A stretch of DNA of 32,000 nt, taken from NCBI GenBank assembly GCA_964648855.1, contig CAZYLT010000008.1, positions 30,001 to 62,000 of the forward strand. The letters are read 5' to 3'. The position numbers and the translations under genes were made by a program. The stretch is from an uncultured archaeon. Its GTDB lineage: Archaea > Asgardarchaeota > Thorarchaeia > Thorarchaeales > Thorarchaeaceae. How positions within the stretch are numbered: position 1 is the stretch's first letter; each line of letters begins with the position of its first letter. Shown in pieces: positions 1 to 32,000 of the stretch. A model generated the notes under the pieces. That model was not told the DNA's origin. It saw nothing but the letters and a program-made list of their open reading frames with translations, and did not search any database.

Positions 1-1597
1 GGGATGCATAGAACTTGAAGAATAGGTTGTAGAATAGTCCTACCTTGAAAGATTCTCCCTCGTGACCAAATGACGCTTGTGCCAAGATCCCTGTTTTTGC
101 TTTCAGCTTCACTCCTAGCTTTATGAAATCCAGGGGAAGGCTAACTCCTATGGCATCCTTGATGTAAGATGCCGGTGATGGCAAGCTAAGAGAGATATCA
201 AGACCAAATCCGACCTTTAGAGTGACATCTTGTTGTGACGCCTCTTTAGTGGCATTATAGTTCATCCCAAGCATAAGCGATAGATAGTTGACCAGATTCA
301 CTTTCATGTTCAAGAGGTCCATTATAGTAGTAACAGTTTTCCCCGTGCCAGGAATGAGGTAATCGAGAAAAGTTGCTAAGGGAATACCGAGCTCAAAGCC
401 GAAGTCAATGGAGAATGAACCCCCCATGAACTTGAATGGATTGCCAGCTATTGAAGGGTTGGCATCAGCAATCTGCTGAATGAAGTTGCCTATACGCAAA
501 GTAGCGCTGAGCTTTGGAGTTAGCTCCAGTGTAACAGAATATCCCGCAGCCTTGAAGACCTCCTTTAGCCCCAGGACCTCTGTCAGATCGAGCGAACCGT
601 CCTCTGCCTGTACAGTGAATACCAAATCAACATATTCTGGCATGTACCAGGGTCCAGTCCCAATACGAGGATCAACACCGAAATCGATGGGAATTTCGAA
701 TGGAAACTCACCTGTGTTCGAGTTTCCAGCACCCATCTTCTTCATCTCAATTGAGCCCTCACCAGTAGAGCCACTATTGATTTTTGATTCGTCGAAACTG
801 ACATGTGTTGAATTTGAGTCGTACCAATCGCCATAATCGAAGCCCGTAACAAGTAGTATCGTCATAAAGACATCAATAATCCAGCCCCATGGCCCGCGAG
901 AATCAGTTTCATCCTGTGTATAGTCAATATAGAAACCATCCAGTGAGTTCTTCGGACTAATTGTCCTTTGAATTATGGTGTTCAAATTGCTCAACAGATA
1001 GAAACTGGTTATGTCAAATAACTGATCAGAAATCTTCTGTCTTTTTGGTTCAGTTGATTTGAAGATCTCATATATTGAGCATAATGCTCCAAGTAGTGCT
1101 ATTTCAGCATCAATTGAACCCTGCAACGTATGAATGCTGTGTTCAGGTAGCATTTTACTAAGAATGCTGGAGTGACAGACTTGGAAGATATTATGCTCAA
1201 CATCAGCATTCTCCATAATTTTGCTCAAAGCCGTCCAAGATAAGACGTCTGAACCGATCTCCATTCCGCGTTGCGTCCCATGAAATACGTAGACATTCAT
1301 CTTGGAACCGCTCAGGCTACGAACAAAGTGTTCTTCTGACCATATTGGGATTCTTTGTGCAGATAAATCAGATTTCGACAACTCTTTGTAGAGCCTGTCC
1401 GCAGTTTTTCTGGAAATCCTGTCCATTGAATTGAAGAGAATCTTGACCAAATATCCATCATGAGAAGAATCAGCTTCAAACGCATCAGAATGTAAATGAA
1501 AACTTGGTTGAACAATTTCAGCTGAACTGACTGCAACAACTAATGGATTGACCAGCAAAGATAGAACTAGAAGTGTAGAATAGACCTTAACTCTCAT
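1..1597 (-). CDS. Large secreted protein (3' end beyond window) with signal peptide, caspase/CHAT-like (clan CD) cysteine protease-like domain and beta-rich C-terminal region
   Basis: Not in the ORF track. Manual translation from ATG 1597 is open for 532 codons to the window edge. It begins MRVKVYSTLLVLSLLVNPLVVAVSSAE (signal-peptide-like) and contains NVYVFHG (H106) and NIFQVCHS (C141). Confidence 0.85.
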   Translation of the reverse strand, partial: MRVKVYSTLLVLSLLVNPLVVAVSSAEIVQPSFHLHSDAFEADSSHDGYLVKILFNSMDRISRKTADRLYKELSKSDLSAQRIPIWSEEHFVRSLSGSKMNVYVFHGTQRGMEIGSDVLSWTALSKIMENADVEHNIFQVCHSSILSKMLPEHSIHTLQGSIDAEIALLGALCSIYEIFKSTEPKRQKISDQLFDITSFYLLSNLNTIIQRTISPKNSLDGFYIDYTQDETDSRGPWGWIIDVFMTILLVTGFDYGDWYDSNSTHVSFDESKINSGSTGEGSIEMKKMGAGNSNTGEFPFEIPIDFGVDPRIGTGPWYMPEYVDLVFTVQAEDGSLDLTEVLGLKEVFKAAGYSVTLELTPKLSATLRIGNFIQQIADANPSIAGNPFKFMGGSFSIDFGFELGIPLATFLDYLIPGTGKTVTTIMDLLNMKVNLVNYLSLMLGMNYNATKEASQQDVTLKVGFGLDISLSLPSPASYIKDAIGVSLPLDFIKLGVKLKAKTGILAQASFGHEGESFKVGLFYNLFFKFYAS

Positions 1598-1897
1598 GGT
1601 GTGACGCGTCCCTTTGGGTAATCTGAGTTATTTGGCGCTATTTATGTTCTACGTAAGATGGTTCTGACTAGTATTTTGATGTGGCGCTTGGATTGCATCG
1701 ATATCGGAAGATGCATCTAGGAGATACATTATCTTGAGCATGGCTATTTGTTTCACTTAGCTCGACTCCTTTCAACTAGGCACAATCAATATGGTCCACG
1801 TATCACCTAGTTTGCCAACTATAAGAATTAGAAGTCATTCTTAATAGTGGGTTTGACGCTCTGATTTTAGAAGGCACAAGACTTGGAGGAATGAGAT

Positions 1898-3235
1898 TTG
1901 CTTAATCAACTGCAAAAAATGTATTTTGGAATGGCGAGATTGGGTCCAAGCATCATGCTCGATATGCTGGACCTTGCGAGTGCACTATTCTACTTCTCGA
2001 TTCAGCAATTGCCTGCAATCTACACAGGCATTTCAATAGCAATGAGTTATGTGGCTATTATGATTTCAGAAGTAACGTTTGGTAATCTCAGCGATAGAAT
2101 GCCTGCCAATAGATTTGGCAGAAGAAAACCATTCATCATTGTTGGAGCTGTATTTATGGCAGCCTCATTTCTATTCGTGTTCACTCCTCATCTCTTCATT
2201 GCGCAAGGTGATGTTATTGCATTATTCATTTACTCGCTTGTGACAATGAGTCTGTTCAAGATATCATACGGTATGACCATGACTCCATTCCAGTCTTGGA
2301 TGCCGGAACTAACAGAACCAGAAGAACGCCCATCAGTTTCATCTTGGCAAAATGTTGCCAATTTCATGGGTTTTGTAGCTGGAATTCTTGGAACTACGCT
2401 CTTAGCTACGCGTCCTGAAACATGGGAGCTACCCACCGAGGTCCTCATCATGATACTAGTTTTCGTTGGCATTCAGCTAGGAGGATTCATTGCGCCCTTA
2501 GCGCGATTACACGAGGGCGAGAAGTTCATTGCAAATCCGAATATTGTCAAGGATTTGAAGCATGCGCTCAAGAATCCTGATTTTGTAGGGTGGATGGCTG
2601 CTCAGGGACTTCTATCAATTGGATTTGCCATGATAATCAAGACTGCCTTTCCGTACATCGACGATTTTCTCTTATTCTCCGATACTGAGTTCATTATCTT
2701 CGGCGTGGAGCTGCTAATTGTTGTCTTCATTTTCTTCGTGATTTGGAGATGGATGATTAGGAACAGAGGCAAAAGAATCACTCTCCAGACTGCCATGATG
2801 GTGACAGTATTATCACTGCCCTTTACTTTGTTCATTACCAGTTCGATTCAGGGTTTTGTAATGATAGCCTTAGTGGGCGCGGGAGTTGCGGGATATTATC
2901 TATTTCCTTACATAATATATGCCGACTTTGCACAAAAGGATGAGTTGGAAACAGGAGAAGGTCATGCAGGGTTATATACAAGCATCCCATCTATTCCCCT
3001 CAATTTATCGCAGGCATTATCTGCGGTCATCTGGGGCATTGTCTTTAGCCTACCGGAAACACTGCCAGTGCCATCAGAACCTGGCACATTCCTGACATTG
3101 GGCTATATCTACTGGGGGCCAATTGCTTCAATTTTCATCTTCCTTGCAGTTCTAGTGCTATTCAAGGTTGACTTGGATCCAGACTTTGAGGTACTTGAAG
3201 AGCAAGCCGTCGCTCCGAAAAGACCCATTCACTAA
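1898..3235 (+). CDS. MFS transporter, glycoside-pentoside-hexuronide (MFS_2/MelB-like) family
   Basis: About 12 hydrophobic segments, GNLSDR..NRFGRRKPF loop motif, MPELT..EER motif. TTG start with GGAGG upstream. Confidence 0.9.
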   Translation: MLNQLQKMYFGMARLGPSIMLDMLDLASALFYFSIQQLPAIYTGISIAMSYVAIMISEVTFGNLSDRMPANRFGRRKPFIIVGAVFMAASFLFVFTPHLFIAQGDVIALFIYSLVTMSLFKISYGMTMTPFQSWMPELTEPEERPSVSSWQNVANFMGFVAGILGTTLLATRPETWELPTEVLIMILVFVGIQLGGFIAPLARLHEGEKFIANPNIVKDLKHALKNPDFVGWMAAQGLLSIGFAMIIKTAFPYIDDFLLFSDTEFIIFGVELLIVVFIFFVIWRWMIRNRGKRITLQTAMMVTVLSLPFTLFITSSIQGFVMIALVGAGVAGYYLFPYIIYADFAQKDELETGEGHAGLYTSIPSIPLNLSQALSAVIWGIVFSLPETLPVPSEPGTFLTLGYIYWGPIASIFIFLAVLVLFKVDLDPDFEVLEEQAVAPKRPIH

Positions 3236-3247
3236 ATCTACAACTAA

Positions 3248-3279
3248 AGCATAAATGGGGGGTAAGACCCCCAGATGCT
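3248..3279. terminator. Hairpin between convergent MFS and BON genes, possibly a bidirectional terminator
   Basis: agcat-aaa-tggggg / ccccca-g-atgct stem within a 48-nt convergent gap. Confidence 0.5.
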
Positions 3280-3283
3280 ATTC

Positions 3284-3943
3284 CTATATGGTTTCTATTT
3301 TGATGTCGCTTTTTACGCCTTTCACACCAGCAGTTCTCTTCGCAATATTCACAGCAGAACTATATGATACCCATCCAGGAACCTCACCACGTAGAGTTGC
3401 TATTCCGTCTCTTACTTCGACATCAATGTCTTCCGCTATAGTAGTCGTGGCTCGTCTTAGTGCCTCCACGATATTCTCAGCTATTTCTTCATCAACAACA
3501 TCATCGGTTGGTACGATTGCAATATTATTTGTAACATCCATAACTCCGCCAATACCGGATGCGATTTGTTCAACTCTCTCCTTTTTCCAATATGAGTCAA
3601 CATCCCCCTCTAGGGTAACATGTCCATTCTGGATGATGATCTCAAGGTCTGTCTTGTCAATGGTCACATTCTTTTCTAGATTATCTTGAATGTAAGCCTG
3701 AATTTCCACATCTTTGGGTGGAGTATATCCCTCGGGAAACTTCACAGTTAGTTTATTTTCGACTTGATGAACTCCGTGTACTGCAAAGGTGCTAATTTCA
3801 GCGGCTTTCCTTGCATCATAATCGGGAACAGTTCCCTTTAGGGTAACTTTGTTATCCTTTACTTCTACGTCAATCTTTGATTCATCTATTCTGTTATCCC
3901 ATTCCAACTGCTCGATTACCTTGCTCGCAATATTCTTCGCCAT
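3284..3943 (-). CDS. Triple BON-domain protein (OsmY-like)
   Basis: Three repeats of about 65 aa: IDVEVKDNKVTLKGTV...GVHQVENKL, IIQNGHVTLEGDV...GVMDVTNNI, IDVEVRDGIATLRGEV...GVKGVKSDI. Confidence 0.92.
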   Translation of the reverse strand: MAKNIASKVIEQLEWDNRIDESKIDVEVKDNKVTLKGTVPDYDARKAAEISTFAVHGVHQVENKLTVKFPEGYTPPKDVEIQAYIQDNLEKNVTIDKTDLEIIIQNGHVTLEGDVDSYWKKERVEQIASGIGGVMDVTNNIAIVPTDDVVDEEIAENIVEALRRATTTIAEDIDVEVRDGIATLRGEVPGWVSYSSAVNIAKRTAGVKGVKSDIKIETI

Positions 3944-4120
3944 ATCACTTTCACATCTCTTTTCTTCTCTATCTCACCTTTAACATAGTTAAAATAGGCT
4001 TATAATTCTTTATTTACCATAAAAAAGGTTTCATTGCGCTTATCTTCGAATTATAAGGCATCAAAGCTCTTTTGTAAGCTTTCAGAAACACAACCGCTGA
4101 CATGATTCCTGATAGGAAAC

Positions 4121-4591
4121 CTATGGGGGGAATATTATCTTGTTGAGCTCACCCTCTACGATTGCCTTGTCCTTCTCATCCGCAATGTCTTTGATGGCAT
4201 CTTTAGTTAGTTTGTTGTATTTCTCATACTTCTCTTCATTGCCAGCTATCGCATATGCGCGTGTGATTGCCTCGTAAGCGAAAGCAAGGTCCCAATCACC
4301 TATACCTGTTTCCTTAGTGATTTCAAGACAACGTTCGGCGTGATGTAGTGCTAGTTCAGGTCTCTTCATTGCACTGTATACCCGCGAAACCATATAATCT
4401 GCCCGTGCTAGATTGATGGGCTCCCCAATGACTCCCCAGTGATATTTGGAAGTATACGCCATCTGCAGAGCATTATCCAGCTCTTCCCGCTCAATATCCT
4501 TTTTATCAAGTATCGGCCAGATTGCATTATTTGTTTCAATTGCGATTTTCTTATGAAACTCAGTAGCAGCCATCTTTTCCTCATTTGTCAT
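4121..4591 (-). CDS. Conserved hypothetical all-alpha (TPR-like) protein, 156 aa
   Basis: The real start is probably ATG 4591 (MTNEEK). The track's extension to 5086 overlaps the nucleotidase antisense. Helical motifs SKYHW, SRVYS, DWDLAFAYEAITRAY. Confidence 0.75.
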   Translation of the reverse strand: MTNEEKMAATEFHKKIAIETNNAIWPILDKKDIEREELDNALQMAYTSKYHWGVIGEPINLARADYMVSRVYSAMKRPELALHHAERCLEITKETGIGDWDLAFAYEAITRAYAIAGNEEKYEKYNKLTKDAIKDIADEKDKAIVEGELNKIIFPP

Positions 4592-4771
4592 GGTAATAAC
4601 CACCCTTGTACCCATACACCGGTCTATTTCACTGTTAGCTCGAGCCCCCTTTACATGCTTGTGGGAACAATCGCTGGCGTAAACGGCGATACCAGTGCCG
4701 GAAACATAGATGATTGAAACCTCAATCATTATAGCGAAGTTCCGTCTTGTTACTCTCAGATGTGTATTCTG

Positions 4772-6220
4772 ATGAATAGCGCAGGCGAATTGACACTGCT
4801 TCAAATGAATGACAGTCACGCATACATTGAACCCCATTCTGAGTTTTTCTTTGAGGGAGGAGAAATGGTAATTCGAGAAGCAGGAGGTTATGCTCGAATT
4901 GCAAATCTCGTTAATAACATTAGAGAAGAGAAATCGGGAAATGTGTTGTTTCTTGATAACGGCGACACAATACATGGAACTTATCCAGCTGTACAAACTG
5001 AGGGAGAGGCGCTTATCCCCATTTTGAATGAAATGAAGGTTGATGCTATGACTATGCATTGGGAGTTTGGATATGGTCCTGATCAATTAAGGAAAATAGC
5101 AAAGTCTCTCAAGTTTCCGCTGATTGCCTGCAATGTGTATGATAAGGATACTAAAAACCTGAGTTATTCCCCGTATCATGTTTTTGAACTAAAAAATATG
5201 AAAGTCGGGATAATTGGAGTCGCTAACCGAATCGTTGACATTACTATGCCTGAATCCTTCAGTGAGGGAGTTGACCTTACAACAGGACTTGAGGAGCTTC
5301 CTGTCCATATTCAGAATCTGAAGTCGGAGGAACGAGTAGACCTAGTCGTGATTTTATCGCATCTGGGATTTCCTCACGCCAATTATATTGCAGAAAATAT
5401 TGATGATATTGATATCATTCTAAGCGGCCATACTCATAATAGAATCCAAAGGCCTGTTGTTGTGAATGATACCATCCTCATACAATCTGGATATCAAGGT
5501 AGCTATATTGGTCGCTTAGACGTGACAGTTGAAAATGGGAAGATTCGGGATTTTTCACATGAGCTTATTGAAATCAATGACACGATAGCTGAGGACCCAA
5601 TTGTCAAAGAAGAAGTGGACAAAGTTATGGCTCCTCATAGGGACTTGCTTGGTGAGGTCGTTGGCGAAACAAATACTACCCTGGCAAGAAATGGGGTTCT
5701 GGAAAGCACAATGGACAACTTTCTACTTCAAGGACTCATCCATTCAAGTGGGGCTGAATTGGCATTTTCGAATGGTTGGCGGTACGGTGCTCCTGTGCGA
5801 AGGGGCTTTGTGAAGCTGGAAGATTTATGGAATATCATTCCAACCAATCCTCCTTTGTCTATCAGTACCATTACTGGCGAAGAGCTCTTTCAGATGATGG
5901 AAGAAAATCTTGAAGCGACTTTCTCTCATGAACCCTTTGGTCAGATGGGTGGATATGTAAAGAGATGCCTGGGTCTCAATATTTACTTCAAAATAGAGAA
6001 TCCTAAGGGGCGCAGAATCGAGGACTTCTATGTAGGTGGAAAGAAACTAGAACGCTCCAAGAAGTATAAGGCTTGTTTTGTTACAAGACAGGGAATTCCT
6101 GAGAAGTATGGAACTGACAGAACACACCTAGATATATCTGCGATTGAAGCTCTTCGAAAGTACGTTAGTGGTAGTGACCGAATAACAGCAGATTTGCGAG
6201 GGTCTATTGTAGCAATCTAA
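4772..6220 (+). CDS. Calcineurin-like metallophosphoesterase / 5'-nucleotidase family, SoxB-like subgroup
   Basis: Metal motifs NDSH, DNGD, MHWEF, SHLG and SGHTH. C-terminal 5'-nucleotidase domain (FSNGWRYG, EPFGQMGGYVKR). Alternative start at 4760. No signal peptide. Confidence 0.88.
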   Translation: MNSAGELTLLQMNDSHAYIEPHSEFFFEGGEMVIREAGGYARIANLVNNIREEKSGNVLFLDNGDTIHGTYPAVQTEGEALIPILNEMKVDAMTMHWEFGYGPDQLRKIAKSLKFPLIACNVYDKDTKNLSYSPYHVFELKNMKVGIIGVANRIVDITMPESFSEGVDLTTGLEELPVHIQNLKSEERVDLVVILSHLGFPHANYIAENIDDIDIILSGHTHNRIQRPVVVNDTILIQSGYQGSYIGRLDVTVENGKIRDFSHELIEINDTIAEDPIVKEEVDKVMAPHRDLLGEVVGETNTTLARNGVLESTMDNFLLQGLIHSSGAELAFSNGWRYGAPVRRGFVKLEDLWNIIPTNPPLSISTITGEELFQMMEENLEATFSHEPFGQMGGYVKRCLGLNIYFKIENPKGRRIEDFYVGGKKLERSKKYKACFVTRQGIPEKYGTDRTHLDISAIEALRKYVSGSDRITADLRGSIVAI

Positions 6221-6297
6221 TTCATTATCTACTGCTGATTCATATAGAACCAACTCTGCATGTTACGGCGGGTGAAACTCAATTTTAGGATACACAT

Positions 6298-7260
6298 CTA
6301 TGGACCCGGCGGCATTTCGCATGGTTCCTCTGTTTCGGGGAGTGGGACTATGTCCTTTCGTGCCAGCCAGATACGAATGATAGCAATAGGAATTATGATT
6401 CCGAGCCATACTATGATATCACCAATGGTGGCAACCGTGAAGCTCTGATCCTGAGGATCAAGCCACATCTGGCCAAGATTCATCATCTTGACAAGGGGAA
6501 ATACCAATACTAATCCAAAAGCTTGTTTCAATTGAGCTGCGTCAATTCTGCAGGCAACTCTGGGTCCTATTTGAGCTCCGACGATCATGCCAATTCCCAA
6601 GGCAATACCATAAAATGGGTCAACATGCCCACCGATGAAATTTCTTGCAGTTCCCGCTGATGCAGTGAAAATCATTGTGAACATTGAGGTGGCAACTGCC
6701 GCATGTATTGGCAGCCCCATGAGAATTGTCAGCACGGGTACAACAACTGCCCCTCCACCAATACCCAACATACCTGCAGCTATCCCTCCGATAAATCCTC
6801 CTCCAAGCGAAAGGGCGAGCCGGTTCTTTGAAATGTCGGAGAAATCGAAAGACGCCAGCTCTTCCTTTGTTCCTCCTCTTTTTCTAGCGAATAGCATCTT
6901 TAATGCTACAGGAAACAATGAAATTCCGAAAATCAGCCGCAAGACATAATCACTTGTAATCAACTCTCTTAGTGCGACTCCAACCAGAGACCCTGGTATC
7001 GTTGTGATTGCTAGAAACAAGCCCGCTTTGAAAATAGTTGGACGCGGTTTCTGTCTGTAGTATGCAATACTACTAGCCATTGCTACAAATAGGGCGGCTA
7101 CTAACGCGGTGGCAGGCGCCTTCTGAGCATCCAGTAAGAATATTATGATCAATAATGGTGTATTGATGATACCTCCTCCTATTCCCACCATGGAAGAAAT
7201 GGCACCAACACCAACTGCAAACACGGCTATCAATAGAATTTCAAAGAAGATTTCCTGCAC
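6298..7260 (-). CDS. Sulfite exporter TauE/SafE (TSUP) family membrane protein
   Basis: Duplicated SMVGIGGGIINTP / GMLGIGGGAVVVP motifs and AVATS. About 9 TM segments. GTG start. Confidence 0.92.
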   Translation of the reverse strand: MQEIFFEILLIAVFAVGVGAISSMVGIGGGIINTPLLIIIFLLDAQKAPATALVAALFVAMASSIAYYRQKPRPTIFKAGLFLAITTIPGSLVGVALRELITSDYVLRLIFGISLFPVALKMLFARKRGGTKEELASFDFSDISKNRLALSLGGGFIGGIAAGMLGIGGGAVVVPVLTILMGLPIHAAVATSMFTMIFTASAGTARNFIGGHVDPFYGIALGIGMIVGAQIGPRVACRIDAAQLKQAFGLVLVFPLVKMMNLGQMWLDPQDQSFTVATIGDIIVWLGIIIPIAIIRIWLARKDIVPLPETEEPCEMPPGP

Positions 7261-7340
7261 TATGAATTCCGTCCTACTTTGAAGCGGCTAAGACCCCTAC
7301 TTAAGAATCTCCATTTTAACATGAACCTAGACTCCTGTTC

Positions 7341-7772
7341 CTAGGGTGCTGGACGTCTTCCAATTTGATAGCACCCGCCCATCATTATTATAAGGCCCAT
7401 AAGGAGGAGGGCTGTCGCGAAATTCTCTTGAACAAGATCGCCACCCGCCTGAAAAAGTAGAATAATTGCTGCTGCCACTACTACTAGACCCGCAAGTGCC
7501 ACAATTCTACCCGGTCTCGTATCATATTCCAAAAACACTGGTTGTTTCTCCTCTTTGTGTATCGCGGGTTTTTCGGAGGGTTTCACATCTCTCCTGAAGT
7601 AACGTCTACCATCTGGAGTGAGATATCCACTGAGTCTGTTTTCTTCGGTCAGCTCAATGAGTTTCTCTTGGACTTGCTCTTCTGGAATGCCAAGCGAACC
7701 TGCCATCAGCTCTACTGAGCTTATGTCCTGATCCTTTACCATGCGAACAAGTTCGTCCTTGGTGTCAGTCAT
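7341..7772 (-). CDS. Winged-helix (PCI/DDRGK-like) domain protein with two C-terminal TM helices
   Basis: N-terminal ISSVELMAGSLGIPEEQVQEKLIELTEENRLSGYLTPDGRRYF fits an HTH + wing pattern, followed by two hydrophobic helices. Confidence 0.7.
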   Translation of the reverse strand: MTDTKDELVRMVKDQDISSVELMAGSLGIPEEQVQEKLIELTEENRLSGYLTPDGRRYFRRDVKPSEKPAIHKEEKQPVFLEYDTRPGRIVALAGLVVVAAAIILLFQAGGDLVQENFATALLLMGLIIMMGGCYQIGRRPAP

Positions 7773-7973
7773 TTCTCAATCATGTTGAATTCAATTATCA
7801 TCGACATAAATGTAGCGAAAGCAACACCAATTTTGACTACTCTCTAGCCCAAACCTATACTGCGCAGGTAACGTCATGAGTCTCCATGCAACTCACACTT
7901 ATCGACTGAGTCTTCATGATTGGCGACTATGCTGTTTCATTTCTGTTCATTCCTGATTTTCGTATTCCTCTAT

Positions 7974-8013
7974 AGAAGCAATAGAATAGGGAATTCCCTG
8001 TTCTATGCGTTCT
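7974..8013. repeat. Long near-perfect palindrome in divergent intergenic region
   Basis: Core 7981-8006 atagaatagggaattccctgttctat is self-complementary except for one T:G pair. It extends with bulges to agaagc.../...gcgttct. Confidence 0.75.
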
Positions 8014-8196
8014 GGGTTGGCTGTTTGCTTTGGCTTAGAAATCGATTTTCTGAATAACTGCCTATCGAGTTAGCTCTGGTGATGGAGGTCTACCAGTTCT
8101 GTTTACTTCAACAATAATAGCACAAGAAAGAAATGCGTGTACTACGAAAACAAGAGTACCAGATTCTACAATGAAAAACTGGGGGAATGAAGAAAT

Positions 8197-8856
8197 ATGA
8201 CTAATCGTGATAAGGTGAGAGTTCCTGCACCTGAGGGTTGGATGAATGCATGGGGCAAGATATACAGAGAAATGCTCGACCAGTCCGACGAAGATCTATC
8301 GGTACTAGATGTCCCTCGTCCCATTCGACGATTGAAGCATGCTCTTTACTTGCGTGAGATTGAACCCGACGGTCTCAATGCTGTTGATTTTGGTTGTGGT
8401 GATGGAAAAGCTGCGTGCTATTTGGCACGACTTGGATGCAATGTAGTCGGAATCGATGCCTTACCGGAAGCCATCCAAGTAGCCCGCAGGAGAGCAAAGA
8501 TTGTGGGTGTTGAGAATCGGACTAGATTTGAGGTGGCAAACATTGGCGAATACGAGGTACCCCCGGAGTCATATGATATTGTTTCAGCAATTCAGACGTT
8601 ACAATATTTATTTGACGGCACCATATCCAAGCTGCACGAATTGTTGAGGGCCGTCAAACCTGGAGGCTTCTTTGCGTATGCTGGCAATATTCCGCCTCAT
8701 TTTGAAACTGACCCCCCAATTCGATTCATTACTCGGGATGAACTGGAAGAGGAATTGGAAGGATGGACGCTCCATCTCATAGGCTCGGATGTGAATCTGC
8801 TAAAACAAAATGATCTTCGAGGATTCATTTGGGTGGTAGCAGAGAAGCAGAATTAG
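8197..8856 (+). CDS. Class I SAM-dependent methyltransferase (TehB/Methyltransf_11-like)
   Basis: AVDFGCGDG motif I, VVGID, YDIV and VKPGG. Confidence 0.9.
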   Translation: MTNRDKVRVPAPEGWMNAWGKIYREMLDQSDEDLSVLDVPRPIRRLKHALYLREIEPDGLNAVDFGCGDGKAACYLARLGCNVVGIDALPEAIQVARRRAKIVGVENRTRFEVANIGEYEVPPESYDIVSAIQTLQYLFDGTISKLHELLRAVKPGGFFAYAGNIPPHFETDPPIRFITRDELEEELEGWTLHLIGSDVNLLKQNDLRGFIWVVAEKQN

Positions 8857-8877
8857 TCGATTTGTTCTTTTGCTGTG

Positions 8878-9447
8878 CTATTGGTGGATTCCAGCACGGG
8901 AGATTTTCATATCGGATGTTCCTCTCTTGAAATTGGCCCACCTAGCCAACGTAAAGATGAAATCTGATAATCGGTTAATATACCGGACGATCTCCGGATT
9001 TAGGTCAACTTCTTCAGTTAATGCAATAATTCTCCGTTCAGCCCTTCTGCAGATAGTTCTTGCTTGGTGAAGATAGGCATCTGCTTTGCTCTCTCCCGGA
9101 ACAACAAAATTGGACAGCGGTGGCATCTCCTGCCATAGAATGTCAGCTCTTTCCTCCAGGTATTCTACTTCTTCAGAAGACACCGGATGGACTCCTTTCT
9201 CCGCAAGTGAACCATTCTCATTTCCGGAAGCTAGTTCGGCAGCGATCCGAAAAAGCATCTGTTGAATTCTCTCTAGTTCCTGTCTAATCATTTCACTATT
9301 GTGCGTCTTTGCTACACCTAGGGACGAAATGAGTTCGTCTACAGTTCCATATGCCTCAACTCTAGCAGAATGCTTTTTCACTCTTTCACCAGTGAATAGT
9401 CCAGTTGTTCCGTCATCTCCCTTTCCAGTCCATATTCTCTCTGCCAT
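8878..9447 (-). CDS. pduO: ATP:cob(I)alamin adenosyltransferase, PduO type
   Basis: IWTGKGDDGTTGL, EAYGTVDEL, FVVPG, ARTICRRAER, YINRLSDFIF. Start set at MAERIW (9447). Confidence 0.93.
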   Translation of the reverse strand: MAERIWTGKGDDGTTGLFTGERVKKHSARVEAYGTVDELISSLGVAKTHNSEMIRQELERIQQMLFRIAAELASGNENGSLAEKGVHPVSSEEVEYLEERADILWQEMPPLSNFVVPGESKADAYLHQARTICRRAERRIIALTEEVDLNPEIVRYINRLSDFIFTLARWANFKRGTSDMKISRAGIHQ

Positions 9448-9509
9448 CTCAAATGCTCCAAACATCGTTCTTTGTCATCTATTCGCAAAAAGGGGAAACG
9501 ATAGAGAAA

Positions 9510-10073
9510 TCATTGAAACGCCTGAACGAATTCATCTGAATCGACTACAGTGGTTCCATGGACTTTCTGCATATGCCTCAGCGCAAATTCATGAGCTTCA
9601 TCGTTATCACTTGAGACTCCGTCTTCAATGACATATACTTCATAGTCCCTCATTGAGGCTCCAGCGGAAGTGTAATTGACGCAAATATCAGTCAGAACTC
9701 CCATTATGACCACAGTTTCAATGTCATGCTCCCGAAGAGTCAAATCCAAATCTGTTCCAAAGAAGCCTGAGTATCTCCTCTTTGGGATGACTCGTTCATT
9801 TTCTTTGGGGGACAACTCATCGATAACCTCAGCTCCCCTTGTTCGATATACTGCGTGCTTAGGCCACATCTTGAATTCTGGGTCGTCCGGCATATGATGG
9901 TCCGCGATATACACAACCATTGCACCCGCGTTTCTTGCAGCCTGCAAGACTTTCTTCTGTTGAGGAATCAGGTCTTTTGCCCCGGGAACAGGAAGGGGGG
10001 CATCTTCCTCCACGAAGTCGTTCAGCATGTCAGTGACTATGACAGCTGTCTTATCTGGGTCCAATTTCTTCAC
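9510..10073 (-). CDS. pncA: Nicotinamidase / isochorismatase-family cysteine hydrolase
   Basis: TDMLNDF, DHH...WPKHA, KRRYSGF, GVLTDICV. Overlaps the pncB stop by 1 nt (TAGTG). Gene symbol assigned from context. Confidence 0.8.
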   Translation of the reverse strand: MKKLDPDKTAVIVTDMLNDFVEEDAPLPVPGAKDLIPQQKKVLQAARNAGAMVVYIADHHMPDDPEFKMWPKHAVYRTRGAEVIDELSPKENERVIPKRRYSGFFGTDLDLTLREHDIETVVIMGVLTDICVNYTSAGASMRDYEVYVIEDGVSSDNDEAHEFALRHMQKVHGTTVVDSDEFVQAFQ

Positions 10074-11281
10074 TATTGTGCACCTAACATGCTTAATTGG
10101 TCAATCACGTAATTTCTAGTTTTTGATGGCGGCACTGGATCCTGGAGGATCTCTCCTTCTTCGCTATCCAATAGCTTGATTGTCGCCTTTTCCATATTGG
10201 AGCCACAAGAATGACACTTTGGAGATGAAGCCTCCCATGGCGTAACATCCGTTGCCACGCAGTTCTTGCATTTCCAGACCGTTTTTCTGCCTGAAAACTT
10301 TCCTCGCTTAGCACAGGGTTTCCAAGAATCCTTCTCCATTATCGAAACAATATCCATTGCAAAGTCTACGGCTGGAGAGTTGCTTATGGCACCACCAATC
10401 CCATAACCGGAAATAGGTGCATCCTTGAGATTCTGCAATTCCTCAATGTCAATTCCGCCGCTTACAAAAATGTCTACATCTTCGTATCCCCTAATGTCAA
10501 GTTCCCATCTTACTTCCTGAATCAGTTCCTTGAAATCGCCCCGACGACTACTTGGCGTATCAAGTCGAACACCAGTTATACCTGGCATCTCTGAGGAAGC
10601 CATAATCGACTCGAATACCTCATCAAGATATGTATCGGTCAGAGCTATTCGAGCTACATTATCATCTAGATACTTCGAAAACGCTTTCCACGCCCTCAGG
10701 TGGTCTTGGAATGCGATTATGAGTGAATGGGGCATCGTACCTTGAGCTTCTATGCCAATCAGATCAGCTCCAAGGACGCATGATACTCCGTCGCATCCTC
10801 CGATATATGCCGCATACTCAACAGTAGGGGTGACAGCTGGATGTGTTCTTCGGGCGCCGAAGGATAAAATAGTCTTATCACCTGCTGCCCTTCTAAGATG
10901 CGCTGTTTTGCTCGCCATTCCGGATGTGTAGCAAAGGAAACCAAGCAGAGGTGTTTCTAGTCGCGCGAAGTCAGCGTAGTTTCCAACAATCTGCAAGACT
11001 GGAGTTCTTATGCCGGATGGACTTCGCGGATGGAATAATGTTCCTTCCTTCAATCCGTATATATCGACTTTAGTTCCCTTGAATAACTGTAGAACATCAT
11101 CATAACCTGCTGCTATCCCCCAAGGTAGCTTCTGAGGCATTTCAGACACGGTAATCTCCGCGTAAACTCTAGGGTTGACATCAGTTGTTCTCAAGACCTC
11201 AACGGTTCGGTCAAAGTATACATCAGTGGTTTTCCCTCTGAGAATCTCTTCTTCTGTGGCTATTCTCCAGCGTCTTCTCAT
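10073..11281 (-). CDS. pncB: Nicotinate phosphoribosyltransferase, archaeal type with C-terminal Zn ribbon
   Basis: TTDVYF, ETPLLG, SFGARR, GTMPHS, VRLDTPSSRRG, FVSGG, KRGK. CKNC...CHSC Zn site. Alternative TTG start at 11296. Confidence 0.93.
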   Translation of the reverse strand: MRRRWRIATEEEILRGKTTDVYFDRTVEVLRTTDVNPRVYAEITVSEMPQKLPWGIAAGYDDVLQLFKGTKVDIYGLKEGTLFHPRSPSGIRTPVLQIVGNYADFARLETPLLGFLCYTSGMASKTAHLRRAAGDKTILSFGARRTHPAVTPTVEYAAYIGGCDGVSCVLGADLIGIEAQGTMPHSLIIAFQDHLRAWKAFSKYLDDNVARIALTDTYLDEVFESIMASSEMPGITGVRLDTPSSRRGDFKELIQEVRWELDIRGYEDVDIFVSGGIDIEELQNLKDAPISGYGIGGAISNSPAVDFAMDIVSIMEKDSWKPCAKRGKFSGRKTVWKCKNCVATDVTPWEASSPKCHSCGSNMEKATIKLLDSEEGEILQDPVPPSKTRNYVIDQLSMLGAQ

Positions 11282-11373
11282 CTCATATTCCTTCAATTAT
11301 TACATGCACCCCCCATAGAAAAGTATTCGCTATTATGAACTTTCTAATCGATATTTGTTATGTTCACAAAGAA

Positions 11374-11388
11374 TGCCCATCATGGGCA
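11374..11388. promoter_or_regulatory. Perfect 7-1-7 inverted repeat upstream of pncB, candidate operator
   Basis: tgcccat-c-atgggca, about 80-100 nt upstream of pncB. Confidence 0.35.
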
Positions 11389-11458
11389 GGACTGGATATG
11401 GACATACGGAATCAGTGTCTTATTCTGAAACAGCTCAACAGGCATTGATTGAAGAAGC

Positions 11459-12823
11459 TCATCGTCGTTTCTGCATCTTTTCAAAAGGTAGTATTGCTAT
11501 CAATTCCACGCTATGATCTGAAATCTTACTTCGAACTGGCAATACTTCAATTGCTTTTGCAGATGAAGGAACAGATAGCAGCTGAGAGTAAGCGTGTTCA
11601 GAACGTGCTGTCCAATTTACCCAAGCTGTTACAGCATAATGGTCTGAGGCGGAGTCAGCGAGTGTACCATCAACAACTGACGAGTTGATGAAGGCACCAT
11701 CAAAGAACGTGTTTGCGATGATGTAGTCAATCCTCATGAAAGCCTCTCCTCCTTGTCCGCCAAAAGTGAATCCCGGGTCATCAGGATTCAACTCCCGATA
11801 GACATCAGTATAATTATGCACTTCTGATGAATACTGACCATATGTGGTATCGTTTTGATAGAGCAGCATTGTCATCGGACCATATCCCATAGTCATTGTT
11901 GTCTGAGGTGCTAAATCGCCCACATCATCCGGTGAAAATGAATTTTGATCGCCTAGATACAAAATGGGAACATCACCGAGATTGTCCATATAGTTGATAA
12001 TCCCTTCAGTTTCAACTTCTCTTCGTCCTTGATTCGTTTCTCCTCCCGAAGCTTTGAGGTGTGCCCCAAATACATGTACTTCTGTTCCATTGATGTCAAG
12101 TACTGCATCGATGAAATCATGAGTGACATAGTAATTGGATTCATCATCCAAAGGAACGGTGTCTATCTGTGTGAAACTCAGGACAGGGAATCGACTTAGG
12201 ATTGCTTCACCGGTTGTCGAATATTGGACAAGTTGTGTTGTGTAAGAATCATACGGGGCTTCATCTTCGAAGAATTCATTCAGCTCGGCAGTCGCAGCAT
12301 TCAGAGTTTCATTTGATGTGTCATCAAAATATCCGGTTTCTACTAGCACGATAACATCAGGATTTTCCTGTTTGATGATTTCTTTCCAGTCATCATTGAG
12401 ACCTGATTCTTTGATGTTGTAGACCATGATTTTGAACAAGGGCTCAAAGAATATGTCTTCCTTAACATTATCGATGATCACTTCGAAATGTGTGGTAACA
12501 GATTGACCAGCACTGTCTTGAGTGGAGATTCTAAGGGTATGGCGGCCATCGGAGTCCATTCCGGTGTCCCAGACATGGTCATTTGATGCTGCCCGGAATT
12601 GACCATCAATGTAGATATTGGCAGTTAGATCTTCTTCATCGATTATCGAGATATTGAAATTGACCGTGCCTGTCACAACCGAATCCTCGACCGGATTGTG
12701 TACTATTAGCTCCGGACGATTATCTGTTGGTGATTCAAGTAAAAAGGGAAGCACGAGAATCACACTCACCGAAACAACCAAAACTACGACTAGAATTACT
12801 ACCAAGCTTCTTCTAGATTTCAT
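11459..12823 (-). CDS. Membrane-anchored Ig-like + endonuclease/exonuclease/phosphatase (EEP) domain protein
   Basis: N-terminal TM (LVVILVVVLVVSVSVILVLP), Ig-like segment (WDT..DGRHTLRI..D.AG), and EEP motifs YNI, PDVIVLVE, AILSRFP, AHL, GDQN, RIDYI, SDH. Start at ATG 12823; track uses TTG 12832. Confidence 0.88.
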   Translation of the reverse strand: MKSRRSLVVILVVVLVVSVSVILVLPFLLESPTDNRPELIVHNPVEDSVVTGTVNFNISIIDEEDLTANIYIDGQFRAASNDHVWDTGMDSDGRHTLRISTQDSAGQSVTTHFEVIIDNVKEDIFFEPLFKIMVYNIKESGLNDDWKEIIKQENPDVIVLVETGYFDDTSNETLNAATAELNEFFEDEAPYDSYTTQLVQYSTTGEAILSRFPVLSFTQIDTVPLDDESNYYVTHDFIDAVLDINGTEVHVFGAHLKASGGETNQGRREVETEGIINYMDNLGDVPILYLGDQNSFSPDDVGDLAPQTTMTMGYGPMTMLLYQNDTTYGQYSSEVHNYTDVYRELNPDDPGFTFGGQGGEAFMRIDYIIANTFFDGAFINSSVVDGTLADSASDHYAVTAWVNWTARSEHAYSQLLSVPSSAKAIEVLPVRSKISDHSVELIAILPFEKMQKRR

Positions 12824-13000
12824 GGAATTCAACCTTTGCTACTACAAACCTACCTAGATATTTCATTTAATGGTATTTGATGAGATTCTCCAGCACCAGA
12901 TAAGCAATCCGAATCGCAATCCTCCGCTAGCTACGGGCAGGATGACCTCCTACCTAGAGTTCCTTTGAAAGCAACGAGAATAGAGTGGAGCACTTTGCTA

Positions 13001-13639
13001 CTAGATCTTGACAGCAAGAGTACATCCTTCTCCAATTGGTAGAATTGTACTAATCACTCCCTTCTCCAATAGAATTCGATTGAAGTCATCAATAGCCTTG
13101 TCTGAAACGGTCCATTCGTCTTTTGGAGTTATGATCGGAAACAATGTATCATCAATTAGGAATAATCCCCCTGTCTTCAGAACCCTAAGACATTCGTCGA
13201 GCATCTTTGGATAAATCCTCTTTGAGGAATCCTGGAACACAACATCAAATGACTCATCTTCAAAATCCTTGATTGTATCGGCTGCATTTCCGATAACAAT
13301 CTCAATAGAATCACTTACGCCCTCTCTCCCAAAGTTGATTCTGGCGGCCTCCGCCACTTTCTCATCTAATTCAAGAGATATTACTTTCCCGCCATTCTCT
13401 TTTGCAGCGAGAGCAAGATGTGTAGTGGAGAAACCAATGCTAGTACCTATCTCCAATACTTTCTTTGCCTTTGTCAATCTTAGAAGCAGTCTGAATAGTC
13501 TTGCCATCTCATCTTCTATGATTGGATCAAAGTCTTGGGTCGCTGAATTCTCTATGAATTCCTCCTCTCGTGGAACATCTTGGCCTTCATATATCTCTCG
13601 GATGTATTGTTGAGCCTCTTCGTAATCGAAGTATACCAT
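13001..13639 (-). CDS. O-methyltransferase (COMT/CCoAOMT/TrmR-like, Methyltransf_3)
   Basis: VLEIGTSIGFST, FDVVFQD, LKTGGLFLIDD, PIGEG. Confidence 0.9.
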   Translation of the reverse strand: MVYFDYEEAQQYIREIYEGQDVPREEEFIENSATQDFDPIIEDEMARLFRLLLRLTKAKKVLEIGTSIGFSTTHLALAAKENGGKVISLELDEKVAEAARINFGREGVSDSIEIVIGNAADTIKDFEDESFDVVFQDSSKRIYPKMLDECLRVLKTGGLFLIDDTLFPIITPKDEWTVSDKAIDDFNRILLEKGVISTILPIGEGCTLAVKI

Positions 13640-13757
13640 CTCTTCACCTTAGTTAACGATTGTATATTCTGTTTATCTTGTTTTTCATCTGGTCAGAATT
13701 TGATGATAGAGGTCAACATTGATTAAGTGGTGGAAAGAATCAAGAAATGAACACAAA

Positions 13758-14453
13758 ATGAGCAGAGTTCGCTTACAACATAGCAAGAGAAGTTTTTCTA
13801 TCTTTGTTATTATAACTCTCATTTTCGTTTCAATTCTCTTCATTCAAATTGCTGGCGCGGCATTTGTTAGGCTTGGAATTCCCCCCTGGCTTGCTTTGGT
13901 TATTGTACCAGGATCGCTTATTGGTAGCATGGTGAATATTCCTGCATTCAAAGTTGCGTCAGAGGAGAAACGGTGTGAACAGGAATATGTCACCTTCTTT
14001 GGGCTCTCATATCGTGTTGTGCCATCAGATTGTCCCGGGGAGACCCAGGTCAATGTGAATCTGGGAGGTGCAGTAATTCCAGTAATAGTCAGCGGTTACT
14101 TGTTAGTTTCCAATATAGACAATATCCTACCCGCCTTACTTGGGATTGCCATAGTATCCATCATTGTGAAGTCTATTGCCCGTGTTAAACCAGAGGTTGG
14201 AATTATCACTCCCGGATTGTTACCCCCGTTGATCTCCGCTATAGTTGCAGTCCTTCTAGTAGCATTATTTGGAGCAGCTCTAAATGCCTATGTACTAGCG
14301 TACGTTTCAGGAACCCTCGGAACACTCATAGGAGCTGATCTTCTAAATATACACAATCTAGGCGAGCTTCAAACCGACGAGGCCTCTATAGGTGGCGCGG
14401 GAACTTGGGATGGGATTTTCTTATCTGGCTTGCTTGCGGTATTCTTGGTCTAG
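13758..14453 (+). CDS. DUF1614 family membrane protein
   Basis: GSMVNIP, VNLGGAVIP, GTLGTLIGADLLN, SIGGAGTWDGIFLSG. Start set to MSRVRL (13758), 30 nt after an ATTAAG box. Confidence 0.85.
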   Translation: MSRVRLQHSKRSFSIFVIITLIFVSILFIQIAGAAFVRLGIPPWLALVIVPGSLIGSMVNIPAFKVASEEKRCEQEYVTFFGLSYRVVPSDCPGETQVNVNLGGAVIPVIVSGYLLVSNIDNILPALLGIAIVSIIVKSIARVKPEVGIITPGLLPPLISAIVAVLLVALFGAALNAYVLAYVSGTLGTLIGADLLNIHNLGELQTDEASIGGAGTWDGIFLSGLLAVFLV

Positions 14454-14485
14454 TATAATCATGGATATTGGGCGCTCTTGGTAGT

Positions 14486-14893
14486 CTACACTTCTCTTTT
14501 TTCTGTCTGAAGTGTAGCCCCGCAATACGGGCACCTGACGGTTAAGGGTCCAATCCAATCTACATCCTCTGATGCAAGCTTTCCACCACAGCTTGAGCAG
14601 AAGGGAGGTGGTTCGTGGACATAGCTCTTCTCGACCACTCGTTCGCCGCTTCCCATCCTTGCATTGAAGGCGCCCATGCCGCCAAAGATGTCTATGTTCA
14701 TCGACCGAATCATAATTGTGACTCCGATGATTGCACCCACAAAGGGAATGAACATAACAAAGAGAAGTATCTGAAAGATACCCATTTGGGAAATATCCTG
14801 AGTGAAAAAGAGCAAGAAGCCCCCGAAGAATGTTGCTACCGTAACCAATACCCCTACCATGACTCCTGTCATGTTTGGCTTCTCTTCAGGCAT
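14486..14893 (-). CDS. Two-TM membrane protein with C-terminal zinc ribbon
   Basis: Two hydrophobic helices, then CSSC...CPYC. Start MPEEKP (14893) lies 43 nt after a TTTAAT box. Confidence 0.8.
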   Translation of the reverse strand: MPEEKPNMTGVMVGVLVTVATFFGGFLLFFTQDISQMGIFQILLFVMFIPFVGAIIGVTIMIRSMNIDIFGGMGAFNARMGSGERVVEKSYVHEPPPFCSSCGGKLASEDVDWIGPLTVRCPYCGATLQTEKREV

Positions 14894-14981
14894 AATGACA
14901 ACTATCCTTAACTGAACTTGATGCACCAGACCACCTATTAAACACTCTAGTGATGAATCCAATTACTCGAACTAGGGGGAG

Positions 14982-15012
14982 CTGATGGGAAACGAACTTG
15001 CATTCCCATCAG
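14982..15012 (-). terminator. Stem-loop just downstream of the aminopeptidase gene
   Basis: Perfect 10-bp stem ctgatgggaa/ttcccatcag with an 11-nt loop, 13 nt beyond the stop codon. Confidence 0.55.
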
Positions 15013-15025
15013 ATTTCCAATTTCA

Positions 15026-16087
15026 TCATTCGAAGAAGAACTTACCCTTGGAATAGATTACCTCGTCGCCTGCGATAATCTCTCCTTCTATCATGGTCTT
15101 TATCATGTCGACGTGAACTGCGCTCTCATTAGTGCCATTGCAGTCCTTGTAGGCTCTTCCTAACGCACAATGTATCGTATCTCCGATTTTTTCATCGAAG
15201 AGCATATTCAGAGTATAGTCCTTGATTCCTCTATTTGTTCCAATGGCCATTTCCCCTAAGTATCTCGCACCCTCGTCAGTTTCAAGAATTGCCTTCAGGA
15301 CTTGCTCATTCTTTTCAGCGGAATATTCCACCACTTGGCCCTTTTCGAACTCTAGTTTCACACCTTCAACGACTTTTCCCATCTGCATAAAGGGAATATC
15401 AAAGAAAACAGACCCTTCAACTGTATCTTCTATAGGTGCTGTAAAAACTTCCCCACTGGGCATATTGTGCTTTCCGTCAGAGGCTATCCAAATTCTTCCC
15501 TTTGTCTTGGCATAAAGGTCGGTTGCTGGGCCGACGAACCTGATATCATTGTGAGATTCGAGATGCTCCTTTATTAGACACATATTCTTGCTCTCTTCTT
15601 CCCAGTCAATGAGTGTTGCACCATAGACAAAGTCTTGGTATTCGTTCAAACTCATACCTGCTTGCTGGGCTAGAGTCTTGCATGGATGGACTGTGCTGCA
15701 CCATCGTTTCTCCAAAATCGTATCTGATATTGGCTTTTTTGCCTTTTGTTTCATGACCAATCTCTTTGGAATCACATTTGCTAGCGCCTTGGTATTCATT
15801 GGGGCGGAGAGACCAATGAATACATCGGCCTTTTCCACCGCACCTAAATAATGTTCAGACATTTTCTGAAGCGTTTCATCGTCAGCACCATCGAATATGG
15901 CTCTATCGACTTCTTCACTCTGGAATAAGGTCATGATTTTTGCTCCCTTTTCTGAGGCCTTCTTGGCTACTGCAACAGCCAAATCATGAGACTCGGGCGT
16001 GGCTCGAATCACAACCATATCATCGCGTTTAATTTCAGTACTCCACTCAACGAGAATTCTCGCATGTTCTTCTACTCGGGGATCCAT
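15026..16087 (-). CDS. Aminopeptidase, peptidase M29 (aminopeptidase II/AmpS/AmpT)
   Basis: NMPSGEVFTAP, YLGEMAIG, LFDEKIGDTIHCALGRAY, NESAVHVD. Confidence 0.95.
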   Translation of the reverse strand: MDPRVEEHARILVEWSTEIKRDDMVVIRATPESHDLAVAVAKKASEKGAKIMTLFQSEEVDRAIFDGADDETLQKMSEHYLGAVEKADVFIGLSAPMNTKALANVIPKRLVMKQKAKKPISDTILEKRWCSTVHPCKTLAQQAGMSLNEYQDFVYGATLIDWEEESKNMCLIKEHLESHNDIRFVGPATDLYAKTKGRIWIASDGKHNMPSGEVFTAPIEDTVEGSVFFDIPFMQMGKVVEGVKLEFEKGQVVEYSAEKNEQVLKAILETDEGARYLGEMAIGTNRGIKDYTLNMLFDEKIGDTIHCALGRAYKDCNGTNESAVHVDMIKTMIEGEIIAGDEVIYSKGKFFFE

Positions 16088-16264
16088 ATGATCAACTCAC
16101 TTTTGGAAAACTGCATATTCAAGATTAAGATTACGGCATGCGCTATTCGGAACTAGAGATGACCCCCAATGTTGCAGATTAAATTACGTAGATTAGAAGA
16201 GAAAAAGGTTAGAGGGAAAAACCATGTCAATAATTCGATGGCACCCTCTCTAGATTTGGACTTA

Positions 16265-16465
16265 CTACGTTGAAGGTAGGTTTTCTGATCCCCATTTCTC
16301 CATGCATTCTTCAGAATGGAAATTCTTGACGTCACCATCTACCTCTAACTGATAGTACCTACCGGGTTTCATGATTTTTCCACAACCATCACATGTAGCG
16401 TCAAGCTTTCCATCGATTACTTTCACAAATCGTTTCAATTTCTCACTCAAACTTGGTCTCCCCAT
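16265..16465 (-). CDS. Small TRASH/YHS-like metal-binding protein
   Basis: CDGC...EVDGDVKNFHSEEC matches the TRASH CxxC...FCSxxC pattern with a C-to-H change. TTTTAT box about 33 nt upstream. Confidence 0.7.
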   Translation of the reverse strand: MGRPSLSEKLKRFVKVIDGKLDATCDGCGKIMKPGRYYQLEVDGDVKNFHSEECMEKWGSENLPST

Positions 16466-16487
16466 TGAAACAGCTTAACGATATTGA

Positions 16488-16853
16488 ATGACCACTGATA
16501 AAACCCACGAAACAATCCCCAGAGACGTGCGGTTCCACAGGGATTGGGAACATCATCCACAGAAATTCAAGTTAGCAAATTATCCGATTTCAGTTATCCC
16601 CTCTTCCAACTTTGTATTGATTGAGAATGAAGCTGTCGAAGAGGGCAACGAAGGCCTAGGAATTGCGGCTTCATTTGATGATGCAGAGGTGCTATTCGTA
16701 GCCGCAGGCGATTTGGCATTGACGGGTAGCATTGATTATAATCGTCAGCTTATGCTTGGTGATGAGGACATTTCGACTACTTGGTTTTTGATAGATCCCG
16801 AATCGGTTGAGGAACTGTCGTCTTTGCGGACCATTTCAGGTGAATTAGTCTGA
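16488..16853 (+). CDS. Hypothetical acidic protein (start uncertain, possibly TTG 16617)
   Basis: The ORF fills an otherwise empty gap and its C-terminal part has protein-like composition. The annotated start overlaps the likely promoter of the divergent gene. Confidence 0.4.
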   Translation: MTTDKTHETIPRDVRFHRDWEHHPQKFKLANYPISVIPSSNFVLIENEAVEEGNEGLGIAASFDDAEVLFVAAGDLALTGSIDYNRQLMLGDEDISTTWFLIDPESVEELSSLRTISGELV

Positions 16854-16995
16854 CCTATCCTCGTGAGTTGAGTTAACAATTCTATGTGCTTTGCCACTCA
16901 TAATGAGAGTTCAATTATTGATATATCTCAAAGGCAATGAAACAATCACATTCAAGAACCCCTTTCGCTTGATAATCATTCAGCTGAAATATCGG

Positions 16996-17364
16996 ATGGT
17001 CATGAGAATGGAGAAACCAGGTGACTTTATTGGACTTCTTTTCAGTATTCTTCTTGACAAGGAGCTAGAAAATCAGCCATTTAGGGAAGAAGTCAAGTCG
17101 TGGAATATGATTGTTGTATTGGAAACTGATTACTATCCGATAACACTGCGCTTTGATGACGGAGTCTCAATCCACTATGGGTTTGATAAATCTCCAGATA
17201 TTCACGTTAAGACAACAATGCATCAAATAATCGAGGTTGCGAAGGGAAACCAGGGTCTCTTAATGGCTATTGCTACGGGGAAGATTTCTGTCAATGGTAT
17301 TTGGGGTCATCCTCGAGCTGGCTATAGGTTCTATAAAACCATGAAGAACATCTTGGGGGACTAG
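16996..17364 (+). CDS. SCP2 (sterol carrier protein 2)-like lipid-binding domain protein
   Basis: ITLRFDDGVSIHYGFDKSPDIHVKTT...LLMAIATGKISVNG resembles the SCP2 pattern (PD..h ... A...GKh.h.G). Start at ATG 16996, 17002 or 17008. Confidence 0.75.
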   Translation: MVMRMEKPGDFIGLLFSILLDKELENQPFREEVKSWNMIVVLETDYYPITLRFDDGVSIHYGFDKSPDIHVKTTMHQIIEVAKGNQGLLMAIATGKISVNGIWGHPRAGYRFYKTMKNILGD

Positions 17365-18792
17365 GTGTTGAACATAATTTCAGAATTGGTTGAATTGTTG
17401 GGTGAGCATTCTGTTTCGAGCGAGGTGGCTGAAAGATACGTCTACTCCTTCGACATGACCGAGAACAAGCCTCGTAAACCGCTGGCTGTTGTCATGCCTT
17501 CAACAGTTGATCAGGTGCAGAAAATAGTAGAATTAGCCAACCAGCAGCAGGTGCCTCTGGTTCCCTTCATAACAGGGCAAAACGTTGGTGGGCTTACGAT
17601 TCCTCAGGTAGATGATTCAGTTATTGTCGACCTCAAAAAGATGAAGCAAATAATTGAGATTGACGAGGATGCCATGTATGCTCTTGTTGAGCCTGGAGTG
17701 ACCTTTGGACATCTGAGACGGCACCTGGAATTGAATCATCCTGACCTTCGATATACCTACCCTCTAGCACCACCCTATACCTCAATCATGGCAAATGTTC
17801 TACTACAAGGTCTTTGTGATTTGTCCACAAAACATGGTGCGATGGGCGATTTCATTAATGGCCTCGAAGCCGTATTGCCAACCGGCGAAATCGTGAGGAT
17901 AGGCTCAGGAGCCAGTGGGAACAACAATTGGTTTACTAGATATCCCCTGCCTGACTTGGTTGGTTTATTCTCAGGTTGGCAAGGGATGACAGGAATTGTC
18001 ACAAAGATAGCAGTGAAGCTCTGGCCCAAACCTCCAATAATCAGACACGCAGCTTTGTTTACTTTTGGTGAGAATGAAACAACCGAACTGCTGAAGGAAC
18101 TGACTCGAACAGGTATCCTTGATGATGCGGATTGCATGTCGCTGAGCTTGGTAAAAATGTTGCTTGGTGCGGACTACCCCGTATCTGCCTTTGATGGGGA
18201 ACCTGACTATGCGACACTCTTAGCATTCTCTGGCAATTCTGAAGTTGAGGTCCTTGATAATTTACGCACAGCACGGAAGATTGTTGAAAGGCACTCGGAG
18301 ATTGAATCTAGACATCTCTTTGTAGATTGGGATGCTATCAAGAAACTCATGGGTTCGCAGGCTCGAGAGTGGGTTGATTTCCCCTCAGACGCCTTCAAAA
18401 TATTGGCTGAGTTTGATGGCCTGAGCTGGGTTGGCACTTACATCCACCCGAAAAACTGGGGTGCAGGCCTCATCAAGGGGCGCGAGATAGTGACCCGGCA
18501 CGGATTCGAGTTAATGGCGTTTCTAAAACCCATGGATGGTATGCACTACGGAGAGTTAAAATTCATAATACGATTCAGCAAAGAACCTGAAACGATGGAG
18601 CGAGTCCGCAACTGCAATGAAGAGTTGTTGGAATTGGCACTAAGCCTGGGTGCAATCCCGTACAAGACGCCGGTATGGGCAGCGAAGAAGCTTCATGATC
18701 ATATCGATCCCGAGTTTGTCAAACTGGTTCAACGAATTAAGAAGGCATTGGATCCTAATAACATTATGAATCCAGGGAGATGGGGTCTATGA
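17365..18792 (+). CDS. FAD-linked oxidoreductase (FAD_binding_4 + FAD-oxidase_C; VAO/PCMH/GlcD superfamily)
   Basis: PLAVVMPST, TGQNVGG, VEPGVT, GLEAVLPTG, GIVTKI, C-terminal DPNNIMNPG. Confidence 0.92.
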   Translation: MLNIISELVELLGEHSVSSEVAERYVYSFDMTENKPRKPLAVVMPSTVDQVQKIVELANQQQVPLVPFITGQNVGGLTIPQVDDSVIVDLKKMKQIIEIDEDAMYALVEPGVTFGHLRRHLELNHPDLRYTYPLAPPYTSIMANVLLQGLCDLSTKHGAMGDFINGLEAVLPTGEIVRIGSGASGNNNWFTRYPLPDLVGLFSGWQGMTGIVTKIAVKLWPKPPIIRHAALFTFGENETTELLKELTRTGILDDADCMSLSLVKMLLGADYPVSAFDGEPDYATLLAFSGNSEVEVLDNLRTARKIVERHSEIESRHLFVDWDAIKKLMGSQAREWVDFPSDAFKILAEFDGLSWVGTYIHPKNWGAGLIKGREIVTRHGFELMAFLKPMDGMHYGELKFIIRFSKEPETMERVRNCNEELLELALSLGAIPYKTPVWAAKKLHDHIDPEFVKLVQRIKKALDPNNIMNPGRWGL

Positions 18793-19928
18793 CGACGGAT
18801 GAATCAGTGATTGGCCAATATCTGCACCGTTGTATTCGATGCGGCAACTGCAAATTGGTTTTTCGAGATTATGTTCCGTCGTGTCCATCAGGAGAATTCT
18901 TTGGATTTGAAACGTATTATGCATCCGGAAGAATAAGGCTTGCACAAGCTCTAGAGAGAGGGGATATAGGTTGGGATTCATCTCTCCTCGTACCTCTCTT
19001 TGCTTGTACTGCATGTAGCAGCTGTGAAGAGCAGTGCCTATCCCCACATGCGCATGGAATAGTAGATATTATTGAGGAACTACGCAGAAGGGCTGTGGAC
19101 AAACTAGGTCCTTTGGCAGCTCATCAGAAGTTTGCTGACAATATTTTGCGAACTACTAATCCCTATGGTGAAAAGGTCAATCACCAAGAGCTTCGAGAGA
19201 TGCATGACCTTCCCGAATCCGCGGAAAATGTCTATTTTATCGGTTGTACAGCAAACTATAGAGAACAAGGAATTCGTGATGCCACCATATCGCTGTTGAA
19301 GAAAGCTGGAGTTGATTTCACAATTCTTGATGAGCAGTGCTGTGGTTCGCCACTCATCCGAACTGGACAGTTGAATAAGGCTGAAGGCGTGGCAACAAAA
19401 AACATAGAACTCTTTGATTCATCTGGCGCCTCGCGAATCTTGACCTCCTGCGCTGGTTGTTACAGGACTCTTGCGTCAGAATATCCAACTATGGCTAGAA
19501 ATAACGATTATGAGGTCTTACATATCTCACAATTTTTGGACTGGCTTATTGATTCAGGCAAGCTTCAATTCGAAGAATTGTTTCAGGATAAATCAATCAC
19601 ATATCATGACCCATGTCATCTGGGCAGGCATATGGGTGTCTATGAGGAACCGAGGCGAATTCTTTCGAACATGGGGGTTGAGATAATTGAGATGGAGAGC
19701 AACAAGGAAAATGCGTGGTGTTGTGGCTCTGGAGGAGGCGTAAAATCTGCATTCAAAGATATGGCATTAGAAACTGCACGAGAACGAGTCAGACATGCAC
19801 GGGCGATTTCAGCAGATATTCTGCTCTCAGCCTGCCCCTTCTGTAAGCTAAATCTATCTGATGGCGCGGAGGAAGAAGATATAGAGATTCTTGATTTGGT
19901 CGAGCTGATAGACCGCTTCGGAAGATGA
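18789..19928 (+). CDS. Fe-S oxidoreductase with 2x[4Fe-4S] and two CCG domains (GlcF/HdrD-like)
   Basis: CIRCGNC..CP, CTACSSCEEQC, FIGC..CCG..SCAGC, YHDPCHLGR..WCCG..SACPFC. ATGA overlap with the flavoprotein stop. Confidence 0.92.
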   Translation: MTTDESVIGQYLHRCIRCGNCKLVFRDYVPSCPSGEFFGFETYYASGRIRLAQALERGDIGWDSSLLVPLFACTACSSCEEQCLSPHAHGIVDIIEELRRRAVDKLGPLAAHQKFADNILRTTNPYGEKVNHQELREMHDLPESAENVYFIGCTANYREQGIRDATISLLKKAGVDFTILDEQCCGSPLIRTGQLNKAEGVATKNIELFDSSGASRILTSCAGCYRTLASEYPTMARNNDYEVLHISQFLDWLIDSGKLQFEELFQDKSITYHDPCHLGRHMGVYEEPRRILSNMGVEIIEMESNKENAWCCGSGGGVKSAFKDMALETARERVRHARAISADILLSACPFCKLNLSDGAEEEDIEILDLVELIDRFGR

Positions 19929-19930
19929 AT

Positions 19931-20470
19931 TTAGGTCTCTGATTTCATCTCATTTGCAGCTTTATCTCGGGTTTCTTCCACATCTTGAATCAATTCCTCG
20001 TAATGAACAACAAGTTCGGGATTGTCTTTTCGGATTGCGTACATTTTCGCCTGTTGAAGAGCTGCTAAGAGTTGAGAGGCTTCTTCATAGATATCTCGGG
20101 CTCTCTTTGCTCGTTTCTCGGGTTTGTATTCTGACTCATATTTCACAACTGCTTTTGCGACCTTCTCTCTACCTTTTGAGATTCTCTTTTCTATATTGTA
20201 AATACGGTCCTTTTCTTCTGGCTCTGGCACAGTCGTGCTAGGTTCTTTTTTTGAGATACCGAGAGCATTTCTAATGTCATCTTTGAAAAAGCTGAGTAGA
20301 AATCCAAAGAAAATAACGAAAACGCCTGCAAGAAATCCTTCAATACTCGAAAGAATGAAGGAGATGGCACTCACTAGTATCAGGAGAGTGATGAGTACAC
20401 CTATTCCTAGCAGCGTATCGCGGTCTAATCCCAATGTCAACAATCCCTCTGCAAATCTGGTGAATCGCAA
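19931..20470 (-). CDS. Hypothetical protein with 2 N-terminal TM helices and a charged helical bundle
   Basis: Two hydrophobic segments followed by K/E-rich amphipathic helices. TTG start is uncertain. Confidence 0.7.
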   Translation of the reverse strand: MRFTRFAEGLLTLGLDRDTLLGIGVLITLLILVSAISFILSSIEGFLAGVFVIFFGFLLSFFKDDIRNALGISKKEPSTTVPEPEEKDRIYNIEKRISKGREKVAKAVVKYESEYKPEKRAKRARDIYEEASQLLAALQQAKMYAIRKDNPELVVHYEELIQDVEETRDKAANEMKSET

Positions 20471-20534
20471 ATGTTTGAAGTACTTTTCTATAACTCACAT
20501 TCAGTAAGCTGAGGGTTGTCAAAGCGTCCGTTGA

Positions 20535-21527
20535 TTACCTTGGCTTGAAGTGAATTCCCCATTCAACGACATCTTGTGCGGTTGATTCGAGGTCCCATTT
20601 CGGTTCATATCCCAGTTGCTCATTTGCTTTTGACCAATCTATCTGATATTCGCTACCGAACATTTTGACTCGGAAGGATGTAATTAGTGGTGCATTTCCC
20701 CGGCCAAAAACTTCGTAGAGTTTTGCTGCAAATCCTCCAACTCCAACACCTAAGGAATAGGGTATATTTTGAAAATCGGGTTCAACACGAAGCTCGTTGG
20801 CAAATGCCTCTAGCAATTCTCGAAACTCACAGGTAAATGACCCGACATTGAATGCCTCGTTTGCTGAGGTTTGTATTTGCTCTCCTGCGAGAACCAAGCA
20901 TCTTGCGAAATCTTCGGCATGTACATAGGTTTGTATATTGTCTCCCCCGCCAAAGACAACCATATTTCCGTCTTTTATCCTTTCAAGGATTTGTGGTCCA
21001 GTGAACATATCACCTTCACCAAAAACGACAGGTGCTCTCACTGCTGAGGCCTTTAGACCGTATTCATCTGCCCGTTCGAAAACTATCCTCTCAGATTCAG
21101 CTTTTGATTTTTGGTATGCATTCATTGGGCTCCACTGTGTTTCCTCATCAACGGGTTCTTTCTTATTTGGAAATCCGTATACTGCGGTGGAAGAGGTCTG
21201 GATGAATCTTGGTACATCTTTTTTTCTACATTCTTCCAGAATATTCTCGGTACCACCCACATTCACAGGGAAATACTTCGATTTGCCTCCCCAGTCAGCC
21301 ATGATAGCGGCATTATGAAACATACAGTCTATGTCGGATGGGATTGCTTTATCTAGAGTATCAGGTTCCACTACATCCCCAATAACAGTTGTAATCGGGA
21401 GGTCCTCAATCAGCTGTAGATCTGAGCTTTCTCTGACCAGGACAAACACCTCGTGGTCAGCCTCAGAAAGAAGCCTAACGATATGACTGCCAACAAACCC
21501 TGTACCACCAGTTACAAAACATCTCAC
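20535..21527 (-). CDS. Extended SDR, NAD-dependent epimerase/dehydratase (3-beta-HSD/NSDHL/OleD-like)
   Basis: TGGTGFVG, FHNAA, TSSTAVYG, catalytic YQKSK, VRAPVVFGEGD. Confidence 0.9.
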   Translation of the reverse strand: MRCFVTGGTGFVGSHIVRLLSEADHEVFVLVRESSDLQLIEDLPITTVIGDVVEPDTLDKAIPSDIDCMFHNAAIMADWGGKSKYFPVNVGGTENILEECRKKDVPRFIQTSSTAVYGFPNKKEPVDEETQWSPMNAYQKSKAESERIVFERADEYGLKASAVRAPVVFGEGDMFTGPQILERIKDGNMVVFGGGDNIQTYVHAEDFARCLVLAGEQIQTSANEAFNVGSFTCEFRELLEAFANELRVEPDFQNIPYSLGVGVGGFAAKLYEVFGRGNAPLITSFRVKMFGSEYQIDWSKANEQLGYEPKWDLESTAQDVVEWGIHFKPR

Positions 21528-21666
21528 TAGCTCTTCACCATGTATGGATTTCTTCTGCTAGTCTTAGGTCTTTTGTTAGGCTTTTCGCCAAAGGTCAGAT
21601 TGCACTTGTATTCTATGCCAATTGATTTAACCAACACATGCACCCCGGGAAGATAGGTTGAGGTGA

Positions 21667-22875
21667 ATGTCCGGTTTTGCAGATAGTTCACTGGAGATGG
21701 AAGATGATAGATCTTACGTCTTACTGAACATGTCAGCTTACTTTATCTTCGCCATTGGGCCCATAGTTGGCAATGCTGTATTGGCTCAACTGAGTCTCAT
21801 AGCCGTCGATTTCGGCGTGGGTTCGACTTCAGTCCTATCAGCTATTCCTGCCTTCATGGTTCCTTTTGCAGTTATTCAGCTCTTCAGTGGTGCAATATCC
21901 GATGTTCGAGGAAGAATTCCAGTTATCATAGCTGGATTATCGACGTATCTAATCGGAAATACAATAATCGTTTTTTCTGCAACGCTTATTCAGTTTATAT
22001 TTGGAAATTTTCTGGGAGGGGTGGGTTTTGGATTTGTCAATCCTGTGCTGATTGCCGTATTGACTGATACTGCCAAGCGAAGTGAAGTTTCCAACCGAAT
22101 GGGGCTCCTAGGTGCTGTTGCGACAGGAAGCGTTGGGCTGGGCCCGGGAGTTGCAGGTCAACTCGCACTATTCGGATGGAGGAACTTCTATGTTTTGTTT
22201 ATCATTCTAACCTTCCTGGGAATGGCTGCAATGTGTATTGCAGAAAAGCCCGTAATGAGTATTTCACTGAGTACTACAGTTAGAGAAATGCTTGCTATTT
22301 TTGCGGAGGAGCTGCGAAAGCCTACTGTAATATTGCTGATGCTCGTGTCACTCTTAATTTCGGAAACATACGGTGCATTGTTCATTTGGACATCTAGGTC
22401 ACTGGCGGATTATGCTGAACCTGCACTTTCAGGTTTCATCCTATTGCTGCTGGGATTTTCAGGTGTCGTTGCTGGACTCTCAATGGGCCGCTTGGTTGAA
22501 CGATTCAGTCAAAAAACAGTTCTTTACACTGGTCTTCTATCCCTAGTGCTCTCCAATTTGGTTCTGATTTTATCCGTTGATTCCTCCGGGTCAGCAAGTC
22601 CGGGGATGATTGGAGCTGGAATCTTGATTCTGGGATGGGCTGGAGGAACACTATCTCCCAATATTAATGCTTACAGCCAAACTATTTCACCAGATCACCG
22701 AGGTGCTCTAGCCGGTATGGTGACATTTGCCCTCTTCACGGGGAGAGCACTTGTTCCTGTGCTTTTCGGGGGATTGTATGAGAGCAGCATTCGGCAGGTA
22801 TATCTTGCCATCCTAGTTGCGACAGGAATTCTGATTCTTCTTGTACTCCTGTTGGTTCGATCAGTCGAGAAATGA
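21667..22875 (+). CDS. MFS transporter (DHA1/efflux-like)
   Basis: About 12 TM, GAISDVRGRIPV motif A, GPGVAG..GWR, GRLVERF. Confidence 0.9.
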   Translation: MSGFADSSLEMEDDRSYVLLNMSAYFIFAIGPIVGNAVLAQLSLIAVDFGVGSTSVLSAIPAFMVPFAVIQLFSGAISDVRGRIPVIIAGLSTYLIGNTIIVFSATLIQFIFGNFLGGVGFGFVNPVLIAVLTDTAKRSEVSNRMGLLGAVATGSVGLGPGVAGQLALFGWRNFYVLFIILTFLGMAAMCIAEKPVMSISLSTTVREMLAIFAEELRKPTVILLMLVSLLISETYGALFIWTSRSLADYAEPALSGFILLLLGFSGVVAGLSMGRLVERFSQKTVLYTGLLSLVLSNLVLILSVDSSGSASPGMIGAGILILGWAGGTLSPNINAYSQTISPDHRGALAGMVTFALFTGRALVPVLFGGLYESSIRQVYLAILVATGILILLVLLLVRSVEK

Positions 22876-22884
22876 CGCCTATTG

Positions 22885-23106
22885 CTATTTGAGAGTGATG
22901 GCATCATTGGGACAGATATCAACACAGTCGCCACATCGAGTGCATAGGTCTGTAAATGCGACATCAACTCGCCACTCAGTAGGGTCATTGCTCACGTAGT
23001 CTGGGGAGTACATCATAAAGAGCGCAGACGGACAAATCTGAAGACACCGCTTGCATTCGCGAGGATCCCCACATCTTTCATAATTCACGATGATGTCTGT
23101 CTTCAT
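22885..23106 (-). CDS. 2[4Fe-4S] ferredoxin
   Basis: CGDPRECKRCLQICP and CTRCGDCVDICP. Alternative GTG start at 23115. Confidence 0.88.
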   Translation of the reverse strand: MKTDIIVNYERCGDPRECKRCLQICPSALFMMYSPDYVSNDPTEWRVDVAFTDLCTRCGDCVDICPNDAITLK

Positions 23107-23108
23107 TT

Positions 23109-23978
23109 TCACCACACCTCCGCCAGCGCAGGTATGGTGTTTCTATCAACCATATCGATTGCCGATTCTGGGCAGGCGGTGGCGCATAAACCGCATCCAA
23201 AGCACTTCCACTGATCAATGAACGGACGGTCCATCGAATCGGAAAACGTCAATGCACCAAATTGACACCGTGAGGCACACTCTCCGCAACCAGTGCACCT
23301 TGAAAAATCAACTTTGGCCATGTATTCACCCTTCCAGAGTGCTTGCAAGTCATAGTCCATTCTGATGCGTGTGGCCGCGCATTCAGGAAGCTCACAGCTG
23401 CATAGAGCTGCAATATACGGTGACGGCCCCATCCAGACCGTTTGAACCCGACCTGCGTCATTCATTGATGTAATGAAATCCTTTGCCTCGTCAATATGCA
23501 ATGGGTCTACCCCTGAATCAGGAATATATCGGGGAAGCTTCGGAACCATCTCCGCTAAGGCTCCGAACGCCAGGCAACAGGGGTCCTCAATTCCCCTTGT
23601 CATGTGTCGACATGCGCAATTTACGCGGATGATTGGCTCCGCCAGATTGAGAATCTTGTGGGCGTCCTCCAATGTAACAACTTGCCCGGGATGTCCCTCA
23701 GCTCTTCTGGGATTACGTCCTTTCAATGGTTTCTCTTTCGTGAACCATGAGTTGATGTACCAATGTACAGCTTTGCCAATAATCGGTATGCTGAATTTGT
23801 ATCCTGGGCCTCTAGCGGAGATGCCATAGATTTTCTGCAAGTACACTTTTTCGAATTGTTTCCACAACTCGAAGATATACTCATGTGCTCCTACGGCCTC
23901 TGCTGTTTCTTCAAGATAGTTCTTAGAGTTTAGATACCACTTTTTTCCCTGGCCATGCTTGTAGCACCACTCGCACAT
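23109..23978 (-). CDS. 4Fe-4S binding protein with additional Cys-rich domain
   Basis: N-terminal MCEWCYKHG, central CACR..CC..CSC...C, C-terminal CTGCGECASRC and CFGCGLCATACP. Confidence 0.88.
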   Translation of the reverse strand: MCEWCYKHGQGKKWYLNSKNYLEETAEAVGAHEYIFELWKQFEKVYLQKIYGISARGPGYKFSIPIIGKAVHWYINSWFTKEKPLKGRNPRRAEGHPGQVVTLEDAHKILNLAEPIIRVNCACRHMTRGIEDPCCLAFGALAEMVPKLPRYIPDSGVDPLHIDEAKDFITSMNDAGRVQTVWMGPSPYIAALCSCELPECAATRIRMDYDLQALWKGEYMAKVDFSRCTGCGECASRCQFGALTFSDSMDRPFIDQWKCFGCGLCATACPESAIDMVDRNTIPALAEVW

Positions 23979-24120
23979 GTAGCTGATTCCCCTTACTGAT
24001 ATGCTATCTCCTGATTATTGTAAAACCTACATATATTGGGTTCGATTTCTTCTCCCGTCAACTGAGGGAATCAGTTATGTCAAATTCTGGTTTTTGTGCA
24101 ATCTTCTGTAGAACCCGCAT

Positions 24121-25551
24121 CTATCCATGATGGTGATGATGGTCGTGTCCGCCATCAATTGGCGCAAGACTACCGAAGGCCCGTTGTACAACCTCTGGCA
24201 ATGCAGGATGGATATGAATAGAATCAAACATCGGAATGTACGTTCTCTCCGATGTATTCATGAGGTTTGTTATCTCCTGAATGAGAATGGGTGCATGGGG
24301 TCCAATGATGGAAGCTCCCAGAATCGTTCTCTCCTCTGCGTCGCAAATAACTCTCACAAACCCATCAGGATTTCCCATGGCTGTGCCTTTGGCGACACCA
24401 GTATATTCGGATCGCCCTACTAGCAGCTGTCGGTCCGCATTCTTGGCTTCACTCAGAGTCATGCCTACCGTTGCAATCTGCGGATGTGAGAAGACAGCGC
24501 GGGGAATCGCATGATAGATCATTTTGAAGAGCTCAGGTTCCTTTTCCTCAGCATCGATTGTTCTCATCAAATTATAATACACAATCTGAGACTGTTCATT
24601 TGCCACATGCCTGAACATGTATTTTCCGAGAGCATCTCCAAAGGCGAAAATACGGTCCTTTGAAGTTCTAAAATACTCGTCAGTCTTTATCCAACCTCTT
24701 TCATCAGTATCGACACCTGTCTTCTCAGGTTTCAGAATATCGGAATTTGACCGTCTTCCTGTGGCGATAAGGATGTGTCTTGCCTTGAACTCTGCTTCCT
24801 CTCCCGTGTCAGTATTCTTTGCAATGGCAATCTTCTGACTCCCTTTCTCCTTGACACTCACTACCTCATGGTTTGTGTAAACCCCCATTCGGTTTTCTAA
24901 GTGTTTCTTCAGAAGTTCAGACACATCATTGTCCTCATCCGGAACGAGGTACTCATTCCTGCCCAGAATAGTTACTTCTGTTCCAATAGCTGAGAAGAAA
25001 TGTCCGAATTCAGCGGCAATGTACCCTCCGCCCACAATAATCAGTGACTCAGGTTTCTCGTCCAGCCCTAGGATGGTCTTGTTGGTCAAATACTCAACAT
25101 CTTCTAAGCCATCTATTGGGGGAATGAGTGGTCGAGCTCCTGAAGCGAGAATAACATACTCGCCCTTGATTTCTTCTCCACCAATTTTCATGGTATAATC
25201 ATCAATGAACTCACCTGTGTCATTGTAGAAGTCATATGTTTCTACAGTACTAATGCTTTCTGCGATTTCGTCAGCCTCATGCCAAGTTTCTCTCCTCATT
25301 CTCTCCATAAGACTCTTGAAATCTACTCCTTTGACTTCAGCTTCAAGATTGATTCGACTTGAATGCTCAATATCCATAATCGTATCAGCAACATATGTTA
25401 GGATCTTGGTGGGAATACATCCCCTATTAAGACAGGTGCCCCCGAATCTTCCATTGTCGACAATTGCCACTTTCATCCCTTGCTCATAGGCAGATGCTGC
25501 AATATTAGACCCTGCGCCTGACCCAACAACTAGTAAATCATAATTCTTCAT
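24121..25551 (-). CDS. Class I pyridine nucleotide-disulfide oxidoreductase (mycothione reductase / dihydrolipoamide dehydrogenase-like) with His-rich tail
   Basis: VVGSGAG, GGTCLNRGCIPTK, GGGYIAAE, FAFGD, HPALPE, C-terminus GGHDHHHHHG. Confidence 0.92.
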   Translation of the reverse strand: MKNYDLLVVGSGAGSNIAASAYEQGMKVAIVDNGRFGGTCLNRGCIPTKILTYVADTIMDIEHSSRINLEAEVKGVDFKSLMERMRRETWHEADEIAESISTVETYDFYNDTGEFIDDYTMKIGGEEIKGEYVILASGARPLIPPIDGLEDVEYLTNKTILGLDEKPESLIIVGGGYIAAEFGHFFSAIGTEVTILGRNEYLVPDEDNDVSELLKKHLENRMGVYTNHEVVSVKEKGSQKIAIAKNTDTGEEAEFKARHILIATGRRSNSDILKPEKTGVDTDERGWIKTDEYFRTSKDRIFAFGDALGKYMFRHVANEQSQIVYYNLMRTIDAEEKEPELFKMIYHAIPRAVFSHPQIATVGMTLSEAKNADRQLLVGRSEYTGVAKGTAMGNPDGFVRVICDAEERTILGASIIGPHAPILIQEITNLMNTSERTYIPMFDSIHIHPALPEVVQRAFGSLAPIDGGHDHHHHHG

Positions 25552-25727
25552 GATAGTTAATCAGTTAGGTTGAAATCATAAGTCTGTTGGTCCGAAACAA
25601 ATAATGCATTTTGGTCAAGCTTTCCTCCTGTAGACTCTCTTTTATCATTCTTGAAGTACTAGAGCCAGAGAATTACAATTGGATGATTGTTTTGACCGGC
25701 TTTAGTTGAATAAATATCTCGTTCCGG

Positions 25728-27293
25728 CTACGCACTGAATTTTTTCTCGACTCCGTTTCTATGGAGATTATTATATGTGCAGAATGGAATTATTCGACCA
25801 TCAGGCGTGGCATAGTTAATAGTACAATGCTGAACCCGTTCTATGTCCAGATTGTATGGGTCTTGAAAATGCATGACTCCTAGCATTATCACTCGGTGCA
25901 TGAATGCAGCCAGACTACTGTAACTACCCTTTTTCAAGAATGATGCAATAATCGGCCTCATGTAGCTCTTCTTCTTGATATGCCGTGTGAATCCTAATAG
26001 TTTGAGTTTAGCCCGGAATCCGGGCAGGAACCTCCTCTCAGCATAGAGGTCACAGACTTCCTCGAGGGTGGTCAATAACTTCTCTAAATCGACAACTTCG
26101 GTGATGGGGATATAGGACCCATCCTCTTCGAGGAAGAGGAATGTTGCCATTCCACACGCAAAATGAGCGTGCAGCTCAACTGTTGGAACGCCTTTTAGTA
26201 ACCCAAGCGCTCTTCCAACCCCCATCATAGCAGAAACCGGATACCAATCATCTCTGCTTATCCTTCCCTCTGTTTGTTCTTCAATATTAATAATAACTTC
26301 AGCCGTAGTAATTCTCATTTTGCGTCTTTCAGAGTGATCGACTCGACCAGTGATGCTCACTGGTTGGATGTTTATGCAGCGTACAATGTCTCGATTTTCA
26401 ATGCCGAATCTCACAATGTCGCCGAGTTCGCCATCATTTAGCCCCTTTACAATTGTGGGAACCAGTACAACGCCATCGAGATCAGCTGTTCGGCAGCTGT
26501 CAAGAACAGCATTTTTGATATCACGTAGGTCTCTTCCTCTGGCCTCCAGATAGGGCCTCTTAGATACGCCGTCAAACTGCAGGTAGATTGTGTTCATACC
26601 AGCTTCTTTCAATTCAGTGACATATTCCGGGTTGTTTGCCATTCTGATTCCATTCGTGGCTACTATTATGTGATCGAAGCCCATCTCTTTTGCCCATCTC
26701 ACATATTTTGGCAGCTTATCACTGACTGTTGGTTCTCCACCCGCGAATTGGACTGCCGGTGAGGGGACTGGCAAATTGCTACGAAGGTTAGCCAACATAT
26801 CTTTGACTTGCTCATCAGTTGGTTCATAGACTCGATTGGTGGCGGCTGCATTTGCGAAACATATGGGGCATCTCAAGTTGCAGCGATTAGTGACATCAAT
26901 TAGCCCTAATGCTGTGTGTGCAAGATGTTGTGGGCACTGACCACAATCTTTTGGGCATCCTTCGCTCGACTCGGTCCTTGGATTGTCTAACCCTACCGTT
27001 TCATACCAGTATTTCATGATTCGTTCAAACATATCAGCATCAGACCAATACACATCCATGAATTCACCATGTTCTGGACATTCCTTGGACATCATGATCC
27101 GATTGCCCTGCCGATAGACGCGAGCCTCGATTACACGGATGCTTTCATTATCAAGCAGGCAGGTTGGACATATGGAGCTCGTTAAGTAGGGTAGCTTCTT
27201 TGGTCTGTGTTTTGAGATTCTATATCGTGATACTTCCCTGTCCTGATGGACCACAGGTTCTTTTGGTACTGGTTCAACATGCTCTTCGGACAC
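25728..27293 (-). CDS. tes: Radical SAM tetraether lipid synthase (Tes / GDGT-MAS, MJ0619 family)
   Basis: CPTC...CPEHG, CPKDCGQCPQH, CNLRCPIC (radical SAM motif), GGEPT, YLQFDG, HFACG, MHFQDPYNLDIERVQHC..Y..PDGRIIPFCTYN. GTG start at 27293 after AGGAG. Confidence 0.85.
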   Translation of the reverse strand: MSEEHVEPVPKEPVVHQDREVSRYRISKHRPKKLPYLTSSICPTCLLDNESIRVIEARVYRQGNRIMMSKECPEHGEFMDVYWSDADMFERIMKYWYETVGLDNPRTESSEGCPKDCGQCPQHLAHTALGLIDVTNRCNLRCPICFANAAATNRVYEPTDEQVKDMLANLRSNLPVPSPAVQFAGGEPTVSDKLPKYVRWAKEMGFDHIIVATNGIRMANNPEYVTELKEAGMNTIYLQFDGVSKRPYLEARGRDLRDIKNAVLDSCRTADLDGVVLVPTIVKGLNDGELGDIVRFGIENRDIVRCINIQPVSITGRVDHSERRKMRITTAEVIINIEEQTEGRISRDDWYPVSAMMGVGRALGLLKGVPTVELHAHFACGMATFLFLEEDGSYIPITEVVDLEKLLTTLEEVCDLYAERRFLPGFRAKLKLLGFTRHIKKKSYMRPIIASFLKKGSYSSLAAFMHRVIMLGVMHFQDPYNLDIERVQHCTINYATPDGRIIPFCTYNNLHRNGVEKKFSA

Positions 27294-27411
27294 GACCTGA
27301 ACTCCTTTTCTCCTTGAATCTACCGCATATCCCGCCAACCTCGTGACAAGAAGATTAGCATGGTAGTCCTTACTCCCATATAGCATGCTTATTATGCTTG
27401 CCTGTAAGAAC

Positions 27412-27431
27412 AAAAGGCCAGGCGGCCTTTT
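27412..27431. promoter_or_regulatory. Perfect 8-4-8 inverted repeat between divergent tes and thrS
   Basis: aaaaggcc-aggc-ggcctttt. Confidence 0.4.
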
Positions 27432-27476
27432 GGCAAATGCAGAGCAGACACTCATTTGCGTTCAGGTTGCATCAAG

Positions 27477-27482
27477 CTTAAG
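27477..27482 (+). promoter_or_regulatory. TATA-like box (CTTAAG) of thrS
   Basis: 39 nt upstream of the ATG. The same motif recurs at similar spacing before several other genes. Confidence 0.5.
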
Positions 27483-27521
27483 AATGGAATATGCAGCTAG
27501 TCTGATTGCAGAGGTCTTACA

Positions 27522-29408
27522 ATGAGAATGCTACAAATACACAGTGACGGATTCTCCTATGAAGCTAAACGTAAAGCGCTGAAGAGTGCTGAGGCAATAG
27601 AGGAGAAGTCATACAAAACCGACGATTCATGTCTAGTCAACTTTATAGCTGCAGAGACCTCTGACCAGAGAGATGTGAACCTAGCCGCAAGCGTTACGGC
27701 CGATATGATTGCTGATGCGGCGGAAGAGGTTCAAGAAAAACGGATTATCGTGTACCCTTGGGTTCACCTCACGGAGAAGCCATCTCCGCCAAGTACTGCA
27801 CTGAAGCTTTTGAAGAAAGTCGAAGCGAACCTTAAGGAACGTGGATATGATGTGCTTCGAATCCCCTTTGGATGGTACAAGTCCTTTATGATTCATTGTA
27901 AGGGCCATCCTCTGGCTGAACGCTCAAAGGTTCTGGATATTACTGAAGAGGCGATTAAAGCCCAAGAAGTGACGACCGAAGAAGATCTTACAGCGATTGA
28001 GGCCGAAGAAGGTATTGTTTCTAAGTTTTTCATTCTTGAACCAGATGGCACAAAAACTGAAGTTGAGAAGTTTGACTATACCGGCTTCGAAGAGTTGCGC
28101 CTCTATGTCAACTATGAGACGTCGAAGGATAGAACCGCACATGAGCCTCCAGCACATATTGAATTAATGAAGAATCTTGAGCTCGTTGATTATGAGCCCG
28201 GCTCTGATGCAGGCAACTTCAGGTGGCCGCCCAGAGGGCTCACACTCAAGCGTGCTGTTGAGTCTCGAGTAACGAAAGAGATGGTTGACTATGGTGCTCA
28301 TGTGGTGCAGACTCCACTCATATATGATTATCAACATCCGTCCCTCAAATCATACCTGCAACGTTTTCCATCCCGGCAATATGTCGTGAGGTCTGGCGAT
28401 CACGACTACTTCGCAAGATTCTCTGCATGCTTCGGTCAGTTTCTGCTCCTGTCGCAGGCATTAGTATCATACAAACAATTACCGCTGAAGCTCTTTGAGA
28501 TTGCTGCAAGCTATCGACGGGAACAGAGTGGAGAACTTGCCGGAATGAGACGGCCAAGAGCTTTCACCATGCCTGATATCCACGAATTTGTCGCTGATGT
28601 CGATATGGCTATGGATTCAGTGAGAAACCAACTTGAGTTTGTGGAGAAACTAATGAAGGAACTAGAAGCCGACTATGAGGTGTCATTTAGGGTTTTGAAG
28701 TCGTTCTACGAGGAAAATGAGGGTTTTGTCAATGATGTAGTGAGAAGAATTGGCAAGCCGGTCATGATTGAAGTCTTCGAAGAACGTTATGCCTACTTCA
28801 TTTTCAAAGGCGAATGGAATGTGGTTGATACGCAAGAGAAGGCCGGTTGTCTAGGCACAATTCAGATTGATGTAGAGAATGCTGAGCGTTTTGATATCTG
28901 TTACGTAGATGAGGACGGTGAAGAGAAAAGGCCCCTCATACTGCATACTTCTCCATCGGGGTCGGTGGAGAGAATCCTATATGGTGTACTCGAGCAAGCT
29001 TCAAAGGATATGAAGCGCGGTAAGAAGCCAATGCTTCCTCTATGGATGACACCTGTTCAAGTGCGGCTGATACCAGTAGAGGATTCTCATATAGAATATT
29101 GCAAGAAGATTGCGGAGCGATTGGAAAAGGAGCATATACGATACGAGATTGATGACCGAGATTCGACCGTCGGCAAAAAGATTCGTTCTGCTGAGAAAAT
29201 GTGGACGCCATATGTCTGTGTTATCGGGGATAGAGAGATTGCCTCTGACGAGTTGTCCGTCCGTCGGAGAGAATCAGGTGATCAAGTCAAAATGACGCTT
29301 GACGACCTCATTAAGGTGATTCTTGAGAAGACGAGTTTCGCACCGCCTCAAGAATTGTTGTTACCTAATCTGATTACACAGCAAGCTATTTTTTCGAGAG
29401 AAGTGTAG
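27522..29408 (+). CDS. thrS: Threonyl-tRNA synthetase, archaeal type with N-terminal DTD-like editing domain
   Basis: MRMLQIHSD, YPWVHL, PFGWYKSF..CKGHPLAE (editing domain). Zn ligands in RFSACFGQF, MPDIH and ILHTSPSGSVER. Motif 2 YRREQSGEL. C-terminal anticodon-binding domain. Confidence 0.97.
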   Translation: MRMLQIHSDGFSYEAKRKALKSAEAIEEKSYKTDDSCLVNFIAAETSDQRDVNLAASVTADMIADAAEEVQEKRIIVYPWVHLTEKPSPPSTALKLLKKVEANLKERGYDVLRIPFGWYKSFMIHCKGHPLAERSKVLDITEEAIKAQEVTTEEDLTAIEAEEGIVSKFFILEPDGTKTEVEKFDYTGFEELRLYVNYETSKDRTAHEPPAHIELMKNLELVDYEPGSDAGNFRWPPRGLTLKRAVESRVTKEMVDYGAHVVQTPLIYDYQHPSLKSYLQRFPSRQYVVRSGDHDYFARFSACFGQFLLLSQALVSYKQLPLKLFEIAASYRREQSGELAGMRRPRAFTMPDIHEFVADVDMAMDSVRNQLEFVEKLMKELEADYEVSFRVLKSFYEENEGFVNDVVRRIGKPVMIEVFEERYAYFIFKGEWNVVDTQEKAGCLGTIQIDVENAERFDICYVDEDGEEKRPLILHTSPSGSVERILYGVLEQASKDMKRGKKPMLPLWMTPVQVRLIPVEDSHIEYCKKIAERLEKEHIRYEIDDRDSTVGKKIRSAEKMWTPYVCVIGDREIASDELSVRRRESGDQVKMTLDDLIKVILEKTSFAPPQELLLPNLITQQAIFSREV

Positions 29409-29530
29409 GACTGCCCAATGTGCAATCATCTTGCCTGAAGAAATTGGTAACACAGAAACAGCCAAATGATTATTAACTGAACCTTAATATTTAACAGGCA
29501 ACCACCGCATATTAACAATAGTGAATAATA

Positions 29531-29773
29531 ATGCAAACCATCGGCAAAAAGACGAAAAAGTCAGTTGAGCAGATCCTGGAACAGGCTCGGGACTACTTTG
29601 ATGGTAAATTCGGTCTTCAAGTGAACGATGAATCGCCAGATTGTTGCGTCGAATTTCGCAACGATATCGGATTTGTTAATGTCACGGTAGAAGGAAATGG
29701 GAACACCAATGAAGTCACCCTGAGAAGCAGGGAATACGAAAGACAAGCAAGAGAATTCATTCAAAAGCTATAG
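29531..29773 (+). CDS. Small conserved hypothetical protein, 80 aa
   Basis: Clean ORF with a CTTAAT box 42 nt upstream and an alpha/beta pattern. Confidence 0.75.
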   Translation: MQTIGKKTKKSVEQILEQARDYFDGKFGLQVNDESPDCCVEFRNDIGFVNVTVEGNGNTNEVTLRSREYERQAREFIQKL

Positions 29774-29799
29774 ACAGTCGCTAGATACAGTTACTGTCT
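29772..29799 (+). terminator. Possible hairpin after the small hypothetical gene
   Basis: 7-bp agacagt/actgtct stem beginning at the stop codon. Confidence 0.3.
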
Positions 29800-29929
29800 G
29801 TGTGCCACGCTTGTCAATGATCGAAAAATGCATGAATATGCACAAAATGGCCTCGGAGGGCTTTTTGCGATACAATTTTTACTTGCCAATCTAATACATA
29901 TTTCAGCTTAGGCTGATTGAGGTATTAGC

Positions 29930-31072
29930 GTGAAGATACTTGTTGTTGGATCCGGACAAATGGGAAAGGCTGTTGCCTATGACTTGACGAAGAATGATAG
30001 TGTGGAAGAAGTCATTGTAGCAGACATAGACATGGCGCGAGCTCAAACAGTTGCAGATTTTGTTGGGGGCAAGGCCACCGCGAAGAAGGTTGATGCCACC
30101 CAGAAGGATGATCTCAAACCCTTGTTCAATGATGCGGATGCAGTAGCGAGTTGCGTCAGCTACACTGTAAATCTGATGCATACCGAACTGGCAATCGAAA
30201 CTGGAACCCATATGTGCGATTTGGGTGGCAACTTCAGAGTTGTAAAGAAACAGTTGGAGCTCGACTCCCAAGCACGCGATGCAGATGTGACAGTTATTCC
30301 GGATTGTGGGTTGGCACCCGGAATGGCCAATGTTCTTGCTAGAGCGGGAGTGGACTATCTAGATAGTACCGATAGCATCCACATTAGAGTCGGCGGTCTT
30401 CAGCAAGAGCCAAGACCTCCACTAAATTACTCGCTTATTTTCTCTGTTGAGGGTTTGATCAATGAATATGTAGAACCCTGCATGGTTTTGAGAGATGGAA
30501 AGATAGAATATGAAAAGCCTCTGGTAGGATTTGAACAGATAGAATTCCCTGACCCTTTTGGCGTTTTGGAGGCATTCAATACCAGCGGAGGAACCTCTAC
30601 ACTTCCTCTCACCTATGAAGAGAAGGTAAATGATCTCGATTACAAGACAATTCGTTACCCAGGTCACGGTCACAAAGTGTGGACCCTGATGAAATTAGGA
30701 TTAATGGAAAGCGAAGAGATGGACTTTGACGGAGTGAAGATTGCTCCTAGAAGAGTGTTGGAGAAACTCCTCGAAGAAAAACTTCCTGAAACAGGAAAAG
30801 ATGTGACGCTTCTCCGCATTTCTGTAGAGGGCTGGAAGAGTACTGAATCTAGGATAGTAGAGTATGAATTGATTGACTACTTTGATAATGATACGGGCCT
30901 AACATCGATGATGCGTACTACGGCTTTCCCCGCTTCTGTGGCAACAATGATGATGGCAGATGGCACTATTGCTGAATACGGCGTATTGCCGCCTGAAAGC
31001 GCAATACCTCCGGATGAGTTCATCCAAGAAATGCAAAATAGAGGGCTAGATATTCAGAAACGCATTCGTTAG
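29930..31072 (+). CDS. Saccharopine dehydrogenase family, probably lysine 6-dehydrogenase
   Basis: VVGSGQMG, DLGG, DCGLAPG, VGGL..P.PPLNY..FSVEGLINEY, LEAFNTSGGTSTL, YKTIRYPGH. Confidence 0.88.
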   Translation: MKILVVGSGQMGKAVAYDLTKNDSVEEVIVADIDMARAQTVADFVGGKATAKKVDATQKDDLKPLFNDADAVASCVSYTVNLMHTELAIETGTHMCDLGGNFRVVKKQLELDSQARDADVTVIPDCGLAPGMANVLARAGVDYLDSTDSIHIRVGGLQQEPRPPLNYSLIFSVEGLINEYVEPCMVLRDGKIEYEKPLVGFEQIEFPDPFGVLEAFNTSGGTSTLPLTYEEKVNDLDYKTIRYPGHGHKVWTLMKLGLMESEEMDFDGVKIAPRRVLEKLLEEKLPETGKDVTLLRISVEGWKSTESRIVEYELIDYFDNDTGLTSMMRTTAFPASVATMMMADGTIAEYGVLPPESAIPPDEFIQEMQNRGLDIQKRIR

Positions 31073-31119
31073 CATCGTGAATATAGGACTGCATATAGCT
31101 CTTTGAGATGAAATCAGAC

Positions 31120-32000
31120 ATGACGGATTATAGCAAGATATACGAAAAGATCATCAATGCACGCGAGCTGTTACAGGATATTGCCCACAACACTCGTTTA
31201 GACCGCTCATCAACGTTCAGCCGCATGACCGGCGGCGATATTCACTTGAAATTGGAAAATCTGCAGAAGACGGGGTCTTTCAAGGTTCGTGGGGCAGCAT
31301 ATGCTATATCGCAACTGGCTGATTCCGAGAAGAAACAAGGCGTGATAGCTGCTTCTGCTGGCAACCATGCCCAAGGAGTTGCATATTCTGCTACAAAACT
31401 AGGAATAAAGTCCACCATCGTAATGCCGGTGTTCTCTTCCATAGCCAAGATCCAAGCGACAAAAGGCTATGGCGCTGATGTCATCCTTCACGGTGAGTCA
31501 TTTGATGATGCTTTGCAGTTCGCGCTAGAGGAAGCAGAGCGTAGTGGAGCCACCTTTATTCATCCTTTCAATGATGAAAACATAATTGTGGGCCAAGGCA
31601 CAGTCGGACTTGAAATTCTAGACGAGCTTCCAGATGTAGAGGTAGTAGCAGTCCCTGTCGGTGGTGGCGGACTGGTGAGCGGAATCGCCATAGCAATCAA
31701 GGAAAAAAATCCTGATGTCGAAATATACGGCGTTGAAGCAAGTTCTGCAGCCTCAATGAAGAAATCATTGAAGTCAGGAAAAATAAAGACTGTCACTGGG
31801 CTTGACACAGTCTGTGATGGCATTGCGGTAAAGACTGTGGGGGACCTAACCCTTAGCATAGCTGATGATTTGCTCACTGATTCGGTTGTAGTGGATGATC
31901 TTCAAGTCACCCGAACTCTGTTCCTCCTTCTTGAGCGAGCCAAGATTGTTGTGGAACCAGCAGGCTGTGTTGGGTTGACCGCATTCCAGTATGGGGCTGT
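31120..32000 (+). CDS. ilvA: Threonine ammonia-lyase (dehydratase), 3' end beyond window
   Basis: Not in the ORF track. Manual translation gives LKLENLQKTGSFKVRGA (PLP Lys), ASAGNHAQG, HPFND..GQGT, VPVGGGGL, VVEPAG. Alternative ATG at 31108. Confidence 0.93.
   Translation, partial: MTDYSKIYEKIINARELLQDIAHNTRLDRSSTFSRMTGGDIHLKLENLQKTGSFKVRGAAYAISQLADSEKKQGVIAASAGNHAQGVAYSATKLGIKSTIVMPVFSSIAKIQATKGYGADVILHGESFDDALQFALEEAERSGATFIHPFNDENIIVGQGTVGLEILDELPDVEVVAVPVGGGGLVSGIAIAIKEKNPDVEIYGVEASSAASMKKSLKSGKIKTVTGLDTVCDGIAVKTVGDLTLSIADDLLTDSVVVDDLQVTRTLFLLLERAKIVVEPAGCVGLTAFQYGA

Follow-up and report, generated by a model that had tools for sequence, protein, structure and literature searches.

Clan CD of the cysteine peptidases was reportedly defined by Chen et al. 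(1998) by a pattern of His-Gly followed downstream by a small residue and Cys. Described families of this clan include the caspases and metacaspases (C14, PF00656), legumain and PIG-K (C13), the gingipains (C25), the C80 domains, and the CHAT proteases (PF12770), e.g., SAVED-CHAT of Haliangium ochraceum (8tl0) and TPR-CHAT/Csx29 of Craspase (7zoq). H375 and C422 form the catalytic dyad of 8tl0 (bioRxiv 10.1101/2023.06.23.546230). In C80 proteins (MARTX, large clostridial toxins) a clan CD fold autoprocesses a giant secreted protein. The gingipains RgpA and Kgp of Porphyromonas gingivalis (C25) are secreted proteins with an N-terminal clan CD domain, adhesin-type domains and a C-terminal anchoring signal, and they are bound to the surface of an anaerobe. 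Cell-bound clan CD peptidases are thus known from anaerobes, and they have been predicted for sediment archaea. The original prediction for the locus described here had proposed that an exported archaeal protein carries a His-Cys dyad of this clan at its N-terminus, and it had drawn the analogy to the C80 domains.

The window, i.e., the whole stretch of 32,000 nucleotides that was analysed (G000:C8:30001-62000), contains an open reading frame on the minus strand that begins with an ATG at nt 1597 and extends past the left edge, with 532 codons inside the window (2..1597). The positions that had been assigned to H106 (nt 1282-1280) and C141 (nt 1177-1175) were correct, and the quoted strings MNVYVFHG, GMEIGSDVLSWTALSKIM and NIFQVCHS were all found in the translation of this frame. 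It had also been proposed to retrieve the remaining gene. After addition of the adjoining DNA to the left of the window (G000:C8:26876-30000 = L002:12876-16000, encoding the end of domain B to the C-terminal tail), the complete gene comprised 1,573 codons (L002:12876-17597), and the encoded protein of 1,573 aa has a C-terminal transmembrane anchor. Therefore, the dyad domain indeed forms the N-terminus of a large surface protein. Only two strongly hydrophobic segments were found, i.e., residues 3-29 and about 1543-1572. The former fits a signal peptide (residues 1-26, 1520..1597, minus strand) with a cleavage-like site AVS-SA, in agreement with the predicted export, while the latter contains the transmembrane helix (residues about 1547-1569), which is followed by a KKRK tail. 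This arrangement suggests a type I topology, in which about 1,520 residues are extracellular.

The central part of the protein, residues about 570-1440 (about 870 aa), consists of TSP3 repeats. They were recognized by PF18884 (bacterial TSP3 repeats) in six stretches with an E-value of 3.2e-17, which was the sole Pfam recognition in the whole protein. In addition, 25 DxDxD[GN] motifs were counted, Asp and Glu together make up 25% of residues 570-1440, and the DxDxDGxxDxxE calcium-binding unit of TSP3 surface proteins is present. A C-terminal domain (residues about 1440-1545) lies between the repeats and the transmembrane helix. Residues 1-570 had no match in Pfam, NCBIfam or PDB sequences, and they were split by conservation and modelling into domain A (residues 50-215, 953..1450, minus strand), a linker (residues 216-290, 728..952, minus strand) and domain B (residues 291-532 in the window, 2..727, minus strand, continuing to about residue 560). 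Domain A is an alpha/beta sandwich of predicted CHAT/caspase-like type, and the linker contains a low-confidence loop (224-236) with R234-G235 and a conserved GPWGW helix.

The genes in the neighborhood encode a copper P-type ATPase, a Ras-family GTPase and a PAS histidine kinase. The gene for the Ras-family small GTPase (L002:9114-9740, plus strand = G000:C8:23114-23740; PF00071, E 5.6e-43) is located to the left of the window, about 3 kb past the 3′-end of the surface protein gene; such genes are typical of Asgard genomes, and together with the names of the homologues (Thor-, Loki-, Hel- and Hodarchaeales) this one supports an Asgard origin of the DNA. At the orthologous locus L072 a weakly similar GTPase-like frame adjoins. 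Across the orthologous loci no conserved neighbor was found that could be a partner, inhibitor or substrate, and the neighboring genes are not kept beside the orthologues. Apart from this one weak Ras-like similarity, only an antisense frame recurs. It comprises 118 aa (window 480-836, plus strand), is antisense to domain B and appears "conserved" at the orthologous loci, but it was rejected as a gene, because its apparent conservation is a shadow effect of the gene on the opposite strand, which is strongly conserved. In the divergent intergenic region of 300 nt, the element ACATAAATAG (window 1637-1647, minus strand) was noticed by eye at a distance of about 45 nt from the start codon on its upstream side; it is a possible archaeal TATA box.

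The conservation of the dyad, which the original prediction had proposed to check, was analyzed at two levels. A word-indexed search yielded 19 full-length orthologues with identities of 39-76%, the named ones of which belong to Thor-, Loki- and Hodarchaeales. Both H106 and C141 are invariant in the 20 orthologues (39-76% identity), and the same is true for Y103, G107, G111, W121, S143 and D163. A wider alignment contained 59 copies of domain A with a mean column identity of 17%. His and Cys were both present in 45 copies, both were missing from 13, one copy had the His alone, and none had the Cys alone. In evolution, the presence of the two residues is thus coupled. In the 45 live (catalytic-type) copies the His and the Cys are universal (45/45 each), the Gly following the His is present in 43 and the Ser of the C-x-S motif in 44, and the distance from His to Cys is exactly 35 residues in 41. 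A hydrophobic block precedes each dyad residue in these copies (positions 102-105, 87-96% hydrophobic; positions 137-138, 100%), and position 140, directly before the Cys, is occupied by S, V or A. This pattern matches the definition of clan CD given above.

In a maximum-likelihood tree all 14 deviant copies formed one clade with a support of 100/99, and thus they represent a single loss event and cannot be counted as repeated coupling of the two residues. In this dead clade the Cys is replaced by a fixed Gly (G-N-A), and the former His position varies between D, N, Q, G, E and H. Such a drift would be predicted for a His that is of importance only in combination with the Cys. The other signature residues W121, G111 and D163 are still conserved in the dead clade, and G111 and W121 are nearly invariant throughout, including the dead copies. 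D163 (1109..1111, minus strand), which is located after strand 5, is conserved in 55 of the 59 copies, dead ones among them, and therefore a structural or binding role of this residue is more likely than a catalytic one. H136 is not invariant, and the protein under study has N at this position. The same genome encodes a second domain A protein (G000:C16:1916-2479; L068:1300-3564, plus strand, within an open frame of 2,173 aa). This copy on contig 16 belongs to the dead clade, and its FHG and CxS motifs are replaced by ALNS and MGNT.

The structure of residues 50-215 was predicted with AlphaFold2 on the basis of the 59-sequence alignment, and the model had a pLDDT of about 97. It starts with strand, helix, strand, helix and strand 3, and H106-G107 (1277..1282, minus strand), the proposed catalytic His, follows at once. 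The hairpin and helix that had been expected between His and Cys (residues 111-129, 1211..1267, minus strand) are both present in the model (111-114/117-120 and 121-129). Strand 4 comes next, directly followed by C141-H142-S143 (1169..1177, minus strand) with the proposed nucleophile, and the domain ends with a helix, the short strand 5 and three helices. In model numbering, the His stands directly after strand 56-61 and the Cys directly after strand 91-96. Hence an H-G motif at the end of strand 3 and a Cys after the next parallel strand, preceded by a small residue, which are both characteristic of clan CD, were found in the live copies as well as in the model. The two residues are predicted to be adjacent from their location on neighboring parallel strands alone.

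A Foldseek search with the model against the PDB had five chains of the activated SAVED-CHAT filament 8tl0 at the top (E 3.4e-5). Below were caspase-6, -7, -9 and -3, legumain and the TPR-CHAT of Craspase, mixed with flavodoxin-type proteins. VIA-align, which is independent of Foldseek, also placed 8tl0 first (12.0, 158 aligned residues, rmsd 4.2 Å), followed by a de novo Rossmann-like protein (10.9), legumain (9.7), lobes of periplasmic-binding/LacI proteins (9.7-8.5) and metacaspase 4 (9.0). Thus, the fold searches revealed similarity to a solved CHAT domain (PF12770), and the matches to clan CD proteins were those that covered the most residues. Generic flavodoxin-like folds were just 1-2 Z units below clan CD, and the TM-scores were about 0.4. 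The aligned ranges, model residues 3-168 and 304-486 of the 8tl0 chain, allow H106 and C141 to be placed on H375 and C422. The predicted sheet has five parallel strands, while that of clan CD has five parallel strands and an additional antiparallel one. This sixth strand was not found in the model, nor were p10-like loops, which form the substrate groove in caspases. The proposal of a clan CD fold therefore held in part: a CHAT protease was first in two fold searches and His and Cys follow strands 3 and 4, but the sixth strand is missing and no sequence model matched. Domain A would best be described as a divergent, minimal caspase-hemoglobinase domain closest to the CHAT proteases, with catalysis deduced from the dyad, and this assignment is slightly favored over its opposite.

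None of the 59 copies matched the Pfam models of clan CD (C14, CHAT, C13, C25, C11, C80), even at E ≤ 10. Scans of the 532-aa piece, the whole protein and the paralogues against Pfam and NCBIfam yielded nothing for domain A or domain B, and sequence and profile searches of PDB chains did not result in a match either (best E 0.2). Comparisons with alignments of Asgard C14 (10 sequences) and CHAT proteins (2 sequences) using hhalign in local, greedy and global mode gave probabilities below 1%, none of which was significant. With the 10 C14 sequences the E-values were 0.058-0.14, and in the greedy path (E 0.14, not significant) strand 1, FHG with SGHG, and VCHS with SCHSGG were paired collinearly. 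The Asgard CHAT profile, built from just 2 sequences, failed to reach even 8tl0. Two queries of the ESM Atlas gave scores of at most 0.86, including a CHAT protein at rank 24 (0.83) and DUF6345 (0.79-0.84), which can serve as leads only. The automatic UniRef name of the Lokiarchaeum ossiferum paralogue is "Caspase family protein," but this label did not find support from any HMM that was run.

Domain A was not assigned to CHAT, C14, C13, C25 or C80, because no HMM matched, the hhalign probabilities against Asgard C14 and CHAT proteins were below 1%, the sixth strand is missing, the margin in the fold searches is thin and the TM-scores are about 0.4; in working terms it is regarded as clan CD-like, probably as a very divergent relative. 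The original prediction had named C25 and C80 as possible relatives. This did not find support, since neither family had a Pfam match and their structures were not among the listed fold matches of Foldseek and VIA-align, although absence from these lists is not an exclusion.

The distribution of the family was characterized with several searches. A single-protein scan found four orthologous loci, and an exhaustive phmmer search over 1.84 billion representatives found just 34 proteins. In a protein search of 400 genomes of the phylum, domain A alone recurred at 20-35% identity, and it stands at the N-terminus of many further open frames, the lengths of which range from 174 to 13,746 aa. With the 59-sequence profile it was found in 155 of the 400 Asgard genomes and in 51 of 85 genera, and the maximal number per genome was at least seven copies. 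Nearly all family representatives begin with a signal peptide-like segment, and many end with a transmembrane helix and a basic tail. The partner domains are all of extracellular types; TSP3 repeats occur in 11 of 27, and PKD, NosD/beta-helix, dockerin and Big_1 domains were also found. Named members include proteins of Lokiarchaeum ossiferum, of Helarchaeota and of one Thermoplasmatota bin, and the GenBank homologues carry the name "hypothetical protein." A search of the literature on Asgard caspase-, CHAT-, thrombospondin-type or surface cysteine proteases did not reveal a description of this family. Taken together, domain A appears to represent a previously undescribed, Asgard-wide, extracellular variant of the caspase/CHAT-like protease domain with a predicted fold.

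Several individual members deserve mention. In another Asgard genome a live-type domain A (G128:C3:1040956-1041561, L048) heads an open frame of 13,746 aa, which would be a giant surface protein. A single in-frame stop codon was present in each of two copies from other genomes, i.e., a TGA in G019:C75:92245-92670 (L021) and a TAG in G321:C76:10438-11019, which may be pseudogenes or the result of sequencing errors. The closest orthologue (P0002, L004:517-4668, plus strand; 76% identity) was called with 1,799 aa in a frame that is open for 1,871 aa, and has about 230 extra N-terminal residues with methyltransferase domains. This extension is suspect, because a Met and a signal peptide stand at the expected place downstream; it is probably an upstream methyltransferase gene that is read through or an artefact of gene calling.

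What could be the function of such a domain? The reading that is preferred, with somewhat better than even confidence, is that domain A is a new, minimal clan CD-like cysteine peptidase that is displayed at the tip of a stalk, as judged from the sequence and the model. The signal peptide would export the protein and the C-terminal helix would hold it in the cell membrane. With an exported N-terminus and a C-terminal membrane helix, domain A would be extracellular and distal to the membrane, at the far end of the calcium-binding TSP3 stalk and beside domain B. The roles of general base and nucleophile would be taken by H106 and C141, respectively. The displayed enzyme would cut extracellular polypeptides, perhaps detrital proteins or surface proteins of neighboring cells, and it may cut its own chain as well. 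Within this reading, action in trans is a realistic possibility, although less than evenly probable, while exclusive self-processing is rather improbable. The preference for a displayed peptidase is based on the findings that domain A heads many unrelated extracellular architectures, that no cleavage motif is common to the regions downstream of it, and that the pseudo-enzyme clade has retained the domain, which implies a binding role. The precedent of the cell-bound clan CD peptidases introduced above also argues for it.

The small distance between clan CD and generic flavodoxin-like folds in the structure comparison and the absence of a clan CD sequence signal would also be compatible with a tip domain that is not proteolytic at all. 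It would then be a generic flavodoxin/Rossmann-like scaffold at the end of the stalk that serves in adhesion or sensing, and a metal ion or small ligand would be bound by H106 and C141, possibly with the participation of H136 or D163. The dead clade, in which W121, G111 and D163 are intact, indeed points to a role that is independent of catalysis, and a tip domain with a repetitive stalk and a C-terminal anchor is the layout of an adhesin. However, a CHAT protease was the best match in both fold searches, and the broad coverage by clan CD matches is also at odds with this alternative. Furthermore, several features are specific to clan CD, namely the order of His and Cys, the hairpin-helix spacer between them, the preceding hydrophobic blocks, and the motifs HG and C-x-S. 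A metal would be poorly coordinated by a His and a Cys as the only two ligands, and H136 varies between the copies. A non-proteolytic tip is thus clearly less probable than a displayed peptidase, but it is the alternative to be taken most seriously.

The position of domain A directly behind the signal peptide is what would be expected of a module that acts purely in cis, comparable to gingipain maturation or C80, and that frees or activates domain B or the stalk. The only candidate site is R234-G235 in the low-confidence loop after domain A, which is shared by 19 of 20 close orthologues; cleavage after Arg is known from many clan CD enzymes. Acidic residues after strand 1 (D59, and D56 in most copies) are also in line with autoprocessing. 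However, more distant homologues that have retained domains A and B carry S, V, N or K instead of R234, and a universal Arg-Gly autoprocessing site was rejected, because this Arg is not conserved past the close orthologues. The many unrelated architectures headed by domain A do not share a downstream motif, and C80 and C25 structures were not among the listed fold matches. Moreover, the catalytically dead clade has retained domain A, which indicates that the role of the domain goes beyond self-cleavage. A purely cis-acting module is therefore considered unlikely.

Domain B (residues 222-568 including the adjacent linker part) was modelled with 28 sequences and a pLDDT of 76. It was predicted to consist of about ten antiparallel strands, which are 10-20 and mostly 15-20 residues long, with short helices in the loops. 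The strands are amphipathic, with one strongly hydrophobic face (KD +2 to +3) and the other rich in K, D, S, T and G. According to the model, domain B would be a barrel-like beta domain without a clear relative. A speculative scenario is that domain A activates or partners domain B, and that the latter resembles outer membrane barrels and, exposed on the calcium-stiffened stalk, inserts into the outer membrane of bacteria that serve as partner or prey. This is regarded as a long shot. If it were true, a protease-gated domain B would enable Asgard archaea to tether to or to permeabilize syntrophic bacteria, and it would bear on the question of how the ancestor of eukaryotes engaged its bacterial partner. 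The idea that domain A is a transpeptidase or ligase similar to the PIG-K GPI transamidase or the plant C13 asparaginyl ligases, which would link surface proteins covalently to each other or to the envelope of a partner, is least convincing and highly improbable, since the fold matches to such enzymes were no better than those to hydrolases, an acceptor or sorting motif was not identified, and no ligase-specific feature was seen.

The original prediction had also suggested a bearing on the origin of eukaryotic clan CD proteases. Canonical Peptidase_C14 genes were found above the family cut-off in 10 of 21 searched related Asgard genomes and CHAT genes in 2 of the 21, while the search of this genome did not yield a canonical Peptidase_C14. 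The canonical C14 proteins of the related Asgard genomes are far closer to eukaryotic metacaspases. A link of domain A to caspase origins is therefore not supported, and its bearing on this question is weak. The significance is to be sought elsewhere. If domain A is active, Asgard archaea have a large, lineage-specific family of caspase/CHAT-like proteases outside the cell, which is invisible to current family models and often present in several copies per genome. It is located at the tips of the largest Asgard surface proteins, i.e., where contact is made with detrital protein and with bacterial partners, on which the cultured Asgard species depend. Via the conserved, putatively reactive Cys, the family would become accessible to activity-based probes, to mutants and to the profiling of substrates in Lokiarchaeum or Prometheoarchaeum. 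In addition, the range of clan CD-like domains would be extended by a minimal, five-stranded version with its own clade of pseudo-enzymes.

How does domain A compare with the known systems? The flavodoxin-like non-proteases among the fold matches (PurE, periplasmic-binding/LacI lobes, designed Rossmann 2x2) align with fewer residues of domain A, about 115-145, and none of them combines a His behind strand 3 with a Cys behind strand 4. The C80 domains are internal, and their activator within the eukaryotic host cell is inositol hexakisphosphate; nothing comparable was found in the domain A protein. Legumain and PIG-K (C13) have no sequence match to domain A, and the third catalytic residue of C13 (Asn) and the prodomain were not identified. 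With the gingipains the protein shares the idea of its layout, but it lacks a PF01364 match, has a TSP3 stalk and is anchored by a transmembrane helix, and gingipains were not among the listed fold matches. The similarity to C14 is closer: the order and placement of His and Cys are the same, the Asgard C14 protein of L054 has a spacing of 36 residues, and caspases 3, 6, 7 and 9 as well as metacaspase 4 were among the fold matches. However, domain A has no C14 HMM match, p10-like part, sixth strand, SGHG or CxSGG motif, and it is predicted to be secreted, while caspases and metacaspases are cytoplasmic. With the CHAT proteases it has in common the strand-H-G element, the hairpin and helix, and the strand followed by a small residue and C-x-[ST]. 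It differs from them in the absence of a PF12770 match and of a predicted sixth strand, and in the distance from His to Cys (35 versus 47 residues). Last but not least, CHAT enzymes are cytoplasmic, sensor-coupled defence proteases, whereas domain A would be an extracellular counterpart at the N-terminal tip of surface proteins.
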